Source: Auanema rhodensis
Lineage: Eukaryota > Animalia > Nematoda
Direction of reading: 5' to 3'
Assembly: GCA_964057225.1 (NCBI GenBank)
Contig: OZ059899.1
Location: 7,316,001-7,380,000 of the forward strand
DNA length: 64,000 nucleotides
Positions 1 through 64,000 of the stretch are shown here, one piece after another (positions within the stretch are counted from its first letter, which is position 1; every line of letters begins with the position of its first letter). The position numbers and the translations under genes are program-made. Below the pieces are notes generated by a model that ran no database searches, was not told where the DNA came from, and worked only from the letters and a program-made list of their open reading frames with translations.

Positions 1-1538
1 ACACATAGAGATGATCATATGAATATATCTCCACAACAAGGACAAGCTGCTGATATGTATGCCTTTGGAATAGTATTATATGAGCTAATGTTTCGAAAAA
101 AACATGTTGAAGTTGATGATATAATTCAAAATGATCTTGGTTTGATCTACTAAAGTTATTCATCTTATAAATTATATATGTTATAGCATCAGACGATGAT
201 AATTTGATTCTTTGTGAGCAAGCTGAAGCTTTAATTCCCGCATACCCTGTATTACCTTCGGATATTTCTGAAGTTCACCCGGATTTAATAGGATTGATGC
301 AAAAGTGTTGGTCTGATCAGGTATGTTCGAAAAATAATTCTATTCAATCATCTGAAATCAACGTTACAGATTGATAATAGGCCTGATGCTGCACTAGCCC
401 GTAAAATCACAGATGCAACTTTGAAAATGTCGGGATCATTAGTAGATCATTTGATTCGAAATATGGAAATGTATACATCAGGATTACAAGATCTTGTAAA
501 TGAAAGAACAAGTCAAAGTGAAGACGCACAAAGAAAGTCTGATGAACTTTTGTGGGAAATGTTACCAAAGTATGAATATGAACTTTCTCAACGTTTTCAT
601 TTATATTTCTTTGTTATAGATCCTTAGCTGAAGATTTAAAGAATGGAAAAAAAGCTGAAGCAAAAGGATATAAATCTGTAACAATTATGTATTCCGATAT
701 TGTTGGATTTACTTCATTGTGCTCTGAATCACAACCCATGGAAGTGGTTGCTCTTCTTAGCGGGATGTTTGAGAATTTTGATCGTATTATAAGTCAATAT
801 GATGGATATAAAGTATTAACCTTTTATATTATATTCACTTATAATTTTATTTTTAGATGGAAACAATTGGAGATGCATACTGTGTTGCTTCTGGTATTCC
901 AACACCAAATCGCTTGGAACATGTTAAAAACATAGCAACAATAGCTTTACTTCAACGTGATGTAAGATTATTTGAATTGAATATTTTGGATTATTTTTAT
1001 ATTCTTATAGTATTTGAAAACTTTTGAAATTCCTCATCGTCCTGGGCAATATTTGCATTGTCGTTGGGGATTTAACACTGGACCTGTATTCACTGGAGTA
1101 GTTGGTATAAGAGCACCTCGATATTCAGTATTTGGTCAAACAGTAATATATATTTTGTAATAAATAATATTATATGAATATCATTTAAGGTTATAATAGC
1201 GTCAAAAATGGAAAATCTAGGACAACCAGATTGTATACAAATGACTTTAAAAAGTCATAAAATATTATCGTCTAGATATCCAGAATTCAAATGTAAACCT
1301 CGTGGTAGTACTAAAGTTCCTGTATGTTATTTTATTTTTTTTTATTTTTTATAAACTTATTATGTAGGGTATTGGTATGTTATTAACATATTGGTTAGAA
1401 GGTATAGAAGAGCTTCTGAAAAGTAATCGAGAAGATTTTGATCGAGCTATTGAAGAACACGAAGGGAAAGTTGGAGGAATGGATACTGTATGGAAGTCTA
1501 GTGCATTAAGTTCAGCTAGTGTTGAACCTGTCTTATGA
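1..1538 (+). CDS. daf-11: Receptor-type guanylyl cyclase, 3' part (kinase-homology domain end, coiled coil, atypical cyclase domain); DAF-11-like; 5' end outside window
   Basis: Spliced exons read [15 protein letters not shown]...[12 protein letters not shown]...[17 protein letters not shown]...[37 protein letters not shown]...LTYWLEG, stop TGA 1536-1538. The RWGFN and RAPRY..FG..VI.ASKME variants match DAF-11 as I recall it, not the canonical MPRYCLFGDTVNTASRME. Confidence 0.8.
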
Positions 1539-1643
1539 GAAGGAACCTGTAAAATATAATATAGAGTTAACTTTATACTAAAGTTTCATATGAATATGTA
1601 AACATTATTTAAAATATTTTTGTTATAACTAAAAATATTAACT

Positions 1644-1662
1644 TATATATATATATATATAT
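1644..1662. repeat. (TA)n microsatellite; similar tracts at ~14749-14765, ~18967-18990 and ~56041-56066
   Basis: Directly visible TA dinucleotide runs. Confidence 0.9.
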
Positions 1663-2058
1663 AGCCTCAATTTGAAAAGAAGATATTAAGACATTTATAA
1701 ACATTTTTCTACATAAAGTACATAACTTTCATATCAGATATTGCTCCAAACTTATATATTATAATATATATCTTCGGTATTAGCTTTTGGAATTGTTTTA
1801 TATTTAAAGATCTCGTTAAATATTAAATTGTTGATACTTTTCAGATTTTCTTTTTTTTTTGCTCATTGTCATTTGTATTTCAACTTTTTTTTAAAATATC
1901 AATAACAAATCTATTTTTCAATCTATATGTATATGTATATTCATATATTTTTATTTATTTAAAAAAAACTTTGTTATTTGTTTACTAAATTATATTAACA
2001 ATGTATTGGCATAGTACTAACAAATGGAATTAAGCTCTTTCTAGAACTATTGAGTGAT

Positions 2059-4502
2059 TTATTGAGGGAATGGTTTAACAGTTTCTGAAAATAATTTAAA
2101 TATATACGTCATTCAATCTTAAATATAATTTTTTAATAAAAAAAAGTAACATACCACCAAGGAAATAAGCGATTTCCTTATTAATAAAATCTCGAGCATT
2201 CTTTAATCCTGCTGGTTCATTTGGATAAATTGGATACATATCAGAACAATGTCCAGCCTCTGTTATATAGAATATTAAATAAGAAAATAAAAAATATTGT
2301 TTTTACTTGGAATAAGAATACTGGTTAAATGACTTTCAGTATTGTTCCAGTTAAGACCTAAAGAATGCCAAGGATCATATGCTCCATTAGGAAGAACAAT
2401 ATTAGTTGCCTTAAATCAAAAAATATTTAGTAAAACAGCTAAATTTTCAATAAACTTACGGTATAATGATTATTTCCTCCATAACGTTTGTTAAAAGCAA
2501 TATTACGATCTCTAATAGACTTAATGTTGATTGTTGAATCAAACATCTGGGTACACATATCGATGAAATAACTGAAAAAATATTATTTTTGTTATTAAAA
2601 ATCGAAAATTTACTTTAATGGAACAATTTGTTGGAAGATGTTATATCCTTGATCAGTGGTTTGAAGTACTCCCATTTCATTACAACACAACCACATCCAT
2701 CCACGCTGGGCAGCTAAGATCATACAGTAAGATGAGAAATGATATTGAACTTCAACATACCATTGTCCTGGAATTGATGCTCATCATCAAATGTGGTATT
2801 GGAAAGAACCGCAATGGCATTAGAATATGAATTATCAAATGTATTTCCAGCAATATTGTTCAATTTATTATACTGAAATAATATAATATTTTATAAAATT
2901 TATAATATATTATATTAATACCCAAGTAATAACATTAGTAACACGAGTTATAACATCTTGAACTGTTTTATCAGTCATTAGTTTACAAAGATTTGTAACA
3001 TCTAAACCTCCACGAGTTGCATTATTCTGTAAACAAAACAATTTTTGTTATTATCTAATCACTATAAAATAATAATAATGTTATCACTTACTCGTCCATC
3101 ATAAGTATATTGAGTAACATCTTGGAAGAAACTGTATACATTAGCAAAGAAGTTATCAATATCTAACTGTGTTGAATTAACATTGAAAACTGGAACAAGG
3201 CTTAAAACAAGAATAAAACATCCATTTAACTGATTTTGAATTACTTGAAGTATATGCTCAGTTTGTTTCTTCCATCGACTGATAAGCTAAGTTGTTGCAT
3301 TTGCATGAAAGCATCACGAATTGAATCTCCACAGTTTCGGTCAACATCATACATAACGTTTTCTACTACCTGAGCATATTCTATAAACAGAATAAAGTGA
3401 TTATGTAACTGTTCAGAGACTTACGGAAAAAGTCAAGAGTCCAGAGCATTGGAGCACTGCTTGCAACAGCTCCAACAGTGTAAGATGGATATTTCATGCG
3501 GAAGGCAGCAGATAAAAATCCTGAAAAGGAAAACCCATTCAACATTACTAGTTGTTATCTTATAAGAGGCGCAGTGAGCTCGGTGATCAGGTGGCCGAGT
3601 GGTTAAGGCGATGGACTGCTAATCCATTGGGGTTTCCCCGCGTGAGTTCGAATCTCATCCTGATCGAAGTTTTTTGCATTTTTGCAAAAGCAATATTTAA
3701 GTAATTATATTGTTTCATATAAGAAATAATATAATTTATAAGCAGAAATAATTGAAAAAACTGAACCTGGATAAGATCCACCGAAAGTAATCCATTTTGG
3801 GTTTTTGATGTTGAGTTCCTTATTCTTGCTACTAATGAAGAAAGCAATATCTTCCAAAGCTTGATCAACATTACAAGTGGCAAGATGCTCAACTGTCATA
3901 TCTCTTAAATATATCATATAACTTATAATTATGTTGAACATTTCTGTTTGTCATACTTTTCTGGTCTACTGAATCCGAAACAACGGTGTTCCAGTTGGAA
4001 AACATCAGCTCCATACAATTTAGCCAATGTAATGTACGTGTATCCTTCATTATTTGCCCAAGCATCAGTGGCAATTCCTTCTCCTATAATGCATTAACAA
4101 TTAATTGTTTAAAACCATTTATTCATACCTTGAATTAACAGGAAAACGTATCCATTATTCTTACTATAATCAGAGTTGTGCCAGAAGCGCTTAAGAACAA
4201 AGAGAACGATTATTTAAAGAAAACATGATGGCATTTCTCTTACTTGAGCAAATGTTGCATTACTACCATTAAAATGATCTTTTATCTGATTAAACTGTGT
4301 TGCTTGTGCAACAGCTTTTCCTACATTATTATTAGAACGACCTCTTAAATTTATAAATTGTTATGGCATTATACAAAATAATATATTAGAAGTCTTAAAC
4401 TTACCCTACTAGACCATTTTTTGGTCTTCCTAGAAGCATACGATGAGAAGCAGAAACAGCAACTAAAGCTAACAAGCTGAGAACAACGATTGATTTAGTC
4501 AT
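2059..4502 (-). CDS. Secreted/lysosomal serine peptidase, family S28 (prolylcarboxypeptidase-like), multi-exon
   Basis: Signal peptide MTKSIVVLSLLALVAVSA; motifs QIKDHF, LEHRCFG, QALEDIAFFI, WITFGGSYPG (catalytic Ser), KYPSYTVGAVASSAP, NGAYDPWH and GHCSD (catalytic His); stop TAA 2059-2061; TTCAG acceptor directly before the ATG. Confidence 0.92.
3585..3666 (+). tRNA. tRNA-Ser (anticodon GCT), inside an intron of the S28 peptidase gene on the opposite strand
   Basis: Acceptor stem GATCAGG/CCTGATC, D arm GCC-GAGTGGTTAA-GGC, anticodon arm ATGGA-CTGCTAA-TCCAT, long variable arm GGGG-TTT-CCCC, T loop TTCGAAT, discriminator G, followed by a Pol III T-run. Confidence 0.97.
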
Positions 4503-4874
4503 CCTGAATAATTTTTTTTTACAATGAAGAACTTATGAATGAGAGATTATTAATTATATATAGCTTTAAAATTGAAAAGTTTAAATGTAGAACATCTAGC
4601 TTATCAAAAAAAACTTTAAGAACAATTAATAAATGAAAAGAATTTTTTTTAAACAATCATTATAAGTACATGAATCATAAATGAAATGACCTTATATATA
4701 AATATTCATTCCTAAAATGAAACAATAAAAGCTTTTTTGGTTCAAAATATTAAATATAAAACGTTTTATTCAGAAAATCACGAAATAAAAAAAAATTAAT
4801 GCTTGCAGTATAACATGCTTGCATGTCACAAAATTATAAGTCTTATTTCGTGTTCAAGGGTCTACATGTATTTA

Positions 4875-4901
4875 ACTGATAAGATATTCAGACTTATCAG
4901 T
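4875..4901. promoter_or_regulatory. Inverted pair of extended GATA (ELT-2-type) sites upstream of the S28 peptidase
   Basis: ACTGATAAGA (4875-4884) and CTTATCAGT (4893-4901); another CTTATCA at 4600. TGATAA is the established intestinal GATA motif in C. elegans. Confidence 0.6.
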
Positions 4902-5075
4902 ATGAGGATGATCGGATAAAACTATTTCTAAAATAATTATGTTTCACCTTGATGTAAAGTGTATCTAATAGTTGCAATCATATGTAAAAGCATTTGAACT
5001 ATAACTAATAATATCAGACTTTATATGATATTAAACAGATTTTACACTATTCTTAAACTGGTAAAACTGTATTTC

Positions 5076-5718
5076 TATAAGTAGTATAGGAAGGAGGGAT
5101 TATAATACCGTTTTCGACATTTCATTTTTTTATACATTTTCGATTAATTTTCTGTTGAGATGTCGATTTCATTTTCAATTTTCTATTTTCATGTTTAAAT
5201 GCTCAAAAAATGTATCATTTTCACACTTTTTAGAAAATCAGTGGATGTCGATTTTTGAAAGGAAGTGGTATTATCTCTGAAGATAAAAACAATGCTTAAT
5301 AAATGGCGAAGTTAGATAAAACTTTGAAACCTCTTACAAACATCGAACTCATAGAATTAGCAGAAATAGTGGGAATCTAGAATTTTAGAGAAGTCTTTAT
5401 GATTTTTATTAAAGTGCATTTGTTGTGCATTATTTTTATAATACCACTTTACCCGAATAAATCGACATCCACTGTTTTTTTTAAATATGAAAATAGAAAA
5501 TTAAAAATGAAATCGACACCTCAACCGAAAATTGATCGAAAATGTATAAAAATTATTGAAAATAAGCACTTTTTAGTGCTCCAAAATGGGCTGATTTCAG
5601 ACTTTTTTCAAAAGTGTTGTAAATGAGGTGATTCTCTGTCATCAGAGAATGAAAATGTATTGAAATGAATGAAATGTCGAAAATGGTATTATAATCCCTC
5701 CTTCCTATACTACTTCTA
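5076..5718. mobile_element. Non-autonomous foldback element / MITE (~640 bp)
   Basis: ~50-bp near-perfect terminal inverted repeats (AAGTAGTATAGGAAGGAGGGATTATAATACC[G/A]TTTTCGACATTTCATT). Further inverted blocks at ~5128-5198/5481-5551 and ~5239-5272/5440-5474. TA at both ends; no transposase ORF. Confidence 0.85.
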
Positions 5719-5902
5719 TGTTGAAGAAATATTTCTGTGTATATTGAAATTAATAGTAATAAGAACATTTTTCCCTCTTAGAAATTTCTTTAATTCCAAT
5801 GTTAAAAAAAGAATGATCATACTAATAAAACTCTTTACAATTAAGAATAATAACCAAAAACCAATAACAAAAAAAATTAATTAATAAAATTAACCTTTTT
5901 TG

Positions 5903-6964
5903 CTAGCCTCGTTTATCGTAACCATATTCAGCAAGGATTTCCCTAGTTAAATTATTAATATGTCTAAATCTATCAGGTCCTAATTGAATTCCACCATACC
6001 ATCTTGACACTACAACCTTAAATAAAATTTGAAACAGCCTATTCGAATATTAATATACCATTACGTTCTCTGCACCCATCTTCTCAAGCAGCTCCAACAT
6101 TTTCGAGCTCGCAGCATTTTCCCCGTCATCGTTACAATCATGCATTCTGATACAATATTATTATAAAATATACAGTAGACTACAACCTACAGTATATCCT
6201 TCCCATCTTTATTAGTTTTTATACGCCAAGCAACAATGTTATGTGTGGCTCTGGCTATCTTATTATTCCGTAAAAGTTGTTTCAAAACCATTGAGACCTA
6301 AACACATTACAGTAAACAACTTTTCATGAAATAACAACGAGAAACCTACTTCTTCTTTCGAAGTTACTGGATACAAGTGAGCTTGAAAATGGCTTTTCCT
6401 ATCAGTAAGAACTGCTCCATGTTTTATATCCAATTCAGGAACAGTATCCATTTCTATAAAATATAGATTTAGTTAAATATTGCACATTCATATTCAACCT
6501 GCGAGTGTAGATGAGACTTCTCCATTTACTGTATCGCCTTGGTCTTTGTCACCAGCAGAGTCAGTGTCAAGATTTTCATTCTGGGATGAAGTGGTCTCAT
6601 GCGTAATGTATACAAACGTACCTCAATGAATTCCTTAACTTTACTGATGAACGAAAATAATAATGGCATGCCTATATTGTTTCCACATTCTTGATTTAAG
6701 TCATTCCATAATTGATTCTTCTGACGTATCGTCAAAGTGGGAGCACTTAGCTCTATCACAGGCAGCTCTCTAAATAGAAAAAATAAAAGAATAAAAAATA
6801 AATTTTTCTTACAGACTAGGATAATGGGGAGGAAGGGTAATGATTAGCATCACAGGCGTAATATTTAAATGAACGCGACTTTCGCCATCATAAAATAGTA
6901 TTTCAGGATAAATCGATTCGATAGCTAGAATCTCATCATGCTGAGATGCTTTATCGTCATCCAT
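5903..6964 (-). CDS. impt-1: IMPACT protein (RWD + UPF0029 domains; GCN2 pathway regulator)
   Basis: MDDDKASQHDEILAIESIYP, LPPHYPS, DRKSHFQAH, KIARATHNIVAWR, DCNDDGENAASSKML, VVSRWYGGIQLGPDRFRHINN; stop TAG 5903-5905. Confidence 0.92.
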
Positions 6965-7211
6965 CTTTATAAAACATATTAAAATAATTGTATATATAAT
7001 TTAAATAACTAAAAATGAAGAATCCTGTTCAAATCGTGGACTGAAACGAGTTAAAGGTCTAACCAATTTTTAGTTTGCACTCTGCGCTCTCTCATCATCA
7101 CATACTCTTCTTTGTTTAAATAAAAGAAATTATTAAAAAAACTATTTTTCCTTCCATCGACTCTTATTTTTTTTTCTGCTTCTGTTGAACATTAGATAAT
7201 CGACCATAGGT

Positions 7212-7949
7212 ATGTCGCCGGCCGTGGACATAGTTCAAAAAGTGAAGAACTTGGAAATTAATGGGGAAAAAAAGAAACTTGCCGGACGATGTGATATGGA
7301 ACTTGGGGATATAACCCAGCATAACGTTTTTGTAAGTTCCCCCTTTCACTTTGATATACATATTTATTGTTAAGCAATTGAAAAGACTCAACCAAGCCGT
7401 TTTCCCCGTGACTTATAATGATAAATTTTACACAGAGGTTCGTTTAATGAACTTAAATTTCTCCAGAAATCGAAAATTTCCAGGTAGTTAGTGCAGGACA
7501 ATTAGCCAAATTGGCCTACTTCAATGATGTTGTTGTTGGAGCTGTATGCTGTCGATATGACAACTATCAGGGACAGAAATCCTTATATATAATGACCCTG
7601 GGTACCTTAGCTCCCTACAGACAGTAAGTTTAGAATATTTTATTTGTTATTTTTTATTTTCTATAGACTGGGAATAGGAAGTTTGTTATTGAAGCACGTG
7701 TTTACATATTGTGAAAATGATAATTCGGTTCACAATTTGTTCTTACATGTTCAGGTAAACCTTTTTAATTTCAACATATTCTGCATAATCGCCTTTTCTT
7801 ATAACAACAATGTTTTATAGATAAACAATGACACTGCATTGTCTTTCTATAAAAGGTATGGTTTTGAGCAGGTCGGTGTAGCTGAAAAATATTACAAAAG
7901 AATTACTCCGGATGATGCTTATATTCTCGTGAAGAAACTCAAAGATTGA
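7212..7949 (+). CDS. naa50: N-alpha-acetyltransferase 50 (NatE catalytic subunit, NAA50/San)
   Basis: ELGDITQHN..QLKRLNQAVFPVTYNDKFY, LAYFNDVVVGAVCCR, LYIMTLGTLAPYR.LGIG, LHVQINN..A..FY, YYKRITPDDA; stop TGA 7947-7949; head-to-head with IMPACT (~250 bp apart). Confidence 0.93.
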
Positions 7950-7957
7950 AGAAAATG

Positions 7958-8092
7958 ATGATAATTCTATCTCCATTTTTAGAAAACCTATTCTTATCTT
8001 TAATGTAGTTGATTTATCATGGTCCTAGAATTACCAGATTGTTCGAGAACACGAATTAATATGATGACAATTAGAAACGTTAAAAGGGCGGG
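7958..8092. promoter_or_regulatory. Three SKN-1 consensus sites (WWTRTCAT) plus a GC box upstream of the GST gene
   Basis: ATGATAAT 7958-7965, TTTATCAT 8013-8020, ATGACAAT 8064-8071 and GGGCGGG 8086-8092. The first sites probably overlap the NAA50 3' UTR, and the motif is AT-rich, so chance matches are possible. Confidence 0.4.
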
Positions 8093-8412
8093 CGACGTGG
8101 TCTCTTGCCGTGGTGTAGGTAGATCGTGTTGCTGTTTGTCCTTGTAACTGAACAGTTTTCTTTCAATTTCATTTTTCTCAGGAGACTTTAGTCTCTGTTT
8201 GTTATTCTTGCGTTACATTGCCTGTTTTTCTGTTGCATTGACGCTAGTTGATCTTCGTTTTTTGCCTATAATTTTAATAATAAATTTTGTAACTTTTTTT
8301 TTGTATTTATTGCATAATTGTCCGAAATCTCAAGTTCGATATCTGCAAATCTGTTTAGAAATATAAAATACAAGAAATCAGTTTTTTTTAATTTAGTTAT
8401 AAATCTTCAACA

Positions 8413-9261
8413 ATGGTTTACAAGATTTCTTATTTCAACATCCGAGGTAGTATTGTAATTCTCTTCAAAGTTTTTTATGACTTTCTTGCTAGGTCTTGCT
8501 GAGGTTACCAGACTCATGCTAGCTGATCAGGGGATCACATTTGAAGATCATCGTATTGAGCGTGAAGACTGGCCTAAAGTTAAAGCTGATATGGTAAACT
8601 TCTAATTGAAATTTTATACTAGTTTCAATTCTCAGATTTTCGGACAAGTTCCTTGCTTATATGACGGCGATGAGCAAATTGTTCAAAGTGGAGCCATTAA
8701 CCGTCATTTGGCCAGAAAACATAGTGAGATTACCGGATTCACTAAAATCAAGAAATCAATGTTATAGATCTCAATGGAAGCAACGAAAGCGAGACCACCT
8801 ATATCGATATGTTCGCTGAGGGATGCCGTGACTTACACAGCCAATATACCAAAGTTATTTACGGAGATTATGAAGGAGGAAAGGAAACTTTAATCAAGGA
8901 GACTGTTCCAGCTCATCTTACTTTGTTGGAAAAGCTTTTGAAGACATATTGTAATGGAGAAAAATTCGTTAGCGGTGAAAAAGTATGTTTACAGTTGTTA
9001 CATACATACATTGATGATTAAGATTTCTTATGCTGATTATGCTCTGTTCGAAGAACTTGATATACTGCTTGTTCTGGAACCAACTATTCTTGACAAGTTC
9101 CCTATTCTCAAAGCGTTCCATAGTAGAATGAATAGCAGACCATCTCTTCATGTAATACCTTTTCCATTTACAAAATGTATTTCTTATAAAAATTAATTTA
9201 GGCTTATCTGGAGAAGAGAGCTATTTCTAATATTCCTATTAATGGAAATGGAAAACAATAA
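8413..9261 (+). CDS. gst-1: Glutathione S-transferase, pi class
   Basis: MVYKISYFNIRGLAE, FGQVPCL, QSGAINRHLAR, ISYADYALF and the pi-class C-terminus PINGNGKQ; stop TAA 9259-9261. Confidence 0.92.
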
Positions 9262-9635
9262 ATGCAAAATGAGAATCAATTTTTTTTTTCAAAATAAATT
9301 ATGAATATTGAACGTATTTTACATAAAATCTTCCTAATCCAATATACTTTTAACTCCATTAATTCCTTTAGTTTTTTTTAAAGTATCTTATTGTTAGAAG
9401 TTTATTAGTGGGTGAAAACACATGAAACTGTCTAATAGACTATGGAGATAATACAATTATATACACATACAAGTTTTTGAAATAACCAAAATGGAATGAA
9501 ATTCATTGGAAAAAAGATTAGCATTATACGTACAGGATAAAATATCATAACGTCAAGACAAAAATTAAAGCAAAAGGCCGATCTACAGACCCGTTATTTG
9601 ATACTTTTTCCTATGAGATATATATACAATAACTA

Positions 9636-10868
9636 TTAATCAGTGAGGTCGTCATGCTCAGCCCATGGGTTCTCATGTAAGAATGCCTCAACAACTTCTT
9701 TCATGGCTAGATTAGGAACAAGATCTTCCTCTTTTAACTCTGCTCGAGTTACCGGATCAAAATGGCCTAATACAGGAAATATCCAGAATAATACATACTT
9801 GAACTTACCAACTCTCTGTAAATGTTGCTTAATATCAGCTCGATCATATGTAATGCCCGAAGGAGTGATAACTGGATCTCTTAGAACTTCAAAGGAGATC
9901 TTACCGCAAAGATAATCAGGAATTTCCCTTTTCCTTCTACGTTCATCAACCTGTAGTGTTCTATGATAATACTAACAATATTACAACATTACCTGAGCGA
10001 CTAAAGATAAGAGCAAATTTTCGTATGAATGCGCTTCATTAATAATGCTATCTCTTTCGGGATCATCAGCTGGTAGACTTGATGTCCTATTTTCGACATC
10101 AGACTTTATCAACCTTTAAATAAAAAATGAATAAGAAAGAAACAGAAAAGATTATTATGACACTAACTTCTTGAAATATGTTACCAAATTGATCTCTTGT
10201 TGAATGCGTTTATTTTCATCTTGTTTAAACTTTTCTCTCCGCGCAAGACGTATCTGTGCATGAATCTCATCGCCATAGTTTCCCTGAAACACGATAAATT
10301 AAGATTGAACACGAACATTTATCAAAAACATGACATCATCTTCAATGACACATGTTTCATTTGTCTATCAATATGCTACGTGTTCGAATTCTGTTTGTAA
10401 TTAGAAGTGATTCAAAATGTTCACGAGTACTAAATCAGTAAAAATGCTATAATTTGTCAGACACACTTACGCCATGTGCTGGAGCGAGATCCATTGCTTT
10501 GACAAGTAGTTTTATAGCTTCATCATACTGTTCTAAGAGAATAGCAGCTCTTCCCCAGAAATAATACGCCTAATCAGAAAATGTTTTTGGTTATCAAGGC
10601 AACGAACCTTGACACTATTTCTATCAAGTTCAACAGCTTTTTGACAATCTTGAGAGGCGCGAACATAATCTTTTATCTGAATAGTTTCTAGCATATAAGC
10701 AAAAAAAGTTCAACTAACTTGCAAATAACACAACGCTCTATTAGTATAGTACACAGAAACTACAGGTGATTTTGTTATAGCTTTAGTATAACTGTTAATT
10801 GCCTCGTGATATCTTTTATTTTCAAAATAGCGATTTCCCTGAACTTTTAAATCCTCAGCTGCTGACAT
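9636..10868 (-). CDS. chn-1: CHIP/STUB1 TPR + U-box E3 ubiquitin ligase
   Basis: TPR start [15 protein letters not shown]...YYTNRALCY; U-box [29 protein letters not shown]...GHFDPVTR...[20 protein letters not shown]; stop TAA 9636-9638. Confidence 0.95.
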
Positions 10869-11367
10869 GCTAAATCAAACACTTAACACAATTAATTTAT
10901 TTTGAAATTTAGATATGAAATAGTAAGAATTGTCGTAAAACTTAAAAAATTAACAAAAAGGAAGCCATGTTATCAATAAAAATGTTACGTGACTCGTATA
11001 AAAAAAACAAATACGCAATATCGCGTTAATAATGTGATATAAAGCATAGTTTTAGAACTCCTATCAATCTAAATTAGAAGTATAGTTGAACACGAGTTTC
11101 AGAGATAAATGTTTAGTACCATTGTGATAAGCAAACGTTTTGTCTATTTGCATTATTTTTTTCCAAGTTATAACAGGCAAAAAGGTTATAGCACAAAAAT
11201 TTAATGAAAATTATTTTAAATTATTTAAACGGCTATAATAAAAACGTAAATATAAGACCAAACATGTTTTCATTTTCAGTTTATTCCAATATAATATTTA
11301 ACAAATTCTAATTTCAATAACAATAAATAAGATTAATTGATTTGCCGTGGGAATCATGTGCATTTCT

Positions 11368-14099
11368 TCAATCTAGATCCATATCGAACCAGTACGATGT
11401 CGAAATTGACGGACTTAGTGACTTAACGAAGTGCCACCACTTTTTCGGTATGAATAAGCCATCTCCTGGCTCTAGAATAGCATCAAAGCATCTGGCCTTG
11501 GCAAATAATGGAAATTTCTTATAATCAGGGTTTTCAACATTAACCTGAAAGACCATATATCTTCGAATATCTTCGAATTACTTTGTGCTACCTCACTGGT
11601 GTTAGTTAGAATTCCCTCTTTCATAGGGTAAACATATTCAGTTTCCTGTGGAGATATTAATCTTACGAACTTTTTACCAAATATCTGTAAATCATATTGT
11701 CTGAAATATAATAAGTTGGGTTCACCTGACAAAATATGTTATGACGGGGATCTGTATGTAATGGTGACACAGTTCCTTGAGGACCTATCCATAAGTTTCT
11801 TTCAATATCCTAAAAGTCACTAATCTGTTTTATCCAAAGTTGTGTAGTACCTCTGGTGTGGATCCGGTTACACTACAATAGGAAGGCAATCCTAAATATG
11901 TTTTGAGTTCCGGAACTTGGTCTAATAGTCGATGTTGAGCAAGATAATGTATGCCTTCCTATAAATAACTTAGTCAAAAAAAAATTACTCATAAAAAACC
12001 TCATGAGAGCCTGCTACTGTTTCATTGCATTTAGAGAAAAATTGTGAGGCTGGCATTATCTTCTGAGACCAACCATCCTCAGTATATTTAGAACCTACTT
12101 CAACAGGAACCAGACGCTGTCCCATAGTTTGGTTTAAAAATTCCATACTAAAATAGTACACTTAACTATACTATTCATTTCATTTTTAAACCTCCATTGG
12201 GAACAGGCTAGCCAATTTTTAGCTAATCCTCGTATAACAACAGGAATCTCTTTTAGACCGTATTTTTCAAAAAATGCCTCTTCGCTCATTTCATTCATTT
12301 CAATAGGTATGCTTTCAGAATGGGATAAACAAATGGGTTTTTCAATATTCGCCTATAATGATTTGACTAATTTAGTGTGACAAGAAGTTCTCTTTTTTAC
12401 CGAAACATTCTTCGAAATCTTTGTAATTTCAAGAGATTTTGATAGCGATTCTACAAATTGTATAATAAAGTTGTCATAAAATCTATGACGTCCCATCAAC
12501 AATCCCATATCTAGTGCATTAAGTGCACTCTAAAATAGAAATTAACATGCATAAAATAAAAAATAAATGAAATGTACCTGAAAGTTACCTTCATTTCTTA
12601 ACCTCAAACATTTTGCAAAAGATACAGCAAAATAAAAGTATCGCCAACTTTCATCAACTGTTGAATAATGGCCTGAAATATTACTTTGAGCATTTTTGAG
12701 TTTTTGTTCAACGACTTTTCTTCTAAAAGTATTACCTATATTTAAGTGTTTCCATGCCATATTAAGAAGGAACTTTTCGTCTTCGATTAATTGATCCCAA
12801 GTGTAGGTTGGTTGAAACAACCCTAATTTGAAATTATGAAATAGGATAACATGAAATGCTTTTTATATTGTATTACCTTTAAACATTGGATTGTCACTAG
12901 TCTGTTGCTCTATAACATATACCGCATAACGTGTAAATTTTTGAGTATATCCTTCTCCTATGATCAAAGAATTCAACAATTCAGTTAATGTATCAAGCGT
13001 TATTTTGGAACTATTCTGAAAAACAAAATAGATTATAATCCAATATTATGAAGAATTATATATCTTCTTATTAAAATGATTAGAAAGGACATTTGCAATA
13101 TTGTAACTAAATAAAGCTCACACTAATATCACATAGTAAATGTTTTATATTACGAATAACTGTTGGATCACTACATTCTCCATTGAATGTACATTTTGAT
13201 GAATTTTCATCATAAGACAATATAGAACTGAAAAACAATTATGTTTAAGTTTTTTCATTATTTCCATCTTTTTTATCCAATAATGTAAGATATAATCGGA
13301 TCTTGAAAGTATCAATCTATTTTGGCTTCAAATACATACGTCAAATAATTTTGATATTAAAATAATATTTTGATAACAAACTATTCATGACTGTTCTTAG
13401 CATCAGGAAATATGATAGTTCGATGTAATATGTTCACTTCATCTAAAAACTCTTCAGAAACAACGACTGCTCTATAAATATAAAGAAAGAGACTATTTAT
13501 AAGTTTCTATTTTATGTATTTCTTTAATTTAAAAAAGAATAATAATTACCCTAAGTATCCATAAAATGGTAATACAGAAGATTGAGCATGAGCAGCTAAT
13601 ACAAGTTTTGGATAATTTTCGCGGCAGTAATTCACTACCCACTTAGTTATAAATGCTCCGAACCCATTACCACGAGATTTCTTCAATTGAAAAGAAATAT
13701 TTTTACTTGAAAATATGTTATTAACCTTTAGAACTGCAACTCTTTCCAGTTTAATATATGGATCTTTTATGTTTAACCGAAAAGCTCCTACATGTTCATT
13801 ACCTTAAAATGAGAAGAAATATGTTGTAAACAGTAAATAGAATAGAGAAAGTCTAACTTTTTGAACTAATACATAAGTAATGTTCACAAACATCTTCATA
13901 TTCATCTAATTCCATATCCTTTGGAACACCTTGTTCTTTCACAAAGACCTTAAAATAATTTCAAAATATTACTGAGAAGTCTTATTTTCCGAAGGATAGA
14001 TTATATTAAAAAACCTTTGTATACCTCCATACGAATTTTCACGACATCTTCGAATTCTTTTGTATTGAAATAACATCGTTTTACTTCCAAAACAGATCC
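11368..14099 (-). CDS. jmjd-5: JMJD5/KDM8-type JmjC hydroxylase with an N-terminal GNAT acetyltransferase domain (start codon upstream of 14099, not resolved)
   Basis: C-terminal JmjC: RLVPVEVGSKYT, YLAQHRLLDQVPEL, WIGPQGTVSPLHTDPRHN (HxD), GDGLFIPKKWWHFV, ISTSYWF. Upstream exons join in frame and encode IRMEVFVKEQGVP..MELDEYE, KLERVAVLK.SRGNGFG and AHAQ..VLPFY..LG. Confidence 0.82.
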
Positions 14100-16976
14100 C
14101 TACAATGATAGAAGGTTAGAGAAAAGAAAAAGTCAAAAGAGACATCAGAATAATTGAAATGCATGGTCACATTTATCAGATTATCAATAAATAATGCTGA
14201 TGTTGTTCCAAATTAATAAAAAACGGAACTTAAAATATTGAATAATTTATTATCAGCTAGCTATTGAAAGTAATTCTAATACTTTCCATGTTGCATGGAG
14301 TAATAGATTTTCGAGATTTAATTCATCTAACTGTTATACAATTCATGAAATAATAGAAAAATTAACATTTCTAAATTTCACAATTATATGAAACAAGAGT
14401 TCGCAGTTTATATTATATATGATTGATTACGGTCGTGGAATCAACCCTGTTATACAGTCCCCTCACCTATTAACCAATCACTTATTCTTAAAAAAAAACT
14501 TGAACATGTAAACATGGAATAAATAACAGTTAAAAGTACGAAATTGTATAAGAGCATATGAGAAAAGAGAGAGAGAAGAACAAGTTCTACTCTCCATTAT
14601 GGCAAACACATGCAAATACTCTGATGGACAGAAAAGAAATTCTATCTGACACGAATACATATGACCATGCTGCCCCCTTCCCAACATTATTGCTTTCAAC
14701 AGTTGAACCATGAAAATATGGAATTGATTATATAAATATATAAATAAATATATATATATATATATCCTTAAATGCTTTTAAATTAAAATTTCGTTTAATA
14801 AATGATAACTTTCATTTTAATTCAATGACAATATCCTTTTGAATTTACTCACCACTTCACTATTTCTTTTCTGTAACATTTTTTTATATCTTGTTTGATG
14901 AAAAGAGATGTTGAAAACAATGAAATATAAAAAAACTATGATAATTTAAAATAGCAAAAAACTTGTTGAGATTGAACAAACTTATGCTAATAAACGACTA
15001 GAACTATGACCATTTTTTGTTTGAAAAATATCGTGGGAGTTGAGTATCGCTGAAATCTCAACGAAATCGGAATTAGTTTTCAAACTAAACGAATAGCCGG
15101 TCAGAAAGATTATGAAACACATATAAAGGAAAAGAGAACACTTGTAACCCGATTAAAGCAGTGAATTTGATGAGTTAACAATATTGAAACAACGTTCTAT
15201 AGGAGATCAAAAATGATTTTTATGCGCATATAGTTTTAATAGTTCTCCTATAGTCTAACTATGAATATAATCATCTCATGATAATGGCATTTAAAATTGT
15301 CAATATGATTCCCCCGCTTTCATTGCTAGTGATCATGAAGTTGCTCATTTTGCTATTTCTCTCTTTCTCACGCACCCTGTCTCTCCGTTTTTATGCTTTC
15401 GCTTTCTTAACTTTCCTAATCTTAACCTTTTATTCCATCCATTTTGTGTAACATGTCTCTTTGTTGATGACTAAATATGTCTACCATTCATTTCTAATTC
15501 CAATAGAGGTATGATTGAAAAATTGGTACCTTTCCAATTCATCTAAACATAAATATTTTATAAAGATTTGGCTAGTTAAATGCTCCAGAAGGCAGCAATT
15601 TCCAAAAATTCGATAACAAACAAGCTATTTGGTTAATAGGATTATCTCTTCTACATATAATTTTTGAACAGATTTAGTACAAAGTAAAACCTCAAAACTT
15701 GGTCATTTTGTTTTGTTGCTGGAGAATGAGCCTTTTGACCAATGAAATAGAAACACTTTATCGAAATAATGATCTATAGTATATTGAGGATAATGATGTT
15801 CTGTTATCATTATTATTCTTCGAAAACAAACTTTAAAAAGTTTTATTTTCGACATTCATCTGAATTCTTTGAGTTTATTTATTTGTTACCAATATAGTAC
15901 AGTACCATCCATGTACTTTCCAGTAACAAATCAATATATCATATAAGTCTAGTTTCATATGCCTAGCCATCCGATTATATTCAGACAAAAAAGATATGAC
16001 GACAGCAAAAATGGCCATACCAATATAGCGACATACAACAACTACTAATAACTGAAATATAGCCCACAGTCATGCAGCACTTATGCATTGATGAAAATAT
16101 TTTTTCCCATCCAGCAAAGAATAATGATAATACGGCTGAAAACAGAAAAATCCAGTCCACAATACTTTGGATAAACTACACTACTATAGAAGACTGAGGC
16201 AATGAATAAATTAAGATCAAGTACATGTTCCTCAATGCCGATTTACTTTATTACATAATTTTTGATCGGATTGTTATGGCTTCGTATTAAAGCCATTACC
16301 GTGACACTAAGCTCAAGACATACAATATCACTTGTCAAATGCCATTATTCGCTTTTTCACTTCAAAGAAGAACTCTCATAATAGTATAAATAAACCAGTC
16401 AATGTTTAAATATTTTCCTTAGTTTCAACTTTCTTATCTTTTCTCATCTCCTCATGTCCTCATCGAACATAGTTTTCAGTCGATTTTTTTCATTTTCTTC
16501 TTAACTTTCAATTCTTTGTTTTCATCCTTAGGTATTCAACTATTTCAGTAATGTTTCCTTTATTCCAAAATATAACATGAAAGAAGAAGAAACGTGGAAG
16601 AATTTAGTTTGAATACATTTCCAGAATGCATTCATCATCGTTGTCAGTAAAGGAAATGATTAAACGGCGACAAACGAGCTTTATAACGGCTACGACTGAT
16701 CATTGAACTCATGTACTCAACAGTAGGATCTTCTTGCAGTTGGAATTTTTAATCGAAAACTATTAGTTGTCGATATTTTTGGTTGTAAGGTACTTCGTAA
16801 GATACACATATTATCTTCGTAACGAGCGTCTTACTAGTATCGCCGTTTACATTTTCAAGCCCTTTTTGGTTATATTCCCTCTGCTTCTATTCGATGAAGC
16901 CTACTTCTCCAAAGCTTCACGTACATCCATTGGGGATCGATGGAGGCGGAGCCAGCAGCCCCTGCGTACGCATATT

Positions 16977-19900
16977 TGACGCGTGCGACATCGCGCAGCA
17001 TCCCGACCGACGTGCAGCCCCTACAACCCCTCCCGCCTTCGCCGCACTAATACTAAGCCACAAGCGCTAAGAGGCGACCAGACGTCTATTCAGCTACTCG
17101 ATGAATTTGGCTCACATTTGATTCTTTAAAACAGTTCCAAGATAACATGTACTTTTAGCAATCTATATATATTTATATATACTAATATTTCATCAATTTA
17201 TTTGTTCGATATTTATCATTACTATTTCTTATTATTCTCCAAAAAGAATTACTGAGCATACGTGACGTACGTGATGGCGTCAAATGCTACACCATCAATA
17301 CTATTTCAGTTAATTAAGCATCGTTGATCGGTTGCATTTATTATTCCAACTCTTTTTGTTTCTAACCACTTTTTTTATTCTGTGCTGTAAAACGTTTTAT
17401 CAATATTTTACTATTTTAGCTTATTATTCATTATCGCCTGACAGATTGACGGAGCTAAAATCTCCTTCGTCTTTAAATTCAAGAATTTTACAAGAAAATA
17501 ATATGGGGGAATTGGAAACTGAGCAAGACACTCTCCAGAATTTCGCTGCTTCTGGCAGAGCTGGCAGACGCAATGCATTACCAGAAATTGAGGTTTGCTT
17601 TCTTTCTCATTTTTTATTCTTTTACTTTCTTGTTCTTTCAAACTTCTTTTCTAAGCATTCGTTTATTTATCTACTATTACATTATATTCATGAACATATA
17701 TGCATGTATGGTATTGGGAGAAGAAAACATAAGATTAAAAAGAGCGAGTGAATCTCTGCGGATTTTACTTTCATTTATAGTTTATCTTTTTCATTTTTTC
17801 GTAGTTGTCATTCAAAAACCTATGTTTTCTATTGAACTGCTGCAGGGAAAGAATGCACATGGCTTATTTTGATGTATTCTGTCATCTTGTTGAATCTTTT
17901 TTTTCAATTTTTACATAGAAATCGAAAGACGAAAATTTGGGTTGCTTATTCTACGCACGACATGAGATCGAGCTTTCTCGTTGATTGACTTTCTTCGACT
18001 CTCCCTCGTTCACTCTGACTATCACTTCGTCGTTTCCAATATCCCTTTCTTCTACTGGGGCGACATTTTAATCACAATTATAATATCTTGTTCTATGGGC
18101 AGCAATATAGATTATTAGTTTTTCCAATTTGAATTATACCATATGAAAGTCCATTCAGTTTAGAACGGTTAACATTAAGACAAAAAGCCCTCTAATAAGC
18201 AATTAAGTTCGTTTGTCTTCCATTCTTTGAGATCGCTCTGAACGGCTTTCCCCATTCGAAATTTATTCATTTCCTTTTTAAGCTAATGCTCTAATGATCC
18301 ATGCTAATTAGCTGGAAAAAAGATGGAATTGCTTGCTTCCTGCTGACTAAACACTTTGTGTGTGTGTCATATGAGTGTGACAACTTCTTTCTTTCGATTG
18401 TTTCCTGTGGCCACAAACAAGACATTGTTTCAAATCAAAGTATATAAACGTTCAAAAAGAGAAGCATTCAACAAGAATATTTATGGACAAAATAACCGAA
18501 ATATGTATTCTGATGAAGTATTTTGTAATTGTTATCGGCGACTATGTCGATTCCAAACTAATTGTCCCTATTACCTTCTCGTAACGTTTTCATCTGAATC
18601 TTGTCTCTTGTTAGTACATGACTAATGATAGAGCTAGAAAGCAGGCAGCATCGTCGCCAACACATGTGGCTTGCTACTGTAAAATCAAAGAAAACGAAAT
18701 TTCTTGCATAATCATAATAAAATACTTCCTAACCGCCTTTTGTTGTCCTGCAACATAAGTGTTAATTCAGGGCATATTAATAAAAAGGACGAGGTAGATT
18801 ATGTGAAACAAATAAAAAATGTCAGGTTTTATTTTGATCTCTATTACTGTAATTGCTCTTATTAAGACCTTGAAGTGATCAAAACCATTATGAGCATATG
18901 TTTTTCCGTTTAATTTCAATATAATCTTATAACATACTGAAAAATGTCATGACCTAAGCATTAACATATATATATATATATATATATATATGAGTTTTTA
19001 ATATAAAAACTTCTTCATGTTTTTTTCTACCAAACGCTTTTGTTTCCTTTCCGAGCATCATTCATTGATAAACAGTTCAAATAACACACATCTTTAATCG
19101 ATTTACTAATACTAATGTCGCGGAAGTAGCGGATTTAGAGAAACTGTGAACAAGTTGAAAGAAAAGATGAGAGGTATAGCGAATATAGAGAGAGAGAAAG
19201 AAAAGATAAGCAAGTTCAGAGAGACAACTCCTTTCACAAACATAAAGTATGTGAATTGAAGAGGGTAGAAAGAAAAAGAGCAAAATACGGACGTGACCAG
19301 TCGAGATGACATCGTAAAATGTTGTTCAAACATGCAAATTCAGCTGCTTGATGACGTCAGACTTCTATGAATATGAAAAAAATTGAAGAGAAATAGATGA
19401 AAGCAGAGGAAGCACTTTCCTCAATTAAAGCGTTCTGATTGACTGTGAATACTTCTTCCTAGCAACATCGCATAATTCCCGATACAAAGATGTGCAGTGC
19501 CGTTCCTTTTTTCTAAATTGTAATCGAGCAACCCGTAAAATCCGATTTCGTTTATATAACCATCACAAATATTTTTTTTCAAAGCGGTCTACTATCTCAT
19601 AGTATTTCCTGTGAATCGTTTGAGCTGATGATGCCTGCTAGTAGGGGGGTATGAATTCCTTTCACTTTCCTACAGCACTCCTCTCGCTGTAAACAAGAAA
19701 AGCTAGATTAATCCGAATCAATGCCACGATACATGATCGGGTGTGTACAGGAAGGAGAGGTAACGAGAGAAAATGGAAAAGCGGGAACAAATGAGAGAAA
19801 GATACTTGCCAACGCAGATACGTGGCTATATCGTTGTCATGGAAATTTTTCTTCTATCATCATCAGCTGAGAAAAATAACAGTTTCTATTTTTGTATTTG

Positions 19901-22900
19901 CAATTGAAATATTACAACTTCGATTGATTCATAACATGACATACTGCTCGAACTATAAACCCACGCAAATTGCAAGCGACAAACGCTCAATATGTGAACT
20001 GATACAGATTGAACATCATATCATTCAAACGTTATCAGTGTGTGACGTAGACTTCTTAGTTGCTTCATATCTCACTTTTTCTAGTCTTCCTCATTGAACA
20101 ACACAAAGAAAAACTGATAGCTATCTCGGGGGATTATAATATCCTGAGAAAGATAATTTTCTTTCAAGTAGCAAGATGACGGGAAAAAAACTTTCGAACC
20201 GCAGTATTTGATTTCTATGTTTTAGCTTTCTCTATATATGTAATCAAAACAGTGAAGCACTCCCTGAAAGTCATTAACTATTTGCTGGTTATAGAAATTG
20301 TTCAAAAAATGTTGATATGATATAGAAGAGCAGACAGGTGGTTAAAGGAGAGAAAGAAAGAGAAAAGAGACATAAAAGAGTAAAACAATTGGAGAAAAAC
20401 GTCATTTATGAACAGTGACTGTTTGAGGTGTAGTTTTCATTGACAATTTTTACACACTCATACTAATCATAAAAGTCATGTGCTCTAAGATAAAGAAAAA
20501 TAGTTGTATGTGGGTATTCATTCTTTTGTTAATAATATCTAAAATTATTGAGGAAGTAGTGGATATTCAATCTTATTACTAAGACATTATAGGCCATTAT
20601 AAATATTAGGCACCATTTTCACGTATTTAGGCTCGCCAGTCAAGAACAATGAACAAAGATTCTAATAGTTTATGTTTCATATACGGCTTTTAGTGTGTCA
20701 ATATGTTTACTATTGCTTGGTAGTTATGTCTCAGTTGGGGTAGATTACTTCAAATGACACCAATAATTTTGCTTTGAAATGAGTCTGATCATAATATCAT
20801 TCGTGAAAGGCAGACTACAGCTGCTCAAATATAGAAATATATTCTTATGTGCTTTCACGCGAAAACCTTGAATGAAAAGGGCTCTTGAACTAAAAATGAA
20901 GAAACAAAAAGATTTAGAAAAGTATTATCTAAAGACAACTCTTTTCAGGTCGAAATCAATGATCCGGGAGCGTTAAAGCTGGCAGAACGCCTCTCAGATA
21001 TGACAGCCCATTGCGAGAATGAGCAGGAGGCTCGACGTCGCCAGGAAGCTCAAAGTAAGTTCAAATTATACTACTCTATGTTAAGAAAAAGTGAATTCTA
21101 ATAGAAAAAATCCATTTCTGCCTATATCACGCCTTATAATAAACTGAGTTTATCAAATATTTCGCTATTGATAAGATATTATATTAGCGATAACTATCTT
21201 CAAAAATTCTTTTGCTTAATTTTCTTATAAATAGAACGTTAACAAGGAAATATAAATGGAATTCAGAGAAGATTTGGAGGGGTTCCCATACTTTGGATGT
21301 GAATAATATCTTTCGCCATACTAAGAATATACATGATTAGTGCCATTTTGAACGGAACTGAGAAACCTTGTCTCATATCCATCCTAATCTTCAATTTCCT
21401 TCTTAGCTAAACAACATTGATATTGCAACCAGCTACAAGGATTTGTTATTGCCGTACATGTGAATCAGTTAATCGGGATGAAAATTTTGTTAAATCTGGC
21501 ATAACGAGAAATTATGCTTAGAAGTCAAAAAGGAATTTTCTAATAGTTAGTGAGAGAGAGTGATAGAATTTCAATATTCTATTTTCCTATCTTAAACAAT
21601 CATTGAAAATTCAAATATGGCGTTTGACGCAGGGCAAAAACGAGAAATTTACTTGAAACCAAGTTGAATCAGATTTTTCATAGTACCTTGTGACGCAGTC
21701 ATTTGTACTTTGCATTTCAGCTTTTTCTTCGAAACTGAAATTTGATTTTATAACACTTTATTAAATTTTTGTTAGAACCAAATCGTCAAAATACTATTTC
21801 ACTGTCATTTTTAGAAAGCTATATCAATTTGTTTGAATATCTAACTAAATGAAACACGATAGAATTGCATCCAAGTTCATATTTTAACGATTACATAAGT
21901 TCATGAGAGGTACACTGGAGAACATGTGCTACTTATATCAATATCTAAGAAGGTGGTAGCAAAACAGTGACAAAGATTATGAAGTAAATATTTACAATTT
22001 TCAATTGTAAAATTTTTATTTTTTTATAATTCCGCAGAGATTCAACAGATGATGGTGACGCAACCACAAATTGTGACTAATTGAAGATGTGAAGTGGAAA
22101 GTCAGTCTGGCCACAAATAGTCACTACGTCACAAAATTATCAAATTTGAGAGATTTAACGACAAAGTTTCCTGGTAAAGCGATACATCATACCAAGTTTC
22201 TTTAAAAACTTTAAATGAGTAATTTAATTAAAACTATTTGAATGGTTTTAAATGTCATATAAGTAATCGTAAATCGAATTTCAAAAAGAAGTTTAAATAT
22301 CTTCTTTTTTCTGTTGAAATGCTTAATGAGGCATTGCTATCTTGCAAAGTATGTAGGGAAATTCAATCACAGTTCATCTCGAATAGAACTGTTTCTCAAA
22401 GGCTTGCCGTTTCTTATCAATTAAAGTGACGTTGACTTTAAAGAGTAACAGATAAAATCTCCTCAAGTTTCAAACTATTATATAGTCCAAGTTACAGTTC
22501 ATTGTTAAAAAAAGGTTGGATAATCATATTCTTTTTCTTATCACAAGACCAACATTTATTACATTAACATGTATTTCCTTCATCAACTGAAAGCCTCCCA
22601 AGGGAAATGCCCACAACGAAGCTTGTTACATCGTCTTTTCCTCATCTTCGCTCACTGGCTACAAACCAGTGATCTATGTGAAAAGTTCAGAATCTTCTTC
22701 TTTTCATTCGAGATAGGGACCAGATGACGCAACTTTCGAATAGATTATTTGGTCCTTGAAGGCGACGAGCAACACATCACACAAAATTTTTCTGTTCATC
22801 CTTCAAACAACAGCTGTTTGAAAACGTCACTGTTCAACGTCGAAGACGATGATGATTTAATGGAGCTGACGTCACGAAATAGCGGTCGTCAGAAAATAAT

Positions 22901-23359
22901 TGAAGAAAAGAAATAAATGAACATTTTGGTTGCCGGTATGGAAGTCGTTTATTATGACGATAGTTTGAAAAAAAACGGGGAAGTAAGAAGAACGATTGGA
23001 GCATATAGTGTATAAACATTCTCAAATACACGAACGATTTCTAAAGAAAAATGCTTCAGTTCTCCTGAGAATTAAAGTCCTATCTCGATAAAACCAACGA
23101 GTAAGAGTATCTGCAGCCAAAAATATGTAGTATGTTCATACAGAAAACGTTGGGATTTACTGAGATTCGTATTCAAAATAAGAAATATATGCTCACTCCA
23201 CTGTGCTAGTTAACTTTTTTTTCAACCACAATTGCTAAGTTCAAAGTCTTATCTTAATCTCAAAAACATAACCGGAAGCGTTTTGAATGGTCCATACTTC
23301 TCAAACCTACAATTCGCCCGTAGTATTAGAAGAACAGCGAGAGCAAACAGTCGACGTCA
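16977..23359. promoter_or_regulatory. Cluster of cAMP-response elements (CRE) across the PKI promoter and introns
   Basis: Full TGACGTCA at 19352 and 22867. TGACG/CGTCA half-sites at 16977, 17263, 17278, 17447, 20043, 20177, 20400, 21625, 21691, 21784, 22056, 22127, 22427, 22725, 22825, 22887 and 23355. GC/CpG-rich promoter-like patch at ~16940-17100. Confidence 0.65.
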
Positions 23360-23996
23360 TCGTTAACGTTAACTGAGGAGAAGGAGATGAGATGAGACGG
23401 GTCGAAAGGTTGAAAGCACAAACACCGAGTGCCCGCTGGTCAGGGAGCAGTGTTTAGACGTCTGTCTACATCTCTATCTTGTCATCGGAATATCGAGGTG
23501 CGTGTGAAGCTACGTGCACTTGATTTTCGATGTTTTCTCTTCCTTTACCTTTTGAAGAATTGTGAGTTTCTTCCGGTTCCGGGGACATGACATGGTTCTT
23601 ATGAATTAAAGAAAAGCAAAAACAGAAGGAAAGGGTAATCTAAATGATTGGAGTAAGATGCTACATCAAATACTCTATTTCAATGAAGACATAACAAATC
23701 AAAAGAAATGAACAAGAAGTACGAAGATATACAATGAATTGTTGTAAATGTATTGAAGAACCTTTACAACCTGTTCATACAATCTTTGTTCTGATAAACC
23801 CATATAGAATACATCAACGAAATGTTAAAAAGAAAAGGGAAAATTTCCAACTTTTTAAACGAAAAGTTGAAATAAACAATTGTGTTCATTTAAAACACTT
23901 TCTCACCTATAAACTTAATTTAATTCATGTTTTTTGTATCATGTTAATACTAATTTTTCTTTTTCAGATTCTGCAACAGGACATTCCGCCTCATAA
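17503..23996 (+). CDS. cAMP-dependent protein kinase inhibitor (PKI family), ~74 aa, three exons with an alternative last exon
   Basis: Exon 17503-17592 MGELETEQDTLQNFAASGRAGRRNALPEIE (PKI signature F...GR.GRRNA). Exon 20949-21054 VEINDPGALKLAERLSDM... (NES-like), TTTTCAG acceptor and GTAAGT donor. Last exon 23968-23996 (NSATGHSAS*) or 22038-22084 (KIQQMMVTQPQIVTN*). All splice phases are compatible. Confidence 0.88.
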
Positions 23997-24979
23997 TCTT
24001 CTGCGGGGCCAGTGCCGGTCATGTCTCACTTGTTACTATTCAAATGAGAAACAACAATCACCTCATAATTATTTGTATTTTTTCAATCCACCATGTCAAA
24101 AAGTATTTTTTCTGCTGTCATAAGTCTTATGACAATCTTCCAAAAAGGTTTATATGGTTTTCCTTTTAATTCCGTACATTTTATGTAAATTATTACGGGT
24201 CTTAAGATCTAGCATAACTGTAATCGCCGTGTTGGTTTCTATTCTTAACTCCTTCATCGGAATGGTTATGACCCAAACACCACACGTGAACCACGAGCTT
24301 TGTGTATAAATCCCATTTAAAGCAATTTTAACCTTTTTTGGTTTCTGTACAATTGACTATTAGGCCAATTATAACGGTCTTATTATATAATCCCTACCCC
24401 GGTTTGAATTATCTCAACTTTGTCTTGCCTGCAAGAAATTTTTAACCATCTGATGAATATAAATATCCATGTCACAACTAATTTCATCTATTTCATATGA
24501 TCCATGAATCTGTTCTGATAATATTTCCGTATAAAACGAAAAGAAAATTCCAAACGAAGTCCTTACTCATTAAAAGAAAAGTACAAAAAGGGAAAAAGCG
24601 TACCATTTTCATATTTGATATTTCCAAATTCAAACAGAAGCAAAAACTTCTTATTAAATTAAAAGTATCCTGAAAACTATAAGAAGAATAAAATTGAACA
24701 TTATTTTTGTAAAGATATTCTTATTGCATGCAAGTTTAAATAAACAAGAATGAAAGATTTGGTTTTGAAAATTTAAAAAAATATATATTATTAGGCAGTT
24801 TCTTAAACATATGTCTATAATGATATTGAATGAAAATAAATGTAAACCCATATAATTCTTTAAAGAATGAAACATTAAAGCTTAATGCAAAGACGCATTG
24901 ATCACATGATTTTGGAGAATCGTGGAATTGAATGAAATTGGAAGAGAGAAAGAAATGTCGAACGATTTCATAATAAAAT

Positions 24980-27335
24980 TCAATGATTTGAGGATCCTTC
25001 AATAGATTCTAAAGTGAATTTTTCGTTTTCTTTTGTACAATCTTCAGGGAGATAATCTGGAAGAGGTCGGTTTTTCGTCTCTGGGAGAAACAAGATAACT
25101 ACTAAAAGTTGAATAGATAAAAGACATGCAAATACAATAAAAGGCAAAAGATAATGTTGAAATCTCAAATGGACAATCTGAAATATGATAAATATATTTA
25201 TGAGAATATAAAAAGAATCGCATACCAAAGGAGCAGCGACAGAACCCATTCTGGCCCCTACATTACAGACGCCTCGAGCCATATTTCGCACCTATAATTA
25301 CCATTTTATCGAAATAGACATAATCATAGTTTTCTATTTAAATGAATTTCAAAGATTTTCATGTTATGAAATAAAAATATTTTCAACTACTGCTATGAAG
25401 TATTGATAACATTTCAAATTCATCGAACCATGGGGAAAAAACTTACAACAGTTGGGAACAACTCAGCTGAATACAAGTGAGATATCTTCCATGTTGGATC
25501 TAATGAACCAGCCACAAGTAAAGATAAGATTGTAATGGAAATCGATGTCGAAGAAATCCCAAGAAATTGCCCCAGGCAAACAGTCCAAGCAGATATGCAA
25601 GCAATAGTTAGTGAAATAGATACTATAGGCTTTCTACCCATCCACGGAGATGCTAAGAATGGAATAAGGCCTAAACGATTAGATAAATAAAGATAAAACT
25701 TAGAGAACAACCTAAAGCAAATTTAAGAGATCCCATAATTCCCATCGTTGTATATCTGTTCCCAGGAAGCATATCGACGACAAAATAAAACCTAAAATTA
25801 GATTTTTATAGAAGACATACAAGATATGTTACCCGAAAGACACAATTGATGATGCAACAAAGCAATAGAATAAACTGAGTAAAGGTCGATAAACAGACGG
25901 ATAACTAAAATATATTATTCTTAGTTTAAACTTGTATAATCCTGAGATTACCTAAACAGATCAGTATAACCATAACGCCTTGGAGGAACTTGTTTTTGAG
26001 GAGATGAGCTAACAGAAGGAATGGATACTTGAAAACCTAATAATTCATACCAAGTCAGTTCTGAATTGAAAGAAAAATATATATTCTAAAATATAATTTT
26101 ATACCGGAAGGTGCATCCTGACCATTTAAACGACAAATCTTGAGAGCAATTGACTTAGCATCACTTAAACGATGAACTCCTGCTAACCATCGACAACTTT
26201 CAAAGATTTTGTATTGCTAAAATATTAAAACAAATAAAAACCAATTTTAAGAAAAGCCTACACAAGCAAGTGTTGCCAGCAAAGCTGTAAGCGATATAAC
26301 TAAATGATAAGTAAACCAATACTTAGTAAGATAAGCTAACACTGCAACAGATATCTGAATGCAAAAAAAAAATTAAAGATATATTCAATATTCAAGATAT
26401 ACCATTGATGCACTCCATCCATTCATTGAAACTGCGAGTAATCTAGATTCGGCATGTTCAATACATTCAACTACAAGGACAAGGTTTGTAACCTAAAGGT
26501 TTGTTATATGTATTTGACTCTAATAAACAATTCCAACACTGACCATGTAGCCTCCACAAGACATTCCTAATATAAATAATAGACATGAAGTGATTACCCA
26601 TGAGTATGGAGCAATGAAAGAGAATATTAGATTTCCCAAGCTAACCATTATTAGGCTTCCTGAAAAAAAAGTTGAGTATCGAAAAGCCAGAGAACAAACC
26701 ACGAAGTACAGGTTTTCTCCCATATACATCTGCTAACCAACCAGCCAGAAACGCTCCAAACAAGGCTCCTAACATAATCGCAGTAGAGAGTACCGTCAAA
26801 ACCATAGAGCTATTGCATCCTTCACCCCACTCCATAAGTAGAGAGTAATACTCGTCTCTCTAAAATGAAGTTTTGTAAAAACAAAATTGAATTTGTCTAC
26901 ATCAAACGACTCATTAATTTCTTCCAGCATAGTATTATTAGATCTCGTTAATTTATCACAAAATTTCTGAAAAATATCATTTCATATTTCCCAGATTGAG
27001 GCGAAATCAAACCTCACTAGGCTTATAGAACGAGGTTGAAAGCATTGTGCATGCTACAGGAATATAACTTAGCTGGGTAACTAGTAAAACGAACTTTTCG
27101 TATTTCCTATAATAAACTTTCATTTTGCACGACAAGATATTAAAACGTCAGAATTATGCTCTAATCGGTTCGATATGGCTACAACAGTGATAACACTTGT
27201 AGAAAATTTTTTTGTGAATTGAACTATTAAGAGAAAGTTCAAAAATCAACGAAAGTCACGTCAAAATTACAAACCCAAAATCATCTGAAATCGTTCGGCG
27301 TTGTCTTCTCGTAGATGATCGTATCTCAAATCCAT
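24980..27335 (-). CDS. MFS transporter, SLC22/organic cation transporter-like
   Basis: GWLADVYGRKP, FESCRWL, WMGRKP, YSAELFPTV.RNMARG, ARMGSVAAP, LPETKNRPLPD; many hydrophobic helices; stop at 24980. Confidence 0.9.
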
Positions 27336-28098
27336 GCTGGCGAGTTGGCGAATGAAGTGGGGAATAGGAAACGTCGCTAGAATCTACGACGACTGTTGAA
27401 GCCATGCAACTCTATATTCAGTTAAAATTTAAAACATTACTTTCTTCTAAGAATCTAAAAAAACAATTGTTTGGTTAGGAAAACAAAGATCGGAGATAAA
27501 GCAGTCTGAAGTGTTAGTAAACTTCTTTGAAAAATAAAACAAGCTTAGAAAACACTATTCATTTTTATGAATTCTGTGGATAGAAAACCGTATCGGAATA
27601 AAATTAATGTTACAAAAGACATTTTTAAAAGCTCAGCTTGAGTTTTTACAATCGAACTGAGTCAGGTAGAATGGAAACCGTGATAACATAATCAATTCGG
27701 TAAGGTGATAAGAATCTTCAGGATAAACTTAGCTACAAAATACAATGTCAAGTTCACAACAATTTCTATATATGCAAGACAAAATAAAGAATAATTTCCC
27801 CAATTTAGTAATACAGATGTTTCTGATAGCTGTCACAGTTCATTCATTTTCACACGACAGATGCATAGGACGAAGACAGAAAATACATATTTCGAGAGAA
27901 TTCCCTACAACCTACGAATACATAGGAAAACCTCACAATCACATAAGTAACGTTGGAAATCTTGTAGTTCCATTACTTTGAATTCGGGTTATGGTAGCCA
28001 TGACTACCAAAGATAGATGACGTGAACGAATACGTAATTATCACGAATTATTAAAAGAAAAACCCACAAGACATTAGTTAAAATTATAAAAAAAATTG

Positions 28099-30340
28099 TT
28101 AGATGGCCAGATTTCGGCCTTCCAAAGAAACAGTGACAGCTCTTTTTGCTTTGTGTTTTTTTGTCCTCTCCATAAATTCCCTCTGCGTCTTGTCCAAGCG
28201 ATTGAAAGCTTTGCCCTTCCGCTCTCCCTGCCAAAAACAGATTAAGGAAAGCTGAGCTTCACATTTCATACCTTAAATTCTCCTTCCACCAAACTTTTGG
28301 GCCGAACAACATAATCTTTCGTTGACGGTCTAGGAACACGAGCACGACCAATATATCCTTTATCACCGGGTTTTAATGTATCTTGAATTGAAGCCTGTCC
28401 AGAAGTTGACGGACCATCATTACTGTTTTTAGATAGTTTATCAAAATCATTCAAACATTTACTTACCTCATACGCCTTTTTTTAACTTGAGGCATATGAT
28501 CTAAATCTCGCTGTACTCGTTCATCCTTAGATAAAGATCGAAAGTCAGTGTCCAACTGAAGACAAATAATAAAAAAACTTGTAACTCTAATTTGATCCTA
28601 AGGCAAAATATTAAAACTTGACATACTTGGAAAATGGGCCTGGCCCATTCTCGAATGAGACGTGAAGCCATTTCCTTATTATCTTTGGTTTCTCTAGGGT
28701 GTTTATAAAGCATCATCACGGCTTTGCCCAGTCCAGATTGCTTAAGAACACTCTGAAACCGTACAACATGAGAAAGAAAAATAAAAAATTAGAGAAAATA
28801 TTGTTTTCATGAAAGCACTATATACCTGCTCCAGTCTAGTGAAACCCATCAACAGTTTCAATAACTCAGTTCTGATTTCTAGAGCGGGCAAGCTTTTATC
28901 AGGGAGGGGCGAAAGCCAATCTGAAACTGCACTTAGCATCCCGTTATCGATTAAAGCTTCTGCCATATCCACCTGGAAAGTAGAAACTGTAGTTTAAAAA
29001 GAAATAAAGATTATTACTCTCAGAAGCATTGCTTTTACATCTGCAAGCATCCGTCGTTTCCGTAATGCGGGTTTTCTTTCCATATTGGATATTCTATCTT
29101 CCTTAAACAATCACTCTAAAAGAAAATATGTTTTCAAAAAAAACCTTAGTTGCAGCTTTCATAGCTTCAACCATGGTCGCAATTGCTCCATCATCGTCGT
29201 TAATGATGTCTATACCATCATTTCTTCTTCTTCTTTTTTTCTTCTTTTCTGCCTTCTTGTCTCTTAGCATTATATCGAAATCCCACTCAAACCCTCTAAA
29301 TATGGCAAAAATAATGTAATGTATATAAGAAGAAAAACTAATTCGAAAAATTAACATACGGATCATCATCTCTATCCTCCTTATAGTTTCTCTCTACGCC
29401 AGGATCGTCATCTTCGTCATCTTGTGGAGCTGATTCTTCCTTATTACCCCCTTCGTCATCGGAATCATCCCCAAAGATATTATTCATAAGCTCACCAACC
29501 TGGAATAATTCAACATATGAACATAAAATCTACTTCATTACCTCTTCTTCACGTGGTCGAGCTGATTCGTCCTCAGAATCAGATACATCGGATCCTAACA
29601 ATGTTTTCCTGGAAAAGAAAACAAACAATAGAAAGAAATATAGGAAAATAACAACTTTATATTATCTTTTACATCGCCATTGTCACTTTCTTGATCTGAT
29701 TCCACTAAAACTTTCTTCTCTTTTACTGGACTTGGGTTGTCTAAAGCTTGTTTTTATATGCAAACTTTCAAAGAATCAAACCATCATCATCATCCTCATC
29801 TGAATCAATCATGGGTTTCCGTTTCTTGGGAGATACGTCTTCATCAGAATCATCTGCAGCTTGTCTAAGAGATTAAACAAATGCTCAAAACCATCAGTTC
29901 ATAAAGAAATACCTATTTATTGGAGATTGAGAGCGCGATCTATCACCAGCTCCGCTCGTAATTTCAGTACTTTCATTATGAGCATGCTCTCCAGCATCAC
30001 TATTATCTGAAAACGAACGAATAAAAATATATTAACAACAAAAAAAACGATATTAGTTTTATTAAAACATAATTTTATAAAAGCAAGAATTTTACATTGA
30101 AAAACATTCTTACCATCATCATTTTCCAATGGATTTACTTCTCTTTTGATGCTAGGCCTAAAATACAATAAGTGGCAAAAAAAATAAAATTCTAACACTT
30201 CAATATTTAATTTTGAAAATCAGAGGACAATAAGGAACTATTTATACGAATTCTTACTTTATTTCTTCGTCCAATTCAGGTGATTGTGGACGACTTCCTT
30301 GATCGCCATGTGAACTATTTGGAGAAGAACTTTCGCTCAT
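28099..30340 (-). CDS. IWS1/Spn1 transcription elongation factor
   Basis: Acidic low-complexity N-terminus; [69 protein letters not shown]; stop TAA 28099-28101. Confidence 0.92.
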
Positions 30341-30876
30341 CTTCCTAAAAGAGAAAAATAATTACATTGTTTTAAGAAAAACAGTAGTTGGGAATCTTAT
30401 ATGAAAGAATTCGAAAGTAACAGTCTAAGTAACATGGAATAAATAATATGAAAAAAAAAGCTTTATTTAGGCGTCAGTCTCATATGAATTATGCGTAATG
30501 TACGCAATTGCGGGCCTAAAAATATTGGCTAAGATTGTGTACTTACTTCTCAGGATCAGTTCATTAATAACGAAAATGACCAGCTTATTCATATTAATTC
30601 ATTTCACAAGGCTGTGATAGTTTTATATTTCTTTCTTGTGTAAAAGTGCAAAAGAAATGAGCGGAATTGTTAACTTCTCTCATATGAAACTAAAATGTTA
30701 TTGTTGGATTCCATGGTGATGTAAATTTACTGCTTTTGTTTTCTATTCGGGAAGCAAATTTCACTTTGTAATCTTTCGTGGTACTATATATCTTACAGCA
30801 ATTATAATAAATAGGTAATAAAATTTCATATCGAGTGACATAAAACAATTAATAACTATGATCTGATAGATTCAAT

Positions 30877-33800
30877 TTAAAACTCCAGTTTTTTGGATAA
30901 AGCGTAATTAAGAACAATTTTTTTTCTTGAAGGATTTAAAAACTTGGCCATGGCTAAAATAACATATATTTTGCAGTAACTCAAAAAATACTCACCAACA
31001 AACAGATTAGGATGTTTTGGTAAAAGAATACTCTTCGCACTTTCAAAGGATCTCTCAAACGTATCTTTATCTCTCATTCCTTTTAGCACAGATGCAAAAT
31101 CCTTTGCTAAGCCGGTTTCTTTCATCTTAAAAAAAGGAAGAAAAATTAATAAACATGCATGACTTACTAATTTTGCGAATGCAACCTGGTCCATGGCCAA
31201 AGCAGTGTCAAAATGTTTAGGTAGAGCTTGTGCAGCCTCACGGGTTGAAGGCCGTTTCTTCTGAAAATGAAAAACATAGCTATTATACTTCTATTTAACG
31301 CACCACTTCCGAAGAAAGTTCTTGTCCAATAGGAAGCTTTTCGCCTCTCATTATGACAACTTTTTCATTCTTCTTTTCAAAGGGCTCGTTCGACTTATTG
31401 GGACTTTGATTGGCTAGGCTGAGTTCTCTTGCTGTTTTGTTAAGATTTTCGTTATGAAATTTCGGGTTAGTTTGCGTTATCACAGGATCTTCAGAGTGGG
31501 AGAGCTTTAATTTTTTCTGTCGTCGTACCATATCGGACTCAGACATGTCTTTACTAACCAGTTGTTTTCCTTCCAAAATTAGATCTGAAATGCATATCAT
31601 TAAATGTTATTTGAATGAGTTTTCATCAGTTTTCTCTGCTCATGTATTTGTTCTTACTAGGGCTCTTCGTTTCTTCCTTTTCGTTATCTTTTCTTTTCAT
31701 TGGCCTCTGGCGTTCCGGAAGGTTCATATGGTGAGGGACACTTCCTGCTATTGAAGCTTCTACGGCGTTGTCGGTATCAAATGCTTTCTCAGAAGACGTT
31801 AGATTCCGAGAAGAATCTTCTTTTTGTAAGAAAGGTGTTTTTCTCTGAAAAAAACGGAAGAAATAAGTGCGTATTGTTCATTCGAGTTGTACAAAGCGGA
31901 AAAAATTGAGTTCATGGAATCCTTCAACCATTCAGTCCACTTCTCTAATCACTCTGTGTCACTCAAATTCAAATTTCGACGTCGAAAAAGTTGTACTCAA
32001 AGTGGGTCATCAAAAACGTGTGCATACACCTAATGACATCAGCCTCCCATCTTCTAAACAAGCTTCCTCGGAAGAAGGCGGGGCAGTATGATCGATAGGC
32101 GGGACTTCTATGGATCTTCGAGCCCTCAGTTCAGTTTGTAACTATAGATGTAACCAGTCATTTCCAACTTTGTCACTAACAGCTCCTGATATTAACTTTT
32201 TTATGCACTTCATTTTCGTTTTCTATGCATTTATGTGTTAGTGTGATGACAAATCGATTACTTTTCTGGCATGCTTTCGCCTTACATTTCTTTCAAAATA
32301 AAAATGAATTTCAGTACAAATGGTTTGAAATGCTCGGTACAGCTTTGATATTCTTATTAGCTATAACTATATTCGGGTTCAATATCCTTCTCTTAGTTGC
32401 TATTTCTTCTGACAGCCGTCTACAGGGAACCACAAGTTTGCTCAGCTCCAACTTATGGCTTTGTAATTGTATTACTGCTGTGGTTGTCATATTTTTCAAC
32501 CTCAGCCCACCTTCCACAACGTATATGCCATGTACAAACTCAGTTGATGAATTGAAATTGGTAAGATTTACCTATATCATAGTATTCTTACTTCAAACAT
32601 TACCACAAACGATTAAATATATTTGCAAGCATTACTTCAGAAATTTTCCAGCTGAAGTCACAGCATTAACAATCAGCTCTAGCTCCAGTTTTTGCCTAAC
32701 AGAGCGAAACTTAAAGGGCAAACTAAGATTTTAAAAGGAAGAGCATTTTAGGTGTTCTTCTTTAGCAAACTTTACTATTGCCCGTTTTTTCGCGGGCGTG
32801 GCGGAATTTCTATTTTCCGACTCTGTTCACAGAAGAAACATCACCGGAAACTTTTTCAATTATTTATACCATAAGAACAAAACGGCTTTGTCTTGATAGG
32901 AGGGGCCATATGGGACGGTCGAGACGCGAATGTAGAGTAGTATTTCTCCTTCACCAGCTACAAACTGAAAAAATTCAATGGCAAAGCCTGATGGCCTCTG
33001 AGGACCGAGCGAGACGGATATGAGGGTCGTGTGGGAGTTGCTCTCCGAGCTTCCGCTCCGAATAGCTGCTGCTTCCCGTCAAACCCTTCGCGACCCTTCT
33101 GAATGGCTCTATCCACGCAAATTTAGAGAAAATGTGAAAGATGCTGAAAGCCGGAGAGTCTCAGATAACTCAAAACGACTAGTCCCCTTAGGCAACCACT
33201 TTGTAACTTTGAAACCTGTTCTATTGCTGCCGCAGTTTAAGCATTGTCTACATCAACGTTTCACGCTTTCATTTGATGAGAATCGTTGGGCTGAGAAACT
33301 ACTGCTCAAGTTTTAGACAAGGAGGGAATTCAAATTTAGACTAAAGACCGAGACATTTAAATAACATAAGACACTATGAGATGCATAATTAACCTTATTT
33401 GTAGATTTCGACTATTGCCCCGAAAGAGCGATTGACAACCTCTTTAGAGTTCTTCAGTGCTCGTACAGCCGCCGTTCTTTTCAATTCAACTTTAAGTTTG
33501 CTCACATTGCTTACTATCGGTGTTGTACATGCTTTATCTAGACGTAACTACCATTTGACCAGGTGAGAATTCAACCTTTTTGAATTTCAAAATTCAACAA
33601 ACTTTCCCGTAACATTTTGTGGAGAAAAGTTGAAGCAAATATAGCCCATCAGCCAGTTCATTACGTCTAATCACTCCGAATGAGCAATGACACATTGCAT
33701 TTTAGATTGCAATCTTCTCGTTTGCTGGTATCTACCTGGATCTTGGTTATTTTATTGCTAATAGTGGATTTTTTTTTGGTCAGCTTAGCAGACTCGCTAG

Positions 33801-36800
33801 TACTAGCTATTCCTTTCCATCTTGCTTTGTTATCAGTATTCCTAGTCATCAATGTTGTTATACACATCACAAACATTATCATGTTGACGAGATCTCAACC
33901 AGTAAGTTCAGCTTGCCGCCTTGGGCATTTGTCACTTCCAATTTAAGAATTAAGTGCCAAATCTTATGGTACTTTGTCTTTCTAATTCCTTCTTTGTCAA
34001 TTTTAAGCTCAAAAATACAGACCAAGTGGTCTTTCGAGTAGGAATTTGAATTAGAGAGAGAGCAAGCGATTTGCCTCCTAGTCCCGTGTTCCATCTGTTC
34101 ATTTTTAACTGGCTAGACTAGTCTTGACCTTTTCAGGAGCCTCATTTAAGGAAGCAGTTTGAAGAATCAGTGACAGCTTTGTTTTGGATTTTCTTAAACT
34201 TCCTATCCTTCGTGGTTATAGTTATACGAATAATCTGGAACGGGAGAGGAAAACGAGTAGGAGTATTAATCATGCAAGCCAGAGCATCTCAAAAACTCAT
34301 TTTGCAGGAAAGTCAAGAGTCGATTATGGCACTTGAAATGACGGCATACTCAGTTTTATGTCTAGCCACACCTTTAATAGCTGTTTTACGGGATAGATAT
34401 TTAGAACAGAGTATGAGCACTATAATGAGAAACAAAAGGTGATGGATTTTGACCCATAACAAAAGATAAAATTGGCTAGGTGAACATGAATAGCTTATAT
34501 TCTTCCATTGTTTCTAGTTAAAACCAATTATAAAGAAGGATTATTGAGGTTAGGTCATGGACCCAACTCTCAACTTTTTCGTAACAGAAGAAAAATGTCA
34601 TTGATAGATAACATATTTTGGACTAAGAAAATATGAATCAAAATCAAATCCCGAAATAATATTTTCGCTTTTCAGAGTTCATCACGACGAAGATATTATA
34701 TCGGCGTTGATGAGAGATCCACCTCCACCATATTCTTTGTGATGGAATTTTAACGAATCTACTGGTATTACGTATGAAAATTCCTACTCTTGTATCAATA
34801 TTATTATTAAACAGAAGAAATGTGTAAATAAGTTCTGATTTCTTACTGTTTTCAAGTAAAAATGAGTTATTATAAAACTGAATACACAGCTTTAGCAAAT
34901 TAATTAAACTTTAAAAAAAAACACACTTACTAGTAATTTTACTTTTTTACGCCCAGGGGCAGGAATTGTTGTAGATAAGCAAACGGAACCAAAATTTGAT
35001 GGCACAAGTTCTTGTTGCTTGTTTACAATAAAAGAATTTGAGGTTGAGGTTTGAGCTTCCTGAACATTAAAGTTTCCGATAAAATTTTTTTTAAATAGCA
35101 TACATCGAGGTTTTTTAAAGAAGTAGCATGCGTGACATCAACGTGTGAAATTTTTTCGCTAATTTCACTATCTGATCGAAATTGTAAAGGCCTAAAAATA
35201 TATATGTGTCTCTATCAGATTTGATTTTCATACTCTTCTTCAATTGTGATTTTTCTTCGGCGTTTAGACTGCTTTTTATTCATACGGCTTTGGCTTATTA
35301 AGTTCTCCAAAGCACTTCTTTTAGATGCCTATCGCTACATTATTAACAATTTTAACACAAGGGTCCAAAAATACATTGACTTCAGAACTCCTTTCACCAA
35401 AAAATGATATTAACCGTTTATGGAAGTATTCGTATTTTTCCACAATCTTAAGAGATGGTCGAAGCCATGATGGAAAATTCGTAATATTAGTAGAAGCGAA
35501 TCTAAATTTAAATTAATTCAAATATTAAAAAAAAACAATACCGTGAATCTAATAGAACAACGGTTCCAAAATCATTGATATGACGAAGTACACGTCCAAT
35601 AGCTTGATTAACAGCTCTAAAACCTTCATTTTGATACCAAACGTCTGGATGAGTTGCCTGCAAACGAGAAATAGTACGAGTATATTATAGTAGAAGTAAT
35701 ACGTTGGAATCTTTTAACCTCTGCTCTAAAAGGTACAGTTTTTTTAACATAACACGAGGGTTATATATAGGCGGATAGGGAATTCCAACAATAACTACAG
35801 CTCGAGAAGAAGAATCCGCAAAATCAATCCCTTCACTAACCTAAATTCAAAACTATTTAATTAAAAAATATATTTTTCAACTTTTCCGCGACAAACAGCA
35901 AAAAATAAAGCTCCATTCTCTTGTTGGACAGCAGACTCAAACTGACATCTAACAGAATCAAGTTGATTCTAGAAAATATATGATTGATTGTAAAAACAAA
36001 TATTCCAAAATACTTGTTGCTCAGGTTCCACTACAATTGGTTTTAGAGCCCGAATTCGATCCCAGTAGCAAGGCGATCCATTGGTTCTTAGCATTGTTAT
36101 TGTTTGCTTCATCAACCCATAGGAAGAAAAGAATACCAAGATACCTTAGAAATTAGAAGTCTCTAAATATTTATTCAGAGCAATTCACCTTGGGGCACTT
36201 CCTTAGTTAGATTTAACAGAACTTCGCCTACACCTGTATAATATTCTTGATTTCCTCTATAAAAAAACAATTAAATAGAGACTAACTGAATAAGGTCGTA
36301 ATATATGTAATACCTATTTTTAAAACTGCCAGATAGTAATTCTGTCTGGCCAGGAGCTCGTTTGATTACAGCAGTAAGTACTTGACTGGACTGAGCAGCA
36401 TGAATATTTTCAAGTTTACAGCCAAAATCTCTGAAATAGTGAAAAAACTTTCAAAAAAAAAAGTATAAGTTTACAAGCCAATATTGTCCATAAAATTCTG
36501 AAGAGGAGATAAAGTTCCACTTGTAACAATAATTGTGCGAGCTCCTTGTGCTTTCAACAGTTTCATGGAAAGACTAGCCGAGAAGCACCAGTATTTAATA
36601 ACAATCTTAAAGGTTAAACAACTGTTATCAATTACAAAATATAATTACTGTTGGATCTTCGGATTCTTTTTCAATTTTTTCTAAATACAACTTGAATTTG
36701 TCGATGATGTTCTGGTTATCATACTGCTGAAAAGAAAAACAAAACAATAAACTTGTTCAGGGACTAGTTTGAAACTTATAACTGATTTTTAACCAACCAA

Positions 36801-38636
36801 AACTATGTTTTAATTTTTTTAATCGTAAAATCGGTTGTCAGTTTATAATATAATTTGGATCTCCAAACATTTACGGAAGATCATGAAAGTACTGTAAAGT
36901 AATAACTTACAATAGTTTTAGTCTCAGAAACAGCTTCTGCCATATCTTTAGTATGACTGCAATATACAGTTGTTAAAAATGTATTCAATTTTCGAAGATG
37001 ATTTCCTTGATCAGAAATTGCTCCCTCAGCTAAAATAACTATTCTTTATATTGATATAATTATATACTAATAACCTTCATCGTGAAGTAGATCAGCTGCT
37101 TTTGATAGAATATTTGAAATTTCTGCTGCTTTATCGTACCCAAACTGTGCTTTTTCCAAAACTTCTAGTAAGTAAGTACCAGCGTATACTCTTCCAGGAA
37201 ATTCTTGAAATGCTTTAAAGTTTGCACTATCCTCATAAGCTTCATAAATATATTTTTCAAATTCACATAGCATTTCTAAACCATCAAACTTGAAGAAAGA
37301 GAAAAAAAACCATAAAACCAATAATTCTATATGCAACCCCGATTTCAAAGGCAGGCTCTTCTTTAGCCGTTTGTTTAGCTGCTTCAACAACTCCGGTCGA
37401 GAAAGCTTGATTTCCCAAATCCTGAAAGAGTTACAAAATAGGTGATAATTCTTCCAGATCTTACTAATTCGGTTCTAATTTCCTCTGTTTTTTCCTGCAA
37501 AACATCAATAGCTTTTTTCAATTCTCTCGCAGCCAATGCAATACCAACAGTTGATATCTCAACTGATATGCTTTCTTCACAAATAGATTCCTTGATTCAA
37601 TTAATTTAAATCTCAAAGGTTTTTTATTTTCTTACTAAATTATGAGCTTCATCAAATATTACAACACTTCCTTTCAAATCAACATCATACCGTCTTCGTA
37701 ATTGAGGATCAATTAGATAATTATAAGGCAAGAGAATCAGTTCAGCATTTTCTGACATTTGTCTTGCGCGGAAAAAGGGGCAATGTCTAAATTGAAGATA
37801 TAATCAGTCATGCCAATTCAATAGTCAAAAATATCTACAGACTTATGTTGCTTGGCGATATTAACAATTTCTTCAATGTCTAACGCATTTCCTGAGGATC
37901 CATATATTTCAGTTAAAGTTTCAGAGTTACATTCTTAATTGAAAAAAGGTATTAATTACTAATATCAACTCACTATCTAATTGATTGTAATAATAGCAGC
38001 TGTGCTTGTTAACTAAGCTTCGACACATAACTGACTGAAAGTTACACGTAATTGAAACTTATTTCAGCATAATACATACTTTCACCTGGTTGTCAGGTTC
38101 TAATTTAACCTTTTCGTGTATACAAAGACGCTGTCGGGAAGCAAGAAAAGAAATCGGAATACTGAACTCTAATATTAAAAAAAATTTCTTCTTGTTTTAC
38201 TTTTTGTAAACAGTTTTGTTTAGTTCTCGAACAACTTGCGTCAATTGACTGTGAGTTCTTGATGAATAGTATATTCGTGGTACAAGAAGATTTCTTGTCG
38301 GTGCTCCTTTGGCTTCTACAGAACAATGAACATATCATAAAACAAAGAATATAAAACCATTAGATACGGCAATGACTTGTTGTAAAGTTGGTGTGAAAAT
38401 TGTTTTTTGCTTTTGAATCCAAGCTAAAGTTGAACACAGCAAAGATAACGTCTTTCCAGTACCAGTGGGTGATTCCAGAGCAGCATCGCATTTCTTAAAA
38501 GCGATAATTAGAGAAAAATTGTATTATCCAATACCATATTAAGTGCTTGAATAACCTTTTCCATATAAGCAGTTTGGCAAGCATATGGCTCAAATGGAAA
38601 CTCTACCTCGACATCTCCCACTAATGTTTGAACCAT
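30877..38636 (-). CDS. rtel-1: RTEL1 Fe-S DEAH helicase, with C-terminal exons beyond a 3.1-kb intron
   Basis: [39 protein letters not shown], four Fe-S Cys, [45 protein letters not shown]. The phase-0 donor after 34931 matches the phase-0 TTTCAG acceptor at 31845, giving an open frame to the stop at 30877; the tail resembles the harmonin-N-like helical domain. Confidence 0.9.
32330..34742 (+). CDS. Orphan 7-TM receptor-like protein nested antisense in the rtel-1 intron (possible upstream ATG exon at 32110)
   Basis: Exons ~32315-32559, 33405-33562, ~33706-33901, 34137-34438 and 34676-34742 join in frame. Seven hydrophobic segments; class-A-like G.N (TM1), NL (TM2), W (TM4) and P.I...R (TM7); ends in PPPPYSL*. 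Two GC boxes at ~32075-32105. Confidence 0.7.
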
Positions 38637-38733
38637 TTACTCTGAAAATTAAAAAAAAACTATAACATGCACAATTCTAAAGTAATAACGAGACAACAAT
38701 TACCATACAAAAAATATTTTCTTACAAAAAAAT

Positions 38734-40479
38734 TTATTTTTTAGCAACAATTACAATATTTCTAGGAGATAACAAAGGATTAAAAACAGGGAAGACATTG
38801 GCTTTGAATCCATTTTCGTCTATGAAATGAACTCTATCTTTGATAATGATAGATTCCACTATAGGAGCAATCATTGTTCGCAAACAGTGAAGAATAAATT
38901 GTCGTTTTCCATCTACTTCAAGATTTGCAATATGAGATTTTAAGTCTTCATCAATTTCCATCTGAAACAACTAATGTACACACAATAAATTTTGAGCATC
39001 ACTAGCCTGAGATAAAACTCTCACCACCAATTCAGGTCGGTTGCACAGAGCTTTTTCTACAAAAGTCTCAAATTTTAAATGTTCATTTATTTTCACTGAT
39101 TTGATGTGCATATGCGGTTGTTCACCGAACTTTACTAAAATCCATTCCAGTAAAGCCCGATAGCACCTTTGCTTGAAATACATAGGAACCTGTAAATAAT
39201 AAATATCTAAATCAACACAATATATCCAACATTTTTCTTTAAATCGTCTAATAATTGCTCTTTAGCATGGCACGCTAACTCCCGAGCTGTGTATGAAATC
39301 TTGATGTCTAAAAACCTTTTACTTAGTGGAAATCCTTTAGAATTCTCGCACTCTTTCTGAAAAAAAAAATTTTATCAAGAAAATGAGAATAAAAATAATG
39401 CCTGATAGCTTTCCCTGTATGAGTTATCTAATCCTCCATTAATTTTGTGGTAACAACAGCCGAATAAAACTAAAGTAGTAGCATTGGATTGCTCCGTAAA
39501 AGATTGAACGATAATAGAAGACAAGTCACCACATGCATGAAGTCCCAAGAATAAATTTTTTTTTGCTAAAACATAAAACAATAATATGTAGGCTAATAAA
39601 ATCAACAAATTACTGAATTCTGTGGGTACTGTCGCAGGATTTAAAGATTTATTATCATTTTCACGAAGATACTGAAACTTTCGTTCAGGTATAGAGAATA
39701 AGCCACCTAGTCGTTTACGAAAATGTTCGTCTAAGGATGTGGAGGTTTCTACAAACTGAAAATCGAGTTCGAACGACGAAGTAAACAATTACAAACATTT
39801 TGATTGCCTTCAATAGTACCAATTGCCATGTCGGGCAAAAAACATGCCACCATCCTGGATAAATGCCCAAGACCTGCCCCAATATCTAATATTGTATTGA
39901 AATCATAATCTGGAATATTTGATGAAAAAAAAACGGGAGAAACCATAGTTAAAGCTATGTGCAGCATACACCTACATACTTCTGGATTCGCTTAATACTC
40001 TAAGAAGTGCTATGATACGCTCAATTTCATGTTGCTTCTTCCTTTTGATTTTATATCGTAGAACATTGTTGCTAGATATAACTGGCATGAAATCTTCATA
40101 AACCTGCTCAAGAGATCAAATTTTTCAGCAAGTGTTATGCTACATACCAGATCTGCATTGAGTAACTCCTTCAATGAGTCTACAAAACAAACCGGATTAC
40201 GGTCCAAACTTAAATTCTTCACTTTCTGTCGCAGTTCCTTCAAGCTTTCAGGTAAAAACGCTGGAACATCTACACTTCCATCTAACATGGAAATCCAATC
40301 GTTCACCTGTAGGAAAGGTTGAATTCTACTATAGTCTTAGAACATACAGATAAATTATATACAACATCTCTCCAATCGTCAGGAAGTTTCATCCAATTAT
40401 CTTTAACATAATAATCTATACTGTATAAATTGAAAAGCCAATTATATTTCTGCAAAACATTTTTGTATTCGATTTCCAT
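38734..40479 (-). CDS. RRNAD1/METTL25B-type SAM-dependent methyltransferase
   Basis: KQHEIER, ILDIGAGLGHLSR, GLHACGDLS, GCCYHK, RELACHA, CYRALLE, ESIII.DR, FNP.LSPRN. Confidence 0.88.
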
Positions 40480-40585
40480 TCTCTAAAATGTATATATATA
40501 TTTATATAATACAACAGTCTAATACAAGCTGTGGATATAATCCCAATATGTTAAAACGAAAAATTATGACACCAATTTATAGCAA

Positions 40586-40933
40586 CTAATGGAAATCATT
40601 AAAATTTACAGAAAGGGACACCGTATCACTAGTCCTAAATATAATCATTTTTATATGATCCAAGCTTAACACTGACCTCAACACAGCCGAGCTTTGTACA
40701 CCAATAGGCGTTGCTAAGTGGTCCACAATATAGTGTTGACCATCAGCTTGCATTGCAACAAAATCAGCGGTTACGTCAGTCTTCTCATACATACATAAAT
40801 TCACCTATTTTACGAAATTTCTATTTTCACATTATATCTATATCCCTACAGTCTTTCCTGTCAAGTTGGCCATAAACCTCAGATATCTTTCCCTTAGTTC
40901 AGCTCTATTCACACATTCTTTAGCATCGATCAT
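40586..40933 (-). CDS. Gemin7 (SMN complex Sm-fold subunit), ~86 aa, three exons
   Basis: Spliced product MIDAKECVNRAELRERYLRFMANLTGKTVNLCMYEKTDVTADFVAMQADGQHYIVDHLATPIGVQSSAVLRTSDTVSLSVNF matches the Gemin7 signatures R..LRERYLR and L.TPIGVQ..A.LR.SD. Confidence 0.88.
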
Positions 40934-41048
40934 AATCTATACACAACATACTTATTGCTATTTGAATGTCCGAGGTAATGTGTTTAAACTAATCAGAATG
41001 TAAAAAAAATATAGCGATAACAATTTATATGTAACAACAACGTAACGT

Positions 41049-41547
41049 TTAGATGATTCCGATTTTGTTGGCAACATCCAAGGCATCGTAGTCAGGTGTA
41101 AGTCTGACGTAAGCCTTCTTTTGGAGAAGAGGGGTGATAAGGGTGTTGATCTTCTCAACGTCGATGTTGTAAAGCTTCTTAACAGCAGCCTTGATGTGGT
41201 GCTTATTGGCATTGACGTCAACGATGAAGACGAGGGTATTGTGATCCTCAATCTTTTTCATAGCAGATTCAGTGGTCAATGGGTGCTTAACAATGGTCCA
41301 TGCATCCAATTTGCTGCGAGCTGGAGCGCTCTTGCGTGGGTAGCTACAATTATATTTATTACAGAAATAACAAAGCACTAATATACCGTGGAACACGAGA
41401 AGTCTTGAGGGTCTTTGGGCGACGGAAGTGCACTGAAGTGCGGACCTTCTTCTTGTGGACGGTCTTCTGTCCCTTAGCGACCTTCTTCTTGGCATCAACG
41501 GCCTTAGCGACCTTCTTCTTCTCAACGGCTTTAGTTTTAGGAGCCAT
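41049..41547 (-). CDS. rpl-25: 60S ribosomal protein L23a (uL23)
   Basis: [65 protein letters not shown]; one ~43-nt intron; strong codon bias. Confidence 0.97.
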
Positions 41548-41722
41548 TATCCCCAACTGGAATGAAATACCTTATTATGTATCAAACAAATGTACAACAA
41601 ATACTGAGCGAAGTAAAATAAGAACAATAAGACTTAAAGCCAATATAAATAAGATATGTAAGAATGTTAAGTGAATATTGATGATATGAAAGCTAAGACC
41701 AATATAACATACACAACAAAAA

Positions 41723-44427
<2,705 letters not shown>

Positions 44428-44950
44428 TACATTAACAATATGTACATCAACAACTGAAATTGTATATTTTCAATGAAAAGGAATAGTAAAACAATATACA
44501 AAGCAAAAATTCAAACAGCAATTTTCCCAAAAACATAAAATTTGGGCAATCTTACTTGGCTGCTATATTCTTATGGTACGGTAGATAGCAAAATTGCGTA
44601 CAAAATCGTTATATGCAAGCCAATCGGTGCAGGACCCTTTTTGTGACGAGTTTTTTTCCTAAAATAAAACCATAGTTCATTTGTATGCGAATGATTAAAT
44701 TGAAGAATTCACTTAATGGATTTAATTCAATAAATATATATAAAAGGAAAAAAAGATTGATTTATGAATATATATTATAGATAGATATTATATGTGAAAC
44801 AAGAACGTGAAGTTGAAAGAGTGATTTGAGCATGTACTATAAATAAGAATCGAACATTTAAATAATTATCGCTTACAAATAATTGCAAAAAAATGGGTTA
44901 TTATTGAAAACTAATTTATTTGTTTCGGGGAAAAACAACATTGCGGTTAA

Positions 44951-46408
44951 TCAGCCAGTAGTTGACTTATTAGTTTTAACGGTGTTCCAATCGTTAGTGT
45001 TAGTTTTTAGCATTTTAGGTGGTGTAAAATCGAATAACTCATAATCACGCGCATATACATCCATCAGCATGTTGTATAAGGTTTCATTTCCTAAAATGTT
45101 TTCGATGAGTTTATCTCTTTGTTCCATTTTTTTGGTAGCGTGCCATGTTAGGGTTTCCACTGAAAGTAAATAAATAAACTTTTCTGCTCAACCAAATATG
45201 CTTAACCATCAAATGATTTTTTAATATAATCAACTTTTCGTTGTGGAACACCGTAGGCTTTCAAAGTTGCTAACACTCCTTGATACATGCCAGCCTTTTC
45301 AACACCACTATCTCCATAGCGTACAAAGGCAGTTTGTTTATAAATATCCTTCATTCGGCAGATCCTGAATAAAAAGTTGAAGATATGACAATATTTTAAG
45401 CTTCAAACCAAGTTTGAGGTGCAAAATGATACAGTTCATAATAAAAATCTTGTTCAATATCAAGTGTGAGAAATTCTCTGGTTGTTAACGCATGATACAT
45501 TTTTTCAATAATACAATTTGGCTCATCGGCGGACGTACAGTTGAAACAACCAATAGGAATATATTTACTAATTTCCCTATATATATATAAAAATTTTGAA
45601 TATTTATAAATAATTAACTTACACTACACATTTATTTAAGTAGGCACTAATAAACCGTTTGAATGGCTCTCTTATCACTCCAATATAGTTAACTCCGTAT
45701 GGAAAATGCTTAACAACATCTATATAAGATTCTGGTGCATTTCGATAACCACAAACACTTAAAAAAATAGTGAAAAAGCAGCTGTATATGCACTATAAAT
45801 ACCTTTTACTCCACCATGTACTTGCAATATTATTATTCTTTGCAATAAAGCCTTCCTCATCATACAAGTAGCACATGATATTCATCATAACTGTGCTCAT
45901 AGCTTTAGGATTCTCAATTGCTGCTAATTTCAACATAGGTGAAATCTATAAATGTCAATCAGTTAGCAAGAGAAGCAATATTTTTACTTTGAAATGTTCG
46001 TAAATAGTCTGGAATGGCTTGACCTTAGTTGAATTATAATCTTCTGTAAATAGAAAAGTATGAATGATATGACGTGATACTAAAACCTGAGAGTAGCTTT
46101 TCAAAATTGCTTCGAACCTTAAATGTATATTCAAAAGCAGGGTCTAATGGGTCTAGAGTAGTAGGAGCTTGTATTTCATTTTCTTCATTTAACTTAGGAC
46201 GTGCTAACGGAACATTGTAATCCTTGAAAATAGATTCGAATCCATTCGAAAAAAATAAAGAATATGGATGCCCAGCTTCATAAGAAATAGTGAATATTAA
46301 GAAAATGGCAATACAAATCGTTCCGAATATTTTGCAATTTAGAATAGTCGGAATAGCATGCTTTCGGCATCGTGAGATATTGTCAGATGAGATGCGCAAA
46401 AGAGGCAT
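44951..46408 (-). CDS. Golgi carbohydrate sulfotransferase (Sulfotransfer_2 family), paralogue A
   Basis: Type II N-terminal TM; 5'-PSB NPKAMSTV, 3'-PB IREPFKRFISAYLNKC, HFAPQTW.C, YARDYELFDF. Confidence 0.88.
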
Positions 46409-46898
46409 GTGTCAAAAGTTATGTATGTTTTTATCTCTTGGCGAAACGATTCTGTAAAAAAATTTATTGAATAAATGAAGTTAAAAAATAAATATTATAA
46501 ACAAGTTATAACTATACGAATAAAAAAGTAAAGACGAAAGTATTGTCAAAGTAGTAAAAAAACTGTTCGATTAAGTGGGAGCTGAATGTGGCCAAGCGTA
46601 ATGTTTAGTCTCAATATTTGCAATGATTCAAATTAAAAAATTGTTTAACGGTATAATTAGTTTACAGGTCTATTGTTAATCGTTCTTGAAGTTTTGGAAC
46701 ATCTAGATAAAGCATCGTAGATTTTCGCTGTGAACAAGGGAGGTTGGAGAAAACAAACAAACAAAACATGAATACGAATCACTTAAAGTAACAAGAAGAG
46801 ATTATATATACAATAAAAAGAGCTGAATTAGTATAGTCTATGATATGTTTCTATTTGTTTAATGAAAATATTTATTAATATTATTTTTTTGAAGTTTT

Positions 46899-48316
46899 TT
46901 ACTTTTTCCCAGCACTATTTAGCATTTTAGGTGGTGTAAATTCGAATAACTCATAATCACGCGCATATACATCCATCAGCATGTTGTATAAGGTTTCATT
47001 TCCTAAAATGTTTTCGATCAGTTTATCTTTTTCGTCCATTTTTTTGGTAGCGTGCCATGTTAGGGTTTCCACTGAAAGTAAATAAATAAACTTTTCTGCT
47101 CAACCAAATATGCTTAACCATCAAATGATTTTTTAATATAATCAACTTTTCGTTGTGGAACACCGTAGGCTTTCAAAGTTGCTAACACTCCTTGATACAT
47201 ACGAGCCTTTTCAACACCACTATCTCCATAGCGTATAAAGGCAGTCTGTTTATAAATATCCTTCATTCGGCAGATCCTGAATAAAAAGTTGAAGATATGA
47301 CAATATTTTAAGCTTCAAACCAAGTTTGAGGTGCAAAATGATACATTTCATAATAATGATCTTGTCTTGTATCAACAGTTGTGGGAAATTCTTTGGTTGT
47401 AAACGCATGATACATTCTTTCAATAATACAATTTGGCTCATCGGCGGACGTACAGTTGAAACAGCTGTTGATAATGTCCTTTCTAGTTTCCCTATATATA
47501 TATAAATTTTTTTGAATATTTATAAATAATTAACTTACACTACACATTTATTTAAGTAGGCACTAATAAACCGTTTGAAGGGATCTCTTATCACTCCAAT
47601 ATAGTTAATTCCGTAAGGTAGGTTTTTCAAAAGATCTCTATATGTTTCTGGTGCATTACGAAAAGAACAAGCACTGAAACACTAAGAATTAACAATCTAT
47701 ATATGCAGAGTGATGTGTATACCTATCACTCCACCATGTATTTGCAATATTATTATTCTTTAAAGTAAAGCCTTCCTCATCATACAAGTAGCACATGATA
47801 TTCATCATAACTGTGCTCATAGCTTTAGGATTCTCAATGGCTGCTATTTTAAACAGAGGTGTAGTCTATAAATGTCAATCAGTTAGCAAGAGAAGCAATA
47901 TTTTTACTTTGAAATGTTCGTAAATAGTCTGGAATGGCTTGACCTTATTTGAATTATAATCTTCTGTAAATAGAAAAGTATGAATGATATGACGTGATAC
48001 TAAAACCTGAGAGTAGCTTTTCAATATTGCTTCGAACCTTAAATGTATATTCAAAAGCAGGGTCTAATGGGTCTAGAGTAGTAGGAGCTTGTAGTTCATT
48101 TTCTTCATTTAAATTAATCCTAGGACATGCTTGTAAACCATCGAAGCTTGAAGGTAATTGATTTAAATCATTGGAAGAATAGTCAGAATATGTGTCTGAT
48201 TTATACGATACGGCAAAAAGTAGCAATATTGCAACACAAGTTCCAGCCAGAATTTTATTGTATCGACTATATAGAATTACAGTGCTGTTCTCAGCGCTGA
48301 GAAGCTGGTAGGTCAT
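46899..48316 (-). CDS. Golgi carbohydrate sulfotransferase (Sulfotransfer_2 family), paralogue B
   Basis: Tandem copy with the same exon structure and motifs (NPKAMSTV, IRDPFKRFISAY, HFAPQTW); different N-terminus; ends KMLNSAGKK*. Confidence 0.88.
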
Positions 48317-50495
48317 TTCACTAGAAATATAAATATTTTATTTAAAATTGCATTATCAATAAAAATAAATTAATATCGATTTTTTAAAAAGATTGTTAAC
48401 AAAACTTTGTGAAACCTTAAGATAGCCTAGATATTGTTAGATACTTTCATAATTGCACACGATATATATTACTGACATAAAATAATTGTGAAAATAAAAG
48501 AATAGGAAAATCAGTATCTGTACAATAATTTGGAATAGACATGACCATGTTAGGTTGTTGGGTTAAATGCTCATATGGCGAAGAACTTAAACGAGGGCAG
48601 GTTGATTTTATAGTGGATAAAATCTCATAAGTTTCAGGATCGATTTAGATAAGGTATTCGATCAGATAAAAGCTCGACATTCTTTGTCTTTTAATCAACA
48701 AAATGAATCTTGAAAGTATTCAAGATATCTGAACAATATAACGCATATATCGGGCTAATGAAAATGATGTGGCAAAGCTGAAAAGGAAAGCGACATACAA
48801 AAACACATAAGATCTAAAATCAAAAAAGTGTCTGCAATCAGGAACATTATGAAACGCAAGTAATTGAAACTTGAGAACTTAGTTCTGTCTGTGCTGATTT
48901 AATCTGTACGAATATGCGAGACCTGAATCATGACCATAAAAGATCACATGATTTTGAAAGATCTTAAAAGAATAATTATTCAATGACTTTTACATTTTCC
49001 TTCTCTCTCCTCAAAAAGCACTAATAGAATAATATCGCGCTCTGGACATAATTTAATCAAATAAATCAATCTTACATGGTAATAGATAGCAGAAAAGAAA
49101 AGGCAGAAACTTTTAAAACTTCCAAAGTATTTGGATTTAAATCTTAAAGATTTTTAAAGATTGTTTTTTTTTATTTTCATGCTGTTTCGGATTATGTGGG
49201 AGTGTCTCCTACCAGATTCAGGTCTGAGATTTTGATAACCGGTAATTGCAAGCGTGCAATGTGATCCTGTTCATGAGTAAAAGTTAAACGTATGATAATA
49301 TTCTAATGAGGCTTGTGAGGAGGGGGGGGGGTGCGAAAGTGTAAAAGCGCCGATTACTCGTGAATCAAATCAAAAGATATATAGCAACTACTTTTGTTCA
49401 TATAAAAATTTTGTCATAAACTTTTGCTTTGTATTCACTATTTTGGGCCACCAAGAAAGTGTTATAAACATAATTAATTATACCTAAAGGGTTTTCAACA
49501 ATCCCTTTTTCCTTCTTATCGCTAACCTTTTGATTCATTTTCATATCACTTCATGAAAGGTCTCTTAAAAAACGCTTTTCGCTTACCCGCCTTGAAATAA
49601 CAGGTTTTATCAGTGCTGCCAAAGTTCCATTTAAAGAAGTTCTGAATCATTATTTCATCTTGCATAACTTTTATATTAGCTCATTGTTCATACGTCAATA
49701 AACAAACGTATAACAAGATTTTATTATATTCCCGAATTATAAAACTTTAGTACTATTAAAACTGTTCTGAATTTTAAATTTTCCGGATCTTTTCATAAAG
49801 CTATTCAAACGCGCATAATGTGATCAGCTCACTAGTATTTACAACTGTTACGATCTGAAACAATAAATGGTAGTAAGAGTGTCTATGCCACTCTTACTCT
49901 TATGTTCTATGAATTTCACAATTTTAACTCACTAAACATATTACAAACTGTTATATTTTCAGTATATTATTTAATACGTGTATCATAATTATGAACTGAA
50001 AACATATTCTCAGTCTATTGTCTTTGGGATATATTTTCCTTTTCCCTCTGATTGGCCTCTGATGTTTCCTGCAAAGAAAAAGTTACTGGTTTTTCTGCTT
50101 CACGAAACTACCTAGCATTTAGTTACCCAAATGGCTCTTGCCTTTTCCGGTATTTGAACAGAAAGGGTTTTAAAAACATTCATTTTGAGCACAATATGTT
50201 CAGGAAAACTTTCCGATTGCGTTTCTTTTATATTTATTGTTTTTTGAAAATAAGTTTTAAAACTTTTTTTTAAATACTGTGACTATTTCAAAGCAAGATC
50301 ACCGATATATCAGTTTATCGGTATTTCGATTTAATCATATTCACTCATTACGAATTTAAAGAAAGTATAGTTTTCTTTTTTCTCATATCATGGCTGTTTC
50401 ATTTTTAAAAATATATATTTGAAAATTAGATATTCAATATTTCTCTTCCTTGTTGACACTCTGCTGTGTTTTAATCTAGTTTTATTTAAGATAAA

Positions 50496-52290
50496 ATGGA
50501 TGATTTTCGGGATAAAGTTGCATCGATTTTTCGCATTGAGGATAAGAAGTTTCTTAGGGAACTTTTAGCTGAGTGCATTGGAACATTCTTTTTGCTTGTA
50601 TGTTGCTTCGCTTTTAAAGATTATAAGTAAAATAAAACTTCAAAAAAGTCAAATTTCCCCTTAAGCTAATCGGAAATTCCGCAAATGTTCAAGCTGCTGT
50701 TGCTGTCGGTGGAAACTCAACTTCGTGTCATATTGCTTGGGGCATTGGATTCATGTTCGCTGTCTTTCTGGCATCCAGCGTTTCCGGTAAATTTTTATCA
50801 AAGATTTCCAAATTGGTTTTCTAAAAGTTTTTAATGAAATACAAAACAAATGCGAAATTCACTCAATATATATATATATTATATATATATTGAGTGAATT
50901 TTGACATCAAAATTTTTAATTACAATGCAGGCGCCCACTTGAATCCAGCAATTTCTGTAGCACAATGGCTCCTCGGAAACTTGGCTTTCTGGAAGGTTAG
51001 GGTTCAAATCTACAGTATTTTTCCATTAATGTCATTTTTCATTTTGCTAGTATATCAATTAGTTAAAATGATTGTACCTTTATCAATCATTGCAAGTTCC
51101 GTCTCACCCCGTCCAAGAAATACAATTAAAAAAGTTGAGAATTACAGATTCCAATGTACATTTTCGCTCAAGTTGTAGGAGCATATTTGGGGTCAGCCGT
51201 CACTTATTTTGGTCATCACGGTATTTTAAAAATTATTTGCAATTAGATAAATATATAAACTCAGATGATTTATATAAACTTGATGGAGGAATTAGATATG
51301 CCACCGGACCTAAGGCTACCGCTGGATTGTTCACCACTTTTCCATCCCCTCATATGTCTATCTGGGGAAGTTTCCTTGATCAAGTAAGAAAGAAAAATAA
51401 CATTTATACAGAAAGTGTTCCAACAGGCTGTTGGCACTGCAATTTTGTCTGGATTAATTTGCTTAATCACTGATAAACGACACAAGATTCCATCAGCTTT
51501 AGTACCACCATTGGCGGGAAGTATTATGAGTATGGTTAGTAATATTTGATAGCTATGAATTTTAAAAGTTAAAAAAATGATAATAAGATATTACTTCAGG
51601 TTGCTATGACTTATGGAGCAAACGGAGGATTTGCTATAAATCCTGCACGTGATTTAGGCCCAAGACTGTTCTGCCTCTGTGCAGGATATGGTTGGGAACT
51701 TTTCAGGTAATTTTAGTCAAACAATTAAAATTCTAAGCCTACAAAGAATAATAATGATCATTTGATTTTTGAAGATATGAAACCTAAAAAAACTTATTTC
51801 ACTAAATTGACATGGACAGCAATCAGTATAGAAACAGCCAAAAATAGATATCAAACTGGTTCATGGTTTTAAGAAAGAATGTATCTTTGATATTGCGTGA
51901 CGATATATCAATATTTATTACAGCACACATGATTTTTATAATACATTTGATATATCTGATGAAGTTCGCAGAAAAGTTTCTGCTAGTTGTAAGAAAATTG
52001 ATAGACATGGTCATATTAAACTTTCTGCCGAATGATTTTCAGTATAGAGAGAAGAAGGGAATATACCTAAGAATTTCAGTTTCAATAACTATGGATATTT
52101 TTGGATTCCTATTGTCGGACCGTTTGTTGGAGCTTTCGTTGGAGCTTGGCTCTACAAACTTTTCGTTGGACTCCACGGCATGAATGAAATTTTAGAAGTA
52201 TCTGATGCTCCACCAACCAAGGGATACAATGTGAGTGTTGTGGTCGGAAATTCAAATCATTCAAGTAATGGTTATTCCAAAAGACCATAA
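50496..52290 (+). CDS. aqp-8: Aquaglyceroporin
   Basis: RELLAECIGTFFLL, GGNSTSCHIAWGIG, SGAHLNPAIS, GFAINPARDLGPRLF, YFWIPIVGP; both NPA motifs present; very close to C. elegans AQP-8 as I recall it. Confidence 0.88.
50855..50901. repeat. Short inverted repeat with a (TA)n core in an aquaporin intron
   Basis: AAATTCACTCAATATATATAT...ATATATATATTGAGTGAATTT. Confidence 0.8.
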
Positions 52291-54060
52291 GTCGCATTTA
52301 TCATTTCTTTCATCAATTCTCTGTTTTCTTAAGTGTTTTTGCTTAATTTTATTTCAAGAATTACTCTAGATATGTTACATAGCAATGACCTCGACTCATT
52401 CTTTAGAAATCATTAGCATTGTACAAAATGTTTAAAAGAAGTATTTGCTTAAAGGTTTATTCCCTTCGCTTTATATGTAGCATGTTCTCTTATTTTTAGC
52501 CATAGCCATATTAGTTCATTAAGCATATTTTACTTTTCCGGTGCCTTGATTACATGAAGATTGCATTTTATTTTTGTTCTTTCAAAATAATAAAGAGCAT
52601 TTGCATGCTTAAGTTCAGCTGTTTTATAAAAAAATAAAATATTTTCTTATTGTTGTAGGATTGGAGATTAAATCCACAAGGACTTTTGATTGGTTATGAT
52701 AATACACTTTCCAGGTTTCTCATTGTTCAAAGAGCCTAAATAAATCTCAAATTTAGGCAAGCTGGATTACACGTTAGTCAAAGTTTGCAAGCCGCTACAA
52801 CTATCACAAACCAACAGCATCACCAATTTATAAATTCAGCTTTTCGCCCGGATAATCAATATTAAACTATGAGTTAATTAACGATTAGATATTCCGAAAG
52901 AATTTTTTTTTCGGAAATAATTTCGAAACCTTCGTTTAACGTTTTTTACTATTTGCAACCACTTTAACATAATTTTCGAAAACTAATTCGAAAGCATACC
53001 ATACTTAACCACAATCATATTACATATGAAGTTTATAAAAAGAATAACCAGACGTAGAGCCTTGTAAGGGCTCATCACTCTATTCGAAATACTATTTTGT
53101 ATTCTCTAAATAAATTATTTTAATTTTATTTAAGAGTTTTTTCATTTAAAAATATAATTATAATTTTATGAATATCATGAAATATAAGAAACCCTAAAAG
53201 TAACCTGTAACATCAACATAAACATAAGGTTGTTGTTCATACTTGAATGACTTGTATGTAAGATATATGGAAATATGTTAATGATTATGAGATAAATGAC
53301 GTCACAAGTCTATTATCTAAAGTTATAATCTTAAGAAGTCAAAAGGGGTGATTAGGTAAAATTAGGTGATAATTGGTTGGCAAGTCGGTAGAAACAAAGA
53401 GTTTTGATTGGTTATGACCTTTTGACCGTTGTACCGAGAATTACATAATGAAAGGCAGATGATTAAAGGACTTACCGGACAGATGTTGCCATACCTTTAT
53501 AAGGAATTGCCGGCTGATTTCAAACAAAAATAAAAACATTTTTATATTTTACATAACTTATAGTTAATAATAAAATATTTCAATAAAACTAAAGAAGAAT
53601 GATATTGTAACTATAAGGCCATTACGTTTAATATAAAATTCATGTTCAATCTGTCAGATTGAAACCATTGTTTGTCAGTTTTATTCAAAAATCTGTTCAC
53701 CATATATGCTATGATTTGACAGACAAAAAATCATTAATTATACGTGAAAATCTGTATATTTACCACCTTAAATGCATATCTGACTATATGTGGACAGTTC
53801 TAATGATGGTCCACTAGATAACATCTATACTGTCGCGTGTCTAGTACATGGTTGTGGGACATCAACCTATCTTTTGTCTTCGTTTTTTTTCTTTTTTTTT
53901 CTAACCCACCGTTCATTTTTTCAGATCATCAACCTCATTTTTATTGACCTCAATAGTTTTTAATTAAATTTTTATTCTATTCAAGTACGTATAAAACAAA
54001 AAAAAATACCCATATATGAAAAAGATCAATATTATTATTTTTGTACAAAATAGTTTTGCT

Positions 54061-54941
54061 TTAATTTTTCTTATAATTCTTCGTTGACTGAGATGTAGCT
54101 GATGGTGATCCTGAATCTCTTAGAATTTCTGCTAAACTATTGATGTATTCTTGAGCCATCTGTAGTGTTTCAAACTTGGACAAACGGCGGCCCGAATCAA
54201 TTTCAGGAAGAACTGTTCGAAGCTGGAAATATGCCAAATTATGAAAACAATAAAATTCTTTCTTTTTGATTTATTATCTCTGAAAACCGGAAAGAAATTT
54301 GAATTGGCGCATATTTGGAGTCTAATGACCTTCATGTACAGTAGTGAGACACCATATGTCCATACAGTATGAAAACGTTTAGAAACCAATAAAAAGCTTA
54401 AGCTACTAAAATTCGTTTTTTTTTTGAAACAAAAGTATTATAGAACATTTGAAATAGAAAATATTTATGTTAAGGAAAAGTAATAAATTTTTTTTTACAA
54501 AAATTTGTAGCGAGCGTGTAAGTTTAAGGAGACTGTTGAAATGCACTATTAGTTAATTTAAAAGTTTTAATGTTTATATATAGTAAACAAACCTTATCAT
54601 ATGCAACATTTAGTGTATTCATCCGTCTTCTTTCTCTTTCATTAGCAGCCGTACGACGATGACGAAGAACTTGAGGTGATGGTGTTTTGTATCTCCTACT
54701 TCTTTTCTTTTCTTCAGAAGCTGATGATAAATCAGTAATATTAGAAGACATTGGCGATGGGTAACTAAACATATCATTAATATTTTTTGTTAGGAAGATA
54801 ACAATGGTACCTCATGTTGGGAAAAAACGAAGGGCTTTGCATCGGAGTACTATAGTTAGAATAGTTAAAGTTAGCATTTGGAGGAAAATACATAGCGTAT
54901 TGATCAAATGAAGATGATGATGATGAGGTGCTCGACATCAT
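54061..54941 (-). CDS. lin-32: Atonal-family proneural bHLH transcription factor
   Basis: Three exons; RRYKTPSPQVLRHRRTAANERERRRMNTLNVAYDK/LRTVLPEIDSGRRLSKFETLQMAQEYI; stop TAA 54061-54063. Confidence 0.93.
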
Positions 54942-56642
54942 ATCTCGTCCTTATTCGAAAAACTGATTCTTCTTCTTCTTCCACCAAAGTCAATGGGAGG
55001 AGTCTGCACCGCCTCCCCTCTCAACTCAACACCATCTAAGATTGTAGGCGGGTTAACTTAAAAGGCTACTGTAATGGGCATGAGTTCTATTGTCTCAACC
55101 AAAAAAAAACGGTCAAGTTGAAAGAAATACAACTTTTTTTTAACAAAAAATGAAATTGTAGATTAAAATGTGAAAATCTCATAGAATTTTCAAAATTCTT
55201 TGAAAATATAAAAAAAACATCTGTTGTTGAAGAAGGAAGGTAATTACAGAAATCTGTTAGATAACACTTCATACAAAGGTCGTCAATAGCACAGCATGAA
55301 TGTCATTTTTTTCAATTATGATTAGATTTTGAATAAAATTAGATAAGAATCTTCTAGAGTTCGAAGAAATTATAAGTATCTACGTAACTAAAATGAAACA
55401 TTAGACTTATGAATAACATTTTAAGTAATTATCTTTGAGGGCAATCGAAGGCTGACAGAGTGCTCCCGACGGGAAGAAAATACATCAACTGATAGTTCAA
55501 GATATTATCTTGATGTCTGCGGGATGTCAAGATTGTTCCAAACCCCTCACAGCTCGTTAACCGTAACGAAATTTCTAGCCAATAAGGACAGTCTTCTCTT
55601 TTGTGCCAGATAAAGCCTTAGCAAATGCTTGAAAAGAGATTCCACCAAGAACTTTGCCAAGTTGCGGTTTGTATGAAGAGCAAGGACAGTTTGCCTATAA
55701 ATTTGTTCTTCCTCCTACTTTTTATGAGTTTCGGCTGGCGACAGAACTTCTCATCTAAACCTCTAATTACATTCTTCTGCCGACAGTCTCCTAATGCTTC
55801 AGACAGTTAATCCTCCTAAGATCGAGAAAGCCTAAATTATTTCTATTCGTTATATTGCAAATGAAGATGGTTTTTCCTTACTAAAAATTTTTATTAAACA
55901 CAACCGTTCATCATCTTTACTATAATACAAATAAGAATGAATTGAATTTAAATTTAGACTTTTACTAATTTATAAAACTTCATTTCGGAGTTATAAGCTA
56001 CAAATTTAATTAAATAAATTAGAAATTAGAAATAAAAACAATATATATATATATATATATATATATTTATCCCATATATTATTTAGCATAAACTTTTGTT
56101 TTCTAAGCAACGCTTTGTCATACAAAATACGGCATCAACTTGTTCAAGTTCGGGTACACTTTTCAGCAAAGATAACGCTGCGATACCAAAAACAGTATGA
56201 AATAGAGCATTCAAGTGCTGTATAATACACATGAGTGTGGTGGAATTAGATTTTGTGATTTTTTTAGTCAAAATTAGAAAGCTGACAGGGAAATTTATTT
56301 CATAACATTAGCATTCAAGTATTAAATTTGCAATAGTAAAATTTTTTGAAACAAATAAAACTGAAGCCATTTATTACGTTTGTTAATAAATTGTTTATTT
56401 ACGAAACTCTCAAACCTGTGTTTTTAGAACTTTAATATTGCGATGTGGAATCGAAATGTTATGATTGCTCATTCTGGATTGAAATGCGCTCCAGTACAAA
56501 TAACCTGTTTTGGTCAGCTTTATCAGCTTATTACATATATATAAACATATATAAAAGCTATAGAGATGCTATTTTTATACTTGAAGATATTCTGTTCTGT
56601 TATCTCGAAAACTTTTAAATTATTGAGTTATTGATTTTACTA

Positions 56643-56652
56643 ATCACGTGAC
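56643..56652. promoter_or_regulatory. CLEAR-type E-box (HLH-30/TFEB site) upstream of atg-16
   Basis: ATCACGTGAC, ~50 bp before the ATG; 9/10 match to the CLEAR consensus GTCACGTGAC. Confidence 0.6.
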
Positions 56653-56701
56653 AAAGTTTTTCTTCCCTTGATTGAAACAAAAAAAAAACAAAAATATTCA
56701 G

Positions 56702-59016
56702 ATGTCGATACCTCCATCTACTTCTACAGATTATCGACAAGAAATAATTTCCCGATTAGAACATCAAAATGATAAATTGCGCTTGGTTGAACGGTTATTC
56801 TCAAATTGTGCGTTTTAATAAGGTCTTCATTCTAACGATAATGATGTTTAGATGCTCTTCTTGTTGATGATTTAGCCAATGCTCGATTACATAGTGGAAG
56901 GAATAGAACTATGAGTTCTGGGTTTGAAACTAACTTGTCAGTTGTATATTTAATGGCTTCAGAAATACTTCGTCTGAAGTTCTTATTTTGCGAGAAGAGA
57001 TGTCTTTACTGTACAGACAGAAAAATAAAAATGATCAGGTTACGCTTATTACTCTAAAGATTGATACGATGACACATACTTTTAGGATCTAATAGAAGCT
57101 AATAGAAAATTATCAGAAAGCCAAATAGTTTTAGCTCAAATAGTAGAAGAGTTAATAATAATTATATGTTATTTATTACGATCCAACTATTTTACAGCAG
57201 AGATAAGTTACAAGCTGACCACTCTAAACTATGTGCTCGTATAGCCGATTTGGAAGTAGTTCTTAGCAAAGTGATTAAAATATAGTGAATTTTTACGCAA
57301 CTACGCTTATATTTAGACAAAAGAAGAGAAAGCAACTTTATACGATGAATGGATAGCACTTTTAGCTGTGTCGAGAACGCAAAAGGAAAAAATTCTTGGC
57401 TTGGAAAATGAACAAATTCGCCTTATCAACAAAATTAAAGAATTAAATGAGCAAAAAGCTATGAGAATGAACGAAGAAATAGAGAATCAGGCTGCGTAAG
57501 TTATTTTACACATAGTGTTTTAGCTCATTTCAAATTTTCTCTATTTTCTTTAGACTTCAACAGAGACGCATTCAGGAGGACATTGCTAGGGCTATTGCTG
57601 AACCTGTCAAGGAAGAAAGAACGTATTTATATTGGATATAATTGTGTTTCAACATTGCTTGATATTTTAGACGAACTCTTTCAACTAATTCAATACCTAG
57701 TGATTTTGCATTGGGCGATGTAATCCCTGGTCGTTTGACATCCCGAACAGTTCGTTATTAATTATTTTAACAGTTCAATAATTATTTTAGGAGGTTAACG
57801 ATGGGGAAGTTCTAGATGTGCTTTGGCTAACTCCAGAAGTTTTTGCCACAGCGGGTGTTGATAAATTTGTCAAGTTGTACAGGATGGATGGTAATGGGAA
57901 GCCTAATAGGCTGTTAGTCTAATTTATAACTTTCTAAAAACACGAAATATTTAAGATGCACATTATCAGGCAGTAATCTAGCTACTACTCGATTAGATTA
58001 TGCAGCAGATTCAAAAAGTATCTTAGCCTCATCAAATGATCATAATATTCGCTTATGGAATATCGAGACGCAGCAAAGCAAAGTGATATTTTATAATATC
58101 TTATATATGTTTATGTTTTTTGTTGCAGTGTACCTTTTCCGGGCACTCGGATAAAGTTCTTTCAGCTCGTTTTCATCAATCTCATCAGTTTGTTTCGGGC
58201 TCGTACGATCGCTCTATTAAGGTATGGGATTTGCGATATCAAAAGAGTGAGTATAATTATATGAAACTACTTTATAAGCATTTTATTTAGTTTTAACGTC
58301 TTACTTTCCCGGATCGGCAGTGCATGATGTTTGTGGAAATATGTTCAATGGAGGATCATCATTTTTATCAGGTTTTCAATTTAATATGTCCGAAGCAATT
58401 TTAATATTGTACTCAGGACACTTCGATAAAAAAATTCGATTATGGGATGGAAGGGATTCCCAGCCTTGTAATGTAGTTGAAATGGGTGGAAAAATTACTT
58501 CACTGGACATTGCTTCTGGTAAAATATTTCTTGCAATCAATTAAATACTTAATATATTTAGATGGATACAGCGTATTATGTTCTTCACGTGATGACACTC
58601 TTTCTCTCATTGATGTACGGAACTTCCGTATTGTACATAGCTATAGGTTTTTCTTAGGTTTTGGTATTTACTATGATTTGATTTTCTTTCAGTGCCGAAC
58701 AATATCATACAGCATCTGACTTTTCTCGTTGTTCTATCTCCCCATCGATGGAATATTGTGTGGCGGGGTTCGCATATTCTAGTTGGTCTATATAGTTTTT
58801 AATTTTGCAGATCAAGCAACGGTGCCGTGTTTATTTGGAATTTACACTCAACTAAACTAGAAAAATGTCTTGTTAGGGGACACGAGTAAGTTATCATAAT
58901 TTCAAAAGAGTTATTATTTTCCGTTTAGTCATCCTGTGTTATCAGTAAATTGGAATATATCTGGGAAAGGTATTCTCAGTAGTGACCGACAGCGAAACGT
59001 GGTTTACTGGTTGTAA
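56702..59016 (+). CDS. atg-16: ATG16L-type autophagy protein (ATG5-binding helix, coiled coil, WD40 repeats)
   Basis: YRQEIISRL N-terminal helix, coiled coil (LYRQKNKNDQDLIEANRKL), WD40 repeats FSGHSDKV, GSYDRSIKVWDL, SGHFDKKIRLWD, SSRDDTL, GAVFIWN; stop TAA 59014-59016. Confidence 0.9.
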
Positions 59017-59299
59017 CATTCCATTTGAAAAAATTGCTCAGTTTTGTTTCATACTTGATCTAGATCTTTCTTGTACGTTTTATACCACAACAGTAACTAA
59101 AATTATTCTTGAAGATGTACGTAAATGAGCTTTATTTTATAATTACCCATAATATATTAAGCATAACATTACGTGAGATCGGAATTTGTCTTTAAGACCA
59201 AAGTAGGAGGTGAACATAAAATTTCAAGCTTCAATAAAAAAAATTGAAGAACCAGGTTCATTTCTGGCACTAGTTAGATAATGTATAATATTTTCAAAA

Positions 59300-60798
59300 T
59301 TACGCCTTCGAAAGAAGAGGTGGAGCTGATGGGTATGGTGTTAGTTCAGCTCGTTCAGCCAATCTTCTATTCCTTGCAGTCCGACGTTTCTTAAACCAAA
59401 CCGCACAGCAACAACATGGTGTGCAGAAACAGATGATGCAGCAACAACAACAAATTGGCAAAACGCAGAGAAGAGTTAATACAATCATCCTAAAAATGAC
59501 ATATAAGGAATCACGAAATTGAATAATATACTTTTAATATCTTACCAAAGTAAGGATTTATATTGGTCCGGAAGTAAATGATATAGCCATTGAATAATAC
59601 CGGCATAATCAAATGTAAGCAAAGATATCCATATAGATGGAACATCATCATCTTCCGACATAACTCAATAACTACTTATCTTTCGAAAGTTTCAAAAGTT
59701 TGAGAACTCTCAAACCAAATTGCAATCGAGAAGCTATAGAAGGAATGATATATGCAAGCAACAAAAGCTTGTGGCTTATAAGCCAATCAATACTGGCACC
59801 GCTACAGCAGTACTTAATTATTTTCAATGTTAGCGAATTTAAAGAGCAACAGTAAAATACCACTATTCATTTAAAAGGAAAAATTATTAATGTTTAAAAA
59901 TTGCTCCCACTATTCGAGGATGTTATTATGAAACGCATTTCAAGAATAAACGGAAGGAGGGCAAAATTTCATTCTTTTCAATTTTCAATAACTACTAACC
60001 ACTGCCAATCTACGTCGTGGCATTGGTCTTCGGATCCCTCGGCAAGTTCATACACTCGACGAACCATATTCATTCTTTCAAGTAAGCATTTGACTCCAGA
60101 CTTTACTATTTTCTTCGTAACAGAATGTATGGTAGGATCTTCCATCACACGAGTAACAAACACAAAATGAAAATGATAATGATAATAGAAGTAGAATGCT
60201 GCTTAGAGTTTATGAGAAAGCTTAACTACCTCACTCTTACTTCTCATGTGTACATTGCCGTCGATAGAAAGAAAAATAGAATTTTCGGCAACTAGTTTCC
60301 GCCATTATTCCCAAGGACTCAAACATATCAAAATTACTTTGAAAATTTTTGCTACAATGTAGAATGAAATATAATAAAAGCCTGGGGTTCTTCTACTCTT
60401 CAAGCAAACTGTTTCACCTTGAAACATTGAAATTTTCAGGTATGCTTATTTGTGTATTCATTGAAACTTACGATCGGAGCCCAGGAGCACACGCAACCAT
60501 TGGAGTAGTTGAATCATTACAACTATCAGCATAATAGCAACTCATATAACATGCTTCCAGACAGTTTTCCATTTTGTTAAAACAAGAAACTGACATTCCT
60601 AAAAAAATAGAAGAAAATAAATATATTAGAAACATTTCTCACCTGATATGGATGTTCCACCTACTTCGTGAATATCCTCAGAGCCTTTAGGAACATTTCC
60701 ATTTACACAAATATCTTTAAATTAAAAATTGTAAGGTTAACTATAATTATAAATAACTTACATAACAGAGAAAATATTATAACATCGATACTAATCAT
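59300..60798 (-). CDS. Small single-pass membrane protein with a Cys-rich juxtamembrane cluster; two possible 5' ends
   Basis: The last exon 59300-59489 (TM + CCCC..C.C.PCCCC + basic patch + PYPSAPP) accepts phase-2 splicing either from exon 59546-59661 (MSEDDDVPSIW...) or from exons 60762-60798, 60643-60714 and 60472-60598 (signal peptide + Cys-rich ectodomain). Confidence 0.6.
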
Positions 60799-61387
60799 AC
60801 TATATTATGTAAAATATGAAACCTTATACTCAATTGACTTATGTAACTCAGTGGCAAAAAACTATTGAACCTATTCCTGAAATGAATCAGCATTGTATTG
60901 AAAATCTAAGTAACTAATATTTCAAATCTTGCAACATTCCGTAACGAAGAATATTGTTGATCACGTGGGAATAAATTGTGCAAAATAAGCAAAGTTTAGT
61001 TTGGTAGTTTTTATTTTTTTTCTCTTGTTATCTTTTGTAAATATTAAGTTAGCAAAACTGATTATTTAAGACAAAAAGATTAATAATCATACAAGAATTG
61101 AAAACGAAAAATCAAAAATCAAAATCGTGCATATTAATAAAAATATCTTCAAATATCGTATTCAAAAAAATATGTAGGAACAAAATCTATTTACCATGTT
61201 TAATGTGATCGATCGTTGTAATGCAGAACAAATCAATAATGCTATTTGACCACATTTATATTAGATTTAAAAATATATTTTTAGCATATAAACATATACA
61301 ATGTATGAAGTAAATGGGACTTAAATCACAGACAGGAAATCTTGGATATAATATAAGGCTTCTTAAATAAAGCGAAGTTCAAAGTTT

Positions 61388-64000
61388 TTACATTAATAGT
61401 CGATCCTAAATAATATTGCATTGATTGTAGGTTTCAATTTCAGAATATTCCAAAACATACTAATAACTTACTTCGCGAATTATTAAATAACAGCAAAACA
61501 GAAAGACAACAGTGAAAGCACCCAATATAATCATAGTCTGGTACATTTCGAAAAAAAGAAAACAGTAAGTGAAAAAGTAAAGAACACATACGATAGTCTT
61601 CCCCAGACAGACCCAGAGTGCTGGATGATTTTTTTCCCCTTACAGTAATTGATACACATATATTCTAAAAAAACACAAGTATGAAATCAGTTACTATATA
61701 AAGTTACCAACATTTTCACAATACCCAGTAATACATTTATCATTATCACTTAACTTGAAATCGTCATAGGGTTCACATGTACCATTGTCTTTCCGACAAC
61801 ATCTCCTACAAGCATTTTCAGCTGAAAAAAATACAATTATTCCATGATTTAAACATTTGTACCTTTTTCACAAAGACAATGTTTAAGTTTACGGTGCCTG
61901 CAAAATTCAATACATTTGCCATTCACACATACTCCTTGATCAGCACACTCTTCGAAATTGTGTAACTTCTCTGGTATTGGACATTCGCGAGATCTACCGC
62001 TGTAAAATATGAAATTAGAAAAAAATAATAACAAGTAACAATCATACTTGCAAGTAGATGCTGCTAGACATTCGAGTTGAGCACGAGGAGCGCATTCATG
62101 CTCCGCGTTGTGAAATGTGCAATCAGCTGTACAACAGGGATGATTATACGGAGAACATACCGAACCATTTGTGAAACGGCAGTCTGATGTGCAACATTTA
62201 TATTCTTTGAAATTAATTGTTATACCCTTAACAGATTACTTGAAAAAAATACCTGTACCATCACAATCTTCGTTCAGCTCAACTACTCCATTTCCACAAT
62301 AACTACTACGTTCTTCCTTTAAAATAATTATGATACGAAAAGAACAACTATATTCAAGACGCACCTTGAAACATGATGCTCTATTATGGAGAAATTTACC
62401 AATTTGGGCAATGGAGCAATTCGAAAATTTCTAAATTGATTTTTAAGAATATACTTTATCAGGATTCTTACATCGTGTGTTTGTTTCAAACCTGACACGG
62501 CTCTTGGTGCCATTATATATTTCTCTTTCACCAAAGTGTTTTTACATACATCTCCGTCGTGAGATGCTCCCCAAGCATGCCCATATTCTAAATACAATAT
62601 TTATGCTCAAAAAGAGTGAACTAACAAAATATACCATGTGCAGCTACGATCTCTGTTTCTCTTGAAAGCAAAGGTAAACCAGAAATAAATCCTACTGTAA
62701 GCAAAACATTTTGATTTGTTATGTTCTGAAGATTACAAACAATCAAAGACGTATATTAATGTATACTTCAGATATTACGTTCTGTGTGTTGTACTTTCCA
62801 CAAATACCGAAATTAGGGGCTTTTCCTTCAAAGGCACAACCTAGCACACCATCATCAGCTAACTGTTTACCAGTAATCAAATGCCTCAGACAGTAGTCGT
62901 TCCACATTTCACTTTGGCTAAAAGCCTGAAAAAGATTCATACCAAATTTGTTATCTTATCAATCAAAATAAATGAATTCACATTTAATAAGTCAGTTGAA
63001 TTCCACACTTTACCAGAAAAGTTAAAATGGTTACTGTCGTTTGACGGTGTGTTATGAATTACCATAGCTTCAATTTGCATACCAACATTAACAAATCTCA
63101 AAATAGCAGGTTGAGAAGAATAGTTCACATGAATAGTACCTTTCTGTTATCGGATTATCTTCTTGGTTTGTAGTAAACTGATCAAAATCTGTTCTTGTAA
63201 ATATCTTATTCACTTGAGCAATAAACTTAATCTGAAGTAGATAATATAATAATACGTCATTCCATAAATAATTTACAATATATTTTGATACTCTTGCAGC
63301 ATCAGAACGACCTACTCTTTGAAAGTAATCATAATCGGCGACAACTTTAACACCACAACGATTTTTTTTAACTGGGACGCCAGTCGACTGCTGAAGTTTG
63401 TCAATTTTTAAAACTAATATGAACTTCACTAACGTCTTGCCTCTTCTTTCGGTACTTCGTGAACGGATTAATCGCATCAGAAGAACTGGGAGCATATCTT
63501 TTCTGTATTGCATATAATTAAAATTTGTTTAATTGTTCTCGAGTTGTCTACCATATTTTTTTGTTTATAAAGTAAAACGGATTCGGATCTGGGGCTTTCA
63601 AGCCAATCAGAACCTCGGTAGACTATCATATCACTAAACAATTATACCAGTAAAAGCGCATTTAGTTGCTATCACTGACGATTTCAAAACATTTTTCAAA
63701 TGAATATCTGCAGGCTCAATGAAAATAGTATCGTTACCGGTATTGAGAAAACCAATAAAGACACCAGGTTCCAATTCATGGAGAGTGGCAGTAATGGAAG
63801 GATCATCTGTTTCAAAACCTCAATACTTCAAGTAATTAAAATTTCTATTTACCCGATTTGTATCCTTCATAGCCTGCTAAATCAGAATAGCGTAATATCG
63901 AAGAATCAGTTGCAATTTTAATATTTTTACTCAATGGAGGACGTCCCAACGTCAATTTAATGTTAAAATGTTCCCCTTAAAAATTTTAAGAGTATCCATT
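61388..64000 (-). CDS. ADAM17/ADM-4-like metalloprotease; 5' end beyond window, 3' end ambiguous
   Basis: Prodomain (TIFIEPA, MIVYRGSD), furin site RKKR, RC.VKVVADY, zinc motif HEYGHAWGASHD split by an intron, Met-turn YIM, disintegrin CGNGVVE..EDCD and CSPYNHPCC, membrane-proximal Cys domain, TM-like segment near 61480-61540. Confidence 0.85.

What the first reader, a model, noticed from the sequence alone, without database searches (positions are those of the whole stretch)
16940..23996. Nematode PKI microprotein gene in a CRE-dense regulatory domain: candidate cAMP-PKA-CREB-PKI feedback circuit
Seen in sequence: a ~74-aa ORF split over ~6.5 kb. It keeps the PKI inhibitory determinants (Phe at P-11, Arg at P-6, RRNA pseudosubstrate with Ala at P0) and has an NES-like ALKLAERL (PKI-alpha has LALKLAGLDI). 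It sits in ~10.8 kb of otherwise non-coding DNA, whereas neighbouring genes are 0.1-0.5 kb apart. The interval holds 2 perfect TGACGTCA plus ~17 half-CREs; a rough estimate at ~32% GC predicts fewer than 0.1 full and ~7 half sites in 7 kb. Established: PKI inhibits and exports the PKA catalytic subunit, CREB binds CRE, and PKIs are characterised mainly in vertebrates. Inference: a CREB-inducible PKA brake in a nematode, easy for gene predictors to miss.
Basis: partly seen in the sequence, partly recalled or inferred. Interest (0 to 1): 0.85.

Follow-up and report, generated by a model that had tools for sequence, protein, structure and literature searches.

The report
Nematode PKI gene with conserved CREs
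This is a real, expressed three-exon gene for a 74-residue inhibitor of protein kinase A, the counterpart of the already annotated C. elegans gene K09E9.4; the less ordinary part is that its introns and promoter hold cAMP-response-element-type sites that are kept across several nematode genera.

Summary
The CDS 17503-17592 / 20949-21054 / 23968-23996 (+) encodes 74 aa. Exon 1 alone passes the Pfam PKI threshold (34.1 bits against a cut-off of 25).

The gene itself is not new. Orthologues are predicted in more than 20 nematodes, including C. elegans K09E9.4, which the literature and WormBase already name as the worm PKI.

The CRE enrichment is real. There are 22 TGACG/CGTCA matches against 8.4±2.8 in dinucleotide shuffles (0 of 1000 reach 22). 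It is the most enriched of all 512 5-mers compared with the rest of the window. Both full TGACGTCA sites lie in conserved non-coding blocks shared with Auanema; block B is 88% identical, while neighbouring coding exons are about 67%. A full CRE sits in intron 1 in all six species examined that have introns. TGACG is enriched at the orthologous locus in Auanema, Cylicocyclus and Ancylostoma.

No transposon, RNA structure or coding signal explains these blocks.

A CREB-driven negative feedback on PKA is plausible but untested. Other bZIP factors bind the same sites, and four TGACGCA sites point to C/EBP-ATF-type input as well. Verdict: new member of a known family with a credible, conserved and testable regulatory signature.

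The parts
16902..17091 (.). Conserved GC-rich non-coding block A, about 330-520 bp upstream of the 5' end of the mRNA. Candidate core promoter or outron element.
   Evidence: 74% identical over 196 bp to Auanema L002 9372-9565. No RNA contig covers 16900-17299. No Rfam hit and no fold signal, z about 0. tblastx similarity in all frames, so it is not coding.
17255..17285 (.). Proximal pair of CRE-like sites: TGACGTAC at 17263 and CGTCA at 17278, about 225-240 bp upstream of the ATG.
   Evidence: Auanema has a pair at an equivalent distance (-310/-305), although the sequence does not align.
17420..17592 (+). Exon 1: 5' UTR from the acceptor ttttag|c (17419/17420), then CDS 17503-17592. Residues 1-30 carry the PKA-binding helix and the RRNA pseudosubstrate.
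   Evidence: Pfam PKI 34.1 bits against cut-off 25. Aligns to PKI-alpha 5-26 in PDB entries. RNA contigs start at 17414 with 1 mismatch and 5 unaligned letters, which would fit a trans-spliced leader; the letters were not shown. A conserved 5'-UTR 12-mer, GATTGACGGAGC, is shared with Auanema.
17593..20948 (+). Intron 1 (3356 nt).
   Evidence: Joint 17590->20947, 'GT..AG (cut +2)', equal to 17592/20949, in all four runs at contig depth 32-102.
19268..19372 (.). Conserved intronic block B. It holds the full CRE TGACGTCA (19352-19359), a CRE-like TGACATCG, ACGTGAC, an octamer ATGCAAAT (19332) and CAGCTG (19341).
   Evidence: 88% identical over 109 bp to Auanema L002 11613-11721, and the CRE is retained. 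Part of it aligns to the intron-1 full CRE of Cylicocyclus and Ancylostoma duodenale, with ACGTGA invariant. No RNA fold signal.
20445..20501 (.). Conserved intronic block C. It has no CRE.
   Evidence: 81% identical over 59 bp to Auanema L002 12803-12860.
20949..21054 (+). Exon 2 (residues 31-65 and the first base of codon 66). It carries the NES-like KLAERLSDM segment.
   Evidence: Conserved in all correctly modelled nematode orthologues. RNA contigs cover it at depth 17-55.
21055..23967 (+). Intron 2 (2913 nt). It holds 12 of the 20 CRE-type sites.
   Evidence: Contigs end at 21054 and continue with 30 letters identical to 23968 onward, which confirms the junction 21054/23968 in all four runs.
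21625..22731 (.). Cluster of four TGACGCA(A/G) sites, the C/EBP-ATF/CRE hybrid type.
   Evidence: 4 of the 5 TGACGCA in the 64-kb window lie here, at 21625, 21691, 22056 and 22725.
22772..22912 (.). Conserved intronic block D. It holds an E-box CAACAGCTGTT, the full CRE GCTGACGTCAC (22867-22874) and the half site GGTCGTCA (22887).
   Evidence: 71% identical over 153 bp to Auanema L002 14539-14684. The full CRE with its flanks and the GGTCGTCA are identical in both.
23328..23588 (.). Conserved intronic block E. It holds ACGTCATC (23355) and other conserved stretches.
   Evidence: 68% identical over 277 bp to Auanema L002 15119-15381. The weak hairpin (z -1.8) is not conserved on its 5' arm, so this is not a microRNA.
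23968..24632 (+). Exon 3: the last 9 codons plus the stop (to 23996), then a 3' UTR of at least about 636 nt. The UTR includes a conserved block at 24391-24467.
   Evidence: 922-nt spliced contigs leave about 665 nt beyond exon 2. The 3'-UTR block is 83% identical to Auanema L002 16455-16535.

Best explanation
What it is. The locus is the orthologue, in an unnamed rhabditid (clade V) nematode, of C. elegans K09E9.4. It encodes a 74-residue member of the PKI family of heat-stable inhibitors of the cAMP-dependent protein kinase.

Shown:
- The mRNA is made and spliced from three exons.
- Exon 1 encodes the conserved PKA-binding determinants: Phe at P-11, Arg at P-6, and Arg-Arg-Asn-Ala with Ala at P0.
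- The promoter-proximal region and both introns carry a homotypic cluster of CRE-type bZIP sites. Part of that cluster lies in non-coding blocks that are more conserved than neighbouring exons.

Inferred from family knowledge. The peptide occupies the substrate cleft of the free PKA catalytic subunit as a pseudosubstrate. A kin-1 gene is noted elsewhere in this genome. The Leu/Leu/Met segment of exon 2 may allow CRM1-dependent export of the complex.

Inferred from the conserved sites. Transcription of the gene is driven or tuned by a CRE-binding bZIP factor. CREB/CRH-1 is the leading candidate. Sustained cAMP-PKA-CREB activity would then raise the level of the PKA inhibitor, which is a delayed negative feedback. 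It would probably act in neurons, where the C. elegans orthologue is enriched.
For: Gene and family:
- Pfam PKI 34.1 bits for exon 1 alone, and 44-46.6 bits over profile positions 6-67 for full-length orthologues.
- Alignment to PKI-alpha in PDB entries.
- By my count on the alignment, the peptide differs from Auanema CAI4228602 at 8 of 74 residues (89% identical). It is collinear with K09E9.4 and about 20 other nematode proteins.
- Collinear synteny with Auanema over 20 kb, and the GNAT-JmjC neighbour is kept even in Toxocara.

Expression:
- Spliced contigs in 4 runs, with exon depth 32-102 against intron depth 0-4.
- K09E9.4 is listed among neuron-enriched genes of adult C. elegans in PMC6105014 S11 Table. 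It also appears in S9 Table, in a later sheet than the three I read, most likely the neuron sheet.

CRE cluster:
- 22 observed against 8.4±2.8 in shuffles, 0 of 1000.
- CGTCA is the top 5-mer of 512 against the rest of the window.
- It is the top non-microsatellite 5-mer when six orthologous loci are pooled.
- Enrichment recurs in Auanema (21 against 9.4), Cylicocyclus (18 against 6.0) and A. duodenale (18 against 8.2).
- A full TGACGTCA lies in intron 1 in 6 of 6 species with introns.
- Both full CREs and two half sites are retained in aligned blocks with Auanema.

Exclusions: no repeats, no RNA family or fold, and no reading-frame preference in tblastx.
Against: - No experiment or dataset available here shows CREB binding, cAMP inducibility or PKA inhibition.
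- TGACGTCA is bound by several bZIP families. Four sites are TGACGCA, a C/EBP-ATF-type half site.
- The full CREs are intronic, 1.8 and 5.4 kb from the ATG, and not in a TATA-proximal position.
- Enrichment is weak in C. elegans (6 against 2.6; 51 of 1000 shuffles) and C. brenneri (4 against 1.6; 85 of 1000).
- Enrichment is not evident in C. auriculariae or Toxocara. In C. angaria the tiny gene and its 3-kb upstream stretch show none, but the 2 kb downstream of the gene hold 6 TGACG and a full CRE at +1941.
- Trichostrongyle genes (Nippostrongylus, Haemonchus) are intronless and so lack the intronic blocks.
- Searches of papers and supplements on CRH-1 and CRTC-1 targets found no mention of K09E9.4.
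- The NES is imperfect. In the HMMER alignment of the Auanema protein, which is identical to the window peptide over this segment, Leu39 of PKI-alpha falls on Glu and Ile46 on Ala.
Confidence: 0.5

Rival explanations
1. The gene is the same PKI orthologue, but the conserved CRE-type sites are read by other bZIP factors: ATF-7/ATF2-type, ATF-4 with C/EBP partners, CREB-H/CRH-2, or ATF-6/XBP-1-type on the ACGTGA motifs. PKI expression would then be coupled to stress, immune or unfolded-protein signalling and not to a cAMP-CREB feedback.
For: Site heterogeneity: 4 TGACGCA(A/G), 3 TGACGTA, and an ACGTGA that is invariant across four genera. In one C. elegans toxicology dataset K09E9.4 went down with HgCl2 and methylmercury (PMC9118485). 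A mammalian review lists HIF and AP-1 inputs to PKIB (PMC11083500).
Against: The two best-conserved sites are perfect palindromic TGACGTCA, the optimal CREB/ATF1 site. The orthologue's neuronal enrichment fits activity- and cAMP-linked control. Nothing here discriminates between bZIP families.
Confidence: 0.25
2. The CRE-containing blocks are ordinary cell-type (neuronal) enhancers. CRE sites would contribute to constitutive expression together with POU/octamer and bHLH E-box sites, with no inducibility and no feedback.
For: Blocks B and D also hold a conserved octamer ATGCAAAT and a conserved CAACAGCTGTT E-box. The C. elegans orthologue is a neuron-enriched gene.
Against: A homotypic cluster of 20 CRE-type sites, most of them outside the aligned blocks and kept at similar density in four genera despite sequence turnover, is more than a single co-factor site in a cell-type enhancer would need.
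Confidence: 0.17
3. The CRE density is a compositional or chance effect, or a repeat family, and has no regulatory meaning.
For: The interval was chosen after the sites had been seen. The rest of the window is mostly coding, so it is an imperfect background.
Against: 0 of 1000 dinucleotide shuffles of the interval itself reach the count. The motif ranks first of 512 5-mers. No repeats were found. The same enrichment and orthologous retention of individual sites appear in other genera.
Confidence: 0.03
4. The peptide is PKI-like in sequence but does not act mainly on PKA. It could, for example, inhibit or serve another basophilic AGC kinase such as PKG.
For: No biochemical data exist for any nematode PKI in the literature searched. 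Haemonchus and Cooperia have RRDA in place of RRNA.
Against: All the determinants that give PKI-alpha its PKA specificity are present and are invariant across clade V orthologues: Phe P-11, Arg P-6, RRNA, hydrophobic P+1. A kin-1 gene is noted in the same genome (a lead only).
Confidence: 0.05

Closest known systems
C. elegans K09E9.4 (NP_001024780, UniProt Q564X6) and its deposited nematode orthologues, for example Auanema sp. JU1783 CAI4228602
   Same: The same three-exon structure, with introns at the same codon positions. The same N-terminal MGELE...F..S.R.GRRNALPEIE and exon-2 KLAERLSDM. The same neighbourhood, with an MFS sugar transporter downstream on the opposite strand. A full CRE in intron 1.
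   Different: Introns here are 3.4 and 2.9 kb, against about 0.7 kb each in C. elegans, and they hold far more CRE-type sites: 22 matches here against 6 in C. elegans over the same stretch, 600 bp upstream of the ATG to the stop. No protein from this genome is in the public collection searched.
Vertebrate PKI-alpha/beta/gamma (Pfam PF02827; PDB 1ATP, 3WYG)
   Same: Size of about 75 aa. The pseudosubstrate RRNA with Ala at P0, Phe at P-11 and Arg at P-6. A Leu-rich segment about 15 residues downstream. The Pfam match covers profile positions 6-67 of 69.
   Different: An N-terminal MGELE extension. P+1 is Leu and not Ile. In the NES register found by HMMER (Auanema protein, identical to the window peptide over this segment) the pattern is L-x3-L-x2-M-x-A, so two of the five hydrophobic NES positions of PKI-alpha are lost. 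No biochemical characterisation exists.
CREB-induced negative feedback in cAMP signalling (ICER from the CREM gene, PDE4D induction; from my own knowledge) and up-regulation of PKIB that shuts down CREB signalling in beta cells (Blanchet et al. 2015, as summarised in PMC11083500)
   Same: The logic is the same. A product whose transcription rises with pathway activity damps the pathway, and PKI is a known node for such damping in mammals.
   Different: In the mammalian case cited, the PKIB promoter is bound by HIF1-alpha and not by CREB. A direct CRE-driven PKI gene has not been shown in any nematode. Here it is only inferred from conserved sites.

Membership tests
PKI, cAMP-dependent protein kinase inhibitor (Pfam PF02827) | Score above the Pfam gathering threshold | tested here: met
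   Exon 1 alone scores 34.1 bits against the cut-off of 25, E 3.4e-8. The full-length Auanema orthologue, 89% identical by my count, scores 44.1 bits over profile positions 6-67 of 69.
PKI, cAMP-dependent protein kinase inhibitor (Pfam PF02827) | Pseudosubstrate Arg-Arg-Asn-Ala with Ala at P0 and a hydrophobic residue at P+1 | tested here: met
   R22 R23 N24 A25 L26 in the translation. These align to RRNAI of PKI-alpha.
PKI, cAMP-dependent protein kinase inhibitor (Pfam PF02827) | High-affinity determinants upstream: Phe at P-11 and Arg at P-6 | tested here: met
   F14 and R19 align to F10 and R15 of PKI-alpha. Both are invariant in all nematode orthologues aligned.
PKI, cAMP-dependent protein kinase inhibitor (Pfam PF02827) | Small stand-alone protein of about 70-80 residues | tested here: met
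   74 aa from a confirmed spliced mRNA.
PKI, cAMP-dependent protein kinase inhibitor (Pfam PF02827) | Leucine-rich, CRM1-dependent nuclear export signal | tested here: inconclusive
HMMER, run on the Auanema protein (identical to the window peptide over this segment), aligns KLAERLSDMTA under LALKLAGLDI. Export was not testable.
PKI, cAMP-dependent protein kinase inhibitor (Pfam PF02827) | Nanomolar competitive inhibition of the free PKA catalytic subunit | not testable with these tools
   This needs a kinase assay with the peptide and KIN-1.
CREB (CRH-1) target gene | Full palindromic CRE TGACGTCA and/or clustered half sites above chance | tested here: met
   2 full sites against 0.099 expected, and 22 half-site matches against 8.4±2.8. 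Top-ranked 5-mer.
CREB (CRH-1) target gene | Sites conserved at the orthologous locus | tested here: met
   Both full CREs and two half sites are retained in aligned blocks with Auanema. A full CRE lies in intron 1 in 6 of 6 species with introns. Enrichment recurs in 3 other genera.
CREB (CRH-1) target gene | Promoter-proximal position of a functional CRE | tested here: inconclusive
   Only CRE-like sites (TGACGTAC, CGTCA) lie 225-240 bp upstream of the ATG. The full CREs are intronic. The transcription start is unknown because the 5' end of the mRNA looks trans-spliced.
CREB (CRH-1) target gene | CREB occupancy, and cAMP- or CREB-dependent expression | not testable with these tools
   No ChIP or perturbation data were reachable. 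K09E9.4 is absent from the CRH-1/CRTC-1 supplements that were held.

The most novel reading that the evidence does not exclude
Rhabditid nematodes have kept, for the whole span separating Caenorhabditis, Auanema and the strongylids, a direct transcriptional feedback. In it, CREB/CRH-1 bound to intronic and promoter CREs induces the PKA inhibitor PKI in neurons. This would set the duration of nuclear PKA signalling. The mechanism is directly testable on the uncharacterised C. elegans gene K09E9.4.
Probability: 0.35. Interest if true: 0.55.

Novelty: new member of a known kind. Interest (0 to 1): 0.4.

Why it matters
PKI is a potent endogenous brake on PKA, yet its physiological role is poorly understood even in mammals. 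No invertebrate PKI appears to have been studied functionally.

This work shows that the nematode gene is expressed. It also shows that the gene carries a conserved cluster of CRE-type sites, including sites in non-coding blocks more conserved than nearby exons. That yields a concrete and cheap hypothesis, a transcriptional feedback on cAMP-PKA signalling, which can be tested in C. elegans with existing mutants (crh-1, kin-2, gsa-1, acy-1) and a reporter for K09E9.4.

For genome annotation, it documents a microprotein gene whose exons 2 and 3 are lost in about a quarter of the deposited nematode models.

Tried and rejected
- Transposon or repeat origin of the TGACG sites: the repeat finder found only four chance-level pairs.
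- Non-coding RNA or microRNA in the conserved blocks: there is no Rfam hit in the region, and the window's only hit is a tRNA at 3585. Fold z-scores run from -1.8 to +0.8. The one weak hairpin, in block E, is not conserved on its 5' arm.
- Hidden coding exons in the blocks: tblastx similarity is equal in all frames and on both strands. No splice joints other than the two expected ones were seen.
- Block A as a 5' exon: no RNA coverage.
- Literature on CREB control of the worm PKI: searches for K09E9.4, pki-1, kin-1/kin-2 with PKI, crh-1 with CRE, and PKIA or PKIB with CREB feedback turned up nothing. Supplements of five CRH-1/CRTC-1/neuronal papers were also checked. The only mentions of the gene are its naming as the PKI orthologue and its neuronal enrichment. 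Lakhina 2015 and Blanchet 2015 are not held.
- Organism identity: the runs are coded, and no protein of this genome appeared in the searches. I can only say it is a clade V rhabditid whose nearest relative at this locus is Auanema sp. JU1783.
- Typing the spliced 74-aa peptide into the search tools: I left this out. I used exon references, an ORF reference that runs into intron 1 with region 1-40, and the Auanema orthologue P0002 as a proxy.
- Structure prediction was not run, because PKI is a short disordered peptide on its own.

Full report
1. The observation.

An ATG at 17503 opens a 30-codon exon that ends at a GT donor (17592|gt). A ttttcag acceptor opens a 106-nt exon at 20949-21054, which is again followed by gtaag. 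A tttttcag acceptor opens the last 29 nt at 23968-23996, ending in TAA. Joined in a script, the three pieces give a 225-nt CDS and a 74-residue product. By my count on that translation, Phe14, Arg19 and Arg22-Arg23-Asn24-Ala25-Leu26 sit at P-11, P-6 and P-3 to P+1. HMMER aligns them to residues 5-26 of PKI-alpha from solved PKA complexes.

2. Is it a gene?

Four public runs of one study hold contigs that lie on the stretch 16900-22899. Their library type is not on record. Exon contig depth is 32-102, while introns show 0-4. That pattern is what RNA gives and what genomic DNA does not.

- All four runs show one joint, 17590->20947, 'GT..AG (cut +2)'. This is the predicted junction 17592/20949.
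- All four show contigs that stop at 21054 and continue with 30 letters identical to the window from 23968 onward. This is the second predicted junction.
- The 922-nt contigs leave about 665 nt after exon 2, so the 3' UTR reaches about 24632.
- The contigs begin at 17414, next to a ttttag|c acceptor at 17419/17420, with one mismatch and five unaligned letters. That would fit a trans-spliced leader, but the letters were not shown, so it remains an inference.
- Nothing covers the conserved GC-rich block at 16902-17091.

3. What family?

Exon 1 alone passes the curated Pfam threshold for PKI (PF02827): 34.1 bits against 25. A search using an ORF reference restricted to its first 40 residues returned 20 nematode proteins, all precomputed as PF02827. 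A second search with the Auanema protein returned 23.

The hits include C. elegans K09E9.4 (NP_001024780, chromosome X), several Caenorhabditis species, Ancylostoma, Necator, Cylicocyclus, Angiostrongylus, Nippostrongylus, Haemonchus, Cooperia, and the clade III genera Toxocara and Anisakis. The nearest is Auanema sp. JU1783, with 8 differences in 74 residues by my count on the alignment. Full-length orthologues match Pfam profile positions 6-67 of 69 at 44-46.6 bits.

The alignment confirms exons 2 and 3 residue by residue. Intron positions are the same in C. elegans, Auanema, Cylicocyclus and A. duodenale.

The locus is collinear with Auanema from 9.6 to 29.9 kb: a CHIP-like gene, a GNAT-JmjC gene on the minus strand, PKI, an MFS transporter on the minus strand, and a Med26-like gene. 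The GNAT-JmjC neighbour is kept even in Toxocara.

4. Is the gene new?

No. Baskaran et al. 2015 (PMC4674680) state that PKI proteins occur in many invertebrates, 'cf. K09E9.4 in Caenorhabditis elegans'. WormBase-derived tables list K09E9.4 as the orthologue of PKIA, PKIB and PKIG. Several deposited proteins are named cAMP-dependent protein kinase inhibitor.

K09E9.4 appears in the neuron-brain rows of S11 Table of Kaletsky et al. 2018 (PMC6105014). It also appears in their S9 list of 'unique' tissue-specific genes, in a later sheet than the hypodermis, intestine and muscle sheets that I read, most likely the neuron sheet. I found no functional study of any nematode PKI.

Six deposited models keep exon 1 and then run into the intron or elsewhere. 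No product of this window's genome surfaced in either protein search.

5. The CRE cluster.

Counts and chance:
- TGACGTCA occurs four times in the window against 0.61 expected, and two of them are in the gene.
- TGACG/CGTCA occurs 22 times in 16940-23996 (3.1 per kb) against 52 in the other 56.9 kb (0.91 per kb).
- Among all 512 strand-collapsed 5-mers, CGTCA is the most enriched in the interval, and the overlapping ACGTC is second.
- In 1000 dinucleotide-preserving shuffles of the interval itself the mean is 8.4±2.8 and the maximum is 18. Full sites are expected at 0.099.

Site types: the sites are not parts of repeats. They are heterogeneous: two TGACGTCA, one TGACGTCG, three TGACGTA, and four TGACGCA(A/G). 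Those four are 4 of the 5 TGACGCA in the whole window, all within 1.1 kb of intron 2.

6. Conservation.

Against the Auanema locus the introns are almost entirely unalignable, and neighbouring coding exons are only 66-68% identical at the DNA level. Five non-coding blocks nevertheless stand out:
- Block A, 16902-17091, 74% identical.
- Block B, 19268-19372, 88% identical.
- Block C, 20445-20501, 81% identical.
- Block D, 22772-22912, 71% identical.
- Block E, 23328-23588, 68% identical.

Block B contains the first full CRE. Block D contains the second, with identical flanks (GCTGACGTCAC), and a retained GGTCGTCA. Block E has a retained ACGTCATC. A 12-mer with a half site in the 5' UTR is also retained, and both species have a pair of half sites 225-310 bp upstream of the ATG.

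Looking wider:
- A full TGACGTCA lies in intron 1 in all six species examined that have introns: the window, Auanema, Cylicocyclus, A. duodenale, C. elegans and C. brenneri.
- The strongylid intron-1 CRE aligns with part of block B, with ACGTGA invariant.
- TGACG enrichment against local shuffles recurs in Auanema (21 against 9.4; 0 of 1000), Cylicocyclus (18 against 6.0; 0 of 1000) and A. duodenale (18 against 8.2; 1 of 1000). It is weak in C. elegans (6 against 2.6; 51 of 1000) and C. brenneri (4 against 1.6; 85 of 1000).
- Pooled over the six loci against their own 20-kb flanks, CGTCA is the top 5-mer apart from GA and CA microsatellites.

Exceptions:
- The very compact gene of C. auriculariae shows no cluster.
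- The equally compact C. angaria gene shows none in the gene or its 3-kb upstream stretch. It does have 6 TGACG and a full CRE (+1941) in the 2 kb downstream.
- The single-exon Toxocara gene shows no clear cluster.
- The trichostrongyle genes are intronless. Haemonchus nevertheless has 12 TGACG in the 3 kb around the gene.

The blocks show no RNA family, no fold signal and no frame preference. They therefore behave as conserved cis-regulatory DNA.

7. Mechanism.

Shown:
- An expressed PKI-family peptide with all PKA-binding determinants.
- A conserved cluster of CRE-type sites in its promoter region and introns.

Inferred from the family (solved PKA:PKI complexes): the peptide blocks the free catalytic subunit as a pseudosubstrate. 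A kin-1 gene is noted elsewhere in this genome (a lead, not checked). Export is uncertain. In HMMER's register, found with the Auanema protein that is identical to the window peptide over this segment, three of the five hydrophobic NES positions of PKI-alpha are kept (L, L, M) and two are lost.

Inferred from the sites: a bZIP factor controls transcription. I put this at roughly one in two for the combined statement. I put it at about 0.35 for the strict form, which is CREB-dependent, cAMP-inducible and conserved.

The main rivals are other bZIP factors, favoured by the TGACGCA and ACGTGA motifs, and constitutive neuronal enhancers, favoured by the conserved octamer and E-box in blocks B and D. 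Chance or composition is effectively excluded.

In mammals, the review held (PMC11083500) reports PKIB induction through HIF1-alpha binding its promoter in beta cells, as part of a feedback on CREB signalling. It does not report a direct CRE-driven PKI gene.

8. Verdict.

The gene is a new member of a known and already annotated family. The conserved CRE architecture is, as far as the held literature shows, unreported, and it gives a directly testable hypothesis in C. elegans.

Noticed in passing
window 11371-14638 (-); L002 3933-7842; L009 1-5004: The upstream neighbour is a GNAT acetyltransferase fused to a JmjC/Cupin_8 (KDM8/JMJD5-like) domain. The same fusion is called as a single gene in Auanema and in Toxocara canis, and in both it lies head-to-head with PKI. 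The fusion and the microsynteny therefore span clades III and V.
   Followed up: partly
L003 10001-10222 (Nippostrongylus); L010 10001-10228 (Haemonchus placei); L009 10001-10240 (Toxocara): The PKI genes of two trichostrongyles are intronless and sit in a different gene neighbourhood, which suggests retrocopies or intron loss. In Toxocara, residues 1-80 are encoded in one exon. Haemonchus and Cooperia have RRDA in place of RRNA at the pseudosubstrate.
   Followed up: partly
window 16902-17091: A 190-bp GC-rich block, 74% identical to Auanema, with CCAAT-like (CCATTGG) and CCCCTCCCGCC motifs and no RNA coverage. It is probably the core promoter or outron of the PKI gene, but its function is unexplained.
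   Followed up: partly
window 19332-19346 and 22805-22816: A perfect octamer ATGCAAAT next to CAGCTG in block B, and a CAACAGCTGTT E-box in block D. The octamer and the block D E-box are identical in Auanema; the block B CAGCTG reads CAGATG there. This hints at POU and bHLH co-regulators.
   Followed up: no
window 24391-24467: A 77-nt stretch of the PKI 3' UTR is 83% identical to Auanema, more than most coding sequence nearby. It is a possible post-transcriptional control element.
   Followed up: no
window 41213-41220 and 53297-53304: The other two perfect TGACGTCA sites of the window. Their gene context was not examined.
   Followed up: no
P0001, P0003, P0004, P0006, P0007, P0014 (public protein models): Six deposited nematode PKI models keep exon 1 but replace exons 2-3 with intron read-through or unrelated sequence. 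UniProt auto-names such as 'NET domain-containing protein', 'Transcriptional regulator' and 'CHZ domain-containing protein' on PKI orthologues look wrong.
   Followed up: partly
window 3585-3666 (+): A tRNA gene. It is the only Rfam gathering-level hit in the window.
   Followed up: no
L004 13036-13700; L007 14650-14990: In both strongylids a second dense TGACG cluster, with two full CREs 140-160 bp apart, lies downstream of the PKI stop codon. It starts about 240 bp beyond it in Cylicocyclus and about 750 bp beyond it in A. duodenale. It has no aligned counterpart in the window.
   Followed up: no
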